From an uncultured bacterium (GTDB lineage Bacteria; Acidobacteriota; HRBIN11; JAKEFK01), in assembly GCA_963777505.1 (NCBI GenBank), contig CAVZQN010000008.1:507679-571678 (forward strand): 64,000 bases of DNA. Direction: 5' to 3'. The notes beneath the pieces are model-generated. The model searched no databases. It was not told where the DNA came from and saw nothing but the letters and a program-made list of their open reading frames with translations. The first letter of the stretch is position 1. Each line of letters starts with the position of its first letter. Shown here one piece after another: positions 1 to 64,000 of this stretch. A program made the translations under genes and the position numbers.

Positions 1-130
1 CAACGTTCCCGGCACAGTCGATATCCACCCGAACTGGCGGCGCCGGTTGGACAAGCCAATCGCGAGCCTCGATGCGCTTGCGCGTTTGGGCCAGGTCGCC
101 GTGGTGTTGCAACGCAGGAAGGGTGCTTGA
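1..130 (+). CDS. malQ: 4-alpha-glucanotransferase (amylomaltase), C-terminal fragment
   Basis: Frame 2 reads NVPGTVDIHPNWRRRLDKPIASL...KGA*, matching the GH77 C-terminal NxPGT..xPNWR motif. Truncated by the window edge. Confidence 0.75.
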   Translation, partial: NVPGTVDIHPNWRRRLDKPIASLDALARLGQVAVVLQRRKGA

Positions 131-155
131 GGCGCAAACGACCGCAAGCGCCCGT

Positions 156-305
156 TTACCGTGACGGTTTTGCGATCCGCTTTGCCAACGTCGCCACCAA
201 AGAGACCATCCCCGCAAGACCGAGCGCCCCGACAAGCCACTTCCAGCGGCTCGCTGGCGGCGGGTCGTCGATACCAGGGCGGTATTTGATTGGTTTTCGA
301 AGCAT
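156..305 (-). CDS. small single-pass membrane protein (49 aa)
   Basis: MLRKPIKYRPGIDDPPPASRWKWLVGALGLAGMVSLVATLAKRIAKPSR. GGAGGGG lies just upstream of the ATG, and there is one hydrophobic segment. Confidence 0.55.
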   Translation of the reverse strand: MLRKPIKYRPGIDDPPPASRWKWLVGALGLAGMVSLVATLAKRIAKPSR

Positions 306-499
306 GATCCCCTCCATGAGGGGCAATCGTCGATACCTCATTGTGTTCCACAGCTGAGGGAAATGTTTGGCGCTGCTTCGGGTGGTCTCGGCCAGCCGCG
401 GCTGTGCCAATGCGCGCGTACGGAAAAACTCGTACGCCTGACAAGGGAGCTGGGTGCTATCCAAATGATTATTCGCCCGTCAAAACTGGAGGGTTGAAC

Positions 500-564
500 A
501 TGTCATTCGGGCTAATCGGAATTCCATTGCCGATCATCTGCTGCTGGCGCTGTTCGGGAACTAG
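500..564 (+). CDS. tiny hydrophobic peptide (~21 aa, one 1-bp indel)
   Basis: GGAGG RBS 7 nt upstream. Reads MSFGLIGIPLPII, then after a +1 correction LLLALFGN*. Confidence 0.45.
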
Positions 565-685
565 ATCCTGCGTCTCGCGGTCACGCCTGAGTTCAAGCGG
601 ATGGATCGCCGCGAATTGAGATTTGCGCACCCCGTCAGCAATCACGGGGTACTTCACGTTGGGGCTTGCTTGAAACCTTGAAAGG

Positions 686-2959
686 CTACTGCCGCGCCAG
701 CTCGATCGCCACGTCGGCCTTGGCCGTCTCCTTCCGCTCCGCCGACTTCTGCGCCGGCAGGTCGATGACGAGTTCGTGGAGCTTGCCCTGGAAGGCGAAC
801 GCGCCCGTGTAATCGTCGCTGACGCCGATGTGGTCGTCGCGGCCGACATAGAGGTTGCCGCCGGAGTGCCGGCGGATCAGGAACGCGATGTCGACACCCG
901 GGCCGCACGGCTTGCCGTCGATGAGCACGGTGCCGCGGCCGACGCGGCCGATGCGTTCGATGGTGAAGCCGACGTTGAGCTTGCCGGTTGCCAGGGGCTT
1001 TTCCGACACCGACTTCAGGTGCTGGCCGAACAGGTTGTAGTCGAACACCAGCCGGTTCTTGTGCACATAGAGCGTGAAGCCGCTGCGGTGGTCGCCATAG
1101 GCGAACAGGCAGCCTTCCTGCTCGGTCGATGCGCGTTCGATCGCGGCCGACACGATCAGCGTGCGGTTGCCGAGCTGCGGCGCCGTCGACAGGCGGATTT
1201 CCTCGAACGGCGGCGTGTAGACATAGCGCTTACGGCTGCGCGGGTCGCTCCAGCCGCCGGCCGGACGCCAGAGTTCGGCGCGGCGGTCGTCGAGCGGCAG
1301 CACGCCGTTGCGGCCGGCCTCGATCCACCACAGGTCGATCATCTCGCGCAGTTTCTCGGGGTGCTTCTCGGCGAGGTCGTGACACTCCGAGAAGTCGGTG
1401 TCGACGTGATAGAGTTCCCAGTCGTCGTTATCGAACGAGGTGTCCGGCTCATGGTAGGTCACGGCCTTCCAGCCGTTGGCCCAGATGCCGCGGTGACCGA
1501 ACATCTCGAAATACTGCACCTGCTTGCGCGTCGGCGTCGACGCGGCCTCCGGCGCAAAGGCGTAGAACAGGCTGGTGCCGTGCACCGGCATCTGCGGATG
1601 ACCGTTGACGATGTCCGGACGCGACGTGCCGACCGCCTCGAAGATGGTCGGCGCAATGTCGGTGACGTGGTGGAACTGGTGGCGGATGCCGCCCTTGTCG
1701 CTGATGCCGGCCGGCCAGTGCGCGATCAGCGGATCGCGGATGCCGCCACCATGGGTGTTCTGCTTGTAGCGCTTGTTCGGTGTGTTGCCGACCGCAGCCC
1801 AGCCCCAGGGATAGTTGTTGAAGCCTTCCGGCGTGCCGATCTGGTCGATGCGTGCGATCGACTCTTCGATCGGCTCCGGCCGGCCGTTGAAATAGCGCGA
1901 GTAGTCGACCATGCCGGACGCGCCGCCTTCCTGGCTGGCGCCGTTGTCGGACATCAGCAGGAACAGCGTGTTGTCGAGTTCGCCACGGGCGGCGAGGTCA
2001 TCCATCAGCCGGCCGATCTGCGCGTCGGTGTGTTCGAGGAAGCCGGCGAAAGCCTCCTGCAGGCGCAGCGCCAGCGTGCGTTCATCCGGCGTGAGTTCGA
2101 TCCAGGCCTTCACGCCCGGATTGCGCGGCGCAAGGTCAGTATCCGGCGGGATGATGCCAAGCTGCTTCTGCCGCTCGTACCACTCCTTCCGCACCACATC
2201 CCAGCCGGCGTCGAACTTGCCGCGGTACTTGTCGATGTATTTCTTCGGCGCCTGATGCGGCGCATGCGTCGCGCCGAACGCGACGTAGAGGAAGAACGGC
2301 TTTTCCGGCACGGATGCCTTCTGCGCGTGCACCATGCCGATCGCCTGATCGATCAGGTCTTCGCTGAGGTGATAACCCTCATCAGGCGTCTTCGGCGGCT
2401 GCACCGGATGATTGTCGCAGGTCAGATCCGGACGCCACTGGTCGGTCTCGCCTTCGAGGAAGCCGTAGTAGCGGTCGAAGCCGCGTGCGAGCGGCCACTG
2501 GTCGAACGGGCCGGCCGGCGATGTCTGCTCCATCGGGGTGAGGTGCCACTTGCCGACGGCGAAGGTGGAGTAGCCGCCCGGCCGCAGCACTTCGGCAATC
2601 GTCGCCGCGCTCTTCGTCACGGTGCCGGTGCAGTTCGGATAGCCCGTGCTCCAGTTGGCGAGCCCGCGCATGCCGACCGAATGGTGATTGCAGCCGGTCA
2701 TCAGCGCGGCGCGGGTCGGTGAGCAGAGCGCGGTGGTGTGGAAATTGGTGAAGCGCAGTCCGTTCGCCGCCAGGCGGTCGATGTTCGGCGTCGAGATCGA
2801 CGAGCCGTAACAGCCGAGATGCGCAAAGCCCATGTCGTCGAACAGGACCACCACCACATTCGGCGCGCCCTTGCGCGGCCGCGGCAGGTCCGGCCAGTGC
2901 GGCGTGCTCTCGTGGACGGTGCGGCCGATCTTGCCCTGAAAGCGGGACGTCGATGCCAT
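686..2959 (-). CDS. arylsulfatase (Cys-type, formylglycine-dependent)
   Basis: 757-aa intact ORF with PNVVVVLFDDMG, ALCSPTRAALMTG (CxPxR), GKWHL and MSDNGAS motifs. No signal peptide; beta-rich C-terminal extension. Confidence 0.93.
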   Translation of the reverse strand: MASTSRFQGKIGRTVHESTPHWPDLPRPRKGAPNVVVVLFDDMGFAHLGCYGSSISTPNIDRLAANGLRFTNFHTTALCSPTRAALMTGCNHHSVGMRGLANWSTGYPNCTGTVTKSAATIAEVLRPGGYSTFAVGKWHLTPMEQTSPAGPFDQWPLARGFDRYYGFLEGETDQWRPDLTCDNHPVQPPKTPDEGYHLSEDLIDQAIGMVHAQKASVPEKPFFLYVAFGATHAPHQAPKKYIDKYRGKFDAGWDVVRKEWYERQKQLGIIPPDTDLAPRNPGVKAWIELTPDERTLALRLQEAFAGFLEHTDAQIGRLMDDLAARGELDNTLFLLMSDNGASQEGGASGMVDYSRYFNGRPEPIEESIARIDQIGTPEGFNNYPWGWAAVGNTPNKRYKQNTHGGGIRDPLIAHWPAGISDKGGIRHQFHHVTDIAPTIFEAVGTSRPDIVNGHPQMPVHGTSLFYAFAPEAASTPTRKQVQYFEMFGHRGIWANGWKAVTYHEPDTSFDNDDWELYHVDTDFSECHDLAEKHPEKLREMIDLWWIEAGRNGVLPLDDRRAELWRPAGGWSDPRSRKRYVYTPPFEEIRLSTAPQLGNRTLIVSAAIERASTEQEGCLFAYGDHRSGFTLYVHKNRLVFDYNLFGQHLKSVSEKPLATGKLNVGFTIERIGRVGRGTVLIDGKPCGPGVDIAFLIRRHSGGNLYVGRDDHIGVSDDYTGAFAFQGKLHELVIDLPAQKSAERKETAKADVAIELARQ

Positions 2960-3333
2960 GATGCCTCCCTGAAGTCTTTGTTCTTAGCCTTTTTGCCCGT
3001 CCCGGCGAGCGGGCACCGGGCCTTTGAAGGATATTGCACAGGCATATGCAGAAAGAAAGCCGGCAGCAAACGACCCGCGGGCTTTGGACTGTCCAAAACC
3101 GGCTGATGCTCGTCCAGCTCGATGTTGCCGTCGGTCGCGACCGCTTTCCAGAGGTCATATTCGGACTTCACCCCGGCGCCGTAACCCATGGGCGAACGGA
3201 AGGTAACGATGTGCACTAATTGATTGGTGCGCCATGATTTTTTCGGCGCGGTATCGATGCAGGGTTCTCGCTCCCGTATAGTCCCGCCTTCCGGCCCCCA
3301 AGGTGCGGCCGAAGCGGGCGGGAGATTTGCGCG

Positions 3334-4364
3334 GTGCATTTCAGGATTTTACTCACCCACACCCCGCAGTCGCGGCGGCAATATTACGGCGAGCGGGCGT
3401 TGCGCGGACTGCAGCGGCTGGGTGAGGTGTCTTTGCACGAGGCCGATGATGCGCTCGACGTCGCCGGTCTGGTTCGTGCCGCGCGCGATGCCGACGTGAT
3501 CGTCGCCGATCGATTGACGGCGGGACCTGCGGAAGTCTTCGCGCAATTGCCGAAACTCCGCGCCTTCGTCCGCTGCGCGGTCGACATCCGCAACGTCGAT
3601 GTCGAGGCTGCGTCCGCCGCCGGCGTGCTGGTGACCCGCGCGGGGCCCGGGTTCACGCAGTCGGTCGCCGAACTCGCGCTCGGATTCATGATCGATCTGT
3701 CGCGCGGCATTTCGCGCGCAACCGCTGGATTATCGTGCCGGGCGTGCGCCCGACGTCATGATGGGACGGCAACTGTCGGGCTCGAGCGTCGGCATCATCG
3801 GTTACGGCAGCATCGGGCGATATCTCGCGAGCATCGTTCAGCCGCTCGGAATGACGGTGCTGGTCACCGATCCGTTCGCCAAGGTCGACGAGTCCGGATA
3901 TCCGGCACGTGCCGCTCGACGAACTGCTGCGGCGGGCCGACTACGTGATCTGCCTGGTCGTGGCCAACAAGGACACGGAAAACCTGATCGGCGCCGCGCA
4001 GTTTGCATCGATGCAGCCGCACGCCGTCTTCATCAACCTGTCCCGCGGCGAACTGGTCGACGAGGCGGCGCTTGCCGCAGCCTTGCGCGACAGGCGTATT
4101 GCCGGCGCCGCCATGGATGTCGGCCGCGCGCGCGACCAGATGCCGAGCGCGGAGCTGGCGCGCATGCCGAACGTGATCGCGACGCCGCATATCGGCGGCC
4201 TGACGCCGCCGGCGATCGAGTATCAGGCGCTCGAGACGGTGCGGCAGGTGGCGGCGATCATCCAGGGCGAGGCGCCGGCTGGCGCCGTCAACGCGGAACG
4301 CTGGACGCGGCGAGCCGGTCCCGGGCTGATTTGTGCTAAGGGACGGCGCAAGCCGTCGCTTTGA
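3334..4364 (+). CDS. D-isomer-specific 2-hydroxyacid dehydrogenase (frameshifted)
   Basis: Joined frames give RCAVDIRNVDV, SVAELALGFMI, VGIIGYGSIG, FINLSRGELVDE and TPHIGG. Confidence 0.85.
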
Positions 4365-4387
4365 ACCGGAACGATCGATGACATCCG

Positions 4388-4743
4388 TTGAGCCCGTCTG
4401 CCGACAAGCCCCGGCGCAAATGGGGCTGGATCTTCCTTTTGGCGTTTGTCGTGCAGGCCGCCGTGTTCGTCGTTCTGATCGGCCAGATCGCGCGCCAGAT
4501 GCCGTCGGCGACAGTCCTCGTGGAAAATCCGGCAGACGCCGAGCCCGCAGGGCGCGCCTGCGCCGGCTGCAGTTGAGCGCCGGCGGATGCCGAGCGGCTG
4601 CGGCTCAAACTTGCGCTGTTGCTGCTCGCCGCCAGCACCTGTTCGATTGTCACGCTGGCCGGCGCGCTGATCGGGCTGCGCAGGCCCCCGCCGGCGCAAC
4701 CGGACACGGACGACGATCCGCCGCCGGCAGCGAGCCGGAGTGA
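4388..4743 (+). CDS. hypothetical two-TM membrane protein (frameshifted)
   Basis: KWGWIFLLAFVVQAAVFVVLIG in one frame, then LRLKLALLLLAASTCSIVTLAGALIGL in another. Confidence 0.45.
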
Positions 4744-4749
4744 GCCGCG

Positions 4750-6320
4750 CTAGTACGAATAGTCCAGCGCCTTGTACATGACGTTCTGGTGGATCATGTG
4801 CGGCCGCGCGCCCTTCAGGCGCTTGTTGGTCACCATGTGCAGGCCGACGTTCATCACCGGAATCCAGAGATGATTTTCGCTGATGCGCTTCTGCGCGAGG
4901 CCGTAGTACTTCGCGCGGTCCTTCTCGGTCAGCGCCGAGCGGCCGGCCTTCAGCCATTCGTCGGTCTGCGGATCGTTCCAGAACATCCGGTTCGGCACCG
5001 GGATGTTCGATGAATCGAAATAGTAGTTCAGAAGATCGCCGGCCGAGAGGTAGGAGTACGTCACGGTCCAGAGTTCGTAGTCGAGTTCGGCCATCTTCGC
5101 CGGCGCAATCGTCGAGTCGAAGCCGATGATGTTCCAGTCGACGCCGATCTGGCGCATGTAGCCCTGGATCGCCTCGGACACGCGCGGACCGTACGAGACC
5201 GCGGTGAAGTAGACCTTCGGCGCGAGCTTCACGCCGTCCTTGTAGCGGAAGCCGTCGGGGCCCATCTTCCATCCGGCCTCGTCGAGCAGCTTCTTCGCCC
5301 GCTCGACGTCCTCCTTGACGTGCGTCATGCCGTCTTCGTAGTCGAGCGCCGCCGGATCGACGAAGGTGTAGGCGGGGTCGGCGTGGCCCTGCACCGTGCT
5401 CTTGACGATGTCGGCGCGCTTGATGGCGATGCTCATCGCCTCGCGCACGCGCGGATCGGCGACCAGCGGCCGGTTGGTCTTGAAGCCGAAGTAGTTGAGC
5501 AGGTGCATCGGTTTCGCCTGCTGCACCTGCAGCATCGGCGCCTTGCTGACCTGATCGAGGAATTGCAACGGCATGTTGTGGGTGATGTCGAAACTGCCGC
5601 TCATCATCGCCGCGACGACGGGCAGAGTCCTCGGGCACGATGGTGATGACCATCTTCTCGAATTTGACCGGACCCTTGTTCTTGTACATCGACGGGCCCC
5701 ACTTGTAGGCGTCGTGCCGTTTGAGCACCGTCTGCGTGCGCGGCTTGCCAGGACTCGAAACACCACGGACCGGTGCCGTCGATCGCCTGCGTGCCGTAGT
5801 CCTTGCCGTGCTTCTCCACGCTCTCCTGATTGTGGATCGCCATGCTGAAGCTCGAGAAGTTGAGCATCAGGTCGGAGTAGGGCTCGTTCAGCTCGTACTC
5901 GACGGTGTAGGGGTCGGGGGTGCGCAGGTCCTTCACGTTGCCGGCGCGCCATTTCAGCGGCGCCTTGGTGGCCGGATCGAGCAGGCGCTTGAAGCTGTAG
6001 ACCACGTCGGCGGAGGTGAACTTCTTGCCGCTAGCAGAACTGCACGTCGTCGCGCAGCTTGAAGGTGTAGGTCTTGCCGTCCTCGCTGATGGTCCAGGAT
6101 TTGGCGAGATAGGGAATGACGGTCCGGCCGTCCCAGTCGAGCGCGACCAGCGTGTCGAGGATCATGTTGGTGACGTCGGCGGTCGGCGCCCAGGTGGTGC
6201 GATGGCCGTCGAAGTGCGGCGCGTCGAGCGACTTCATCACCTTCAGCGTCTGCGCCTGCGCGGTCGAAGCCGCACAGGCCAGCATCGCCGTCGCCGCAAT
6301 CCCTTCGCGATCCCGCGCAT
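4750..6320 (-). CDS. ABC transporter substrate-binding protein, family 5 (peptide/nickel; frameshifted)
   Basis: Signal peptide (..ASTAQA), PYLAKSWTISEDGKTYTFKLRDDV, DGTGPW and VREAMSIAI. GGGAGA RBS before the ATG at 6320. Confidence 0.85.
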
Positions 6321-6772
6321 CGTCGTCTCCCTTTACGTTCTTATTGAATTCTCCGTACTTCCAGGTCGCCAGTTGGACGTCGCATGCGAAACGCGCTGAG
6401 GCCCGAAGACCTCGCGGCAGCGATCATCTCGATGATTTGTATGCGTCTGCGTCAGCCCACTGCGGGCTTTCGGGACCGGTCAGGCAATGGATGTGCTTCC
6501 ACCCCACGCGTATCACTCCCGGAACAGGCGCTGACAAGTCTTGCGCTTCCATGGCCCGTCGCCGAAAGCTTGCAGCCTCACCCCGTTGGCGTCAAGGATG
6601 CGATCGCGTTGCGGTGCCGCAGGCTGTCGCGATCTGACACCTGGAAGCTGGCAGGATCACAGCCGTGCCCTGCGGCGCGACGCTTGGTCTGCTTCCGTAC
6701 AATGCGCCTGCACTGTGCTGTGGTGGTGTGGAGTGCGGCGACGCGAGTAGATCGCAGCGCGGCTAAGCCACC

Positions 6773-7249
6773 TCAGCCTTCCGATACGCCTTCGGTGATC
6801 TTCGCGAACTGCTCGTCGTTGTATTCGGTCTGACCGATCAGGACGCTGCAGCCGATGTGCTTGATCACGTAGATGCCGACCGATTCCGACCACCACTGCG
6901 CCAGCACGCCCTTGCGGCGGTGGCCGGCGACCACGAGATCGGCGCCGATTTCCTGGGCGACCGAGACGATCACCTCGCCCGGCCGTCCCCAGCCGAGGCG
7001 GAACTCCGGCGAGAAGCCGATCGCGCGAAGCCGCTGCACGCCTTCGTCCAGCACCGCCTGATAGGCGATCTGTTCTTCGCCGATCACCTGCGCGTAGGCG
7101 CCGTCGGCCGTGCCGAGACTGACCGAGTTGTCGATCACGGCGAGCAGGAACACTTCTGCGTTGCAGCGCAGCGCGAGTGCTGCGCCTTCGCGCAGTGCGC
7201 GCCTGCCTTCGGTCGATCCGTCGTAGGCAAGAAGAATTTTCCGATACAT
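6773..7249 (-). CDS. universal stress protein (UspA family)
   Basis: MYRKILLAYDGS...GADLVVAGHRR...ESVGIYVIKHIGCSVLI, with a GGAG RBS. Confidence 0.9.
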   Translation of the reverse strand: MYRKILLAYDGSTEGRRALREGAALALRCNAEVFLLAVIDNSVSLGTADGAYAQVIGEEQIAYQAVLDEGVQRLRAIGFSPEFRLGWGRPGEVIVSVAQEIGADLVVAGHRRKGVLAQWWSESVGIYVIKHIGCSVLIGQTEYNDEQFAKITEGVSEG

Positions 7250-7415
7250 GTCGCGCTCCTCCGTCCCTGAAAGGAGATGCAATGTCTTCGGGTTCTTGTT
7301 CGTGCGCTCCAGTCTGAAGCGCGTGGCCCTTCGCTGTCTGTATGACTTTAGGCCATGCGCCGCCGTCCGCAAGACGGGCACGTGCGCATTCTGTCAGCTT
7401 TGGTACGGCTGGCGT

Positions 7416-8316
7416 TCACACCGCCCAGGACGGCAGCGGCTGCATGCGCTGCTTGATCCACGTCAGCAGGCTTTGCACCGCGGCACGGCGGATCTTGTTG
7501 GTCGGAATCAGCGCCTTCAGCCACAGCTCCGGCACCGGATAGTCCGGCAGCAAGGTTTGCAGCTGGCCGGCTTCGATCGCCGGCCGGGCGATGTAGCGCG
7601 CCACCATGGCGATGCCGAGGCCGCGGCAGGCGGCGCTCTGCAGGATCTGGCTGTCGTTGGCGGAGAAGCGCGAGCGCACGTCGACGTTGATCAGCCCGCG
7701 CGGGCTTTCGAACGACCAGGTCGAACCGGTGGTCTGGAAGGTCAGGCAGTCGTGGCCGATCAGGTCGATCGGATGTTTCGGTTCGCCCGCGCGCGTCGAT
7801 GTAGGCGGGCGCGGCGCACAGGACGCGCGGGTAGGGCGACAGCGGCTCGTCGATCACGTTGGCGTAGGACGCGGGCATCGCGCCGATGGCGATGTCGAAA
7901 TCCTCTTCCACCGGGTTGACCGAGCGGTCGATCAGCACGAGGTCGATGGCGATGCCGGGATGGGCGACCTGGAAGTCGTTCAGGATTTCGCCGAAGTTGA
8001 GGATCGCCAGCGTCGTCGGGCATTTGATCCGCAACTGGCCCTCGATCCGGTCCGTGGCGCTGACGCGGCGCCGTTGATGGCGTCCTCGACGTCGCCGACG
8101 ATGGTCTGGTAGCGCGGGAAGTAGCGCTCGCCGGTTTCCGTCAGCGACAGCTTGCGCGTCGAGCGCACGAACAGCTGCGCGCGCATCTGGTCTTCCAGGC
8201 GGTTGATGCGCTTGACGATCACGGATGGGGCAACGCCAAGCTCGCGCGCGGCGGCCGAAAAGCTCCCGGCCCGGGCCGTGGTGAGAAAAGCCTTTATATT
8301 CAGAAGTGTAGTTCAC
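7416..8316 (-). CDS. LysR-family transcriptional regulator (frameshifted)
   Basis: GSFSAAARELGVAPSVIVKRINRLEDQMRAQLFVRSTRKLSLTETG HTH plus a CrgA-like substrate-binding domain. Confidence 0.9.
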
Positions 8317-8318
8317 AT

Positions 8319-8444
8319 GCCTTTCTCCAATCGAGAAAGCTGAGTTGTCCCGCGTTCCTGCGGCAATCCGGCATCGACCGGTCTGGCCGCGGAACTATCC
8401 TTGTTCCCAATAGCTTAGCCGCCTTTCTCGTTTCGAGAAAGCTG
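8319..8444. promoter_or_regulatory. two LysR-type operator palindromes (CTTTCTC-N5-GAGAAAG)
   Basis: GCCTTTCTCCAATCGAGAAAGCTG at 8319-8342 and GCCTTTCTCGTTTCGAGAAAGCTG at 8421-8444. Each contains T-N11-A and lies in the divergent lysR/operon intergenic region. Confidence 0.7.
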
Positions 8445-8521
8445 TTGGTCACTGATGCTGCTTTTTCGCCCATTTCGACGCGGACTAGCATCGCGCCAAG
8501 AACAAAGACGGGAGAAGGCGC

Positions 8522-9843
8522 ATGGCGGAAGCGGAAGGCACCCGGATCGTCCGCAGGCCGGGCAAGGGCGCGGTGCGCAAGGTCGAAGGCGACATCTGCG
8601 TCGTCGGCGCCGGCGCCGCCGGCGCCTCCGCGGCGATCGAGGCGGCCCGGCTCGGGCGCAAGGTGATCCTGGTCGACGGCATGCCGGCGCTGGGCGGGCA
8701 GGCGGTGAATTCGATCATCGGCACGTTCTGCGGCCTCTTCTCCAACGGCACGCACGGCTACCAGTTCACCCACGGCATCGCCGACGACATCATGGAGACG
8801 CTCGGCAAGAACAGCGAGCAGCTCTATTACCGCAACGGCCCGCACACGACGGTCGTCTACTACGACGAGGTCGCGCTCGGCCGCTGGATCGAGCGCACGG
8901 TGCGCGAGCTCGGCATCACCGTGATCGTCGGCGCGGTGATGCGCGATGTGCGATGTCGAAGGCCGGCGCATCAAGACGCTGCATCTGGCCACGCGCTACG
9001 GCGACGTCGACGTGCAGGCGACCGGCTTCGTCGACGCCAGCGGCGACGCGGCGCTGGTCTATCAGGCGGGCTTTGCCTGCCGCGAGCCGACCAGCCCGAT
9101 CTACGGCACGCAGATGGTGATGCTCGAGAACATCGACGAGGCGAAGCATCCGACGCGCGAGGAAATCCCGGCGAAGATGAAGGAGAAGGGCGACAAGTAC
9201 GGCCTCGTCCGCCGCGAGGGACTTGGCTTCGTCATTCCCGGCCGCGGCGTCGCCGCGATGAACATGACCCATGTGGAGACGCCGCTCGATCCGATCGAAG
9301 CCTCGATCAAGGGCGATTGACGGCAAGGACCAGGCCGACCGCGCGGTCGAGTTTCTGCGCAACGAGTTCCCCGAGTGCTTTCGGCAAGGCGCGCATTCGC
9401 GCCTACGGCTTTCCCGGCATCCGCCAGACCCGCTGGATCGTCGGCCGCCAGCAGCTCACGGTCGACGACGTGCGCGCCGGCACGAAGTTCCCGGACGCCG
9501 TTGCGCGCACCGCCTGGCCGATCGAATTGCACGACCACTCCGACGGCCATCACTGGCAGACCTTCGGCGATCGACCATGTGCATTATGTGCCATTGGCAG
9601 CATGATCCCGGCCGACGGCGACAACGTCGTCGCCGCCGGCCGCTGCATCGATGCGCGACTGCGCGGCGCTGTCGAGCGTGCGGGTGATGGGCCCGTGCAT
9701 GGCGATGGGCGCGGCGGCCGCCAATGCGCTCGATCTTGCCGGCACCGGCAGCGTGCACCAGATCGACATCCAGGCGCTGGCGCAAGCGCGTGCACGACAA
9801 TATCGAGACCAAACACATGCGATGGCCGAGCAAGGCGGCCTGA
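8522..9843 (+). CDS. FAD-dependent oxidoreductase (FAD_oxidored family; frameshifted)
   Basis: DICVVGAGAAGASAAIEAARLG, LGGQAV, FVDASGDA, GIRQTRWIVG, NVVAAGRCID and RVMGPCMAMGAAAA. Confidence 0.85.
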
Positions 9844-9857
9844 CGGCAACGCGTGAC

Positions 9858-11138
9858 ATGAAACTGACCGACGACGAGAAAGAGATGCTCGACGGCGTCC
9901 ACGGCCGCGCGAAAGCGCGGGCGATGGACCTGCTCGTGCGCTACGGCGAGGCGCTCGGCGCCGAGCGGCTGGTGGAGACCAACAATGTCGCCGGCGCCTT
10001 CAATGCCTCGACGCCGTCGGTGCGCGAACTTGTCGAAGAAGGGCTTCGATGCGGTCTATTCGGAATTCAATCTCGACAGCGCGGAAGTGGTCGAGGTGCC
10101 GAAGATGGTCGCCCACACCTGCCAGCTGATCACCGGCATCGACAACGCCAACTGGCGCATGCAGGGCATTCCGGACGATCTCGCCGAGCAGCAGAAGCGC
10201 GGCGAGGAATTCTTCGGCAGCCGCGGCATCAACATGTTCGCGACCTGCACGCCCTATCAGGTCGGCAATGTGCCGGTGAAGGGCGAGCATTGCGCCTGGA
10301 TGGAATCCTCCGCCGTCGTCTATTGCAACTCGGTGCTCGGCGCGCGCACCAACACCGAGGGCAAGGAGAGCACCGGCGCCGCGGCGCTCACCGGCCGCAT
10401 TCCCTACTGGGGCTATCACATCAAGGAGAACCGGCGCGGCACCCATCTCGTCGAGGTGGACATCGACGTCGACGACATCATGGACTGGGGCCTGCTCGGC
10501 TACTACCTCGGCGAGATCGTCGACGACGAGATCCCGGTGCTCGACCGGCCGCTACAAGCAGCCGAGCCTGATCAAGCTGAAGCATTTTGGTGCGGCGGCG
10601 GCATCGTCCGGCGGCGTCGAGATGTACCACATCCCCGACATCACGCCGGAAGCGCGCGACGGTCGAGGAAGCGTTCGGCGGCAATCCGGTGCGCGGCATC
10701 GTCCGTTATGGCGAGAAGGAGCGGCGCACAGCTTACGAGAATCTGAACTGCGCCACGCGACCGCAACGTCGATTTCGTCATGCTCGGCTGCCCGCACAAT
10801 TCCATCGACCAGGTCTGGCTGATCGCGTCGCTGCTCGACGGCCGCAAGATCAGCGCCAATACCGAGCTCTGGGTGCATACGCCGCGCGGCGCTGCGCGAG
10901 GTCGCCGATCGCAACGGCTACACGAAGATGATCATGGACGCCGGCGGCCATGTCATGAGCGACACCTGTCCGGCGATCTCGCGCGCACATGCCGAAGGGC
11001 ACCAAAGTGGTCGCGACCGATTCGGCCAAGCAGGCGCATTATCTGCCGGCCATCACCGGCGTGTCGGCCTGGTTCGGCTCGGTCAAGCATTGCGTCGAGG
11101 CGGCGGTCAGCGGCCGCTGGGACGGAGGCCTGCGATGA
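9858..11138 (+). CDS. aconitase X catalytic (large) subunit, DUF521 (frameshifted)
   Basis: MKLTDDEKEMLDG, ATCTPYQVGN, WMESSAVVYCNSVLGARTN, LGCPH, SDTCP and TDSAKQAHY. Confidence 0.88.
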
Positions 11139-11582
11139 GCGAGACGCTCGTGCGCAAGGACCAGACGAAAATCGTGCTGCGCGGGCGCAAGGTCGTCGGC
11201 GGCTGCGCCGAGGGCGAGGCGATCGTCACCCGCGACACGATCTCCGGCTGGGGCGGCATCAACGAGCGCGACGGCACCGTGATCGAGCGCCGGCACGAAC
11301 TGCGCGGCCAGAGCTTCAAGGACAAGGTCCTGGTGTTTCCCGGCGCCAAGGGCTCGTCCGGCTGGTCGGCCTATTTTCACATGGCGCGGCTGAACGGCGC
11401 GTCGCCGCGGGCGATGATCTTCAACAAGATGACGACCAAGGTCGCGCTCGGCGCCGTGGTCACGCACGCGCCGGCGATGACGGAGCTGGATCAGGATCCG
11501 CTCGCAGGTGATCGAGACCGGCGACTGGGTCAAGGTCGATGCCGACAATGGCATCGTCGAAATCACCAAGCGTCGCGGCTGA
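11135..11582 (+). CDS. aconitase X swivel (small) subunit, DUF126
   Basis: GCAEGEAIVTRDTISGWGGI...KVLVFPGAKGSSGWS...TGDWVKVDADNG. ATGA overlap with the large subunit. Confidence 0.88.
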
Positions 11583-11591
11583 GGCACGGGA

Positions 11592-13343
11592 ATGTCGGAG
11601 CAGACGGCAGGCCGGCTGACGGCGAGGGGACTGGAGGGCCCGCAGCTCACCGATCGCCTGCGGCGCTGCTGCGCGGCCGCAATCTGGCGGTGCTGGCGCT
11701 GCTGCTGTTGCTCGGCTTCCTCACCGTCTATCCGATGTCGATGCTGCTCTATGGCAGCCTGCACTCGACGCCACCGGGCGCTGCTGGCGTATTCAATCTC
11801 GACGGCTACCGGGCAGATCATGACCACGCACAATCTGGTCGTGCTGCTCAATACGATCGGCATTTCCTTTGCAAAGACGGTTCCATCGCTCGCCGTCGCC
11901 ATCTTTCTTGCCTGGATCATCGCCCGTACCGATACGCCGTATCGCGCCGTGCTCGAGGTGATGATCACGCTGCCCTTCTTCGTGCCGCCGATCCTCACCG
12001 CGATGGCCTGGGGCATGCTCGGCAACGTCCAGGTCGGTCTCATCAACCAGACCTGGAAGGCGATCACCGGTTCCGAGACCTCGCCGATCAACGTCTTTTC
12101 CTATGGCGGCGTGATCTGGCACATGTCGCAATACACGACCACGTTCCTGTTCCTGTTTCTGGTCGATGCCTTCCGCGCCATGGATCCCGCGCTCGAAGAG
12201 GCAAGCCGGATGTGCGGCGCGTCGCGCTGGACCACCTTCCGCAGGATCACGCTGTTCCTGCTGCTGCCGGTGCTGACCAGCGGCGTGATGCTGAGCTTCA
12301 TCCGCGGCATCGAGAGTTTCGAGTCGCCGCTGTTCTTCGGCACGCCTGCCGGCATCAAGGTCATCTCCACCGAAATCTACGACTCCATCAGCCAGCGCGC
12401 GGTGCCGAACTATCAGTCGGCGACCGCACTGAGCTTCGTCATCATGGGTCTGATGCTGCTGCTGGTCGTCTGGCAGTGGACGGTGCTGCGCGGCAGGAGT
12501 TTCCAGACCGTCACCGGCAAGGGCTTCAACCCGGGCGTGGTCAAGCTCGGCGCGTGGCGCTGGGCGACGTTTACGTTCTGCCTGCTGTTCTTCTTCGTGA
12601 CCACGGTGCTGCCGGTCGGCCAGCTTGTGGCAGGCTCGTTCTTCAAGTTCTTCGGCTTCTACGGCTGGGACAACCTGACGCTCGAGCACTATCGCGCCGT
12701 GCTCGGCGACAGCGAATTCTGGCGCGCGACCAAGAACACCATGGTGCTCGGCCTGGTCGGCGCCACCGCGACGATGGTGCTCGGCAGCATCGTCGCCTAC
12801 GTCTCCGTGCGCACCACATGGCGCGGCCGGCGCCTGATCGACGCCATCGCCTGGCTGCCATGGATGATGCCCGGCATCGTGCTGGCAATCGGCTTCCTCT
12901 GGGGTTTCGCGATGCTGCCCGCGGCGATTCCGATCTACGGCACGGTCTGGGCGCTGTTCTTCGCCTATCTCGCGCTCGGCACGCCGGTGTCGGTGCGGGT
13001 GATGTCGGGCGCCTACGCGCAGCTTTCCTTCGATCTTGAGGAATGCTCGCGCGTGCATGGCGCGAACTTCTGGCAGACGCTGACGCGCATTCTGGTGGCG
13101 CTGGCCTGGCCGGCGTTCGCGGTCGGCTGGGTGCTGACGTTCTTCGGCATCATGCGCGAACTGTCGGCCTCGATCATGCTCTACACGACCGGCTCGGAAG
13201 TGCTGTCGGTGGTGCTGGTGAAGCGCTGGGTCAACGGGCTTGCGGAAGAGGTCAGCGTGATCGGCCTGATGATGATGGCGCTGGTGATCGTATTCCGCTG
13301 GGTGCAGCTGGTGGTGATCAAGCGGCGGATCAGTACGCTGTGA
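11592..13343 (+). CDS. ABC transporter permease (FbpB/ThiP-type, two BPD domains)
   Basis: Multi-pass membrane protein with EAA loops LEEASRMCGAS and LEECSRVHGAN. N-terminus frameshifted. Confidence 0.9.
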   Translation: MSEQTAGRLTARGLEGPQLTDRLRRCCAAAIWRCWRCCCCSASSPSIRCRCCSMAACTRRHRALLAYSISTATGQIMTTHNLVVLLNTIGISFAKTVPSLAVAIFLAWIIARTDTPYRAVLEVMITLPFFVPPILTAMAWGMLGNVQVGLINQTWKAITGSETSPINVFSYGGVIWHMSQYTTTFLFLFLVDAFRAMDPALEEASRMCGASRWTTFRRITLFLLLPVLTSGVMLSFIRGIESFESPLFFGTPAGIKVISTEIYDSISQRAVPNYQSATALSFVIMGLMLLLVVWQWTVLRGRSFQTVTGKGFNPGVVKLGAWRWATFTFCLLFFFVTTVLPVGQLVAGSFFKFFGFYGWDNLTLEHYRAVLGDSEFWRATKNTMVLGLVGATATMVLGSIVAYVSVRTTWRGRRLIDAIAWLPWMMPGIVLAIGFLWGFAMLPAAIPIYGTVWALFFAYLALGTPVSVRVMSGAYAQLSFDLEECSRVHGANFWQTLTRILVALAWPAFAVGWVLTFFGIMRELSASIMLYTTGSEVLSVVLVKRWVNGLAEEVSVIGLMMMALVIVFRWVQLVVIKRRISTL

Positions 13344-13375
13344 CGAAACAACAAGGGAAGAAACGGGAGGACAAC

Positions 13376-14399
13376 ATGTTCGGCAAGACTCTTCAAGGTG
13401 GCGGCCATTGCCGCGGCTATCGCGGCCTCGGTGATCGGCGTCGCGCGTGCGGCCGATCAGGACATGCCGGCCGACGTCGTCGCGGCGGCGAAGAAGGAGG
13501 GCAAGGTCGCCTTCTACACCTCGTTCCTGGGCGCGAAGGCGCATCTCGACATCATCAAGAGCTTCGAGGCCAAGTACGGCATCACCGTCGAATTGCTCGA
13601 CGTGCGCGCCAGCGACATGACCGAGCGCATCCGCACCGAGCAGACCTCGAAGCGCTATATCGCCGACGTCGTGCAGAACGGCGCGGCGAGCCTCGTGCGG
13701 CAGCAGCGCCAGGGCTACATCCAGAACGCATGGCGGCATCCCCAACGCGAAGAATCTGCTCAAGGATCACCAGGCCAGCGACTTCGGCGTGCCGACCTAC
13801 ATTCTCGGCTACGGCATCCTGATCAACACCAATGCGGTCAAGGGCGCCGACGTGCCGAAATCCTGGCAGGACATCAAGGACCCGAAGTGGAAGGGCAAGA
13901 TCATCTCCGACGATCCGCGCGCGCTGGGCGGCGGCAACGTGATGTTCTCCGCCTTCCAGGACAAGCTCGGCGACGCCTACAACACCGCACTCTCGCAGCA
14001 GGGCTGGTGCTGAGCCGCGACGTCGGCAATGACGAGCGCCGTGTCGCCCGCGGCGAGTATCCGATGCGCATTCCGCAGCTGTTCTCGAACTGGCTGGCGC
14101 TGAAGTCGCTGCCGGTGAAGTTCATCGCGCCGGAAGAGGGCCTGCCCTACATCCGCTTCGATTTCGGCATCCTGACCGGCGCGCCGCATCCGAACGCCGC
14201 GCGCCTGTTCATCAACCACTACCTCAGCGAGCAGGTGCAGACGGCCTACGCGGTTGCGGGACTGATACCGACCGTCGACGGCATTCTCGACAAGGCGGGC
14301 GAGGCGGGTGCCGAACTGAAGGGCATCAAGCTGCTCGGCACCACCGATGTGGACCGGCAGGATACGATGCTCGATCGCGCCAAGCAACTCTATCCGTGA
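13376..14399 (+). CDS. ABC transporter extracellular solute-binding protein (frameshifted)
   Basis: Signal peptide, AAAKKEGKVAFYT, PKSWQDIKDPKWKGKI and APHPNAARLFINH. Confidence 0.88.
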
Positions 14400-14421
14400 T
14401 CTGAAAGGCTGCGAGTAATCG

Positions 14422-15523
14422 ATGACTGCTGTTCTGCTCGAAAACGTCAGCCGCGCCTTCGGCACGGCGCTTGCGGTGGATCGGGTCAACCTGAAGGTCG
14501 AGGCGGGCGAGTTCCTGACGCTGCTCGGCCCGTCCGGCTGCGGCAAGACCACCACGCTGCGCATGATCGCGGGGCTGGAGCAGAACACGACCGGGCGCAT
14601 CACCATCGGCGACGCGGTCGTCAGCGACGCCGATCGCTCGATCTTCGTGGCGGCGGAGCGCCGCCGCCTCGGCATGGTGTTCCAGTCCTACGCGATCTGG
14701 CCGCACATGACGGTGTTCGACAACGTCGCCTATCCCTTGCGCATCCGCCGCCGCCCGCGGCCGAGATCAAGGAGCGGGTGATGAAGACGCTCGGTCTCGT
14801 CGAGATGGAGCAGCTACGCCGAGCGTCCGGCGCCGGCGCTGTCGGGCGGCCAGCAGCAGCGCGTCGCCATTGCGCGCGCGCTGGTGTTCGAGCCCGAGGT
14901 GCTGCTGCTCGACGAGCCGCTGTCGAACCTCGATGCGCGGCTGCGGACGCAGATGGGCGACGAATTCCGCAAGCTGCAGAAGCGGCTCGGCATCACCAGC
15001 CTTTACGTCACGCACGATCAGGAAGAGGCGATGGCGCTGTCCGACCGCGTGGTGGTGATGCAGGGCGGCAAGATCCTGCAGGTCGGCTCGCCGGAAGAAA
15101 TCTATCAGCGGCCCGGCAGCCGCAGCGTCGCCGCCTTCTTCGGTTCGCCCAACCTGCTCGACGCCGAGGTGACGGCGAGCCAGCCGGCGGAGGCCGGCTA
15201 CTTCCGCCTCGACGTCGCCGGCAAGGACTGGCGCGGCCAGTGCCGCGCGGCCGCGCGTCTTTCGCCCGGCACGCGTGTCGGCGTGCTGGTGCGGCCGGAG
15301 ACGATTTCGCTGTCGTCGAACGGCGCGGCCGGCGACGGCCGATGCCATCCGCTGGACGGGCAAGGTGAAGGACATGATTTTCCGCGGCTCGCGCCGTTCG
15401 ATCGCGGTGGAGACGGCGGCGCAAACGCTGCGCGTCGAGGCGCCGTCGCAGCAGCCGGTTGCGGTCGGCGATACCGTCACGCTGACGACGCCGGCGAACA
15501 CCGCCTGGGCGATCGAAGGCTGA
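14422..15523 (+). CDS. ABC transporter ATP-binding protein with TOBE domain (frameshifted)
   Basis: [31 protein letters not shown] and YVTHDQEEA. Confidence 0.92.
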
Positions 15524-15525
15524 AG

Positions 15526-17265
15526 ATGGCCAGAAAGCTTCGCAGCAACGCGGAATACGGCAATGCGCGCTGGGCGACGCGGCGCGCGCTGTGGCGCGCG
15601 CTCGGCCTGACGGACGCGGACTTCGACAAGCCGAAGATCGCGGTGGTGAATTCATCGTCCGATCTGGCGATCTGCTACTCCCATCTCGACGGCATTGCCA
15701 AGCGCATGAAGGAGGCGATCCGCGCCGCCGGCGCCGTCGCCTTCGAGGTGCGCACCACCGCGCCGGCCGACTTCGTCACCTCGTGGGGCCATCGCGGCGG
15801 CTACATCCTCTCCGCGCGCGACCTGATCACCAACGACATCGAGGCGCAGGTCGAGGGCGCGCTGCTCGACGGCATGGTCTGCCTCGCCTCCTGCGACAAG
15901 ACCCCGCCCGGCCAGCTGATGGCCGCGGGACGGCTGAACATCCCGACGCTGATCTTCTGCTGCGGCTACCAGCCGAGCGGCCAGCACAAGGGCCATCTCT
16001 GCGACATCGAGGACGTGTTCGCGACCGCCGGCGGGCTGGCCTTCGGCAAGGTCTCGATCGACGAGATCAAGGAGATGAGCGACGTCGCCATCCAGGGGCC
16101 CGGCGTCTGCGCCGGCATGGGCACGGCCAACACGCTGCATGCCGCCTGCGAGGCGCTCGGCATGTCGCTGCCCGGCTCGACGCCGATCCTCGCCAACAGC
16201 GACAGGATGTGGGAGTTCGTCGAACAGGCGGGCAGGCGCATCGTCGCGATGATCGACGAGGACCTGAAGCCGCGCGACATTCTCACGACCGAGGCGTTCG
16301 AGAACGCGGTGATGGTCATGCTCTGCGTCAGCGGCTCGATCAACTCGGCCAAGCATCTGGCGGCGGTCGCGCAGGAGGCCGGCTGCGACGTCGACGTCTA
16401 CAAGCTGTTCGAAAAATATGCCGACGTCATTCCGCTGCTGACCGCGGTGCGTCCGAACGGCGACGCCACCACCGAAGCCTTCGAGGCGGCCGGCGGCACG
16501 CAGGGCGTGATGAAGCAGCTGCAGCAGTTCATGAAGACCGGCGCGCGGACCGTCACCGGCAAGACGCTGGCCGAGAATCTCGCGAGCTTCAAGGTGACGG
16601 ACGAGGAGACCATCCGTCCGGTCTCGCGTCCGCTCGGCAAGCATCCGACCATCGTCATGCTGCGCGGCAGCCTCTCGCCGGAAACCAGCATCGTCAAACT
16701 CAGCGTCACCGAGCAGCGCAATCTGCAGCTGCGCGGCCCCGCGGTCGTGTTCGAGAACGCGCTCGACGCCATCAACGGCATCCAGGACGGCAAGGTCAGC
16801 GCCGGCCAGGTGGTCGTCGTGCGCGGCCTCGGCCCGAGGGGAACGCCCGGCATGGGCGTCGCGTCGGCGGTGGTCTTCGCCGTGCTCGGCGCGGGGCTCG
16901 CCGGCAAGGTCGCCGTCGTCACCGATGGTCAGCTTTCGGGCCTCACCAATGTCGGCATCACCGTCGCCGAGGTTGCGCCCGAAGCGGCGGCCGGCGGTCC
17001 GATCGGCCTGGTCGAGAACGGCGACATCATCGCCATCGACGTCGAGAAGCGGACGGCCGATCTTGAAGTCTCCGAGCCGAAGCTCGCGCGCCGTCGCAGG
17101 AACATGACGCGCTGGGACAAGACCGACGAGCGCGGCTGGCTGGCCATGTACCGCGAACTGGTCGAGCCGGTCGGCAAAGGCCGATTCTCCGGCGTTGAGC
17201 GCGCCTCTCGCTTGCGGGACGACAGCGTTAACGGTGCGTCAATAAACGCGGTTACCAAAGCCTGA
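15526..17265 (+). CDS. dihydroxy-acid dehydratase family (IlvD/Edd) enzyme, divergent
   Basis: [35 protein letters not shown] and [21 protein letters not shown]. Confidence 0.88.
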
Positions 17266-17332
17266 AAATCATCGGACAATTTTAAGGACTTCACCGCACT
17301 GTGGTTGCAGCACTGCCGGTGCGCGTGGTGTC

Positions 17333-19052
17333 GTGATGCGAGTTCCCGTTGCAGCTGCTTTAGTTCTCGTTGCCGGGCTCGGAACGGCGGGCGCGGCCGA
17401 TCCGCCCGTGTTCATTCCGCGCGAGCGTGCCACCGCCAGCAGGTCTGGACCTGGACCGGGTTCTACGGCGGCACCCACAGCGGCGGCGGCTTCGGTCTCA
17501 CGCAACTTCAGGGGCGCAGGGCCGTCGATCTACGGCGACACCGTCCGCAGCCCGATGGCGATTGGCGGGGCGCAGCTCGGCTACAACTGGCAGATGCCCG
17601 GCACAGCTTTCGTGTTCGGCGTCGAAGCCGACGCCAGCATCCTCACGTCCGACGGAACCAACACCTGCCTCGCGTCGTCCGGCTCGATCCTCTCGGCGAA
17701 CTGCCGGGTCAGCCAGACGTTTCGCCGGCAGCGTCACCGGACGCGCGGGATACGCAGCCGGGGCTGGCGGGCGCACGCTGCTGTTCGTCAAGGGCGGCGG
17801 GGCTGCGCTGCATGAGACGATCGATATTACCACCAATGGCGGTCCGTACCCGCCGATCACGACGGCCACGACGGGCACGCGGTTCGGCTGGACGGCGGGC
17901 GCAGGCGTCGAGCGTGCGCTGACGCCGACCTGGTCGCTGAAGTTCGAATACGACTACATCGGACTTCGGCGGCGCGGAGATCGCGACCCCGGTGACGTTC
18001 CGGCAAGCTGGTCCCGCTTGCAAATGCCTACGTCGCGCTGCCCGGCGGCACCGTCGACGCGCGGCAGAGCATGCACGCGATCAAACTCGGCGTGAACGCG
18101 AAACTCGGCGAGGATTCGCGCGCCATCTGGCGTCCCTTCGACGGCGACTATCGCCTGCGTGGCGCGACGGAGGACGTGCGTCTCGGCGGTCGAGGTCGAG
18201 ATCGGCACGCGCGCTTGGTACAGCTTTGGCCGTCATCAGAAAGACCTTGGCGGCTCGACGCTGCCGTTCGACCAGAATTTCCTCGTGTCGCGGCTGACCT
18301 ACGACAGCAGCGCCTGGTCCGGTGAGGCGTTCGGCCGCGTCGATACGACTGAAGGCGTGTTCGTCAAAGGATTTGCCGGCGGCGGCAGGCTGGTCTCCGG
18401 CAAGATGCACGACGAAGACTGGCTGCTCGCCGGCAACACCATTCCGTATTCGAACACGCTGTCCGATCCGGTCAAGGGTTCGCTTGGCTACGCGGCGCTC
18501 GACGTCGGCTACGCGATGTTCAGGGGTCCGAGCGCAAAGGTCGGCGGCTTCTCGGCTACAGCCTACCTCAGCGACAGCTATTCCGCCTTCGGCTGTTCGC
18601 AGATCGTCCTGCCGAACGCTGGTGTGCGCGCCGGCGATGCCGAACACGACTCTCGTGATCACGCAGGACAATGTGTGGCACGCGGCCCGCGTCGGCCTCA
18701 GCGGCGTGGCTACACTTGGCGGCGGACTCACGCTGCAGCGGTCGATGCCGCATGGCTGCCGCTGGTGAGCTTTCGCGGCGTGGACAATCATGTGCTGCGC
18801 ACCGACGTCGCCGACACGGTATCGAAGGAAAGCGGCAAGGGGCAGGGCGTCCAGCTCGAAGCCCTGGTTTCCTACGCCTTCGACCCGTCGTTCAGCGTCG
18901 GCGCCGGCGGACGCTACTGGTCGATGTGGACGGACACGGACGCCTTGGTCAACATCTTCGGAACGGCGTGTCCCTGCCAGACGCTGCCGTCGCGGACCGA
19001 GCGCTACGGCGCATTCGTGCAGGCTGCGTACAGGTTCGGCGTGCCGAAATAG
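17333..19052 (+). CDS. outer-membrane beta-barrel protein: Omp25/RopB-like domain fused to an omptin-like domain (frameshifted)
   Basis: Signal peptide, WTWTGFYGG, GGAQLGYNWQ and GWTAGAGVERALTPTWSLKFEYDY. A second barrel contains MHDEDW and VDNH and ends in AYRF. Confidence 0.75.
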
Positions 19053-19149
19053 CCTTTTGCCGGAGCCGCCGCTGGCGCTTGCTGTTGCTTGTTCCGCGCG
19101 CATCGCCGATCATTGTGCCGCAATCGAACTGGCAGCGATGCGAGGCGGA

Positions 19150-20423
<1,274 letters not shown>

Positions 20424-20550
20424 TGTTTTATGAATTCGGTAATTAATTTGAAACCATAGGCATGCAGGCGCCGAAACGTTAACTCAGCGGTTGGCGATCC
20501 GCCTTAAGCATGAGGTCCGCACCAGGGGATTTGGGATCAGGAGCTCGAGC

Positions 20551-21554
20551 ATGGCGGATGACCCGCACGCAGGCGCGCGCCGCGCGAAGACCCCGCCGTT
20601 CCTGCTCTACGGCGTGCTGCTGTTCTGCTTCGGCATCGCGGTCTATCTGTTCGGCGTGCTGCTGGTGTTTCCGCGCTATCTGTTGGGTCTGCGCGAACTG
20701 CTCGATCCGGTCGCCGAATGGCTCGTCTGGTACAGCGGCGTGCCGATCGTGCCGGGCTCGCGCTCGCGCTGTTCGACCTGCTGGTGCTGTTTCATCGCAA
20801 GAAGCCGAACGTGCCGGTCCGCTACGAGCCGGTGCGCCGCCGGCGCGTCACCGTCGCGCTGACCGCCTACAACGACGAAGAAAGCATCGCCAGCGCGGTG
20901 AAGGACTTTCTCGCGCATCCGCTGGTCGAGCGCGTCATCGTCGTCAGCAACAACTCGAAGGACCGCACCTTCGAGCGCGCCGAAGGCGCCGGCGCCATCA
21001 CGTTCAACGAGGTCGCGCCCGGCTACGGCCGCTGCGTCTTCCGCTGCCTGACCGAGGCCGTGCGCTTCGACGACACCGAGTTCGTCGTGCTGTGCGAGGG
21101 CGACCGGACCTTCCGCGCCTATGACATCGAGAAGCTGCTCGCCTATGCGCCGCATGCCGACATCGTCAACGGCACGCGCACCGTCGAGCCGCTGCGGCAG
21201 TATCTGACCCAGCTCACCACCTTCATGTACTACGGCAACATCTTCGTCGGCAAGCTGCTCGAGGCCAAGCATCTCGGCCGCGGCACGATCACCGACGTCG
21301 GAACCACCTACAAGCTGTGCCGGCGCGAGGCTCTGATGCCGCTGCTCGGCAAGCTGAAGCCGTCGGTCAATCTCGAGTTCAACGCGCATTTCCTCGACAC
21401 CGCGCTCGACAACGACCTCGTCCTGCTCGAGTGCCCGATCACGTTCCACCCGCGCGTCGGTCTGAGCAAGGGCGGCAACGTCAACAACTGGCGCGGCCTG
21501 CAGGTGGGCGTGCGGATGATCGTCGGTCTGTTCGGAGACTGGCGCTACGCATGA
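20551..21554 (+). CDS. glycosyltransferase family 2 with N-terminal TM segments (frameshifted)
   Basis: VTVALTAYNDEESI, IVVSNNSKDRT, GYGRC, LCEGDRTF and VNGTR. Confidence 0.85.
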
Positions 21555-22187
21555 GCGGTTACCACGCGTCGCGGCTGACCGAGGACCCCAGGCGCGGCAG
21601 TGTCTGGCGTGCGCTGTGGCGCTATTACTTTTCGCGATCGTATCGGCAGGGACGATTGCGTGCTCGATCTCGGCGCGGCTACGGCGACTTCATCAACAAC
21701 GTGGTCGCGCGCCGCCGCATCGCCGTCGACATCTGGGATGGCGTGCGCGAGCACCTTGCGCCCGGTGTGGAGGCGATCGTCGGACCGGTGCATGAGCTGG
21801 ACGCGATCGCCGACAGCGCGTCGACTACGCGTTCGCATCGAACGTGTTCGAACACATCCCGCAGGAGATGCTGGTCAAGGTACTGGCTGCGCTGAAACGC
21901 ACATTCTCGGCGCGCGGACGGCTGACCATCCTCCAGCCCAATTACCGCTACGCCTTTCGCGAGTATTTCGACGACTACACCCATGTCTCGGTCTACTCGC
22001 ACATCAGCCTCCCCGATTTCCTGCGCGCCAACGGCTGGGAGGTGCTCGAGGTTCGGCCGCGCTTCCTGCCGCTGACGGTCAAGTCGCGCCTGCCGATCTG
22101 GTCGATCCTGATTGCGGCCTATCTCAAATCGCCCTTCAAGCCGATGGGCAAGCAGATGCTCGTCGTCGCGCGCCCGGTCCGCCGTGA
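21551..22187 (+). CDS. class I SAM-dependent methyltransferase (frameshifted)
   Basis: VLDLGAGYG (reconstructed), ASNVFEH and LQPNYRYAFREYFDDYTH. ATGA overlap with the GT2 gene. Confidence 0.8.
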
Positions 22188-23747
22188 TCGACATCCTGGT
22201 CTGGGATCGCGGGGCACGCGATCAGAGTTCGCCTTCAGCAAGGCGTCATCGCGCTCGCTGCGATCGTTGCGGTGTTGCTGCTGCGAAATCTCGGCACGCT
22301 GCTCGTTTTTTCGTTCAATGCGCTGTCTTACCCCTACAGCCTCGACTATGGCGAAGGCATCGTCTGGCAGCAGATGCGCGACATGCTGCAGGGGACCGCT
22401 TATGGTCCCCTCGAGGTCTATCCGGCAATCGTCTATCACTATCCTCCGGTCTTCCACCTGGTCGCCGGGGCAACTGCGGCGATCAGCGGTGCCGATCAAC
22501 TGGCGGCGGGCCGCGCAGTCGAAGTCGTTTCGTCGTTCGGTGACCGCGGTTCTCATCACGAGCCTGACCATGCTGGCGATTGGGACGGGAGTACTCCGTT
22601 GGGATCAGAACCACTTGCGGTATCGTTGCGGCACTGATGTTCCTGAGTTGCGGCCCGGTTATCGCTTGGACACCGCTGATGCGCGTGGACATGTTGGCAA
22701 ACGCGCTTGGCTTGCTCGGCCTCGTGTTCGCCATCCGCGCGATCGATCGTCCGGCCTGGATTTACGCTGCATCGGTCGCGTTCGTGTTGTCTCTTTACAC
22801 CAAGCAGATCGGGATCGCTGCACCGATGGCGGCCTTTGCTGTTCTGCTGCTGGTCGACCGGAAGACAGCCTTGCGTGGGCTTGCGGCTTCGACCCTGCTT
22901 GGGCTGATTATCCTGGGTACGCTGACGTGGCTGACCGATGGCGGGTTCGTCCGCCACATCTTCATGTACAACGTGAACCGGCTCGATCTTATCCCGGCTT
23001 GTCTACCTGGCAACCGGGGTAGGCAGCCATCTGCCGCTTGTCTTGCTGGCATGGCAGGCACGTTCTACAGCTGGCAGGTTGTGTCAGGGCAGGCGGGACC
23101 GTAGCCCTGCAATCGGTTCGCGCGTTGAAGGGTGATCGCACCGCCATTGCGTCGCTCGTTCTTCTTGCTCTCCTCGCTATCAGGACGTTGATGCTGCCGG
23201 CTATTCTGAAGTCGGGTTCTAACCACAACTACTTGATTGAATGGCTGTCGGTGCTGGCGATCTTTGCCGGCATCGCGATGAACCAGGTGATTGCACTGGC
23301 GTTTGGAAGGTCCGCACGACTCGGAAAGGCGCCCCTGCTGCTTTCTCTTGCGGCAACTGTCGCGTTCATGCCGCTGCTGCTTGGCCGGGAAATCAGTGCT
23401 CGGCAGAATGGACTGACCGAGCAGCGGAATTGACGCCGCTCGTGGAGCGAATCGCGGCAGCGCGCAAGCCCGTGATTGCCGACGATATGACGCTTCTCAT
23501 CCGTGCCGGCCGGAGGGTCGATTGGGAGCCTGCGATCGCAGCCGAGCTTGCGCATACTGGCCTGTACGATGAAGCTGCATTCGCCAACTTGATCCGTGCC
23601 GGCCATTTCGCCTTCTTCGTTACCGAAGAGAGGATGGGGACCAAGGTGTTTAACGAGCGCTACAACGACGCGGTCGCCACCGCCATCAAGGACCTCTATC
23701 CGCGTCAGGAGGACGTTGGCGGAGACACCTTGCACCTGCCGCGGTAG
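22184..23747 (+). CDS. multi-pass membrane glycosyltransferase (GT-C-like; frameshifted)
   Basis: YPYSLDYGEG loop, YHYPPVFH, RVDMLA and YTKQ, many TM helices and a C-terminal soluble domain. Confidence 0.6.
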
Positions 23748-23826
23748 TGGTTGATCGCGAGCACAGTCGCGCCCACTGTCCGAATTGTTCAAGCAACCGG
23801 CTTGCGAAGGCGCTAGAGTTGTGCGC

Positions 23827-24156
23827 ATGGCATCGCAGCAACGCACCACGGATTACATCGTCGAGCAGATTGCGACAGCGGGGAGCGTGTCTGCGCGCAA
23901 GATGTTCGGTGAGTACGGAATTTATTGCGACGGCAAGTTGGTGGCGCTCGTGTGCGACGACCAATTGTTCGTCAAGCCGACCAAGGCCGGTCGTGCGCAC
24001 ATCGGCAAGGTCCGTGAAGCGCCGCCGTATCCGGGAGCCAAACCCTGCTTCCTCATTTCTGGCGATTTATGGGATGATGCTGACTGGATGGCAAAGCTTG
24101 TCAGGATCTCGGCGGCGGAACTGCCCGCACCGGTCAAGAAGCGCAAGGCAAAATAA
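23827..24156 (+). CDS. TfoX/Sxy N-terminal domain protein
   Basis: VSARKMFGEYGIYCDGKLVALVCDDQLFVKPT...PPYPGAKP. Confidence 0.88.
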   Translation: MASQQRTTDYIVEQIATAGSVSARKMFGEYGIYCDGKLVALVCDDQLFVKPTKAGRAHIGKVREAPPYPGAKPCFLISGDLWDDADWMAKLVRISAAELPAPVKKRKAK

Positions 24157-24468
24157 CATTCGCAGGCTCAAATGGTGCGCGATCGGCCGGCAGGCAATCA
24201 GCAGGCGATCCTGTTCGGCTTCGGTGACCCGCTATGCCAACCAGGTGCACCGGGACGGCGCCAGGGATACGGTCGCGGTACTGCTGATCGTCGGCGATGG
24301 CCCGGTCACCTCCTCGCCGTTCGCACCTCCATCGAAGTAATGGCCGCGGTTTTCAGGCTGTTCGTGTATGCTGCGGGCAGCCTGTTACCTGCGTGGCGGG
24401 CAGGTGTCTGGCGTCGTCGATAAGGTCTGCGCGCTGGACGGCGCACGGGTTTCGAAAGAGGCAGAATC

Positions 24469-26162
24469 ATGCAAAAGGCGGCCAGTTACGTCAGCGGAAC
24501 ATCGGATGCGCCGCTGCTCGGCATGACGATCGGAGAGGCGCTCGATCGGGCGCGGCTGCAGTGGGGCGAGCGCGAAGCGCTGGTGTCGCCGAGTCACGGC
24601 GTGCGGCTGAGCTGGCGCGAGTTCGCCGACCAGGTCGATGCGGTTGCGGCGGGCTTTCTCGCGCTCGGCCTCGAGCGTGGCGACCGCATCGGCATCTGGT
24701 CGCTGAACCGGCCGGAATGGACGCTGACGCAGTTCGCCGCCGCCAAGGCCGGGCTGATCCTGGTGACGATCAATCCGGCCTACCGCCTGAACGAACTGGA
24801 GTTCGCGCTCGCCAAGGTCGGCTGCAGCGCGCTGGTCACGGCGACCGCGTTCAAGACCAGCAACTACATGGAGATGATCAACACGCTTGCGCCGGAACTG
24901 GCGCGCTGCGCGCCGGGCGAACTCAAGGCGGCAAAGCTGCCGAAGCTCCGCACCGTCATCCAGATCGGCGGGCCGAAGCAGCCCGGCACGATCGCCTTCG
25001 AGGACGTGGCGGGCATGGGGCGTGATCGCCATCGCGAGATGCTGGCCGGCTTGTCGAAGAGCCTGCAGTTCGACGATCCGATCAACATCCAGTTCACCAG
25101 CGGCACCACCGGCTCGCCGAAGGGCGTGACGCTGACGCACCACAACATTCTCAACAACGGCTATTTCGTCGGCCGCGCCATGGCGCTGACCGAACGCGAC
25201 CGGATGTGCATCCCGGTGCCGCTCTATCACTGCTTCGGCATGGTGATGGGCAACCTCACGGCCGTGACGCATGGCTGCAGCGATGGTCTTTCCCGGCGAG
25301 GGCTTCGATCCGCTGGTGACGCTGACGACGATCGAGCAGGAGAAGTGCACGACGCTCTATGGCGTGCCGACGATGTTCATCGCCGAACTGGAGCATCCGG
25401 AGTTTTCGCGCTTCAACCTGTCGTCGCTGCGCACCGGCATCATGGCCGGCGCGCCGTGCCCGATCGAGGTGATGCGGCGGGTGATCGACAAGATGAACAT
25501 GCGCGACGTGACGATCGCCTACGGCATGACCGAGACCAGTCCGGTCAGCTTCCAGACCGGCATGAGCGACTACGGTGGAACGGCGCGTGTCGACGGTCGG
25601 CCGCGTTCATCCGCACATCGAGGTGAAGGTCGTCGATCTCGAGGGCAAGGTCGTGCCGCGCGGCGAGACCGGTGAACTGTGCACGCGCGGCTACAGCGTC
25701 ATGCTGGGCTACTGGGACGAACCGCAGAAGACCGCCGAGGTGCTGGACGACGGCGGCTGGATGCACACCGGCGATCTCGCCACCATCGACGACGAGGGCT
25801 ACGGCAACATCGTCGGCCGCATCAAGGACATGGTGATCCGCGGCGGCGAGAACCTCTATCCGCGCGAGATCGAGGAGTATCTCTACAAGCATCCGAAGGT
25901 CCAGGACGCCCAGGTGTTCGGCGTCGCCGACGACCGCTATGGCGAGGAGCTGTGCGCCTGGATTCGCGTCAAGCCCGGCGAGACGCTGACCGCGGAGGAG
26001 GTGCGTGCCTTCTGCCAGGGACAGATCGCCCACAACAAGATCCCGCGCTACATCGAGTTCGTCGCCGAGTTTCCGATGACCGTGACCGGCAAGGTGCAGA
26101 AGTTCATCATGCGCGACGTGGTCGAGCAGAAGCTCGGGCTGAAGCGGGCGAAGACGGCCTGA
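24469..26162 (+). CDS. AMP-binding acyl-CoA synthetase (frameshifted)
   Basis: [46 protein letters not shown] and TGKVQKF. Confidence 0.92.
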
Positions 26163-26249
26163 GCTGGCAAAGCGGTTTGCCTGCCGGCTTGCATCGCCGG
26201 CGCGCAAATGATTTCTTCTCCGAAACAACTGGAGTTTGGGGGAGATGTC

Positions 26250-27174
26250 ATGGACAGGCCGTTTGTCGTTCACGATCCGCGATTTGGCGCACTTGTCGTC
26301 GGCCATGGGCTGCTGGACAAGCTCCATACCGGCATGCGCTGGGCCGAGGGGCCGGCGTACTTTCCGGCCGGCCGCTATCTTGTCTGGTCGGACATTCCGA
26401 ACGACCGGCTGATGCGGTTCGACGAGACCGACGGCTCGGTGTCGGTATTTCGCGAGCCGTGCAACAACGCCAATGGCAACACCACCGATCACGAAGGCCG
26501 GCTCGTCACCTGCGAGCATCGCGGACGCCGTGTGACGCGCACCGAGCATGACGGCTCGATCACCGTGCTGGCCGACCGCTTCGAGGGCAAGAAGCTGAAC
26601 TCGCCGAACGACCTGGTGATCAAGTCGGATCGCTCGATCTGGTTCACCGATCCGACCTACGGCATCGACAGCGACTACGAGGGCGACAAGGCCGAATCCG
26701 AGATCGGCGCGTCGAACGTCTATCGCATCGATCCGAACAGCGGGGCGGTGACCCTGGTCATCAGCGACCGGATCAAGCCGAACGGCCTCGCGTTCTCGCC
26801 CGACGAGAAGATTCTCTATGTCGCCGACACCGGCGGCTCGCACGTGCCGGGGCTGCAAGCGGACGATGCACGCCTATGACGTCAATGCCGACGGCGTCTC
26901 GGTGAGCAACGGGCGGCTGTTTGCGACCTGTCCGGAAGGCGGCTTCGACGGCTTTCGCTGCGACACCGCCGGCAATGTCTGGACCTCGGCCGGCCGCAAT
27001 GTGTTCTGCTATGCGCCGGACGGCACGCACATCGGCACGATTCCGATCGGCGAACTCGTCGCCAATGTCTGCTTCGGCGGCCCGAAGCGTAACCGTCTCT
27101 ATATCTGCGGGCAGACATCGCTCTATGCGATCTACACCAAGGCGCGGGGAATTCTGACCGAAAACTCAGTGTGA
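26250..27174 (+). CDS. SMP-30/gluconolactonase family protein (frameshifted)
   Basis: WAEGPAY, NSPNDLV, WFTDPTYG, PNGLAFSPDE, DGFRCD and NVCFGGP. Confidence 0.9.
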
Positions 27175-27283
27175 TGCGCCGCACGCCGGCAGTTCGGGCG
27201 CGGCAATGCCGTTGAACCATTCCGCATGGCGGCGAACTAAACCCTGAACACGGCCGGTGGCCGCAACCATTCAGGGCCTCGCC

Positions 27284-27718
27284 ATGCGCTTCTTCCTCGC
27301 TACCGCCGCCATTATCATCGCTGTGACCGCCGCCCAGGCGCAGGGTGCCGCTGCGCGCGTCCGCGCGACGATCAGGCGGTCCAGAGCCTCGTCGAAAAAC
27401 TGAAAGCCACGCGCGAACGTCAAGAGCGATGCAAAGCCGGCGGAGTCGGCGCCGGCCGAGGCGAAGCCGGTCGAGACGAAGCCTGACGAAGCCAAACCGG
27501 CAGAGATCAAGCCGGTCGCGGCCAAGCCTGCGGTGATCGAGACGAAGCCGGCTGAAACCAAGGCGGTCGAGACAAAGCCGGTCGAAGCGAAGCCGGTTCA
27601 GACCGTGACCGAAACGAAGCCGGAGAAGAAGCCCGTCGTCGTCAAGAGCCGCGAGACCCGCGAGCAGACCGCGCGCCGGATCGCCGAGAAGTACGGCTTC
27701 AACCTCGATATCGACTGA
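27284..27718 (+). CDS. secreted protein with Lys/Pro-rich pentapeptide repeats (frameshifted)
   Basis: Signal peptide MRFFLATAAIIIAVTAAQA, tandem [AV]E[TA]KP repeats and the C-terminus RETREQTARRIAEKYG. Confidence 0.65.
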
Positions 27719-27739
27719 TCAGCAAAAAATCCGCAGCAT

Positions 27740-27853
27740 GTCGTCCCTGCGAAAGCGGGGTACGCCGTGTCGCCCATGAAGCAGTCGGTCGTTGTTGCCA
27801 TTCCAACCATGACTTCTGTGGCGTATGGATGCCCTGCTTTCGCGGGATGACGA
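27740..27853. repeat. CGTC-type REP dimer / long hairpin between convergent genes
   Basis: TCGTCCCTGCGAAAGCGGGG..TACGCC pairs with GGCGTA..GCCCTGCTTTCGCGGGATGACGA. Confidence 0.7.
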
Positions 27854-27866
27854 GTAGAGGCCGCAG

Positions 27867-28828
27867 CTATCGGTGTTCGTTCTTCAGGAACGAAATCAGC
27901 GCGGCGTTGACCTCGTCCGGCCGCTCCTGCTGGGTCCAGTGTCCGCAGCCCTCCAGGATGATGGTCTCGCGCAGCTGCGGGATGTGTTCCTTCAATTGCG
28001 GGATCAACTGGTCCATGCCGGGAAACCGGTAGACCAGGTCGTGATCGCCGACCACGTAGAGCGCCGGCACGCTGATCTTCGCTCCGGCCCATGGCGCGAG
28101 CAGCTGCCAGTTGCGGTCGATGTTGCGATACCAGTTCAGTCCGCCGCGAAAGCCGGCGCGCGTGAACTCTTCCGCGTAGGTGTCGATGTCCGCCTGCGTG
28201 AGCCAGGGCGGCAGGCTTTCCGGGGCCGCTCGCGACGCGAGCCAGCCGCCGGCGCGCGGCACCATGCCGGCGCCTTCGGAGGCTCCCGAGCCTCCAACCC
28301 CGATCAGAAGCTTCATGATCGTGCCCCTGACGTCGCCTTCGAATTCGCGCTCGGCGACGCCAGGCTCCTGAAAGTAGAGCTGGTAGAAGATCGCGTTGTC
28401 GGTCTGCGGCATCACGCTGGTCGGCTGCACCGGGCGCGCGCGGACGGTGACGGGACGCTCAGCGCAGCGACCGCCTTGAAGATGTCCGGGCGCAGCAGTG
28501 CGCAATGCCAGGCGACCGGCGCGCCCCAGTCGTGGCCGACGACGGCGGCCTCGGTGCGTCCCAGCGCGGACACCGCGCCGACGATGTCGCCGACCAGATG
28601 CAGCAGCGTGTATTGATCGATGTCGTGCGGCTTGTCGGTCTTGCCGTAGCCGCGCATGTCCGGCGCAACGGCATGGTATCCGGCCTCGGCCAGCGCCGTC
28701 AGCTGATGCCGCCACGAGTACCAGGACTCGGGCCAGCCGTGGCACAGCAGCACCAGCGGCCCGGAGCCGGCCTCGGCGATGTGCATGGAAATGCCGTTGG
28801 TCTCGATCGTGCGATGGGAGATGGTCAT
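27867..28828 (-). CDS. epoxide hydrolase-like alpha/beta hydrolase (frameshifted)
   Basis: LCHGWPESWYSWRHQ, APDMRGYG, VGHDWGA, LNWYRN and GHWTQQE. Confidence 0.9.
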
Positions 28829-29359
28829 CCTGACGTATCCTTCCAGTGCGCGTCGAGCCGCTGCAGGATTTCTTCTACGATTCCATCGATGCTCTTTTCG
28901 ACGCCGGCGATCAAGGCATGCTCGCTCGTGTCGGGCTCTTCCAGTGCGGCGAACTGGCTGTCGAGCAGGCTGGCCGGAAAGTAGTGACCCTTGCGCTCGT
29001 TCAGGCGGCTCATGATCAGTTCGCGGCTGCCCTGCAGATAGACGACGAGCACGTCGCGATGCTCGCCGACCAGCGCCTTGCGGTAGGCGCGCTTCAGCGC
29101 CGAGCAGGCGATGACGACGTGCTCGCCCGCGGGACGCCTGCCGGTCGATCTCGGCGGCGAGGCGCGTCGAACCAGGGCCAGCGGTCGTCGTCGGTCAGCG
29201 GCGTGCCGCTGCGCATCTTCTCCACATTGCTTGCGGGATGAAATGCATCGCCGTCGATGAACTCCCAGCCGAGCCTTTGCGCCAGCACTTCGGCGACCGT
29301 GGTCTTGCCGACGCCGGAAACGCCCATGACGATGATGGCGTGCAGCGCGCAGGCGGCAT
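28825..29359 (-). CDS. gntK: gluconokinase (GntK/IdnK type; frameshifted)
   Basis: IVMGVSGVGKTT, DGDAFHP, PLTDDDRWPW, ACSALKRAYR and LLDSQFAALEEP. Confidence 0.88.
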
Positions 29360-30345
29360 TACGGCTTCCCGGGCTCCTTGTGGCCGCCGAAGCCGTCGCG
29401 CATCGCGGAGAGGATCTTCTCCGCAAAGGTGTGCGACTGCCGCGAGCGGAAGCGCGCATAGAGCGCCGCCGTCAGCACCTCGGCCGGCACCGCCTCGTCC
29501 ACCGCGGCGTTGACGGTCCAGCGGCCTTCGCCGGAGTCCTCGACATGGCCCGAATAGCCGTCGAGCGTGCCGTTGCGCGCCAGCGCCTGCGCGGTGAGAT
29601 CGAGCAGCCAGGAGGGGATGACGCTGCCGCGCCGCCAGACCTCGGCGACGTCGGCGACGTCGAGGTCGAGCCGGTGTTCCTCGGGCAGCGCCTTGCTGTT
29701 GGCGTTCTTCAGAATGTCGAAGCCTTCGGCATAGGCCTGCATCAGACCGTACTCGATGCCGTTGTGGATCATCTTGACGAAGTGGCCGGCGCCGTTCGGC
29801 CCGGCGTGGATGTAGCCCTGTTCGACACGCGGGTCGCGCGCTCTCGCGGCCGAGCGTAGCGCGGAATGTCGCCGCGGCCCGGCGCCAGCGCCGCAAACAG
29901 CGGATCGAGCCGGTCCACCACCGCCTTGTCGCCGCCGATCATCAGGCAATAGCCGCGCGTCAGTCCCCAGACGCCGCCCGATGTGCCGACGTCGAGATAG
30001 TGGATGCCTTTTTCGCGCAATGCCTTCGCGCGACGGATGTCGTCCTGCCAGAAGGTGTTGCCGCCGTCGATGATGACGTCGCCAGCGGAGAGCAGGGAAG
30101 CCAGTTCGCCGATCGTCTCCTCGGTGATCTTGCCCGCCGGCAACATCACCCACACCGTGCGCGGCGCCGCAAGCTGTGCGACGAACCCGGCCAGCGTCGT
30201 GCTGCCGGCTGCGCCCTCGGCCTTGAGCGCAGACACCGCGTCGGCGCTCTTGTCGTAAGACCACGGCCTGAAAGCTGCCGGTCGCCGTCAGCCGCCGGAC
30301 GATGTTGGCGCCCATGCGCCCCAAGCCAACCATGCCGATCTGCAT
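29359..30345 (-). CDS. gnd: 6-phosphogluconate dehydrogenase, decarboxylating, short form (frameshifted)
   Basis: [37 protein letters not shown] and DSGEGRW. Confidence 0.9.
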
Positions 30346-30494
30346 TCTTATGCACCCTCTGTCCAGCGCGCGTTGTCGCTGACATTATCGTCCATTCCTC
30401 ATCCGTTTTGAAACGAAGAAGATTGCCTTATGTCACAGGGCAAAAGGCGAGCTGATCAAGGAAATCGCAGCCACTGGCGAACGGGTTCGACCTG

Positions 30495-31487
30495 CTACTG
30501 CGAGCCTTCCAGTCCGAGGTCCTTCACGACCGTGCTCCACTTCGCGCGTTCTGCGCGGATGTAGCGGGTGATCTCGTCGATCGGCGCGGTGTCGACCGGC
30601 AGCAGTCCGGTCGCCGCGAGCCTTTCCTTGAAGGCCTTGTCGCCGGTGATCCGTTTCATCTCCGCATGTAGCCGGTCGACGATTTCCCGCGGGGTGCTCG
30701 CGGGTGCGACCAGCACATGCCAGGAAACGGCTTCGTAGCCGGTGAGGCCGGTTGCCTCAGCCAGCGTCGGCACCGCGGGCAGGCTGGGCAGGCGTTCCAG
30801 TGACGTCACGGCAAGCGCCTTGAGACGGCCCTCACGGATCAGTGCCAGCGATGCACCCATTTCGGCGATCGAGGCATGGACATGACCGCCGACGACATCG
30901 GTGATCGCTTGCGGTGACGACCGGTAGGCGACATGCGTGGCCTCGAAGCCGAACCGGCGCTTCAGGGCTTCCATCGTCAGGTGCTGAAGCAGGCCCGCAC
31001 CGGGCGTGCTGTAGTTGAGCGGGCTCGCAGCTTTATCCTTTGCGCGCTTCATGAATGCCTCGACACTGTCGAAGCCGGCGTCCGCATTGACTACGAGTAC
31101 AAACGGAGACTTGGCGTAGAGTGCGATCGGCACGAAATCCGCATCAGGGTCGTAGGCAATCTTCTTGTAGAGAGTTTGGTTGACCGCCAGCGGCGCAATG
31201 GCCGCGACCAGCAGCGTGTGTCCGTCGCCGGTGGCGCGCGCGACTGAAGCCGCGGCCGTCATCATGGCGGCGCCGGGCTGGTTTTCGATGACAACCGGCT
31301 TGCCGAGGCTCTTCGCGAGCTCGTCGCCATAGATGCGTGCCACCGCATCCATGCCGGTCCCGGCCGCAAGCGGCACGACGATCGTGATGTTCCTTGAGGG
31401 ATAGGCCTGTGCTTGAGTCGCGTCCGGCGCGGCAAACTGAAGAAGCAGCCCTAGCGTCAGGGCGGCGGCGAGCGTTCGAACCGGCAT
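30495..31487 (-). CDS. tripartite tricarboxylate transporter substrate-binding protein (Bug/TctC)
   Basis: Signal peptide, YPSRNITIVVPLAAGTGMD, ENQPGA and LPAVPTLAE. Confidence 0.9.
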   Translation of the reverse strand: MPVRTLAAALTLGLLLQFAAPDATQAQAYPSRNITIVVPLAAGTGMDAVARIYGDELAKSLGKPVVIENQPGAAMMTAAASVARATGDGHTLLVAAIAPLAVNQTLYKKIAYDPDADFVPIALYAKSPFVLVVNADAGFDSVEAFMKRAKDKAASPLNYSTPGAGLLQHLTMEALKRRFGFEATHVAYRSSPQAITDVVGGHVHASIAEMGASLALIREGRLKALAVTSLERLPSLPAVPTLAEATGLTGYEAVSWHVLVAPASTPREIVDRLHAEMKRITGDKAFKERLAATGLLPVDTAPIDEITRYIRAERAKWSTVVKDLGLEGSQ

Positions 31488-31572
31488 CGGCGTGGACTCC
31501 CGGACATCTGGATGGCGACAAGGTGACGACGCGATGGAAACGCGCCGCGACAGGCTTGTCAAATCCATCCAG

Positions 31573-32250
31573 CTATCGTCCGCCTGCGCCAACAATCAGC
31601 GCCGCCACCTCGCGCTGCCCCTTTGCCCTGGCGTGTGCCAGCGGTGAGACACCTTCCTTGTCGGCAATGTCGGGCCTGGCTCCGGCTGCGAGCACGAGCC
31701 TGGTGATCTCGACATGGCGAGGGCCGCCGTCACCGAGGATGACGATCTCCAGCAGGCAGGTCCAGCCGAGGTTGTTGATGTGATTGACGTCGATCTTCGT
31801 GGTCAGCAGCAGCCTGACAGTTTCCACATGCCCGCGCTCGCACGCCGGGATCAGGGCGTTGCCGCCGTAGCGGTTGCGCAGCGAAAAATCGGGACCCTTC
31901 GGGATCATGTGCCGCAGCATGTCCGTCCGGCCAAGCGCGCCGGCGAGCAGCCACGGGCTGTCCTGATTGGCGGCTTGTGCATTGATGCTGGCGCCGGCGT
32001 CGATGAGGACCTTTGCCGCATCCAGGTGATCGCGGGCGACCGCAATCAGCAAAGGCGTGCGGCGTGCGCCGTCGACGGGGTCGACCGGCGCACCAGCCGA
32101 GATGAGCTGGCGCAACGCTGCGACGTCGCCACGATCGGCCGCCTGCAGCATCGCCTGTGCCTGCGACGGTTGCTGGCCAAACCCGGGACTACCCAGCGAC
32201 ATGAGCAGCCCCAGCGCAGCAAACACTGTGCGCAAATTCATGATTGGCAT
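31573..32250 (-). CDS. exported ankyrin-repeat protein
   Basis: Signal peptide, then ankyrin repeats (TPLLIAV, SPWLLAG, NALIPACERG, TCLLEIV, SPLAHA). Confidence 0.88.
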   Translation of the reverse strand: MPIMNLRTVFAALGLLMSLGSPGFGQQPSQAQAMLQAADRGDVAALRQLISAGAPVDPVDGARRTPLLIAVARDHLDAAKVLIDAGASINAQAANQDSPWLLAGALGRTDMLRHMIPKGPDFSLRNRYGGNALIPACERGHVETVRLLLTTKIDVNHINNLGWTCLLEIVILGDGGPRHVEITRLVLAAGARPDIADKEGVSPLAHARAKGQREVAALIVGAGGR

Positions 32251-32252
32251 CC

Positions 32253-32678
32253 TCAGCCGTCTTGCGGCGGTCCGCCATCGTTCGCCTCCGGTCCAAACCG
32301 CATCCGCGCAACGCCCGCCTGCGCCAGCGCGCTGGCAGAGGGCGCAGGGACGCGACGTGGAGTAGATGATCGTGCCGTCGAGTCTCCGGTTGCCCGTCCG
32401 CTGCTGCGCATCCCACAGTGCGACGCGTTCGGCATGTGCATCGGCATTTCCATCGACGAAGACCCTGCTGGGGCCGTAGCCGACGATCTCGCTCTGACAA
32501 GCACTTCTCCATAGGGTTGATCCCCGCTGGCAATTGCCTGTTGCCTGATGCGCTCTGCCTCCGCGACGAAGTGTGCATCCTGGCCCCTCATGCCCAAAGA
32601 TATCCGCGGCGCGATCAGCCATGCGGCGGCGCCGCTTGCCGCGGCGACGATCCTCCGGCGACTGGTGCGGCCGTTCAT
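32253..32678 (-). CDS. zinc-dependent nucleoside/nucleobase deaminase with Tat-like signal (frameshifted)
   Basis: SRRRIVAAASGAAAWL leader, DQPYG, AHAERVA and YSTSRPCALC (HAE...PCxxC). Confidence 0.8.
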   Translation of the reverse strand: MNGRTSRRRIVAAASGAAAWLIAPRISLGMRGQDAHFVAEAERIRQQAIASGDQPYGEVLVRARSSATAPAGSSSMEMPMHMPNASHCGMRSSGRATGDSTARSSTPRRVPAPSASALAQAGVARMRFGPEANDGGPPQDG

Positions 32679-32819
32679 GCGTCTACTCCTGGGACCCGCA
32701 TCAGGGAAACTTAGTCGGAGTATCACGCCGGGTGATACCGCAGTGCAAGCGCTCGCGCTTGTGCCGGGGTCGCGCGTTTCGTAAAATCACCCATCAGCCA
32801 ACGTTCACAATCCGAGGAA

Positions 32820-34106
32820 ATGCCAATGAACATGCAGATTGCTCACACGCCGCGGCGCACCAGCTACGGGCTCACTCCCGGTGATGAAATGAACGATCTG
32901 CGCATGTCCGACCAGGTTCGGCCGCTTTATGATCATGTCCGCAGGTTCATCAAGGAGACGGTCGACCCGATGGCCGCCGAATTCGCGCGACTCGGGCGCG
33001 ACAAGACCGACCGCTGGAGCTTTGCGCCCGGACAACTTGAGATCCTGCAGAAGGCCAAGGACAAGGCGAAGACGGAAGGGCTGTGGAACTTCTTCCTGCC
33101 GGACGCGGAGACCGGCGAAGGCCTCAAGAACCTCGATTACGCCTACATCGCCGTCGAACTCGGCAAGAGCCCGATGGCGTCCGAGACCATGAATTGCGCC
33201 GCGCCCGATACCGGCAACATGGAGGTGCTGGAGCGGGTCGGAACCAAGGAGCAGAAAGAGAAGTGGCTGAAGCCGCTGCTCAATGGCGAAATTCGCTCCG
33301 CCTACGTCATGACCGAGCCGAATGTCGCTTCGTCGGACGCCAAGAACGTCTCGACCACGGCAAAGCTTGTCGGCGACGAGTACGTGATCAACGGTGAGAA
33401 GTACTATATCTCCGGCGCAGGCGATCCGCGCTGCAAGATCATGATCGTGATGGTGAAGACCAACCCGGACGCGCCGCCGAGCAAGCAGCAGTCGCAGATA
33501 CTCGTCCCCAAGGACACGCCTGGTGTCCATATCCTCGGGCCGATGCATGTGTTCGGACACGATCACGCGCCGCGCGGCCACATGCATATTCGCTTCGACA
33601 ATGTGCGGGTGCCGAAGGAGAACATGCTGCTGGGCGAGGGGCGTGGCTTCGAGATTTCACAGGTGCGGCTCGGCCCAGGCCGAATCCATCACTGCATGCG
33701 CACGATCGGCAAGGCGGAGAAGGCGCTCGACATGATGGTCACGCGTGGTCTCACGCGAGTTGCCTTCGGCAAGCAGATCGCCCATCTCGGCGGCAACCTG
33801 CAGATCATCGCGCAGGCGCGCTGCGAGATCGAGGCGATGCGGCTGATGGTGCTGAAGGCGGCCAAGGCGATGGACGTGCTCGGCAACAAGGAAGCGCGCG
33901 TCTGGGTCAGCATGGTCAAGGCGATGGTGCCGGAGCGGGCGTGCAAGATCATCGACCAGGCGATCCAGATGCACGGCGCCACCGGCATCTCGCAATGGAC
34001 CCCGCTGGCCGACCTCTACACCGACGTTCGCCACCTGCGCTTCGCCGATGGTCCGGATGAGGTGCACTGGATGGTGGTCGGCCGTCACGAACTGAGCATG
34101 ATGTGA
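32820..34106 (+). CDS. acyl-CoA dehydrogenase
   Basis: Intact ORF with NCAAPDTGNMEVL, MTEPNVASSDA, RLGPGRIHHCMR and RFADGPDEVH. Confidence 0.93.
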   Translation: MPMNMQIAHTPRRTSYGLTPGDEMNDLRMSDQVRPLYDHVRRFIKETVDPMAAEFARLGRDKTDRWSFAPGQLEILQKAKDKAKTEGLWNFFLPDAETGEGLKNLDYAYIAVELGKSPMASETMNCAAPDTGNMEVLERVGTKEQKEKWLKPLLNGEIRSAYVMTEPNVASSDAKNVSTTAKLVGDEYVINGEKYYISGAGDPRCKIMIVMVKTNPDAPPSKQQSQILVPKDTPGVHILGPMHVFGHDHAPRGHMHIRFDNVRVPKENMLLGEGRGFEISQVRLGPGRIHHCMRTIGKAEKALDMMVTRGLTRVAFGKQIAHLGGNLQIIAQARCEIEAMRLMVLKAAKAMDVLGNKEARVWVSMVKAMVPERACKIIDQAIQMHGATGISQWTPLADLYTDVRHLRFADGPDEVHWMVVGRHELSMM

Positions 34107-34268
34107 GACCTGGTCACCACGGAGTCTCATGAAATCTGCCCGGGTGCTCCTGCGGGAGCATCCGGCGCGCGATGTCCTTCGCAACGAGCACGATTGGTCT
34201 TTTCCGGCTTGCTGACGTAATGTTGCCGTCGGCTCGGTGGCTCCGGGCAACAGCATCGGGAGGGCGAG

Positions 34269-35276
34269 ATGACTGATTGGATGAGGCTCAATCGTCGTGA
34301 AATACTGAGTGGCGGTGCCGCGCTCGCTGCAACAGTGGCCCTGACGGGCGGGTCGCGCGATGCAGTTGCCAAGGCGCCCTTTGCCACCTCACAGTCGTCG
34401 TATTTCTATCGGTTCCCGCTCGGCAAGTTCCAGGCAACCGTAGTCTCGGATGGGCCGCTGCCGCTCGGCAAACCCTCGGATACGATGAAGGGGATGGCGG
34501 AAGCGGACATCAACAAGGCGCTCACCGACAACTTCCTCCCGACCGATAGTGTGGTGCTCGAACAGAACATTCTCGTGCTCAACACCGGAAACCGTCTCGT
34601 CATGTTCGACAGCGGCATGGGCTTCTCGAAGGCATTCGGCGCCACGACGGGGAAACTGCTGGCGAATCTTCGGCAGGCGGGGATCCAGCCGGGTCAGATC
34701 GACGATATCATCTGCACGCACGCCCATATCGATCACATCGGGGGTCTTGCGAGCGCCACGGGCCAGCGGTTGTTCCCCAATGCAACGATCCACATTTCCC
34801 AGTCCGACTATGATTTCTGGACCGACGAGCAAAAGCTTGCGGACAAGGACCTCGGCGCCTTCGTCAAGCACGCACGCGATAACCTTCTGCCCTACAAGGG
34901 GCGGATCGCATGGGTTTCGGACGGCAAACCAGTGCTGCCTGGAATCCAGGCGATGAGTGCGCCCGGTCACACCGTCGGGCATACGATCTACCTCATCGAG
35001 TTGGACAAGGCGCGTCTCGCCTTCACAGGCGACGTCTCGCATCATCAGATTCTGCTCACCGAGAAGCCGCGCACCGAGTTCGCCTATGACGGCGATCCGA
35101 AGCAGGCGGTACAGAGCCGGCTGCGCGTGTTCGACATGCTGGCGAACGATCGCATTCCGCTGCTCGCATTCCATTTCCCGTGGCCCGGCTACGGCAACCT
35201 GGCCAAGCAGGGCGAAGGCTTTCGCTACTTCCCGACGCCCATGACGATCGTGCGGATTCCGGCGAAGAAGTCCTAG
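34269..35276 (+). CDS. MBL-fold metallo-hydrolase with Tat signal
   Basis: NRREILSGGAAL, THAHIDHIGG, PGHTVGH and FHFPWPG. Confidence 0.9.
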   Translation: MTDWMRLNRREILSGGAALAATVALTGGSRDAVAKAPFATSQSSYFYRFPLGKFQATVVSDGPLPLGKPSDTMKGMAEADINKALTDNFLPTDSVVLEQNILVLNTGNRLVMFDSGMGFSKAFGATTGKLLANLRQAGIQPGQIDDIICTHAHIDHIGGLASATGQRLFPNATIHISQSDYDFWTDEQKLADKDLGAFVKHARDNLLPYKGRIAWVSDGKPVLPGIQAMSAPGHTVGHTIYLIELDKARLAFTGDVSHHQILLTEKPRTEFAYDGDPKQAVQSRLRVFDMLANDRIPLLAFHFPWPGYGNLAKQGEGFRYFPTPMTIVRIPAKKS

Positions 35277-35373
35277 CTACGTAGGGCAAGTCGGTCTGAA
35301 ACGGTTCGGCGCCGGCAGGTCATTCTGCCGGCGCAAGTTTGCCTGGCCTTCGTTGATTGCGCGTGGTCTGCAT

Positions 35374-35739
35374 TCAGTGTTCCCGCGAACGCTCGGCTTC
35401 CCGCAGCAGGTCCAGCGGCCGCCAGGGTTTCGGCATGAAGGTCGCGCCGTGCGGCAGGTTCAGCGGACAGGTCGCCTGAGGTGATGACCACGTGGATGCC
35501 GGGATAATCTCTGCCGGGCAAGCCGGGCAAGGTCGATGCCGCTCATGTCGCCCGTGCAGGTGCACGTCGGCATAGATCATTGCGAGATCGCTTGCCGTTC
35601 TGTCTGCAGCACCAGCGCCGCGTCCTCGCCGCTGTCGCATTCGATCACCGTCATCTCGCACTCTTCCAGCAGCAGAGCCACCATCGCGCGCTGAATGTCG
35701 TCGTCCTCCACCACCAGCGACTGTCGGTCTGGCCTTCAT
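35374..35739 (-). CDS. single-domain response regulator (receiver; frameshifted)
   Basis: Reconstructed VLVVEDDDIQR...YADVHL...VVITSG...FMPKPW. Confidence 0.75.
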   Translation of the reverse strand: MKARPTVAGGGGRRHSARDGGSAAGRVRDDGDRMRQRRGRGAGAADRTASDLAMIYADVHLHGRHERHRPCPACPAEIIPASTWSSPQATCPLNLPHGATFMPKPWRPLDLLREAERSREH

Positions 35740-35973
35740 CGCGGGTGCCCCTCGGCTGTAGCGCCATGCGAATCAGGCGCGCTGAGACATCGACTTTCTG
35801 CTTCGCAAGGGCCTGCGATATCGGCAACGATACCCTTTTGGACGGATGAAATTGCCCAATCGGCACTTTTTCGGCCGAAAATTGAGCGATTTTTCTGTGA
35901 AAACTCACAGAAGGCCTGTTTTTCCCGGCTTTTTCGGCAATATGGTCGCCGTGCAGAATCACAAGGAGCACCC

Positions 35974-36273
35974 ATGGCTACCCAAATGTCCAAGTCGCAA
36001 CTGATCGAGACGATTGCGACCACCACCGAACTTTCCAAGCGCGACGTCAAGAACGTCATGGAGACGCTGCAGGACGTCGGTCACAAGGAACTGAAGAAGA
36101 GCGGCATCTTCCTGCTGCCGGGCTTCGCGAAGTTCGTTGTCGTCAAGAAGCCCGCGACCAAGGCGCGAAAGGGAACCAACCCGTTCACCGGCGAAGAGAT
36201 GATGTTCAAGGCGAAGCCCGCCCGGAAGATCGTCCGCGCGCGTCCGGTCAAGGCCGCCAAGGACGCAGTCTAA
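35974..36273 (+). CDS. HU-family DNA-binding protein
   Basis: MSKSQLIETIA...LPGFAKF...ARKGTNPFTGEEM...KPARKIVRARPVK, with an AGGAG RBS. Confidence 0.9.
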   Translation: MATQMSKSQLIETIATTTELSKRDVKNVMETLQDVGHKELKKSGIFLLPGFAKFVVVKKPATKARKGTNPFTGEEMMFKAKPARKIVRARPVKAAKDAV

Positions 36274-36299
36274 GCCGCGACATTCGCAGTCTCGCGATG

Positions 36300-36334
36300 A
36301 AGAGGCCCTCCGCTGTGAGGGCCTCTTTATTTTT
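36300..36334 (+). terminator. rho-independent terminator
   Basis: AAGAGGCCCTC-cgctgt-GAGGGCCTCTT followed by a T-rich tract, downstream of the HU gene. Confidence 0.8.
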
Positions 36335-36357
36335 GGCTGGCTTGTTTGGGCTGCCGG

Positions 36358-37159
36358 TCAGCCGCGCCGGACGCTGGCGCCGCCGTCCACCGGCAGCGTC
36401 ACGCCGGTGATGAAGCTTGCCTCGTCGGACGCAAGAAACAGCGCCGCGTTCGCCACGTCCCAGCCGGTGCCCATCTTCTTGCCCAGCGGCACCTTCGAGT
36501 CGCGCTCGGCCTCGACCTCGGCGCGGCTCTTGCCGAACTCACGCGCGCGCGTATCCACCGCCATCGGCGTGTTCATCAGTCCCGGCAGGATGACGTTGGC
36601 GCGGATGCCGTACTGCGCGTTCTGGTAGGCGAGCTGTTCGGTGAACGAAACCATCGCCGCCTTGGTCGCCTTGTAGGCGACGTAAGGGTAGGTGGTGATC
36701 ACCGCCATCGACGAGATGTTGATGATCACGCCGCTCTTCTGCGCTCGCATGATCGGGATCACGTGCTTGGCGGCCAGGATGCAGCTCTTCAGGTTGATGG
36801 CGACGCAGCGGTCGAACGCTTCCTCGGTGATCTTGTCGAGTTCGGCGTCGCCGCCGGCGAGGCTGACGCCGACATTGTTGTGCAGCACGTCGATGCGGCC
36901 CCAGCGGCTTGTTCGCTTCGTCGATCATCGCCTTGATCTCGGCGTTCTTCGTCACGTCGGCCTTGAAGGCGAGCGCGGTGCCCTGCTTCTCCGAAATCAT
37001 GTCGGCGGTTTCCTGCGCCGAGGCGAGATTGTGATCGACGCACAGGACCTTCGCGCCTTCGCGGGCGAATGTGAGGGCGGTGGCGCGGCCGTTGCCGACG
37101 CCTTCGCCGGGGCTCTGGCCGGCGCCGACGACGATGGCGACGCGATCTTTCAGGCGCAT
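36358..37159 (-). CDS. SDR family oxidoreductase (frameshifted)
   Basis: VVGAGQSPGEGVGNG, NNVG, NISS and YKATK (YxxxK). Confidence 0.9.
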
Positions 37160-37160
37160 G

Positions 37161-37715
37161 TCACTTCACTCCAGGCATCGGGTACTGCTGCAGTACCTCT
37201 TTGTAATAGGGCTCGTTGTCGATCTGCATGGTGGCGAGCACCCGCACGACCGCGCAGTAGAAGGCGATGGTGAGCACGAGGTCCACCATGTGTTCGTCCG
37301 ACAGCTCTTTCTTGATCTCTGCGAAGGTCGCCTCCGACATCGCCAGATTGCGCACCATTTCGCGCGCGCCCTTCAGCACGGCCTTGACCAGCGGTTCGAG
37401 GTTCGACGGCTTGCCGGCGGTTTCGGCGATCAGGCCCTCGATGTCCGCGTCGGTGACGCCGAATTCCTTGCCGATCTTCACGTGGTGGGTGAACTCGTAC
37501 TCCGATTTCTCGATCCAGCCGACCTGCAGGATGGCGAGCTCGCGCAGGCGCGTGTCGAGCTTGCTCTTGTTGCGGATGTAGCCGCCAAGGCCACTGAAGG
37601 CGCGCGCCATGTCCGGTGAGTTGACGAGCAGCTTGTGCAGGTTGGTGTTGCGGCTCAGCATGTCGCGGTATTGCTCGGCGACCTGGTGCGGTTCGAGATA
37701 GGGCAGGCGAGCCAT
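37161..37715 (-). CDS. carboxymuconolactone decarboxylase/AhpD-like protein
   Basis: MARLPYL...LRELAILQVG...YEFTHH...LVLTIAFY. Confidence 0.8.
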   Translation of the reverse strand: MARLPYLEPHQVAEQYRDMLSRNTNLHKLLVNSPDMARAFSGLGGYIRNKSKLDTRLRELAILQVGWIEKSEYEFTHHVKIGKEFGVTDADIEGLIAETAGKPSNLEPLVKAVLKGAREMVRNLAMSEATFAEIKKELSDEHMVDLVLTIAFYCAVVRVLATMQIDNEPYYKEVLQQYPMPGVK

Positions 37716-37738
37716 GGCTTTTCTCCTCCCGTTGTCGT

Positions 37739-38551
37739 TCAGTGCCCTTCGGAATCGCGTTCCGGGCCTTGCAGGGTGACGCCGCCGTCGACCACCAGCA
37801 CCTGGCCGGTGATGTAGCGGGCGTGACTGGACAGCAGAAACCGCACCGCGTGGCCGATGTCCCAGCCGGTGCCTTCGGTCTTCAGCACCGACGCCTTTGC
37901 GCGCTGGTTGCGCGCTTTTTCGCTCATGCCGCGGGCATAGACCATCGGCGTGTAGACCGGCCCCGGGCAGATGCAGTTGACGCGGATGTTGTCCTTGCCG
38001 TGATCGACCGCCATCGCCTGCGTCAGACCGATCACCGCCGCCTTCGACGTGGTGTAGGTGGTGAGCCCGCGCGGGCGCAGTGCCGAGATCGAGGAGATGT
38101 TGACGATCGCGCCACCCTTGGCGGTCGCGATCATCGCCGGGATGGCGTACTTCGACAAAAGGAACATCGTCTCGACGTTCACCTGCATCACCCGCCGGAA
38201 ATCGTCCGGTTTCTCGGCGACGACGCTGCCGCGGCTGCCGATGCCGATATTGTTGTCGAGGAAATCCAGCCGGCCGAAGCGTGCGACGGTCTTTTCCACC
38301 AGCTGCTTGCAATCGGCTTCCTGGGTGGCGTCGAAGCTTTCCGCTGCCGCCGTGCCGCCTTCGGCCGTGATCATCTCGACGGTGCGCTCGGCAAGCTTGA
38401 TGTCGCGGTCGGCCACCAGCACCTTGGTGCCGGCGCGAGCCAGGAGGATCGCCGCCGCACGACCGTTGCCGATGCCGTCGCCCGCCGCCCCGCCGCCGCT
38501 CAGGAGCGCGACCTTGCCGTCGAGTCCGGCGTCGTCTTCGGGACCCGTCAT
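37739..38551 (-). CDS. SDR family oxidoreductase
   Basis: SGGGAAGDGIGNG, NNIGI, NISS and YTTSK. Confidence 0.9.
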   Translation of the reverse strand: MTGPEDDAGLDGKVALLSGGGAAGDGIGNGRAAAILLARAGTKVLVADRDIKLAERTVEMITAEGGTAAAESFDATQEADCKQLVEKTVARFGRLDFLDNNIGIGSRGSVVAEKPDDFRRVMQVNVETMFLLSKYAIPAMIATAKGGAIVNISSISALRPRGLTTYTTSKAAVIGLTQAMAVDHGKDNIRVNCICPGPVYTPMVYARGMSEKARNQRAKASVLKTEGTGWDIGHAVRFLLSSHARYITGQVLVVDGGVTLQGPERDSEGH

Positions 38552-38707
38552 CGTGTTCCTCCCAATGCTGGCCGGCTGCTTATGGCCACTTTGCGCGCAT
38601 TAGGCGCGATTTCGCGCGCGGGGGCAATACGATTGCGCTGCAGATCCCATTGCTGAAATCAAATGACGCAAAAATGTCAGACGCTGCGCGAACACCTGCA
38701 GTGCCGC

Positions 38708-39245
38708 ATGCCTGACTACAAGACCCGTTCATCCGCTCCGCGCAGCGTGACGACATCCCCGCGTTGTCGTCACTGATCGTCGCTGCCCTTTCAGAGTACC
38801 TGCACAAGGCACCGGTTCATATCGTGAAGCCGCACATCGAAAGTTCGCGCGACATCGAAAACCAGTGGAGCAAGGGGCATGTGCTGGTTCTGGAACTCGC
38901 AGGTGAACCGGTCGGCGCAGCCGTCTACTACCGTGCCGAGCAACCCCACATGGGCCGTCGGACTGGGCCGGAATGGGTACGCTGGTCGTGTCTCCGGCGG
39001 CGCGCGGACGCGGCCTTTGCCGTACACTGGTGCGGCATTTCATCGAGCGCGCGAAGGCGGACGGTGCCCCGGCGCTCGGCCTGCGCACCAGGGCTACATG
39101 CAAAGCGCGATCCGCATCTACCAGACCGCGGGGGTTCGTTCGCTGTCCCGAGTACGATCTGTCGGGGTCGGGGGTTCTCGGCGTCGATGCCGCGCTGGGC
39201 GATGTCGCTCTCCTGGCCTACCGCCACGATCTTGCGGCTGGCTGA
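38708..39245 (+). CDS. GNAT N-acetyltransferase (frameshifted)
   Basis: IRSAQRDDIPAL, LVVSPAARGRGL and AIRIYQ..GF. Confidence 0.7.
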
Positions 39246-39254
39246 CCATAGGCT

Positions 39255-39864
39255 TCAGGGTTCGGTCGACCGAAACGGAGCCTCATCGGCAAGTTGCTTT
39301 GCGTGCGCTGCCAGGAGCGGAAACCGCGAGGCGGTGTCGATACCGAGGCCGACGCGTGCGAGCCGTTCCGCGACGAAGGCGGTGACGTCGGCCTGCGTGA
39401 GCCGTCCAAGCAACAGATAGGGTTCGGCCGGCGCCGCGAGCCGGTCGATTGCGGCCAGCGCTTCGGACGCCTGATGAAAGCAGTCGTCCCGCCAGGGCTG
39501 ATGCACCTTCTCCACCGGGCGGTGATTGCGCTCGTAGGCGGCAGCGAGCAGCTTGTCACAGGCGCCCATCATCAGCGCCGCCACGCGCAGCACGGCGCGC
39601 CGGTCTGCGCCGGCGGGCGGGGTCAGCGCGCGGTCGCGGCCGTGGACCTCGTCGAGGTGATCGATGATCGCGCCGCTGTCGACCAGCGCCTCGCCGTCGT
39701 CGAGCACGAGCGTCGGGATGCGGCCGAGCGGATTGTGGGCGCGAACGTCGCTGCGGTTGTCGAAGCCTGAGAGGGAGTGCTGCTCATAGGCGCAGGCCGT
39801 AGGCCTGCAAGGTGATCGCAACGCGTCGTGTGTAGGGCGACCTGTTCACACCGATGAGCAGCAT
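39255..39864 (-). CDS. glutathione S-transferase family protein (frameshifted)
   Basis: SPYTRRVAI, NPLGRIPTL, LVDSGAIIDHL and LTQADV. Confidence 0.85.
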
Positions 39865-40009
39865 CTGGCCTCCTTCGGTCCTGAAAGATCGGCCGCACGC
39901 GAAGCGATTCCGATGCTGCTTTCTAGGGAATTGGCTGCCGGACCTGCAAACGAGGATTTCTGGGGCTGGAAAACTTTGTGAAGGAAATCGTCTCCGAACC
40001 CGTTCCGAT

Positions 40010-40038
40010 TTGACTCCATACCAACTAGTCGGTATGTT
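40010..40038 (+). promoter_or_regulatory. sigma70-type promoter overlapped by a TetR operator palindrome
   Basis: TTGACT-N17-TATGTT, with the palindrome CATACCAACTAGTCGGTATG at 40017-40036. Confidence 0.65.
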
Positions 40039-40056
40039 AATTGAAAGGAGGCTCCG

Positions 40057-40673
40057 ATGCCCGAAACGCCCCATCAATCGAAGTCGAGGTTGCTCGACGC
40101 GACGCTGACGGTGGTGCGGCGAAAGGGTTATTCCGCAACCCGCGTCGAGGACGTCTGCGCCGAGGCCGGCGTGACTAAGGGCAGCTTCTTCCATCACTTC
40201 GACAGCAAGGATGAACTGGCGCTGGCCGCCGCCGAGCGCTGGCGCGAATTCGCCAACACGCTATTCGCGGAAGCCGACTACAACCGCATTGACGATCCGC
40301 TGGACCGCCTGCTCGGTTACATCGATCACCGCAGGTCGATGTTCGATGGCGACGTCGCCAAATACACCTGCTTCGCCGGCACGGTGATCCAGGAGGCGTA
40401 CGCGACGCATCCGCCGCTTCGCGACGCCTGTGCGCGGGCAATCGCCGACAACGCGGATTATCTTGCGCCGATGATCAGCGCCGCCATGCGCAAGTATCGC
40501 GTCAAGGGCAGCCTGGAGCGCCAAGGGGTTGGCGCTGCACACGCAAGGCGGTTCTGCAGGGTGCCTTTATTCTTGCGAAGGCGGGGCAGGTGAAGTTTGC
40601 GACCGAGAGCGTCGACCACCTTCGACGCTACATCGAATTGCTGTTCCGTGCAGAGAGGAGCCCACGCGCATGA
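40057..40673 (+). CDS. TetR/AcrR regulator (NemR-like; frameshifted near 3' end)
   Basis: GYSATRVEDVCAEAGVTKGSFFHHFDSKDEL HTH and TCFAG. Confidence 0.88.
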
Positions 40674-41890
40674 ATTTGTCCTATCGCTGGCTGCTGGTGG
40701 CTATCGGCGCGCTGATGACCTGTGTCGCGGTCGGCGCGATGTTCTCGCTCGCCGTGTTTCTGGAACCGATCGCGACGCAAACCGGCTGGTCGCGCACCGG
40801 CATCTCCAGCGCAATGACGCTGGATTTTCTGGCGATGGGCGTTGCGTCGTTCGGGTGGGGATGGGCCAGCGATCGCTTCGGCCCGCGTCCTGTGGTGCTC
40901 GCAGGTTCCGCGCTGCTCGGCCTTGGCCTCGTGCTTGCGAGCCGCGCGTCCTCGCTCACGGAATTCCAGCTGACCTACGGCATCCTCGTCGGAATCGCGT
41001 CGGGCGCCTTCTTCGCGCCGCTGATCTCGACCACCACCATGTGGTTCGACACCCATCGCAGTCTGGCGGTGTCGCTGGTCTCGGCCGGTGTCGGCGTTGC
41101 GCCGATGACGGTCTCTCCGTTCGCGCGCTGGCTGATCTCGAACTACGACTGGCAGTTCGCAATGATGGCGATCGGCATCGCCGCCTGGGTGCTGCTGATC
41201 CCGGCGGGCATGCTTGTGCGCAAACCCTCGGCCGTTACACCCGCTGCCGCGCCCGGTGCGGCGGCGGTCACGCCGGCGGGCGAGGGCGGCATGCCGCTCG
41301 CCGCGGCCTTCCGCTCACCGCAGTTCATCGTGCTGACGCTGACCTTTGCGCTGTGCTGTTCGGCGCATTCGGGCCCGATCTTCCACATGGTGAGTTACGC
41401 GATGATCTGCGGCATTCCGGCCATGGCCGCTGTCAGCATCTACAGCGTCGAGGGACTGGCGGGCCTGGGTGGACGTCTGCTGCTCGGCATTCTCGCCGAC
41501 CGCTTCGGTGTCAAGCGCGTGCTGATCGGCGGACTTCTCGTGCAGGCGCTGGCGATCGGCAGCTACCTTTTCATCAATCGTCTCGGCGAGTTCTACGCGA
41601 TCGCGATCGTGTTCGGCACGGCCTATGGCGGCGTGATGCCGCTCTATGCGGTGCTTGCGCGCGAGTATTTCGGCCAGGCGATCATGGGCACGATCCTCGG
41701 CGCGGCGACGATGGTGTCGTGCATGGGCATGGCGTTCGGGCCCTGGGCCGGCGGCTGGGTGTTCGACAATCTCGGCAGCTACGCCTGGCTCTATATCGGT
41801 TCGTTCGCCGTCGCCTTCGGCGCCGTGCTGATCGCGCTGGCCTTCCCGCCGCAGCCGTCGCGGATGGCGGCACAGTTGCAGGCCGTCTGA
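40670..41890 (+). CDS. MFS transporter
   Basis: About 12 TM helices with WGWASDRFGPR and GILADRFGVKR motifs. Confidence 0.9.
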   Translation: MNLSYRWLLVAIGALMTCVAVGAMFSLAVFLEPIATQTGWSRTGISSAMTLDFLAMGVASFGWGWASDRFGPRPVVLAGSALLGLGLVLASRASSLTEFQLTYGILVGIASGAFFAPLISTTTMWFDTHRSLAVSLVSAGVGVAPMTVSPFARWLISNYDWQFAMMAIGIAAWVLLIPAGMLVRKPSAVTPAAAPGAAAVTPAGEGGMPLAAAFRSPQFIVLTLTFALCCSAHSGPIFHMVSYAMICGIPAMAAVSIYSVEGLAGLGGRLLLGILADRFGVKRVLIGGLLVQALAIGSYLFINRLGEFYAIAIVFGTAYGGVMPLYAVLAREYFGQAIMGTILGAATMVSCMGMAFGPWAGGWVFDNLGSYAWLYIGSFAVAFGAVLIALAFPPQPSRMAAQLQAV

Positions 41891-41945
41891 CTTGCATGCT
41901 GCGCCCTGCGTTTATGCGCAAGGCGCAGCTGCGTGTCGAATGAGC

Positions 41946-42325
41946 CTAGCTTTTTTCGACGGCTCCACCGGCATCGAGCCAGCCCTTGAAGCCTCCGAGG
42001 TTGCGCACGTTGGTGAAGCCCATGTCCTTCAGCGTCTTGCCGACGAGGGCAGAACGGCCGCCGGAGGCACAGTACGCAACGACCGTCTTTGAACGGTCGA
42101 AGGCCTTGTCGTGCGCGGCGGATGCGGGGTCGGCGCGAAATTCGACCAGCCCTCGCGGGATGGCCACTGCGCCCGGCACCTTGCCTGAACTGGCGACTTC
42201 GGCCGGTTCGCGCACGTCGAGGAACAGAACGTCAGGTGCGACCGACCAGCGCCTTCGCCTCTTCCGGACGTGATGCGTGGCACGGCGGCGTCGGCTTCGG
42301 CGAGCATGGATTGAACTGTTTTCAT
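41946..42325 (-). CDS. rhodanese-like domain protein (frameshifted)
   Basis: LDVREPAE, GKVPGA, YCASGGRS and NLGGFKGW. Confidence 0.88.
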
Positions 42326-42440
42326 TGAAATGTCCTCCCGGTGGCTTGTTCTGGCTTCGTTCGCGACCAATATGGCACGATTGCGGCGAGGTTCAGCCCG
42401 CGCAGAAGTGAGTCGCTGCATGAAGGCCGACCGAGGCACT

Positions 42441-43198
42441 TCAGGTCACATCCACTGGCCGCCGTCCACCGTCAGCGTCTGCCCGGTGATCCAGGACGGC
42501 CTGGTCGCTGCAGAGAAACAGCGCGGCATTGGCGATCTCCTCCGGCTTGCCCATGCGGCCCCAGGGAATCGACTTCAGCGTGGCGTTGTAGAGCGTCGGA
42601 TTGTCTGTCTTGCGCTGGTCCCACACGCCGCCGGGAAACTCGATCGAGCCGGGCGCGATCGCGTTGACGCGAATGTTCTTCGGCACCAGCATCAGCGCCT
42701 GCGACATCGTGTAGTTGATGATCGCGGCCTTCACCGCGGCATAGGGCGCCGAGCGCGCGCTGGCGCCGTGGCCGGAGATCGAGGAAATGTTGAGGATCGC
42801 ACCGCGCGTCGCTCTTCTCGATGTGCGGGATCGCGGCGTGCGAGGCGCGCACGGTCGCCATCACGTCGATGTCGATGCTCTTCGCCCAGCCGGCTTCGTC
42901 GTCGCCCTGGCCGAAGCCCGACGCGTTGTTCACCAGGATGTCGATGCCGCCGAGCGCGGCTGCGGCGCGCGGCGACGTAGCGGTCGATCGCCGCCTTGTC
43001 GGCGAGGTCGCATTCGCCCGCATGCGCCTTGACGCCGTGCTTGCCGATCTCCGCCGCGGTTGCGTCGAGCGCGTCCTTGCCGCGCGCGCAGATCGAGACG
43101 TCGGCGCCGCAGGCCGCGAAGCCGAGCGCGATCGAGCGGCCGATGCCCTTGCTGCCGCCGGTGACGACGACCTTCTTGCCCTTGAAACTGATCTGCAT
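42441..43198 (-). CDS. SDR family oxidoreductase (frameshifted)
   Basis: VTGGSKGIG, ILVNNAS, YAAVK and VNAIAPG. Confidence 0.88.
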
Positions 43199-43322
43199 GG
43201 TGTTCCCTTCCTTCTGTCCGGCAGCGTTCTAGCAGGGGAGGCGGCCGCGGGCAAAGTTGAGTGCAGTCAGGCAAAGCCTGCGGGTTGACGATCCCGTGCC
43301 GATCGAAGGGCAAGGTCACGCC

Positions 43323-43481
43323 ATGCGCGTCAAGGCAAACAATCTTCAGCGGGCATTGATGCTGGCGTTCATGATTGGCGTCGGCCTGTGGAGCACGTGG
43401 CCGAACCGGCAATTGATGGCGGTGGTCGCTCTGATCGCAATCGTCGGCGGATTCTATCTCTTCAGGCCACGAAGCCAGTGA
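43323..43481 (+). CDS. small two-TM membrane protein (52 aa)
   Basis: MRVKANNLQRALMLAFMIGVGLWSTWPNRQLMAVVALIAIVGGFYLFRPRSQ. Confidence 0.5.
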   Translation: MRVKANNLQRALMLAFMIGVGLWSTWPNRQLMAVVALIAIVGGFYLFRPRSQ

Positions 43482-43495
43482 GCTAGCGGCTGGCA

Positions 43496-43612
43496 CTAGC
43501 GGCAGGACTTCTGGCGGGGATAATCGTCCCAGATCCAGCCGCACTTGGTGCAGCCGTTCAGCAGCAGACCGAGCGCCAGGATCGAAGCTACCAGTGCCAG
43601 ACGTTTACGCAT
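43496..43612 (-). CDS. small lipoprotein (38 aa)
   Basis: MRKRLALVASILALGLLLNG-CTKCGWIWDDYPRQKSCR*: basic n-region, hydrophobic h-region and LNGC lipobox. Confidence 0.7.
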   Translation of the reverse strand: MRKRLALVASILALGLLLNGCTKCGWIWDDYPRQKSCR

Positions 43613-43708
43613 ACATGTTCCCCGACGCCCGATCCAAGCATAGGCCACTTAACAAAGGCCCTACAATGGCAAAAGCCGGCAGGTGAGGCGGCCGGACGAC
43701 GAACTGCG

Positions 43709-44920
43709 CTAGCCCCGGCCGCTGTCGGGGCCGTGCCACCGTTGCACGGCAATCAGCGCAACCGTCCCCGCGCTGACCGCCATCGCAGCTCCGATCGCAA
43801 GCCCGGCATGCGCGCCGCCGCTTGCGACGATGAAGCCCATCACCACCGAACCGAGCGGACCGATCGCGTTGACGACGTAGCTGAACAGTCCGCCGACGCG
43901 GCCGTGCTCGGTGCTGTCGGTGCGGGTCAGGATGATGGCGTTGGTGCCGACGATCAGTCCGACGGCGCAACCGCCGGCGACCGCCATCAGCACCGCGACG
44001 GTGACGAGCTGTGTCTGAAAGTAGAGCGCAGCCTGCACGATGCCGACGCCGATCGCGCAGCCGAGCGTGCTGTTCACGGTCATTCCGCGCGAGGAGATGA
44101 TCAGCGAGGCGATCACCGCGCCGACGCCCATGCATGACATCAGCGTGCCGAAGGTCGTGGCGCCGCCGCCAAGCGCTGTTTCGGCAAAGACCGGCAGGAT
44201 CACGTTGAAGCTGAGCGGCAGCGTCGTCACGCAAAGAAGCACGATCAACAGTGTTGCGATCTGCCGGTGGCGCGCGACGATGCGAAGCCCCTCGCGCAGG
44301 TCTGCAATCGGGTCGAACTTTCTGGCGTCGCGTCGCGGCAGCGTCATGGTGAGAAAGTAGAGGCCGACGAGATTGATCGTCGATGTCATCACGTTCGGAA
44401 TGAAGCAGTAGCGGATACCCACCGTGCCGATGATGACGCCGGCGACCGACGGCGCGACGATGCGGCCGAGGCCGGAGAGGCTGGCGTTGAAGCCGAGCAT
44501 CTTCGTCAGGTCTTCGGTCGCAACGATCGCCGGAATCAGGCTCTGGCGTGCCGGCTGCTCGACGCACATCAAGAGGCTGCGCCAGACGCACGAAGCGAAG
44601 ATCGCGAACACGGTGAGATTTTCGGTCAGCGCCAGCGTGCAGAGCATCAGCGAATTGCTGGCGTAGCCGATCTGCGTCAGCAGCAGAATCCTTCGCTTGC
44701 CGTAGGTGTCGGCGACACCGACGCTGAACAGACCGAGGATCGCGTAGGGCCCCCATTGAAACAGGGCGATCAAACCGACCTGCGCGGCGGAGTTGGTCAG
44801 CGCGTAGACGACCCAGGTCAGCACCGTCGCCTGAAACCAGAATCCGAACGCGCCGACCGCGCTGACGCCGATCAACAACCGGTAGGTCTTGTTGGCGAGC
44901 AGCGACAGCGCGGCTTGCAT
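43709..44920 (-). CDS. MFS transporter
   Basis: Intact 403-aa multi-TM ORF with GVADTYGKRR and EQPARQSLIPAIV. Confidence 0.88.
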   Translation of the reverse strand: MQAALSLLANKTYRLLIGVSAVGAFGFWFQATVLTWVVYALTNSAAQVGLIALFQWGPYAILGLFSVGVADTYGKRRILLLTQIGYASNSLMLCTLALTENLTVFAIFASCVWRSLLMCVEQPARQSLIPAIVATEDLTKMLGFNASLSGLGRIVAPSVAGVIIGTVGIRYCFIPNVMTSTINLVGLYFLTMTLPRRDARKFDPIADLREGLRIVARHRQIATLLIVLLCVTTLPLSFNVILPVFAETALGGGATTFGTLMSCMGVGAVIASLIISSRGMTVNSTLGCAIGVGIVQAALYFQTQLVTVAVLMAVAGGCAVGLIVGTNAIILTRTDSTEHGRVGGLFSYVVNAIGPLGSVVMGFIVASGGAHAGLAIGAAMAVSAGTVALIAVQRWHGPDSGRG

Positions 44921-45071
44921 TGCGATTGATTACCACGGGCCGATTTTCGAGTCTCACCAGCCGGATTCGGCGATCCGGCCATGACGCTGGAGGGGTTTGC
45001 AGCTTCCGGATGGTTGGCTACGCTTGCGGTCGAGAAGAGGTCAAACCTCCCGTACCGTAGCGAGGAACGCC

Positions 45072-45897
45072 ATGAAAATCATCGACGCGCAGGTGCACAT
45101 CTGGGGAAAGACGGTGACGCCGCCGTCCGGCCTGCACCGCAAGGTCTCGCACTTCACCGCCGAGGAGTGCCTGAAGGAGATGGACGAGGCGGGCGTCGAT
45201 GCCGCGCTGATCCATCCGCCGGCCGGCTGGGATCCGGACTCGAATGCGCTGGCGATCGAGGCCGCGAAGAAGTATCCGACCCGCTACGCGATCATGGGCC
45301 AGTTTCCGCTGCAGAACCCGGACAACCGCAAGCTGATCCATGGCTGGCGCAACCAGCCGGGCATGATGGGCCTGCGCTGGGCGTTTCTGATCGGAGGAGC
45401 AGCAGAAATGGCTGTATGACGGCTCGGTCGACTGGCTGTGGCCGGCGGTCGAGAAGGAAGGGTTGCCGATCGCGATGATGGGCGGGCTGTTCCTGAAGAA
45501 GTTTCGCGAGATCGCCGAGCGCCATCCGGACATGAAGATGATCGTCGATCACTGCGGGCTGAACCGGCACGGCCAGGACGCCGAGGCCTTCATCCATCTC
45601 GACGAACTGGTGGCGCTGGCGAAACTGCCGAACGTCGCGTTGAAGGCGACCGGCGCGCCGCACTATTCCACGCAAGGCTATCCGTACCGCAACATCCAGG
45701 ACGGCCTGCACCGCATCTTCGATGCGTTCGGCCCGAAGCGCTTCTTCTGGGGCACCGACATCACCCGCATGCCGTGCTCCTGGCGCCAGTGCATCACCTT
45801 CTTCACCGAAGAGCTGCCGTGGCTGAAGGGCAAGGACCTTGAGGACGTGATGGGCCGCGGCCTGTGCGAGTGGATCGGCTGGGATTACAGATTCTAG
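45072..45897 (+). CDS. amidohydrolase family protein (frameshifted)
   Basis: IIDAQVHIW, IVDHCG and RFFWGTD. Confidence 0.85.
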
Positions 45898-45979
45898 CCG
45901 CTTCGCGTTGCCGAAATCGATCTGCTTCAGACGGTTGTGATGGCGTATAATGACGCTGCAGAGCCGCAGGGCGCCGATC

Positions 45980-46392
45980 ATGACAGCTGCGGACGGAGCA
46001 AAATCCGGTCATCGTCTTCGACGCGATGTGCGTGCTCTGTTCGGCCAACGCGCAGCTTGTGCTGCGGCATGACCGGCGGCACCATTTCCGCCTCACGTCG
46101 ATGCAGAGCGAGGTGGGAACGGCGCTCTACCGGCGCTTCGGCATGGACCCTGCCGATCCGGACAGCCTCATCGTCGTGTCCGGTGACGACTGTGCGCGCG
46201 ACAGCGACGCGATTCTGACGATCTATTCCGCGCTCGGCTGGCCGTGGCGCGCGATGGCCGTCTTCCGCCTGGTGCCGAAGTTCGTGCGCGATCCCGCTCT
46301 ATCGCTGGCTCGCGCGCAACCGCTACCGGCTGTTCGGACAGCGCGAGACGTGCTGGATGCCGACGGCCGAGCAGAAGAGGTACGTCCTCTGA
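45980..46392 (+). CDS. DCC1-like thiol-disulfide oxidoreductase (DUF393; frameshifted)
   Basis: VIVFDAMCVLCS (DxxCxxC), RDSDAIL and ARNRYRLFG. Confidence 0.82.
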
Positions 46393-48051
46393 GCCGCATT
46401 CTCGTTCTTGGCGGATATGGCGGATTTGGCGCGCGCCTGACGCGAAGGCTGGCGGCACGCGGGCACACGGTCCTTGTTGCGGGACGAAGCCTTGCGAAGG
46501 CGCAGGCCTTCTGCGCGGAGCTCGAACGTGCAGAGCCGGTTGTTGCCGACCGGAACGGCGACATCGGTCCGCTGCTGGCGCAGCTCGACACCCGATCTGC
46601 GTGATCGATGCGGCCGGCCCGTTTCAGGGCAGCGATTATCGGCGTTCCGCGCGCATGCATCAAGGCTTCGATCCCGTATGTCGATCTCGCCGATGCGCGG
46701 GCGTTTGTCGCCGGCATCGGCGCCTTGCGGGCCGAGGCGAGCGCTGCCGGCGTAGCAATCATCGCCGGTGCGTCCAGTGTGCCGGCCTTGTCGGGGGCAG
46801 CGGCGACGGCGTCTTGCCGCCGGGCTCGATCGCGTCTGCACGATCGAGATCGCCATCAGCGCCGCAAAGCGCGCGACGCTCGGCGCATCGGTCGTCGCCG
46901 CGATTCTGAGCTATGCCGGCAGACCGATCCGTCTCTGGCGCGGACAGACGCTGGGAGCGGGCCTTCGGCTGGCAGGAGTTGCGGCGCGACGACTTTGTCC
47001 TGGGCGACGGCACCGGACTGAACAGGCGCTGGCTCGCACTGGCTGACGTTCCCGATCTGGATCTGCTGCCGGCAAGCCTGCCGGGCCGACCGTCCGTCGT
47101 CTTTCGTGCTGGAAACGAGTCTGCGCTGCAGGTCGTCGCGCTTGTGGCTGCTGACCTGGCCGGTGCGATGGTTCGGAATTTCGATCGGGAAACTGGCGCC
47201 GGTGTTGTCGTGGCTGCAGCGGCTGATGCAGATGGTTGAGCACGGATTGCTCCGCCATGATCGTGCGCATGCAAGGGCGAAGCGTCGGGCCGCTTCGTCG
47301 AGCGGCAGTGGACCCTCGTTGCACGGGATGGCGACGGGATCGAAATTCCGACGCTCGCGGCGGTGCTCGTGGCGGAGGACATCCTTGCCGGACGCGTCGT
47401 TTCCGGCGCCCGGTCCGCGGACAGGCTGCTGTCGCTTGCAGCGTTCGAGCCGTTGTTCTCGACCCTGTCGCTGCAGCACGAAGTTCGGGAGCGTTCGCTG
47501 CCGCCGCCGCTTTATGCGCGTGTCATGGGGCCGCGGTTCGCCGCGCTGCCGGCGGCGGTGCGCGAGATGCACTGGCTGTGCGGGGACGGCGGCGCATCCG
47601 GGCAGGCCAATGTCACGCGCGGCCGCAATCCGCTGGCGCGTCTCGTCGCGGTCGCTGATGCGTTTTCCGCCCGCCGGATCGCATCCGTTGCACGTTTCGT
47701 TTGTCGAGCGCGATGGCGTCGAGCGCTGGACGCGCCATTTCGGCGACCGGAGCTTCTCCAGCCATCTGAGCGAGCAGGCGGGGCAGTTGGTCGAGCGGTT
47801 CGGCGCGCTGCGCTTCGTTTTCGATCTTCCGTCCGACGAGCACGGGCTGACGATGCACATATCGCCGCTGGAGCGTGTTCGGCCTGCCATTGCCGCTGGC
47901 GCTGGCGCCGCGCACGTCAGCGCGAGAATGGGAGGAAGACAGCCGCTTCCACTTCGACGTGCCGATCTCGCTGCCCTTGATCGGGCTGATCGTGCACTAC
48001 GCCGGGTGGCTGCAGCCGGAAGGTCGCGCGGTCACACCGAAATCCGTCTGA
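46389..48051 (+). CDS. saccharopine dehydrogenase-like NAD(P)-binding protein fused to DUF4166 (frameshifted)
   Basis: ILVLGGYGGFG, DAAGPFQ, YVDLAD, GASSVPALS and, C-terminally, LYARVMGPRFAALPAAVR...ERWTRHFG...FHFDV...YAGWL. Confidence 0.78.
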
Positions 48052-48388
48052 AGACGGAGCTGTTGGTCAGGAAGCTTTCCCAGATTTCCGCCTCCCTTGC
48101 CGGATCGGCTGCTTGAGCCGGCCTGACCAGGTGCCACATGGTGTGCAGCGTCGCGCCGCCCTCGGCCGGGAGTTCGAGCCGTCCGGCCCAGCTGGTCAGC
48201 GAGCCGGCCGAAGGCCATGCGACGACGAGCCCAATCGTCATGCCGTTCGCCAATCCGACGACGCGGTGAGTCTTGCCGACCACCGCGGAATTGCCGATTT
48301 GCGTCAGATACTGCCCGGTGATCTCATCCTCGCGCTGCTGCAAAACCATCGCGCCGCCGCGTTCGTTGATCCAGGTACCATTGAACAT
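48032..48388 (-). CDS. avidin/streptavidin-family protein (118 aa, no signal peptide)
   Basis: GTWINERG, ITGQYLT, VAW..SLTSWAG, LHTMWHL and W...VFRR align with the avidin fold. GGAGGGG RBS. Confidence 0.8.
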   Translation of the reverse strand: MFNGTWINERGGAMVLQQREDEITGQYLTQIGNSAVVGKTHRVVGLANGMTIGLVVAWPSAGSLTSWAGRLELPAEGGATLHTMWHLVRPAQAADPAREAEIWESFLTNSSVFRRISV

Positions 48389-48490
48389 GACCCCTCCCGC
48401 AGAAATCGACGGCACGCAAGCCGGCTCGACGTCTTGAATACATCTTCGTCCGGGTGCGAATATGGCGATCGACCGGCCGGTGCAGGCAAG

Positions 48491-49127
48491 ATGTTTCTTT
48501 ACGACGGACCCGAAAACGCAAAGGCGACGCTCCTGCTTGCGCATGGGGCAGGCGCGCCGATGGATTCGGCGGCGATGACCACGCTGGCGAAAACGCTTGC
48601 GAAACATGACCTTCGCATCGCGCGTTTCGAATTCGGTTACATGGCGGGCCGGCGCACCGCGGCCGGCCGCAAGCCGCCGCCGCGCGCCGAAAAGCTGACG
48701 GCGGAGTACCTCGCCGCCATCGCGGCGCTCGGCGCCAAATCGCCGCTGGTGATCGGCGGCAAGTCGATGGGCGGGCGCGTTGCCAGCATGATCGCCGATG
48801 AGTTGTTCGCGGCCGGAACGATCGCCGGCCTGTTGTGCCTCGGCTATCCGTTCCATCCGATCGGCAAGCCGGAGCAACTGCGCACCGCGCATCTCGGCGA
48901 GATGAAGACGCCGGCGCTGATCGCGCAAGGCACCCGCGATCCCTTCGGCACGCGCGGAGGAGGTCGCAGCCTACAAGCTGTCGAAGCGCATCGAGATCCT
49001 CTGGCTCGAGGACGGCGACCACGACCTGAAACCGCGCAAGGCGGTGTCCGGCTTCTCCGCCGCCGACCATCTTGCGACGCTGGGACAGGCGGTGGCGGCG
49101 TGGGTCGCGCGCATCACCGCCGCATGA
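48491..49127 (+). CDS. alpha/beta hydrolase (KANL3/Tex30-like; frameshifted)
   Basis: LLAHGAGAPMDS, GGKSMGGR, LGYPFHP, QGTRDPFG and DGDHDL. Confidence 0.85.
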
Positions 49128-49891
49128 AGATTGCCACCTTCAACATCAACAACGTGAACCGGCGGCTGCCGAACCTGCTGGCCTGGCTCGCGGCGGCGAA
49201 GCCGGACGTCGTCTGCCTGCAGGAACTGAAGGCCGCGCAGAACCAGTTTCCGGAAAAAGCGCTGCGCGATGCCGGCTACGTCGCGGCATGGGTCGGCGAG
49301 CGGTCGTGGAACGGCGTTGCGATCCTCGCGCGGAAGGCGGAGCCGGTGGTCATTCGCACGCGGCTTCCCGGCGATCCGAAAGATGTTCAGGCGCGATACC
49401 TCGAGGCGGCGGTGAGGGGCGTCGTCATCGCCTGCGTCTATGCGCCGAACGGCAATCCGCAGCCCGGACCGAAATTCGACTACAAGCTCGCCTGGCTGGC
49501 GCGCCTGCGCCGGCACGCCGCGACGCTGCTGAAAACCGGCGCTCCGGTGGTCATCGCCGGCGACTTCAATGTCGCACCGACCGCACTCGACATTTATCCG
49601 ACCCGCTCGTGGGACAAGGACGCGCTGGTGCAGCCGGAAAGCCGCGCCGCGTATGCAAAGCTGCTGCAGCAGGGATGGACCGACGCGTTCCGGGAATTGC
49701 ATCCGCAGGCGCGCGCCTACTCGTTCTGGGACTACAAGCGCAACCGCTGGCCGCGTGACGCCGGACTGCGTCTCGATCACCTGCTGCTCAGCCCAAATCT
49801 GGTGCCGGTGCTGAAGAAGGCTGTGATCGACAAGGCGGTGCGCGGCGAAGAGGGAGCGAGCGACCACGCGCCGATGTGGATTGTCGTGTGA
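49124..49891 (+). CDS. xth: exodeoxyribonuclease III
   Basis: MKIATFNIN, LQELK, YAPNG, GDFNVAP, RLDHLL and SDHAP. Confidence 0.92.
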   Translation: MKIATFNINNVNRRLPNLLAWLAAAKPDVVCLQELKAAQNQFPEKALRDAGYVAAWVGERSWNGVAILARKAEPVVIRTRLPGDPKDVQARYLEAAVRGVVIACVYAPNGNPQPGPKFDYKLAWLARLRRHAATLLKTGAPVVIAGDFNVAPTALDIYPTRSWDKDALVQPESRAAYAKLLQQGWTDAFRELHPQARAYSFWDYKRNRWPRDAGLRLDHLLLSPNLVPVLKKAVIDKAVRGEEGASDHAPMWIVV

Positions 49892-49935
49892 TGGCTACCC
49901 GCTGGATTTGACACCGGATGGTTTCGCGCGAGGCT

Positions 49936-50429
49936 TCAGCGAAGCCTGATGACGATGTCGGGCTCCGCGCTGCTCCGGGTGGACACCTCAAGGAGCGCAT
50001 TGATGATGTCGGGAGGAGTCAATTCACGCTGCACGATCAGGCGCCGGTAGAGCGGCGAAGCGGCGCAGATGGCAAGGTCGATCAATGTCCGGATGATTGC
50101 CGATCGATCGCAATCCAGCGGGCAGACGAGCGAAAGCTCGGCGGTGTCGGCCGCGTCGCCGAGCGCACAGATCGATCGCGATGGCTTCCGGGCAGTACGG
50201 CCCCATCCGGCCGATGACAAGCACGTGTTGCCAGTCGATCGTCCGGCAGAAGTTCAATGACGGCCTCGTCGGACATGCCGCCGCCGAAGCAGGATCGTCG
50301 CTGATCGAAGCTCATCGCGAGGAAGAACGCCTCGAGCTTCTGGCAGTCGTGTTCGGTCAGCAATTGAAACGAGCGCCCGCCGTTGACGCCTTGCGATGCG
50401 ATGGCGAGTTCTGCCTGGAATGCGCCCAT
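49936..50429 (-). CDS. degenerate GNAT-like protein (frameshifted)
   Basis: The N-terminal LEAFFLAMSFDQRRSCFGGGMSDEAV and AELSL resemble Pat-type GNAT domains, but the acetyl-CoA motif is not evident. Confidence 0.4.
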
Positions 50430-50519
50430 GGGGAGGCTCCGGTTTCGTGCTTTCGCTGACCGGGACCCTAGTTCGCGACGAGGAGCGCGCGCGTCCTCCA
50501 AACAGGGGGTGGGTGAGGT

Positions 50520-52399
50520 CTACGGCGCGGCGAGCACCAGGGTCGCGACCGTCAGGCCGTCCGCGCGGTCCAGCGAGAAGTTGGCGCCGAGCGATTGCGC
50601 CCGCACGGCGATGCTCTTCAATCCCTGGCTGTTTCCTCTCGATGCCGCGGGTGCCGCGTTCGGGCCGACGCCATTGTCCTTGATGGATACGAACCCGACC
50701 TTGGTCGTTGCGCCGAGCCGTCGAGCCTGTCCCGCAATCCGACGTGGAACGTGATCTCGGTGGCGCCACCATGCCGGACGGCGTTGTTCAGGCATTCCTG
50801 CACGATGCGCAGCACGTGCAGCGTCGACTCTGCACCGAGGTTCAGGTCTTCCGCGCCGTCGTCGACCTCCCAGAGCGTGCGCACACCGAAGGATGCGAGC
50901 CGCGGTTCAAGGCGATGGCGAAGGTTCGAGAGCGCGTCGACCAGCGTTTCGGTGCTCGTGCTTCGCGCGTCGATCAGAAGCCGCAATTCGTCCAGCGACG
51001 ACTGGATGCCGTCGGTCACCTCCGAGCTCGAAAGGTTGCCGCCCTTGAGGCCGCTCAGCAGCAGCGACAGATGCGTGCCGACCCCGTCATGCATGTCACG
51101 CATCAGCCGGTGGCGCTCCTCGATCGTCACGGCTTCCGCATCGCTTTGCCGTTTCTTCTCGTAGAGTTCGTCGAGTTCCTGTCGTGCCGCCGCGATCTTC
51201 CTTTCGAGGTCGGCGTTGGCGTTGCGCAGCGAAAGCTTCGCCGTGGCGACGTCATCGGCGAGCGCAAGACCCATCACCAGCAGCAGGAAGGGGAAGCTGA
51301 GCGGGAACCATTGCGTAGCGGAATAGCTGATGACGCCCAGCAGCCAGAGCAGGTCGTGCACCGCAGGCGCGACCTGTGCTGCGAGCGCGCACGCCATCAG
51401 GAGCCGCGGCGTGTTCGGCGCGCGGAAGGTTTCGACGGCAAGCACGATCATGCAATAGATGCCGGCGAGCAGAATGGGCAATCGCCAGACGATGGCGTCG
51501 AACCTTGAAAACATCCATGGCGGAATGAGGAACAGGGCGACCGTGCCGATTGCCGTGAAGGCGATGATCGAACGTTCGAAGGTTGCGTTTCGCCAGCCGA
51601 CGTAACGGGTCAGAAAGACATAGAGCGGTAGCGCCGACCACCCGAGGCTCGCCGCAATCAGGGGCGGCATCAGACCGAGCGGCAGGACCTGAACGTCAAA
51701 CTGACGGTGGAAATTGCGCGCAGCAAACACGATCGCGCCGATTGCGAACAGCCCGTAGAGCTGGGAGTTCTTCGGATCCCGCAGCCACAGCAGCACGAAC
51801 GGAACGCACATCGCCAGCACGATCCAGTTGGACAGCTTCAGAAACTCGTCCTGGATCAGCCGCCGGTTGGTGTAGGAGTCGCGCAAGTCCGCCAGCGGGC
51901 CGATGTAGACTTCGGACAGGCCCGCGCCGTCGTTTGCGTAGCCGTGCACGCGGATGGTGAGAGTGTTCTCGCCGTCGACGATGGCCGTGACCGGCAGCTC
52001 CGCCAGGATCGTCCGGTTGGATCCGCGAACCTGCGCAACGCCGCTGTCCGAGTAGATCAGTTCTCCGTTGAGCAGGACGTCGCAATAGGTCTTGACGCGA
52101 GGAACGAAGACAGCCTGGCGAGGTCCGTCTTTCCGCGCTTCGACCGCAAAGCGGTAGTCGATGTCGCCGCCGAAGCCGCGCCGCCTCTGGTCCCAGGCGT
52201 CGGGGAGCGTCACGCGCGCTGCCTGTTCGCTGCCGGCGCGACCCGCGGCATCGGCGCCGGGCACCTGCGCGATTGCGCTGTCCCGCTTGCTGGCGGCGGG
52301 CGGCGGCGAGGAGGTTGTGTAGGAGAGGGCGACCGGCAGCAGCAGCACTGCGACGAGCAGTACCGCGACCGGCAGCTTGCGGAGTCTTGCCGCTCTCAT
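50520..52399 (-). CDS. membrane sensor histidine kinase (7TM-DISM-like input, HisKA_3 type; frameshifted at 3' end)
   Basis: Extracellular beta domain, about 7 TM helices, RLMRDMHDGVG, ECLNNAVRH and DNGVG. Confidence 0.85.
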
Positions 52400-52473
52400 C
52401 CCGCGCGAGCGACAGCGCCTGCGACATCGTCATGACGGAAGTCCGGGTCCTGCGTCACATCCCAGGTTCGAGT

Positions 52474-53160
52474 TCACAGAAGTCCGAGCCGGGTGGCCTC
52501 GAACACGGCTTCGCCGCGCGAGTTCACTTCCAGCTTGCGATAGATGTTCTTGGCGTGAGAGCGCGTGGTGGTGTGGGACACGTGCAGGAGCTGCGCCACC
52601 TCCACCAGCGAGAAGCCCTTCGCGACGAGTCGCAGCACCTCGATCTCGCGGGCCGACAGCGAAACGTTTTCGTCGCGCGTGGATACCGACACACCGGTGG
52701 CGGGCTTGTCGCCGGCGTCGACTCCCATGCGGCGGGCGCGCGCGGGCTCCTGCAGCCGGCGCAGGATATGGCGGGCGATCTTCGGGCTCAGCGGCGAATG
52801 GCCGGCGCGCAAATCCGCGATCGCCGTGACCCATTCCTTGGGGGTGCTGTCCTTGACGAGGTAGCCGGTTGCGCCGGCGCAGATCGCGGAGACGACGCTT
52901 TTCTCGTCGTCGAATACGGTCGCGACCAGAATGTCCGCGTCGGGCCGCAGCCGCCGCGACGTCCGGATGGCGTCGATGCCGCTGCCGTCGGGCAGGCCGA
53001 GATCGACGATGAAGATGTCGAAGTCGATCGCCCTGATCGCACTCAGAGCGTCGCTCAGGTTCGCGCACATTGTCACGATCCTGAGCTCCGGATCGGCGAC
53101 AACGATGCTGGAGATCGTTGCCTGCCAGTGCGGCTCATCCTCCAGAACAAGCAGGCGCAT
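52474..53160 (-). CDS. NarL/LuxR-family response regulator
   Basis: VLEDE, VDLGLPDGSG, GYLVK and LSAREIEVL...KNIYRKL. Confidence 0.93.
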   Translation of the reverse strand: MRLLVLEDEPHWQATISSIVVADPELRIVTMCANLSDALSAIRAIDFDIFIVDLGLPDGSGIDAIRTSRRLRPDADILVATVFDDEKSVVSAICAGATGYLVKDSTPKEWVTAIADLRAGHSPLSPKIARHILRRLQEPARARRMGVDAGDKPATGVSVSTRDENVSLSAREIEVLRLVAKGFSLVEVAQLLHVSHTTTRSHAKNIYRKLEVNSRGEAVFEATRLGLL

Positions 53161-53294
53161 GGCGATCGACCTCTGCGGGACGTTTGCTCTGTCATTATAT
53201 CATCCAAAGGTTGTGCGTCACCGGCCAAAACCGGGCAATTCGAACCAGGCGCCCCGATTGTTCGAAAGCGATGCGAATGCCGTGTTCTCGCCGG

Positions 53295-53852
53295 TCAGAA
53301 CATGCAGGCGGACAGTGCGACGATGGTGAACATGTCGACCTGAAATTCGGTCTCGAGGTCGAGCCCGCGCTCCGCAAGCCATTGGCGTTGCGCCAGGTAG
53401 GCCGTCTTTTCGCGGGCGCCGCCGCAGTCGTATTTGCGACCGGCGAGGTTCTGCAGGTGATGCACCATTTCGTGCACCAGCACCGACCGTTCGGCGACCG
53501 AGGCGCCGGTCCAGCCCGCCGGCAGATAGATTGTCCGGCTGGTGTCGTCGTAGACGGCGACGACCTCGCGTTGAATCTCGGGCAGCGGCGTGGAGTGCTC
53601 GCCGCCGATCGCCTGCGACCGGCGCGGCAGCAGTGCGTTGTAGCGCAGACGGTGGATTTGCGCCGGCTGGACCAGTTCGATCCGCGGCATCTCGGCCGCG
53701 TAGGGCAGGTCGTAGTTGGCCGAGATCCAGCGCGCGATCGCGTCGAGCGATGAATTCGCTGGCAGATTGCCCGACGGGCCCTGCGCGATCGCAGGCAGAG
53801 GGGCAAGAAGGATGAACAGCAGCACCGCGCGAGACAGGATCTGAAGGGCCAT
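53295..53852 (-). CDS. secreted HExxH protein (DUF6647-like)
   Basis: Signal peptide, VVAVYDD..RTIYL, SVLVHEMVHHLQ, C...E..AY and a C-terminal Cys. Confidence 0.7.
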   Translation of the reverse strand: MALQILSRAVLLFILLAPLPAIAQGPSGNLPANSSLDAIARWISANYDLPYAAEMPRIELVQPAQIHRLRYNALLPRRSQAIGGEHSTPLPEIQREVVAVYDDTSRTIYLPAGWTGASVAERSVLVHEMVHHLQNLAGRKYDCGGAREKTAYLAQRQWLAERGLDLETEFQVDMFTIVALSACMF

Positions 53853-54048
53853 CGATCGCTCCATGGTCGAACCGCATCGGGACGGCCGCGACGATCGAAC
53901 TTTTCGCTGCCCGCAGAAATCATCCAATCGGATGACGGCTTGCGAAAATATTCGGCGGCATCGCTGGCGACCGATCCCGGCTGATCCGCCAAATGGAGGA
54001 TGCAACCGGCATGCCGGTATGCATGGGGCGCCATTGACTGCGCGGCCG

Positions 54049-54076
54049 AATATTTGCTTGCTGGCGAGCAAGTATT
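54049..54076. promoter_or_regulatory. TetR-type operator palindrome upstream of the monooxygenase
   Basis: AATATTTGCTTGC-TG-GCGAGCAAGTATT is an imperfect inverted repeat. TTGACT lies at 54034. Confidence 0.55.
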
Positions 54077-54102
54077 TTCAGATTCAGAAGGCAGCTCCCT
54101 CC

Positions 54103-55621
<1,519 letters not shown>

Positions 55622-55623
55622 TC

Positions 55624-56245
55624 ATGCCGGCCACCGCGCTGAAGGTCCGCGAACCAACCACCCACGTCGAGCGGCGCGAGGAGGCCGAGCGCAAGCTGCT
55701 GGCAGCGGCGGCGAAGATCATCGCCGTGAAGGGCCTCGAACGCTTCACGCTCGCCGAGGTCGGCGAGACCGCGGGCTACAGCCGCGGGCTGCCGCGGCAC
55801 TATTTCGGCGACAAGGACGAACTGACGATCCGCGTCGCGCTCTACGTCGCCGAGCATCCGATCCTGCAGGAGCGGCTGCAGGTCGAGCCGGGCCTCGAGA
55901 CGGTGATCAGCATGATCCGCTTCTTCTTCGCGGTCGCGCCGAAGTACCGCACCAACGTGCGCGCGCTGTCGATCGTGCTTGCCGGCGTGCTGACCAGCGA
56001 CTCGCTGAAGGAGCCGATCGCGCGCATGACCCGCGCCAAGCGCGCGGCGCTCGCCGAACACATCGCGATCGGCATCAAGCAGCGGCGAGATCCGCAAGGA
56101 CGTGAACCCCGCAGCGCAGGCGATCCTGATCCTGTCGCAGATGCGCGGCGTCGTCACGCAATGGCTGAGCGACGAGGCGGCGGTCGACCTGAAGGCGGTC
56201 GAAGCCGAGTTCATCGCCACGCTGCGGCGCGGACTGGCGGCCTGA
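55624..56245 (+). CDS. TetR/AcrR regulator (frameshifted)
   Basis: FTLAEVGETAGYSRGLPRHYFGDKDEL HTH. Confidence 0.88.
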
Positions 56246-56268
56246 GTCCCGGTGGCGCGGTTCGCACC

Positions 56269-57216
56269 TCACAGGTACCAGGACATGACCGCCTTGAGCA
56301 TCGCGCCCTCGACGATCGGCAGCACGGTCACCTGATTCAATCCGACCTTTCGCGCGGCTTGTGCCGCGATCGACGTATCCTTCTTCAAGTCACCGCTGAT
56401 CCCCGGGATCCCGGTGAACCACGCGCCGCCGATCGCGCCTTCACCCTTGCGTATCTGGCCTGACCCATAGACCGCGTCCAGATTGGTTCCGGTGCTGCAG
56501 CTGCCGGCTTCGAAGATCAGGGTTTGTCGTGTTTGGTCAGGCACCCAGATCTCGAACCGGTGCGCAATCGGCGTTGCCTGCGCGGACAACAGGGTCACGA
56601 CCCAGGTTTCATCTCCGGATGATTTGTAGGGGATGCCGACGCCGCAATTGATGCCGATCTCCGAGGCATCTTCCCAGCGCAGAAAGCGCTTCGCATTGTG
56701 CAGGTCCGCAATGATCAGCGGCCGGTTGGCCTTCCAGGTACGGCCCGGCAAACCAAAACCGCGCGGAAAGCGGGTATGCCGTGAATTGAACTCGAACATG
56801 TCGGCGGTGCCGTAGTAGCCGTCGACGAGTTCCATGTCGTGCGAGCGTTCGGGATCGTTGTGCCACAGCTCGATGGCTCCGACATGCTTGGCGTCATCGC
56901 CGCAAAGCAGGACGACAACTGCCATCAGAAATTCGCCGGCAAACACCGGAAGTGCGACACCGCAGGTCAGGCCGGCTTCCTTTGCCTCATCCGTTCGCTT
57001 GAAATAGGAGTCCGCGAACTCCGTCAGGATGACTGGATGGCCGGATGCCCAGGCCTTGCCGGGAAGCCCCTCATCGTAGGCAAACAGCGTATGTTCGCTG
57101 AGTGCGCGGAACTCTTCGTACTCCGCGCTGCAAAGTCCGCCACCATATTCGAGAACGGTCCGGGCCCTGTTCGGCACCCAGAGTTCGACGACGCGTATGA
57201 ACGGCTTCATTGACAT
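56269..57216 (-). CDS. stand-alone tandem GAF-domain protein
   Basis: Three internally similar units (EGLPGKAW / FGLPGRTW / EGAIGGAW, each followed by a P(V/I) strand) and no output domain. Confidence 0.75.
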   Translation of the reverse strand: MSMKPFIRVVELWVPNRARTVLEYGGGLCSAEYEEFRALSEHTLFAYDEGLPGKAWASGHPVILTEFADSYFKRTDEAKEAGLTCGVALPVFAGEFLMAVVVLLCGDDAKHVGAIELWHNDPERSHDMELVDGYYGTADMFEFNSRHTRFPRGFGLPGRTWKANRPLIIADLHNAKRFLRWEDASEIGINCGVGIPYKSSGDETWVVTLLSAQATPIAHRFEIWVPDQTRQTLIFEAGSCSTGTNLDAVYGSGQIRKGEGAIGGAWFTGIPGISGDLKKDTSIAAQAARKVGLNQVTVLPIVEGAMLKAVMSWYL

Positions 57217-57375
57217 GCCCGATCGGCCCGGCACAGCGGAGCATCCGACAGTTCACGGCCGCACGCACGGGCGAATAGTAGGCAGGCGATGCATATGAAA
57301 TCGAACATCGATCCAGTTTATCCATGCTGGGGCGGAAGGCCGCGTAGGCATGATGACTTGAGGCCGGATCGCCGC

Positions 57376-57502
57376 GTCATGCCCGCGCAAGCGGGCATCC
57401 AGTAAACGCAGGCTCTCAATTCTATCGTCGACGCTTGCGTGTACTACGGCTGCGGGCGAGCGAAGCGACGCCGTTCTTCGAACGGCTATGCGCGGGGACG
57501 AC
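57376..57502. repeat. CGTC-type REP element with internal insert
   Basis: GTCATGCCCGCGCAAGCGGGCATCCAGTA...GCGGGGACGAC. The left arm matches the reverse complement of the right arm of the 27740-27853 repeat. Confidence 0.6.
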
Positions 57503-57554
57503 AGCTTTGAGACTGCGCTACGGCAGCCGGCGACGACTGGGGTATCGCCGCCCC

Positions 57555-59077
57555 TCAATTCCACTTCGCCAGGAAGAACCGCGGCAGTTCGTCCGCGTAG
57601 GGCGTGAAGTTGAGCTGCTTCGAGAAGGCGTAGGTCGATACGTAGGTGTGCATCGGCACCCAGTAGGCCTGCTCGATGATGCGCTTGATCGCCTTCGAGT
57701 AGGCGATGCCGCGGATCTCCTTTTCGTTGGTCGAGCCGCCTTCCTCGATCCACTGCTTCACCGACGGATCGCGCGCGTAGTCCTGGTTCCCGTGGACGAA
57801 ATACTGGGGCAGGATCGCCGCCACGTCGTTGATCGAGTAGCTGCCCCAGCTGCCGAGATAGAGCGGCACCTCACCTTGCTCCGAGCGCTGGGTGCCGGCG
57901 GCCACCTGCACACGGGTGAGCCTTGCCCTGATGCCGACGGCCTGCAGATAGCTCTGGATCGAGGCTTCCCACTGCGGAAGGATGTAGCTGACGAGTTCGG
58001 TGTCGAAGCCGTTGGGGTAGCCGGCTTCCGCCAGCAGCGCCTTGGCCTTGGCCGGATCGTAGTCGTACTTGACGGCCGCATCGGCGTCGCAGCCGAACTG
58101 CGACGGATAGCAGGGCGCCAGCGGCACGCGGCTGCCGCCGGTGACGAGCTTGTCGGCGATCGTCTGCCGGTCGATGGCATGGAAGATGGCCTGCCGCACC
58201 TTCAGCTTGGTCAACGGGTTGTCCGCGCCGGTGCGGCCGGCCGCGTCGATCTGCAGGTAGCCGATCCGCATCGATTCCTTGCGTGTCGTCTGCAGGAACG
58301 GGATCTTGTCGATGTTGGCCATCTGGTCCGGATTGACATTCCAGATCCAGTCCACCTTCTGCGCCAGCAGCTCGGTCAATTCGGTTGCGGCTTCGCCCAG
58401 ATGGCGCGTGGTGATCTTCTTGATCGCGGGCTTGCCCTTGGGACCGTCGTAATAGTCGTCGAACCGCTCGAACTCGACGGACACCGACGGCTCGTGCTTG
58501 GTGACCTTGTAGGGGCCGGCGCCGACCGGGAGCCTTCGCATAGCCGTCGGCCCCGACCCTCTCGCGATAGGCCTTCGGCCAGATCGGCACCACCAGTGCG
58601 AAGAATTCCAGCGCTGCCGGGGTCGGCATCTTCATCTTGACGCGGACCGAATAGTCGCCGGTCTTCTCGGCCTTTTCGATCCAGCTGTAGTTCGACGGCG
58701 TCGAGACCTTGCTGTCGGGGCTGGAGACGGTGTTGATGGTGTAGACGACGTCATCTGCGCTGAACGCGCTGCCGTCATGAAACTTCACGCCCTGGCGCAG
58801 CGTGAAGTCGATCGTCAGGGGGTCGACGAGCTTCCACTCCGTCGCCAGCAGCGGCTTGATTTCGAAGTGTTGCAGGCTCGCGATAGACCAGCATGTCCTG
58901 ATAGGTGTGCGACAGGATCAGGCCGGTGCGCTGGCTGTTGTAGTAGGGATCGATGTTCGGCACCGAGTCGCGGAACGCGAGCCGCAGCGTGTCGGCGGAT
59001 TTTTGCGCCGCCGCCGGCAGCGGCGCGACCAGTACAGCGACAAGCGCTGCAGCAGCTGCAATCTTAAGCTTGCGCAT
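57555..59077 (-). CDS. ABC transporter substrate-binding protein, family 5 (DppA-like; frameshifted)
   Basis: Signal peptide, KFHDGSAFSADDVVYT, PVGAGPYK and VRQAIFHAIDR. Confidence 0.9.
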
Positions 59078-60066
59078 ATTGACCTCCAACAAGTTGCAAG
59101 GGGTTTTCTTCTTTTGCCAGATGGCACTCTACCATTCTGCCGTCGCCGAACGCAGGCTTTGGCGGATCGTGGTGGCAGCGTTCGACTGCGACACGGCAGC
59201 GCGGATGGAAACGGCAGCCGGGCGGGATGTTCGACGGGTCCGGAATGGTGTCGCCGAGGCCGACATCGGGAACGCCGAGATCCGGGCTCTGGCGTCAGCA
59301 CGCTGTCCAGCAGCGCGCGCGTGTAGGGATGGCGCGGCGTACGGAACAGGGCGTCGGTCTCGTTCATCTCGACGATGCGGCCGAGATACATCACGGCAAC
59401 GGTGCTTGCCACATGCTCGACCACGGCGAGGTTGTGGCTGATGAAGATGTAGGTGAGGTTGAAGTCGCGCCTGAGCTCGGACAGCAGGTTGAGGATCTGC
59501 GCCTGCACGGAGACATCGAGCGCGCTGGTCGGTTCGTCGCAGACGACGACCTTCGGCTTGATGACGAGCGCGCGGGCAATCGCCACCCGCTGGCGCTGTC
59601 CGCCCGAAAGCTGTGACGGGAGGCGGTCGGCCATCGCCCGGGAAATGCCGACGCGGTCGAGCACGTCGCTGGTCAGCTTCGCGATCTCGTCGCGCCTGAA
59701 CGAGCCTTGCGCCACCAGCGGCAGGGCGACGATCTCCTGGATGGTCTGGCGCGGATTGAGCGAGGAGAACGGGTCCTGGAACACCGGCTGGATCAGTCTT
59801 GCGCGCGCCTTGCGATCGAGCGCGAACAGGCGCTCGCCGTGCACCAGCGCATCGCCCGCGGTCGGATTCAGAAGGCCGAGGATCTGCCGCGCCAGCGTGG
59901 ACTTGCCGCATCCGGATTCGCCGACGATGCCGAGCACGCTGCCTTCGGGCACCGCAAACGACACATCGTCCACCGCCACCACATGGCGCGTGGCGCCGAA
60001 CATGCCGCCTGAGACCTTGAACACCTGGCGGATGTTGCGAACCTCGATGGCGGGCTGGGCGGTCAC
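59064..60066 (-). CDS. peptide ABC transporter ATP-binding protein (DppF-like; frameshifted near 3' end)
   Basis: [26 protein letters not shown] and HPYTRAL. Confidence 0.9.
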
Positions 60067-61050
60067 GCGCTGGCGAGCTCCTTGCGCGATGTCGGCGGCA
60101 GTCGGCAGAGATAGGTGTGGCCGGACGCGGCCGTCTGGTCCGGGATCAGCCCGGCGCAGCCGTCGTCGGCGAACGAGCAGCGCGAGCGAAAGGCGCAGCC
60201 GGCAAAACCGGGCGAGATTTGCGGCACGACACCCGGAATGCTGCCGAGCGGCTTGTCGCGCTGCGACTTGCCGGGCACCGGGATGCATGCGAGCAGCCCG
60301 CGCGTGTAAGGATGCTGGGGAGCCGCGAACAACTGCCGCGCTGTCGCGTGCTCCACCACCTCGCCGGCATACATCACCGAGACGCTGTCGGCGACGCGGG
60401 CGACGACGCCGAGATCGTGGGTGATCAAAAGGATGGAGAGGCCGAACTCCTGCTTCAGCCCGTTCAGCAGCCGCAGGATTTGCGCCTGCACGGTGACGTC
60501 GAGCGCGGTGGTCGGCTCGTCGGCGATCAGCAGCTGCGGATTGCACATCAGCGCCATGGCGATCATCACCCGCTGGCGCAAGCCCCCCGAGAGCTGATGC
60601 GGAAACTGACCCATTCGCATTCCGGGCGCGGTGATGCCGACGCGGCCCATCAGTTCGACCGCGCGATCCACCGCCTCGCTCTGCGGCGCGCGCTTGTGAC
60701 GGCGGTAGGACTCCGTCAGCTGCGAACCGATGGTGTAGGCCGGGTTGAGGCTGGTCATCGGCTCCTGGAAGATCATCGCCATGCGGTTGCCGCGCAGGTG
60801 CGCCATCTTCTTCTCCGGCATCGCCAGCAGGTCTTCGCCGGCAAACGACAGGCGCTTCGCGGTCCGTTTTCCGGCGCTGACCAGCAGGTTCATCACTGCG
60901 AGCGCGCTGACCGACTTGCCGCAGCCGGATTCGCCGACGATGCAGTGGGTCTCGCCGCGGCCGATCCGGAACGAGGCATCGCGCACCGCCGCCGTTCGCC
61001 CGCCGAAGGTGACCGACATGTTCTCGAACGTCGAGCAGCGCCTCGCTCAT
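60063..61050 (-). CDS. peptide ABC transporter ATP-binding protein (DppD-like)
   Basis: [35 protein letters not shown] and C..RC. Confidence 0.92.
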
Positions 61051-61922
61051 CGGGCCTGCTCCGCGCCGAGCAGGCTGCGCAGGCCGTCGCCGACGAAATT
61101 GACGCCCATCACGAAGATGAACAGCGTCACGCCCGGAATCATGATCACCCAGGGCGAGAAGAACATGTAGTCCCTGCCCTCGGCGATCATCAGTCCCCAT
61201 GACGGCAGCGGCGCCGGCACGCCGAGGCCGAGGAACGACAGCGCCGCTTCCAGCAGGATCGCCAGCGCGATCTCCAGCGTCGCGACGACGGCGAGATGCG
61301 GCGCGATGTTCGGCAGGATCTCCCTGAACAGCAGCCGCGGTGTCGACGAGCCGGCGCAGACCGCAGCGCTCACATAGTCGAGGCTGCGCACCTGCATGGT
61401 GGTCGAACGCGCCACCACGGCGAAGCGGTCCCAGAGCAGCAGTCCGAGCGTCGAGAGGACCAGGGTCAGGCTCGAGCCGAGCAGGCCGACCACGGAAAGC
61501 GCCACCAGCGTGACCGGAATCGACAGGCGGCAGGTGATCAGGAACATCACCACGTCATCGACGACGCCGCCGAAGTAGCCGCCCATCGTGCCGATCGTGA
61601 TGCCGATCACGCCGGAGACGATCATCGTCGTCAGCCCGATCAGCAGCGAGATGCGGGCGCCGTAGACGAGACGCGCGAGGTAGTCGCGGCCGAGCTGGTC
61701 GGTGCCGAGCAGGTGGCTGGCCTGGGTGCCCTCCATCCAGAACGGCGGCACCAGGCGGTTGTTGAGATTCTGCACGAACGGATCGTGCGGGATCAGCGCA
61801 TTGCCGAACAGCGCTGCGAACACCACGATGCCGCAGATCACGACGCCGAACAGAAAGCCGACGTTGCGGATGCGCAGCGTCCAGGCTCTCGCCGCAGGGG
61901 GTGTCGAGATCGCGATGCTCAT
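61047..61922 (-). CDS. peptide ABC transporter permease (DppC-like)
   Basis: HLLGTDQLGRD, YGARISL and EAALSFLGLG..PSWG. Confidence 0.92.
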   Translation of the reverse strand: MSIAISTPPAARAWTLRIRNVGFLFGVVICGIVVFAALFGNALIPHDPFVQNLNNRLVPPFWMEGTQASHLLGTDQLGRDYLARLVYGARISLLIGLTTMIVSGVIGITIGTMGGYFGGVVDDVVMFLITCRLSIPVTLVALSVVGLLGSSLTLVLSTLGLLLWDRFAVVARSTTMQVRSLDYVSAAVCAGSSTPRLLFREILPNIAPHLAVVATLEIALAILLEAALSFLGLGVPAPLPSWGLMIAEGRDYMFFSPWVIMIPGVTLFIFVMGVNFVGDGLRSLLGAEQAR

Positions 61923-62848
61923 GTTGACCGGATCCTCGGATCGAGCAGCGCGTTGAGGATGTCGGCCAGCATGGTCAGGACGATGTAGATGACCGCAAAG
62001 ACCAGGACCACGCCCTGAACCACCGGGAAGTCGTTCTTGGTGATGCTCTCCCAGCCGAGGAAGCCGACGCCGTGCAGGGCAAACACGGTCTCGACCACGA
62101 TCGATCCGCCGAGCAGGAAGCCGAGTTGAACGGCCGCGATCGACACCACCGGGATCGCCGCATTCCTCAGCGCATGCTTGAAGATGATGCTCGCGCGTGA
62201 AAGGCCCTTGGCCCGTGCCGTGCGGATGTAGTCCGACGAGATCGCCTCGATCATGCCCGAGCGGGTCAGGCGGGTCAGCGCAGGGATCGCGGTCAGGGCA
62301 AGCACGATGCCCGGCATGACGAAGTGCTGCCACGATCCCGTCCCCGAGATCGGCAGCCAGCCGAGCGTCAGGCCGAGCGTGATCATCAGGATCAGGCCGA
62401 ACCAGAAGCTCGGCATCGCCTGGCCCACCATGGTGACGATCGTCACCGCGCGATCGATCCAGGTGCCTTCGCGCAAGGCCGCAAGCGTGCCGAGCGGGAT
62501 CGAGATCATGAGCGCAAGGCCGAGGCCGACCAGGCCGAGAGTCATGGTGATCGGCATGCGCTGGAGGATCAGATTGGACACGCGGTCCTTGAAGAAGAAG
62601 CTGTCACCGAGGTCGCCGACAACCGCGCGGCCCATCCAGTTCACGAACTGGACCACCACCGGCCGGTCGAGGCCGTAGGCCTTGCGGATGATCTCGATGT
62701 CCTGCTGCGTGGCGCTTGGCCCGGCGATCGAGATGGCGAGGTCGCCCGACAGGCGCGTCAGCATGAAGGCAAGCGTCATCACCGTGAATGCGACCAGCAC
62801 ACCAAGAGCGGCACGACGCAGAATGAAGCGGACCATGGTCGGTGGCAT
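61919..62848 (-). CDS. peptide ABC transporter permease (DppB-like)
   Basis: YGLDRP, GDLGDS, DYIRTARAKGL, HALRNA and VETVF. Confidence 0.92.
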   Translation of the reverse strand: MPPTMVRFILRRAALGVLVAFTVMTLAFMLTRLSGDLAISIAGPSATQQDIEIIRKAYGLDRPVVVQFVNWMGRAVVGDLGDSFFFKDRVSNLILQRMPITMTLGLVGLGLALMISIPLGTLAALREGTWIDRAVTIVTMVGQAMPSFWFGLILMITLGLTLGWLPISGTGSWQHFVMPGIVLALTAIPALTRLTRSGMIEAISSDYIRTARAKGLSRASIIFKHALRNAAIPVVSIAAVQLGFLLGGSIVVETVFALHGVGFLGWESITKNDFPVVQGVVLVFAVIYIVLTMLADILNALLDPRIRST

Positions 62849-63007
62849 TCCCCAGCGGGAGGACAGCGGATCGTGTCACCAAGCATCAGAGCCTTGCAAC
62901 AGCGGACGTCCGCGGCAGTTTGCCGAGCGGTTGCGGCATTCGCTTGACTGTTTTCGGGGCAGGAACAGTCCGGCTATACTCGGGAAAAAACCGGATATGG
63001 ACCGATT

Positions 63008-64000
63008 GTGACCTCGCCCAGATTGACCCCCACCGACCACGTTCCCGACCTGCAGGCGTCGATCGTCATCCCGACGCTGTCCCATGCGGTGCAGGTGTCG
63101 CGCGATCCCTGGGGCATCCCGCATATCCGTGCGAGGTCGATGCCGGACGCCTTCTCCGCACTGGGCTTTGTTCATGCGCAGGACCGGCTCTGGCAAATGG
63201 AGGCGCTGCTCAGGCGGGGCATTGGCCGCTACGCGGAGTGGGTCGGCAAGTCGGCCGTGCCGGCCGATACGCTGGCGCGGCGCATGGATACCGCGGGCGC
63301 ATCCATCCGTGACTTTGCGGTACTCGGGCAGCGAGAGCCGGGACATGCTCGAAGCCTATGCCCGCGGTGTGAATGCATTCATTGCCGCGCGCAAATGGCC
63401 GCTGGAGTACTCAATCCTTCAGACGCAGCCCATCGCAGTGGGAGCCTTGGCATGCGATCGCGGTCATGCGTCAGATCGGTTTCCTGATGGGCTCGGTGTG
63501 GTGGAAGCTCTGGCGTGCTGCAGCATTGCCGATTGTCGGCCCGGAAGCGGTGTCGAAACTGCGCTTCGATGATGGTGGCGACGATCTGTGCTGCATTCCG
63601 CCTGGTGGCGCAGGACAGCGCTACCTGGCTGCATTCGGCGATCTCCGCCCGGCGGTCGAGGCGCTGCTCGGGGCACAGCCGGCGCTCGAGATCGGCGGCG
63701 GAAGCAACAACTGGGCGCTTTCGCCGGAGCGAACGGCGACGGGCCGGCCGCTGCTCGCAGGCGATCCGCATCGCGTGCTCGAGATGCCGAACATGTACTA
63801 CCAGACGCATCTCGCCTGCGACGACTTCGACGTGATCGGGCTGACGGTGCCGGGCGTTCCGGGATTTCCGCACTATGGTCACAACAAGCACGTTGCCTGG
63901 TGCGTGACCCACGCGTTCATGGACATCCACGATCTGTTCGTCGAACAACTCGACGACGGGCGGACCCGCTGTCCGCACCAAAGCCGGATGGGAGCCGACC
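63008..64000 (+). CDS. penicillin acylase family (Ntn hydrolase), partial and frameshifted
   Basis: RDPWGIPHI, GFVHAQDRLWQM and GSNNWA...AGDPH. Runs off the window. Confidence 0.88.

Follow-up and report, generated by a model that had tools for sequence, protein, structure and literature searches.

A frame-broken acidobacterial locus carries a conserved flavoprotein and split aconitase X gene pair, possibly part of a module for a hydroxylated organic acid

What does a split aconitase X (AcnX) do in an operon that also encodes a flavin enzyme, an IlvD/Edd dehydratase and an ABC importer, and why are most of the genes of this operon interrupted in the record? The locus lies in a window of 64,000 nucleotides, the whole stretch of DNA that was analysed. 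Gene borders come from a frame-aware alignment with the proteins of locus L002, in which the same eight genes are intact and colinear. Pfam matches to LysR_substrate, FAD_oxidored, AcnX, AcnX_swivel, 2x BPD_transp_1, SBP_bac_*, ABC_tran and ILVD_EDD_N and C identify, in order, a LysR regulator on the minus strand, an FAD oxidoreductase, AcnX large and small subunits, a fused ABC permease, a binding protein, an ATPase and an IlvD/Edd dehydratase. The features are as follows.

7416-8318, minus strand: lysR-type regulator (Pfam LysR_substrate, partial ORF cover; 257/298 identical to the L002 LysR; start ATG and stop TGA checked); frame events by alignment to L002 at ~7788 (+1) and ~8054 (+2)
8322-8440, no strand: divergent control region with the palindrome TTTCTC-N5-GAGAAA twice (8322-8338 and 8424-8440), read directly in the sequence
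8522-9843, plus strand: FAD-dependent oxidoreductase (PF12831; 390/441 identical to L002); seven firm frame events, +1 at 8951, 9315, 9379, 9569, 9656 and 9783, -1 at 9597
9858-11138, plus strand: AcnX large (catalytic) subunit (397/424 identical to L002, without in-frame stop); six +1 events at 10035, 10543, 10658, 10758, 10888 and 10985
11135-11582, plus strand: AcnX small (swivel) subunit (Pfam AcnX_swivel_put, profile positions 1-79 of 80; 135/150 identical to L002; ends checked); +1 at 11504
11592-13343, plus strand: fused two-domain ABC permease (Pfam 2x BPD_transp_1; 485/582 identical to L002); -1 at 11658 and +1 at 11816, the ORF staying open
13376-14399, plus strand: periplasmic substrate-binding protein (SBP), Fe3+/AfuA/aminoethylphosphonate cluster (Pfam SBP_bac_11/8/1/6; 267/338 identical to L002); +1 at 13725, -1 at 14002
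14422-15523, plus strand: ABC ATPase, PotA/FbpC-like (Pfam ABC_tran, partial; 303/363 identical to L002); -1 at 14761, +1 at 14814 and 15334
15526-17265, plus strand: IlvD/Edd-family dehydratase (Pfam ILVD_EDD_N and C complete), the single intact gene of the set

The first-pass annotation described these genes as functional units with lysR divergent from the rest. The content, order, borders and tight spacing that it gave are upheld (gaps of 40 nt or less, with an ATGA overlap between the AcnX subunits), as is the divergent lysR; it did not notice that seven of the eight genes are frame-broken. It also stated that the operon lacks genes for a proline racemase/epimerase, for UbiD/UbiX and for mevalonate, and Pfam indeed shows only the eight operon genes at the locus.

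The frame-aware alignment gave 25 frame-shifting events. Those at 8530 and 17185 fall at protein ends and were counted as doubtful, and the 23 firm events (18 of +1, 4 of -1 and 1 of +2) are distributed as 2 in lysR, 7 in the FAD gene, 6 in the AcnX large subunit, 1 in the small subunit, 2 in the permease, 2 in the SBP and 3 in the ATPase, so that neither AcnX subunit has an uninterrupted reading frame and all three importer genes are broken. The GC3 frame plot, HMM segmentation and split Pfam matches agree with the alignment. The AcnX profile is divided over three ORFs (positions 1-44, 72-229 and 295-333), a tblastn search with the protein P0001 matches the large subunit in frames +3/+1/+3, and PF12831 positions 1-117 and 372-414 fall in separate ORFs. 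In the permease, residues ~24-76 (first membrane helix) are read in the wrong frame, and the correct-frame peptide lies in the overlapping ORF 10928-13039. As a control, 12 genes from four other loci at 65-85% identity were aligned in the same way and showed no internal events and three events within the last 10 residues. The corrected proteins are 79-94% identical to those of L002.

It is hardly conceivable that the cell decodes these changes by programmed +1 frameshifting or four-base codons, and this candidate was rejected. In its favour, +1 events predominate, and lysR, the permease, the SBP and the AcnX large subunit each end up back in frame once their shifts are summed; however, the 18 plus-strand +1 sites (the doubtful 8530 included) present 12 different four-base words, these words also occur within the same genes as ordinary in-frame sequence, 2 to 84 times, the sites have no stop or slippery run, and the L002 orthologues have plain frames.

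It could also be proposed that the frameshifts are real mutations and that the operon is a group of pseudogenes in true decay, within a genome now shedding accessory catabolic genes. Seven of eight genes are broken, and broken genes together with long stretches scored as non-coding are found across the window. The dN/dS ratio between the window and L001 or L002 is 0.16-0.18, above the 0.055 found between these two relatives; this could mean relaxed selection, but we attribute it to near-saturated synonymous sites at ~92% GC3. The IlvD-like gene is spared (0 events, 4.2 expected, P = 0.015), which would also be expected from selection on a gene that is still used; heterogeneity among the genes is not significant (p = 0.075). 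Against decay, the corrected frames, aligned to L002, were searched for in-frame stops, large deletions and insertion elements and none was seen. Despite 14 of the 23 shifts in 3 kb, the three genes concerned show no excess of amino-acid change, since the end branch of the window is 0.064 compared with 0.057-0.063 for the sister path (0.062 compared with 0.062-0.070 in a larger tree). Mutation in bacteria is deletion-biased, whereas 18 of the 22 single-base events are insertions (p = 0.004). A family-conserved acyl-CoA synthetase in the window, identical to its nearest relative at 520/562 positions (92.5%), also carries two insertions. Taken together, decay is considered unlikely.

Judged from the sequence, the events are most probably sequence or assembly errors, because the frames have no in-frame stops, there is no excess of amino-acid change relative to intact sisters, and other parts of the window show this +1 pattern too: beyond the operon, a further 20 frame switches include 15 of +1. 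Two +1 insertions are also present in the sister record L001, at other sites and in one case in the same C/G context. Most insertions lie outside homopolymers in their base-level contexts, a poor fit to the best-known long-read error mode, and this counts against errors. The source organism probably has an intact operon. At ~2.4 frame errors per kb in the region the record is unusable as it stands, and gene calls, protein family counts and pseudogene estimates made from it would be distorted.

How widespread is this set of genes? The operon had been called an orphan, but 570 of 598 candidate stretches in genome contigs encode an AcnX relative, and the best 80 of these 570 loci were kept for comparison. 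Among these 80, the small subunit is adjacent to AcnX in 76, 68 have an FAD homolog within 10 kb, and in 60 the FAD gene immediately precedes AcnX. An IlvD-like gene (at least 50% identity) lies within 10 kb in 37 and LysR in 36; 43 loci have no IlvD-like gene within 10 kb, 15 of them with a short flank. Loci with a linked IlvD-like gene come from Alpha-, Beta- and Gammaproteobacteria and from Acidobacteriota, a distribution that requires at least 11-12 changes on the tree. The conserved core is the PF12831 flavoprotein gene directly followed by the split AcnX, and for this core the lack of joint conservation that would have refuted the first-pass annotation is not seen. A distinct dihydroxy-acid dehydratase (DHAD)-like IlvD/Edd dehydratase and a related LysR are present in about half of the related loci. 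The arrangement is not due to chance, because the colinear set is intact in L002 and the core recurs in 60-76 of the 80 related loci. The module is common to many soil and marine bacteria; a search of the literature for such a module found no description.

The importer had been described as dedicated. It is instead the least conserved part, found in 7 of the 80 loci, and TRAP, TAXI-TRAP, TTT, MFS or Liv-type systems stand in its place elsewhere. Six transporter types flank the core, and the uptake system is interchangeable between loci. The window's own system belongs to the Fe3+/AfuA/PhnS cluster, with SBP, fused 2x BPD_transp_1 permease and ATPase encoded together. With the L002 proteins as queries, the solved chain nearest to the SBP is 4r72 (E 2e-13) and the ATPase matches the NCBIfam models PotA and PhnT2 below their cut-offs.

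The two palindromes in the control region are of the T-N11-A type, which we take to be the LysR box. L001 and L002 both have copy 2 in nearly identical form and keep copy 1 as TTTCT-N-GCGAAAGCTG. The regulator gene is divergent, and the control region that it shares with the operon contains a T-N11-A palindrome, a putative LysR binding site. It is fairly probable that the locus belongs to a widespread kind of catabolic module under LysR control and that the frame breaks seen here are errors of the record.

The AcnX has the split Type II architecture, with PF04412 (in three fragments) in the large subunit and a complete PF01989 in a separate small subunit. In 27-28 relatives the catalytic Ser of the small subunit and Glu149/Ser150, Lys389, Tyr393 and Cys130/Cys310/Cys369 of the large subunit are invariant, and alignments to 7cnr, 7cnp and 7d2r place the catalytic residues in the window's own translations as well. 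The three cysteines align to the TkAcnX ligands Cys110/Cys283/Cys342, the archaeal-type three-cysteine pattern (PMC8184944). A [4Fe-4S]-type dehydratase mechanism is expected because these ligands and the catalytic residues are kept.

Which reaction is catalysed? Only two reactions have been assigned to AcnX, and Watanabe et al. 2021 (PMC8184944) state that the four bacterial Type-II subclasses c-f have none. The first-pass annotation named the fused cis-3-hydroxy-L-proline (C3LHyp) dehydratase and the archaeal mevalonate-5-phosphate (MVA5P) dehydratase, an incomplete account in that it leaves out the split bacterial Type-IIa enzymes, also characterised as C3LHyp dehydratases (PMC8184944). A C3LHyp dehydratase is very improbable here. 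The NCBIfam model for this enzyme, NF051439, is the sole NCBIfam match of the large subunit, but with 247 bits against a cut-off of 700. The protein shares the fold, the general acid-base residues and Trp35 with AtAcnX; however, it is unfused, lacks the Cys-X-Cys ligand, has Cys310 in place of At Ser449, and replaces Asp203 by Ala45, Thr72 by Gly and Cys510 by Pro370 (AtAcnX numbering), sites that are completely conserved in Type IIa according to PMC8184944. Pfam found no hydroxyproline genes at the locus.

A bacterial MVA5P dehydratase of a modified mevalonate route has just as slim a chance. The best PDB match, 7cnr (E 3e-53), is of the TkAcnX/ApAcnX group (Type IIb), which is likewise two-subunit and shares the three Cys ligands, Glu/Ser, Lys, Tyr and the small-subunit Ser. 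That group is the archaeal MVA5P dehydratase, whereas here the host is bacterial, the gene context, with its LysR regulator and importers, is catabolic, Pfam shows no UbiD/UbiX or kinase gene at the locus, and the phosphate site is replaced (Tk Ser50 by Phe48 and Asn53 by Ser51 as we read the ungapped part of the alignment; Asn79 probably by Gln89, where the alignment is gapped and uncertain; site residues from PMC8184944). The proposal that this AcnX has neither characterised activity agrees with the absent landmark residues and the low score. It resembles subclasses c-f, also split, bacterial and without the landmarks of either dehydratase, but the flavoprotein and IlvD-like partners conserved here are not mentioned for them in the available text of PMC8184944.

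None of the operon enzymes reaches an NCBIfam cut-off. No solved structure is close to that of the flavoprotein (Foldseek TM at most 0.5), and the homology of this enzyme to SdhA and TcuA is limited to the FAD-binding fold, so that its reaction type is a guess. Flavin dehydrogenases paired with Fe-S hydro-lyases are found in succinate dehydrogenase/fumarase A and in TcuA/aconitase, and the likeness proposed is that a flavin enzyme and an Fe-S hydro-lyase may act in turn on a carboxylate. The IlvD-like protein is closest to DHAD, below the cut-offs (511 against 644 bits for NF002068, 488 against 618 for TIGR00110), and its alignment with plant DHAD 5ym0 runs over the full length (E 2e-96). Both domains, the cysteine motifs (C..H, CDK, PG.C.GM.TAN), presumably the cluster ligands, and the TDG..SG loop with what we take to be the catalytic Ser are present. 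The full-length alignment, including these features, is shared with DHAD and the IlvD/Edd sugar-acid dehydratases; however, the protein is below every NCBIfam cut-off and its loop reads TDG(Q/H)LSGL, a subfamily signature in 32 of 34 IlvD-like sequences, instead of TDGRFSGG.

A hydroxylated organic acid is a plausible, putative substrate class. The ABC system would import an anionic organic acid, and LysR would turn the operon on by binding both palindromes of the divergent control region. The flavoprotein and AcnX may be paired on the carbons alpha and beta to the carboxylate, the flavoprotein forming or removing a C=C bond and AcnX adding or removing water across it, for which succinate dehydrogenase with fumarase and tricarballylate dehydrogenase with aconitase would be precedents by analogy. 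In AcnX an oxygen-labile [4Fe-4S] cluster would be held by three cysteines, with the serine of the small subunit as the base. The IlvD-like enzyme would turn a vicinal-diol acid into a 2-oxo acid, which could enter central metabolism.

There is an even chance that the flavoprotein-AcnX pair and the IlvD/Edd dehydratase form an undescribed CoA-independent organic-acid route that hundreds of genomes from two or more phyla encode. A conserved partner set is now fixed for one unassigned AcnX group, with the flavoprotein in most loci and the IlvD/Edd dehydratase and LysR often, and cultured carriers with intact genes have been identified, which opens the question to bench work. If the proposed route is true, one of the orphan AcnX Type-II subclasses would thereby gain its first known function.

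Eight gene types, and no others, are found by Pfam between 7.4 and 17.3 kb of the window, which has a G+C content of about 65%. Both the set and the order are those of the first-pass annotation, and the borders that it claimed match within a few bases on frame-aware alignment to the intact proteins of L002, one of the two closest related loci (L001 is the other).

Genes of the operon, in order (Pfam; ends and SBP coordinates by frame-aware alignment to L002)
Minus strand, stop at 7416: LysR regulator
Plus strand: FAD oxidoreductase (PF12831), then the large and small subunits of aconitase X (AcnX-L and AcnX-S)
Plus strand: fused ABC permease
Plus strand, 13376-14399: binding protein (SBP)
Plus strand: ABC ATPase
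Plus strand, ORF end at 17265: IlvD/Edd dehydratase

The gaps between the plus-strand genes are at most 40 nt, and the AcnX-L and AcnX-S genes share an ATGA overlap. Conserved palindromes, TTTCTC-N5-GAGAAA, are located at 8322-8338 and 8424-8440. Nothing in the whole window (1-64000) matches an Rfam family at its gathering score, and a promoter and terminator scan gave nothing informative. A class-V aminotransferase or cysteine-desulfurase-like gene lies 3' of the IlvD-like gene in L001 (17509-18681) and L002 (17829-19001), and also in L078 (12542-13816); it was not found in the window by tblastn, where an outer-membrane protein fragment is present instead. L002 also has a repeated intergenic element, with the translation CGVLDRPVKPG(D/E)D, in the ATPase-IlvD gap (15922-16135) and beside lysR (about 7445-7530). 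There is no such insert between the corresponding genes of the window.

The first-pass annotation took the genes as whole units and missed that almost none of them stays open in one frame throughout. The third-position G+C signal switches frame within genes, the AcnX profile gives three partial Pfam matches in three ORFs, and the alignment with a close homologue, P0001, alternates between frames. A frame-change-tolerant protein-to-DNA alignment of the operon gave 25 frame-shifting events, of which two, one at the very start of the flavoprotein and one at the very end of the IlvD-like protein, were treated as alignment-end effects; in a control of 12 genes from four other loci the same alignment gave 3 end events and no internal ones. 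The 23 firm events (2.4 per kb) are 18 single-base insertions, 4 single-base deletions and 1 two-base insertion, distributed over lysR (2), the FAD oxidoreductase (7), AcnX-L (6), AcnX-S (1), the permease (2), the SBP (2) and the ATPase (3). This leaves the IlvD-like gene intact. Compared base by base with L002, the single extra bases are clean and their flanks otherwise match.

These events are most likely errors in the sequence record, and real recent decay of the operon genes is unlikely. Once corrected, the frames are free of stop codons and show 79-94% identity to L002. In a tree of 17 rows built from a concatenation of the flavoprotein, AcnX-L and AcnX-S, whose genes contain 14 of the events, the terminal branch of the window is 0.064, compared with a path of 0.057-0.063 to the intact sisters L001 and L002; a larger tree of 66 rows gives 0.062 compared with 0.062-0.070. 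The loci used for these trees are the 65 of the 80 that cover at least 93% of the three proteins. From general indel-to-substitution ratios, 14 neutral indels would be expected alongside many more substitutions, and those are missing. The excess of insertions over deletions (18 to 4, p = 0.004) is the opposite of the usual deletion bias of bacterial mutation, and the spread of events among the eight genes shows no significant unevenness (p = 0.075). Some observations do count against the reading as errors. Most insertions lie outside homopolymers, and the IlvD-like gene has no events where 4.2 are expected (P = 0.015). The dN/dS between the window and its relatives is 0.16-0.18, compared with 0.055 between relatives, a test that was judged unreliable at the given divergence and GC3 and for which the branch-length comparison was used instead. 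Four-base codons and programmed frameshifting were excluded, as the 18 plus-strand +1 sites have no word in common but show 12 different ones; these words are read normally 2-84 times within the same genes.

Also in favor of errors, the pattern of events reaches across the window. Outside the operon a frame model gave 20 further frame switches without a nearby stop, 15 of which are +1. An acyl-CoA synthetase that is conserved in Bradyrhizobium, Nitrobacter and Rhodopseudomonas carries two +1 insertions, each a T outside homopolymers, and some other genes are intact over 1-2.3 kb.

Genes elsewhere in the window
24469-26159, plus strand: acyl-CoA synthetase, 520 of 562 residues identical to its nearest relative, P0121; +1 insertions at 25276 and 25571
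689-2983: sulfatase, intact
32736-34103: acyl-CoA dehydrogenase, intact
40475-41887: MFS gene, intact

Pfam matches are split between frames or truncated elsewhere too, including at 4731-6423 (minus strand) and 17370-18095 (plus strand); among those affected are SBP_bac_5 (in three pieces), an outer-membrane beta-barrel fragment, adh_short, NAD_binding_2 and Amidohydro_2. The record of the sister locus L001, the closest public relative, likewise carries two separate +1 insertions, at 12513 and 15342 in the permease and ATPase genes, at sites that differ from those of the window; one of them is again a G between C and C. L002 has no such insertion in the operon.

The operon AcnX resembles neither of the solved types more than the other. 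AcnX-L matches the archaeal mevalonate-5-phosphate dehydratase TkAcnX (7cnr) with an E-value of 3e-53 and AtAcnX (7d2r), of the cis-3-hydroxy-L-proline (C3LHyp) type, with 2e-52. Residues were compared by alignment with those described by Watanabe et al. 2021 (PMC8184944). On this basis the common catalytic set is present, namely the small-subunit Ser together with Glu149-Ser150, Lys389 and Tyr393. The three-cysteine pattern of TkAcnX is matched by Cys130, Cys310 and Cys369, whereas Cys510 of AtAcnX has no counterpart. The hydroxyproline landmarks of the C3LHyp type are absent (Ala45 replaces Asp203 and Gly replaces Thr72), and the residues at the phosphate site of the mevalonate-phosphate enzyme are altered (Phe48 for Ser50 and Ser51 for Asn53). 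According to PMC8184944, the landmarks of neither activity are present in subclasses IIc-IIf, which await characterization, and the split enzymes of bacterial Type IIa act as C3LHyp dehydratases. The first-pass summary of the characterized AcnX enzymes omits this Type IIa activity.

None of the three enzymes reaches an NCBIfam cut-off: AcnX-L has 247 bits where 700 are required, the IlvD-like protein has 511 where 644 are required, and no model matched the flavoprotein. The IlvD-like protein can be aligned over its full length with plant DHAD, cysteine motifs and Ser loop included, and a subfamily signature, TDG(Q/H)LSGL, is found in 32 of 34 AcnX-linked copies. In a sequence search of the PDB little of the flavoprotein was matched past the FAD-binding N-terminal segment. 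A confident structure model (pLDDT 86) gave no close solved relative, its matches to geranylgeranyl-reductase-like, group-A monooxygenase and HI0933-like chains having TM values of at most 0.5; only generic names were found in the Atlas. The nearest structures of the ABC SBP (4r72, E 2e-13) and of DctP from the related locus L068 (5iga, E 4e-18) are too remote to name a ligand.

The flavoprotein, AcnX-L and AcnX-S form a conserved core. Scanning one genome per species gave at least 570 loci with an AcnX relative, of which the best 80 were examined; 51 of these have full 10-kb flanks.

Genes with AcnX-L (best 80 of at least 570 loci; then the 51 full-flank loci)
Flavoprotein homologue within 10 kb: 68/80; 44/51
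Flavoprotein directly upstream: 60/80; 38/51
AcnX-S: adjacent in 76/80; within 10 kb in 51/51
IlvD-like gene (at least 50% identity) within 10 kb: 37/80 (28 within 5 kb); 23/51
Related LysR: 36/80; 26/51
ABC permease and ATPase of the window type: 7/80; permease only, 5/51
LysR, FAD, AcnX-L, AcnX-S and IlvD-like together: 15/80

Loci with a linked IlvD-like gene belong to Alpha-, Beta- and Gammaproteobacteria and to Acidobacteriota, and the tree calls for no fewer than 11-12 gains or losses of this linkage. Intact genes of the module are present in the cultured bacteria Neorhizobium sp. CSC1952 (L018), Pigmentiphaga kullae K24 (L080), Celeribacter baekdonensis DSM 27375 (L070), Saccharospirillum impatiens DSM 12546 (L053) and Bradyrhizobium liaoningense (L051). 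The uptake system beside the core varies among the best 80 loci: TAXI-TRAP was found at 11, DctPQM at 10-11, TctC at 6 and 5, MFS at 8 and 4 and a Liv-type ABC system at about 10, as counted by rough gene calling, which picked up AcnX-L in only 65 of the 80. TRAP and TTT systems are mainly carboxylate transporters, in keeping with an organic acid as substrate. Genes for a GMC oxidoreductase, an amidohydrolase and a TauD-family dioxygenase each occur with the core in 8 of the best 80 loci. A TauD/TfdA-family dioxygenase and TAXI-TRAP are co-linear with the core in L034, L036, L038, L040, L041, L053, L058 and L060, from Phyllobacteriaceae, Paracoccaceae, Halomonadaceae and Saccharospirillaceae; L038 adds an aldehyde dehydrogenase. 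This linkage may hint that the substrate is first hydroxylated or oxidatively cleaved.

A search for longer AcnX relatives as Rosetta-stone fusions gave two proteins, one of which is TPR plus AcnX. In the other, P0242 (798 aa), AcnX-L residues 124-392 run straight into IlvD-like residues 33-555, both truncated; it was rejected as a clean fusion and taken as a deletion or assembly join. The AcnX-L and IlvD-like genes thus adjoin in yet another genome. None of the best 150 matches to the flavoprotein profile exceeds 476 aa.

In the most likely model, the operon would import an anionic organic acid, which may then induce expression through LysR. The flavoprotein/AcnX pair could make or remove a C=C bond and add or remove water alpha-beta to a carboxylate, by a logic that may be likened to succinate dehydrogenase with fumarase or tricarballylate dehydrogenase with aconitase. 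The IlvD-like enzyme would convert a vicinal-diol acid to a 2-oxo acid. AcnX is predicted to hold a [4Fe-4S] cluster and to be inactive on cis-3-hydroxy-L-proline and mevalonate 5-phosphate.

A literature search found no paper that gives a function to the gene set of the operon. The enzyme families are already known, and published work recognizes orphan AcnX subclasses. The window locus is one of hundreds of copies, and its copy of the operon is not usable without correction. The gene set is not surprising in kind, and it provides a well-defined target in which a new AcnX function can be tested.

Follow-up and report, generated by a model that had tools for sequence, protein, structure and literature searches.

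Why would a bacterium make an avidin that carries no export leader, and what would such a protein bind inside the cell? The question is raised by a gene in a 64,000-nucleotide stretch of DNA from an uncultured bacterium (the window, in what follows), whose product a preliminary description had read as a cysteine-free avidin-fold protein with a remodelled biotin pocket. The features on which the analysis draws are the following:

48032..48388, minus strand: coding sequence of a leaderless avidin-family protein of 118 amino acids, with ATG at 48388..48386 and TGA at 48034..48032
48391..48398, minus strand: Shine-Dalgarno-like run GGGAGGGG, read directly from the sequence, with a putative function
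48389..48490, no strand: divergent intergenic region of 102 bp between the avidin gene and an alpha/beta-hydrolase gene
48353..48367, minus strand: codons for N8-E9-R10-G11-G12, the beta1 turn (N-x-L-G-S in avidins), from direct reading and alignment
48056..48082, minus strand: codons for W103 to S111 (W-E-S-F-L-T-N-S-S), from direct reading and alignment

Family membership and predicted assembly

The match to the Pfam Avidin family (PF01382) is far above chance, with 62.3 bits against a cutoff of 24 (E 7.1e-17), and aligns residues 2-113 of the protein with model positions 2-115 of 116. In a sequence search of the PDB, 48 sequences of the avidin family reached E<=1, with xenavidin at the top (1.2e-8). 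AlphaFold2 predicts the monomer as an eight-stranded beta-barrel (pLDDT 94.2, pTM 0.84); 467 of the best 500 Foldseek matches of this model in the PDB have E<=0.001, and all chains among the matches listed belong to the avidin family, with zebavidin, AVR4, avidin, xenavidin, shwanavidin, rhizavidin, and streptavidin at TM 0.75-0.84. The avidin-fold identity proposed in the preliminary description, for which it had named an HMMER search as a check, is borne out by the Pfam score, the predicted strands, and the structural matches. The protein is not an orthologue of streptavidin, as it scores only 20.7 bits with the streptavidin equivalog model (NCBIfam NF047623), below the cutoff of 300; core streptavidin itself is matched by phmmer with an E of only 0.0024. 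It is one of many uncharacterised leaderless bacterial barrels of the avidin type and represents no new kind of protein.

When four copies were modelled together, the prediction scored 0.88 (0.88, 0.89, and 0.88 in the individual runs) against 0.02 for the best control, although this score may reflect likeness only, because avidin tetramers have already been solved. Agreement of contacts between runs was at least 94%, with a partner pLDDT of 82 or more. In the calibration, whose counts apply only roughly here, 20 of 30 proteins with a solved pair structure reached this mark, compared with one of 23 solved as single chains. One predicted interface involves residues 44-59, 62-70, and 82-90, the other residues 10, 86-87, and 103-109. 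The protein most likely forms a homotetramer, which the models depict as a streptavidin-like dimer of dimers. The predicted assembly supports, short of proof, a homo-oligomer built on the 1-4 barrel interface of the family, and the structure and tetramer modelling suggested earlier agrees with an avidin.

The missing leader

The barrel begins at residue 2-4, and none of the three upstream frames contains a hydrophobic stretch; the ORF translation holds no cysteine. The description of the protein as leaderless and cysteine-free therefore stands. The ORF keeps a single GC3 phase along its whole length, and a homologue that is 97% identical also has 118 amino acids and differs by no indel. The GGAGG core of GGGAGGGG ends 4 nt 5' of the avidin ATG, and the alpha/beta-hydrolase gene departs in the opposite direction from an ATG at 48491 on the plus strand. 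The avidin promoter presumably lies within 48389..48490; scans of these 102 bp returned no sigma-70-like site and no terminator-like site. The sole terminator-like site of the scan is unrelated to the avidin gene.

Eighteen of 20 close metagenomic homologues have an aligned N-terminus, and all of these have 0-16 residues ahead of the G-x-W motif, with no hydrophobic stretch; the remaining two start within the barrel. Across the clade, 45 of 47 rows have at most 17 residues before G-x-W, and a Kyte-Doolittle window test, a hydropathy heuristic that is blind to leaderless export routes, detects a hydrophobic leader in none of the 47. These alignments indicate that the absence of the leader is real and ancestral in the clade. 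The possibility that a true signal peptide upstream was lost through an assembly error draws on the broken frames of the window (DCC1, saccharopine-dehydrogenase, and DUF4166 domains scattered over several frames at 46026-48051, Abhydrolase_11 falsely fused to exonuclease III at 48113-49891, and an AMP-binding enzyme split over three frames at 24424-26159), but it is close to refuted and we give it hardly any credence, as 18 of 18 homologues with an aligned N-terminus come from other assemblies and share the start point, no clade member has a leader, no upstream frame resembles a signal peptide, the divergent neighbour is only 102 bp away, and the Shine-Dalgarno-like run stands 5' of the ATG.

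A missing leader is not unusual in this family, as only about 50% of the putative bacterial avidins have a signal peptide according to Laitinen et al. 2021 (PMC8033661). The premise of the preliminary description that bacterial avidins are exported consequently holds for the characterised proteins but not in general. In our survey of 150 representative clusters, a hydrophobic leader was found in 25, while 60 have at most 17 residues before the barrel, 51 have a non-hydrophobic extension of 18-60 amino acids, and five have long extensions; the N-terminus was unaligned in eight, and one lacked the domain.

Nor does the absence of a leader force a change in specificity, as had been argued, because the verified tamavidins 1 and 2 are also leaderless. 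These fungal proteins, which are among the verified avidins in the PMC8033661 supplement, start 9-10 residues before G-T-W. Tamavidin 2 (PDB 2zsc, E 1.2e-6) has W-E-S after the interface tryptophan, like the protein studied here. They differ in being eukaryotic and in keeping the Asp at the D128 position of streptavidin; tamavidin 1 also keeps the Ser at the S27 position, and tamavidin 2 has an Asn at the G26 position. The tamavidins have a high affinity for biotin.

Among bacterial sequences in PMC8033661, the leaderless and biochemically uncharacterised BURK_BACT1, CUPR_SP01, and RALS_PICK carry W-E-T-F-L-S-N-S-A, close to the W-E-S-F-L-T-N-S-S found here, and resemble this protein further in a G-G-G turn that takes the place of G-S. 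The Metavidins METH_EXTO and PARA_TERR, also leaderless and uncharacterised, start with M-F-x-G-x-W like our clade but have lost several pocket residues that the clade keeps. The clade itself is absent from the 2021 survey, as the motifs WESFLT, SFLTN, HTVWHL, and VAWPA occur zero times in both supplementary files. The literature searched, which covered few subscription journals, returned no study characterising a leaderless bacterial avidin, and these proteins all appear to be uncharacterised.

The biotin pocket

Pocket residues were mapped by an alignment by eye to the streptavidin precursor in the PMC8033661 supplement, anchored on identical motifs, and the HMMER alignment to xenavidin concurs with this map. 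The equivalent positions (this protein/streptavidin) are N8/N23, R10/L25, G12/S27, Y27/Y43, T29/S45, N33/N49, W58/W79, S63/S88, T65/T90, W67/W92, W85/W108, L87/L110, W103/W120, N109/G126, and S111/D128. Eight residues are given in PMC4888747 as hydrogen-bonding biotin in streptavidin (N23, S27, Y43, S45, N49, S88, T90, and D128); five of them are identical here (N8, Y27, N33, S63, and T65), T29 is a conservative replacement of S45, and two are changed, S27 to G12 and D128 to S111. The four tryptophans of the aromatic box, W58, W67, W85, and W103, are all present, and each is found in 24 of 24 aligned relatives, as are Y27, T29, and S63; N8 and T65 are kept in 23 of 24. The streptavidin equivalent of W103, W120, is the tryptophan lent to the neighbouring subunit. 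Purifying selection on the biotin-contact positions, which this conservation suggests, would be difficult to account for if there were no biotin-like ligand.

Each of the substitutions listed in the preliminary description (S27 to G, D128 to S, L25 to R, and G126 to N) is present, and the four tryptophans are kept. What remains of the remodelled pocket are two real changes at ureido contacts; it is less special than had been described, as the changes are mild or shared elsewhere, with the L25 to R change also found in bradavidin II and the Ser at the D128 position in leader-bearing avidins. The Gly at the S27 position is a minority state even within the clade (7 of 24 aligned relatives, with Ser in the other 17). 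The Ser at the D128 position is clade-wide (23 of 24; the one other row has a gap, and Asp occurs in none) and occurs outside the clade in 11 of 74 aligned proteins and among leader-bearing representatives in 10 of 25. Removal of the carboxylate by the D128A mutation of streptavidin cost 4.4 kcal/mol by ITC (PMC4888747), a loss that weakens biotin binding without abolishing it. The L25 position is occupied by a variable polar residue in the clade, with Arg in 20 of 24 relatives; in our protein it holds the charged R10. According to PMC8033661, bulky or charged pocket residues may destroy binding, and function can be judged only with biochemistry.

Compared with streptavidin, the protein shares the Pfam family, the barrel of eight strands predicted for it (TM 0.75 to 4cpi in Foldseek), the four pocket tryptophans and N23, Y43, N49, S88, and T90, the absence of cysteine, and a W120-equivalent loop placed in the predicted dimer-of-dimers interface. 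It differs by having no signal peptide, by a Leu at the W75 position in addition to the four substitutions, and, in the alignment by eye, by a beta5-beta6 loop that is four residues shorter and a beta1-beta2 turn that is one residue shorter. Xenavidin (2uyw; E 1.2e-8, aligned over residues 3-117, TM 0.80) and agroavidin (8ast; E 3.8e-8, TM 0.77-0.81) are closer in sequence, but their identity in structural alignments is only 25-28%. Xenavidin further differs by a precursor with a hydrophobic N-terminal leader and by L, S, and N at the positions of R10, G12, and S111; its N117 is placed at the biotin site in PMC2761383. Bradavidin II from Bradyrhizobium, among the verified avidins in PMC8033661, has an N-E-R-G-S beta1 turn with Arg at the L25 position, but it bears a leader, has Asp at the D128 position, lacks the context of the W120 equivalent, and is only a weak match (4ggr, E 0.22).

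Fusions, neighbours, and candidate roles

The neighbourhood analysis of leaderless homologues proposed in the preliminary description gave no conserved setting. A pattern scan of genome contigs yielded four related loci from 100 pattern matches: two in Acetobacteraceae MAGs (53% identity), one in a Bradymonadia MAG (34%), and a partial Salinisphaera match. The neighbours at the loci L001-L003 differ from those in the window (DUF4915 with a TPR/glycosyltransferase protein, an SDR, an MFS transporter, a metallo-beta-lactamase fold protein, and an acyl-CoA dehydrogenase), and we rejected a conserved gene neighbourhood. No domain for biotin synthesis, transport, or ligation was found among the 53 window ORFs scanned or among the 20 ORFs scanned at these three loci. 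We give no weight to the FMO-like gene at L002, which is 3 kb away from the avidin gene and on the opposite strand. A defence or phage origin was also rejected, the avidin protein having no matches in PADLOC or PHROGs. The 46 plasmid records that matched, mostly Xanthomonas entries named 'avidin/streptavidin family protein', are all below 60% identity (best 33.9%), and none is a clade member. The adjoining hydrolase/exonuclease III stretch is the only part that megablast matches to plasmid or chromid records, those of Sinorhizobium and Rhizobium at about 74% identity, a hint of an alphaproteobacterium that goes no further.

More informative than the neighbours are the fusions, which are the most interesting lead and provide a concrete handle on the role of a cytoplasmic avidin. 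In two relatives of 613 and 615 amino acids, 70% identical over their full length, a barrel of this same avidin type is joined with a flavin monooxygenase (FMO-like, 211 bits), and in another relative the avidin domain is fused behind a Macro domain. Flavin monooxygenases and Macro domains have nucleotide cofactors or ligands and are taken as intracellular enzymes, and these partners therefore point to a cytoplasmic setting for the barrel. The fusions with the monooxygenase are rare (two clusters), and when fused forms of the 118-amino-acid protein itself were sought, not one of 415 longer candidates reached E<=0.001, which is weak evidence.

The explanation that we favour, and consider somewhat probable, is a cytoplasmic streptavidin-like tetramer that still binds biotin or a very close analogue, in all likelihood with a lower affinity than streptavidin. 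The protein would be a leaderless cytoplasmic member of an uncharacterised avidin clade, each monomer forming an eight-stranded beta-barrel and four copies a dimer of dimers, with the W103 loop of one subunit presumably capping the pocket of its neighbour. The aromatic box is retained in the pocket, as is most of the polar ring (N8, Y27, T29, N33, S63, and T65) that holds biotin by its ureido oxygen, sulphur, and carboxylate. As the box and most of the ring are kept, biotin or a very close analogue is the most likely ligand; weaker binding is probable because the whole clade has Ser in place of the Asp that contacts a ureido NH, and this protein also lacks the hydroxyl of Ser27. A tight biotin binder in the cytoplasm should harm its own cell, in which case the affinity, the expression, or the ligand must differ. 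Its role may be to sequester or buffer biotin in the cell or after lysis, or to capture biotin-like molecules.

An alternative explanation, to which we assign a clearly lower probability, is that the protein serves as an intracellular sponge or presenter for a look-alike of biotin rather than for biotin itself. The ligand could be a biotin antimetabolite, with immunity as the outcome, or a thioether metabolite destined for a partner oxidoreductase, as in the avidin-monooxygenase fusions. There is precedent in streptavidin, which binds and neutralises the antibiotic acidomycin in its biotin pocket (PMC13336041). A shifted specificity would fit two features of the clade, the general loss of the ureido-NH Asp (23 of 24) and the polar residue that varies at the L25 position; the two clusters of fusions suggest that the barrel passes a ligand to the oxygenase. 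However, genes for the synthesis of, or resistance to, such a compound are found neither beside the gene in the window nor at L001-L003, biotin itself is bound through these same residues at its ureido oxygen, sulphur, and carboxylate, and the fusions are as rare as stated above.

We regard it as improbable that small-molecule binding was lost altogether and that the fold now acts as a scaffold or protein binder, comparable to the avidin-like domain of fibropellin. Fibropellins bind no biotin, and in clades such as the Metavidins the pocket shows many non-conservative changes (both from PMC8033661); our protein has an Arg at a pocket position and is missing two hydrogen-bond donors or acceptors. 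However, the loss of binding in avidin needed charged replacements of pocket tryptophans, W70R with W110K (also PMC8033661), all four pocket tryptophans are invariant in the 24 relatives, and the verified bradavidin II carries the same N-E-R-G-S turn.

A bolder proposal, which we offer as a long shot, is that the leaderless clade would be a cytoplasmic capture module for biotin-like thioethers that works together with oxidoreductases. In the fusions, the flavin monooxygenase would receive biotin, or an antibiotic that mimics it, from the barrel for S-oxygenation; the stand-alone form in the window may be a sponge that shields biotin enzymes from antimetabolites, or a biotin store.

If the protein simply binds biotin tightly, it is just one more avidin. 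A small, cysteine-free, probably cytoplasmically soluble avidin with natural Asp to Ser and Ser to Gly changes in its pocket is potentially useful as a reversible biotin binder. The biological role of avidins is still unsettled, as PMC8033661 also states. If the capture module were real, avidins would gain a metabolic or immunity role within bacteria, beside the classical role of starving competitors of biotin outside the cell.

Gene model, family and predicted assembly

The gene that encodes the avidin-family protein P0001 is laid out as follows.

48388..48032, minus strand: avidin ORF, 118 codons plus stop (ORF and translation)
48398..48391, minus strand: GGGAGGGG run 5' of the avidin ATG (sequence read), with a GGAGG core that stops 4 nt short of this codon

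An alternative, longer in-frame reading, from the TTG at 48928, overlaps the divergent hydrolase gene and brings no gain against Pfam, with 58.9 bits (residues 182-293) versus 62.3 bits for the reading from ATG 48388. GC3 keeps to a single phase over 48000-48450 and weakens upstream of 48388. Judging from the sequence, we take ATG 48388 as the start of the gene.

The avidin fold proposed in the preliminary description holds. P0001 matches Pfam Avidin (PF01382) over almost its full length (E 7.1e-17, 62.3 bits, cutoff 24), and the NCBIfam streptavidin equivalog scores 20.7 bits, far under its cutoff of 300. A sequence search of the PDB found 48 avidin-family entries at E<=1, with xenavidin (1.2e-8), agroavidin (3.8e-8), afifavidin (1e-6) and tamavidin 2 (1.2e-6) as the best matches and core streptavidin at 0.0024. 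The AlphaFold2 model, built on an alignment of 121 relatives, has eight strands (pLDDT 94.2, pTM 0.84), and the matches listed by Foldseek against the PDB are solely avidin-family chains (TM 0.75-0.84).

A word-indexed search gave 20 relatives from 28 candidates, all of 105-132 residues and 50-97% identical to P0001. HMMER scanning of 1.84 billion cluster representatives returned 254 matches at E<=0.001, 37 at E<=1e-10 and none at E<=1e-30. In a FastTree phylogeny (121 rows, built on 128 columns, with deeper forks mostly unresolved) P0001 falls into an 18-row clade with SH-like support of 98, nested in a 47-row group with support of 95.

A tetramer model, suggested in the preliminary description, was obtained by folding four copies of P0001 together. 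It scores 0.88 (runs 0.88, 0.89 and 0.88) versus 0.02 for the best control; the runs share at least 94% of their contacts, and partner pLDDT is 82 or higher. In calibration the mark was reached by 20 of 30 solved pairs and 1 of 23 solved single chains, a guide that is only rough for a run on four copies and a custom alignment. The larger predicted interface comprises residues 44-59, 62-70 and 82-90; the second (residues 10, 86-87 and 103-109) includes R10 and the loop with W103, the equivalent of the tryptophan that streptavidin lends to its neighbor's pocket. Since avidin tetramers have already been solved, which the model may mirror, this pass is a likeness to them and not proof that P0001 assembles.

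The biotin pocket and its probable ligand

Pocket residues were mapped by eye, on identical motifs, to the streptavidin precursor in supplementary file 2 of Laitinen et al. 2021 (PMC8033661), counted from the mature N-terminus as in the usual numbering.

Residues of P0001 and their streptavidin equivalents
N8: N23
R10: L25
G12: S27
Y27: Y43
T29: S45
N33: N49
W58: W79
S63: S88
T65: T90
W67: W92
W85: W108
L87: L110
W103: W120
N109: G126
S111: D128

In the HMMER alignment to xenavidin, the mapped residues face N, L, S, Y, T, W, S, T, W, W and W, and S111 faces an asparagine, N117, which is located at the biotin site (PMC2761383). The eight residues of streptavidin that form hydrogen bonds with biotin are listed in PMC4888747. 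The two alignments bear out everything the preliminary description had said of single residues, namely a largely retained pocket with replacements at the S27, D128, L25 and G126 positions. The reported absence of cysteine is likewise correct, and is a trait shared with streptavidin (PMC8033661, supplement).

Conservation was counted in an alignment of P0001 and 23 relatives (n=24). The four pocket tryptophans, Y27, T29 and S63 each occur in 24 of 24 sequences, and N8 and T65 each in 23. S111 is also present in 23 of 24; the aspartate equivalent to D128 has therefore been lost clade-wide. R10 occurs in 20, and G12 in just 7, the remaining 17 having serine. Of the 74 aligned proteins outside the clade, 11 have serine at the D128 position and 12 have arginine at the L25 position; representatives with a hydrophobic leader have the serine in 10 of 25 cases. 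Bradavidin II, one of the verified avidins of PMC8033661, shares the N-E-R-G-S turn, with arginine at the L25 position. Glycine at the S27 position is found in 8 of the 47 wider-clade rows, in 0 of the 74 outside rows, and in 2 of 141 classifiable representatives. On these counts this glycine is the sole rare feature among the replacements.

The ligand indicated is biotin or a very close analogue, since the aromatic box does not vary, nor do the residues in contact with the ureido oxygen, sulfur and carboxylate. In isothermal titration calorimetry of streptavidin, the D128A and S45A replacements cost 4.4 and 4.3 kcal/mol, respectively (PMC4888747). The change from aspartate to serine, together with the lost S27 hydroxyl, would place the affinity some orders of magnitude under that of streptavidin, with binding still tight. 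We consider it reasonably probable that P0001 is cytoplasmic and tetrameric and that it binds biotin or a close analogue at reduced affinity. Such a protein might buffer or store biotin, starve competitors upon lysis, or trap biotin-like antimetabolites; for the last of these there is a precedent in acidomycin, which is bound in the biotin pocket of streptavidin and neutralized (PMC13336041). That precedent also speaks for a ligand shifted away from biotin, which we regard as unlikely given the invariant residues, and it is more doubtful still that ligand binding has been lost from a pocket so conserved.

Absence of a leader

The preliminary description had reported no signal peptide, and this stands: nothing resembling one was found in the three frames 5' of the avidin ATG, where the gap to the divergent neighbor is only 102 bp. 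The evidence from homologues matters here because frame breaks abound in the window, as in the following examples.

46026-48051: DCC1, saccharopine-dehydrogenase and DUF4166 domains over several phases
48113-49891: Abhydrolase_11 running into exonuclease III in one ORF
24424-26159: AMP-binding enzyme in three frames
4753-6423: SBP_bac_5 gene in two pieces
14419-17262: ABC ATPase fragment running into dihydroxy-acid dehydratase

These breaks and false fusions reflect either many assembly indel errors or a decaying genome. Among 20 close homologues, the 18 with an aligned N-terminus start 0-16 residues ahead of G-x-W and have no hydrophobic N-terminal stretch; the other two start within the barrel and are uninformative. 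In the wider clade 45 of 47 rows have at most 17 residues ahead of the barrel. Because a hydrophobic leader occurs in 0 of these 47 rows versus 15 of the 74 outside them, the absence can be regarded as genuine and ancestral to the clade. That an assembly artefact conceals a true leader is very improbable: frame breaks do affect the genes beside the avidin ORF, but P0001 aligns without any indel to P0002, which comes from other data and is 97% identical, and the homologues and upstream frames agree.

A leaderless bacterial avidin is less surprising than the preliminary description had claimed. Laitinen et al. 2021 (PMC8033661) report a signal peptide in about 50% of putative bacterial avidins, and in their FASTA file many entries, as well as the verified avidins tamavidin 1 and 2, begin a few residues ahead of the barrel. 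We classified the 150 best representative clusters with a hydropathy heuristic, bearing in mind that metagenomic gene starts may be wrong: 60 have at most 17 residues ahead of the barrel, 51 an extension of 18-60 residues without a hydrophobic stretch, 25 a hydrophobic leader and 5 long extensions, 8 have an unalignable N-terminus and 1 has no domain. Four motifs of the clade have no occurrence in the two supplementary files of PMC8033661, so this clade is not part of that survey. The entries BURK_BACT1, CUPR_SP01 and RALS_PICK form a neighboring leaderless group with W-E-T-F-L-S-N-S-A, and the 'Metavidins' of the same survey begin M-F-x-G-x-W. P0001 is a new member of an uncharacterized clade in a well-known family.

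Genomic setting and fusions

The avidin gene stands alone. It diverges from an alpha/beta-hydrolase gene, and its 3' end overlaps that of a convergent, broken DUF4166-type ORF by 20 bp (48032-48051), with no terminator-like hairpin found between the two. No domain for biotin synthesis, transport or ligation was found in 14 ORFs around the gene or in 39 across the window. P0001 has no matches in PADLOC or PHROGs, and no close plasmid relatives were found. The hydrolase/exonuclease III stretch is about 74% identical in DNA to replicons of Sinorhizobium and Rhizobium, a weak hint that the source is an alphaproteobacterium. Genes for a 7TMR-DISM/HisKA_3-type sensor kinase and a LuxR-type response regulator are situated at 50621-53199 (minus strand), 2-5 kb away from the avidin gene. 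The sole tRNA found in the window is a tRNA-Tyr (anticodon GTA; 55720-55811, minus strand).

Species-representative genomes contain four relatives only, whose neighbors differ from those in the window and are unrelated to biotin. In two Acetobacteraceae MAG loci, L001 (1447-5987) and L002 (158-3846), an avidin gene has both a DUF4915 protein (462 bits) and a large TPR/glycosyltransferase-9-like protein nearby. The L001 barrel (M-F-x-G-x-W, about 6001) begins no more than about 15 bp past the end of the latter (5987) on the same strand; the L002 pair lies 2 kb from the avidin gene on the opposite strand. This shared setting may reflect no more than the common ancestry of two related genomes.

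Outside the window, the cluster representative P0023 (613 residues) carries a clade barrel at residues 1-118, with the pocket signature including serine at the D128 position, and then an FMO-like flavin monooxygenase (211 bits). A second such protein, P0171 (615 residues), is 70% identical to it end to end, so the architecture is, by this comparison, genuine rather than a product of read-through. P0163 (277 residues) joins an N-terminal Macro domain (145 bits) to a leaderless avidin barrel scoring 51 bits, in which the D128 position is still aspartate. FMO-type enzymes use FAD and NADPH, and Macro domains bind ADP-ribose. Fusion to such enzymes argues that barrels of this kind may act inside the cell. 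Aspartic-peptidase fusions of avidins were reported in the 2021 survey (PMC8033661), and the parts of it covered here make no mention of an avidin-FMO pairing. The avidin-monooxygenase fusions are the most worthwhile lead.
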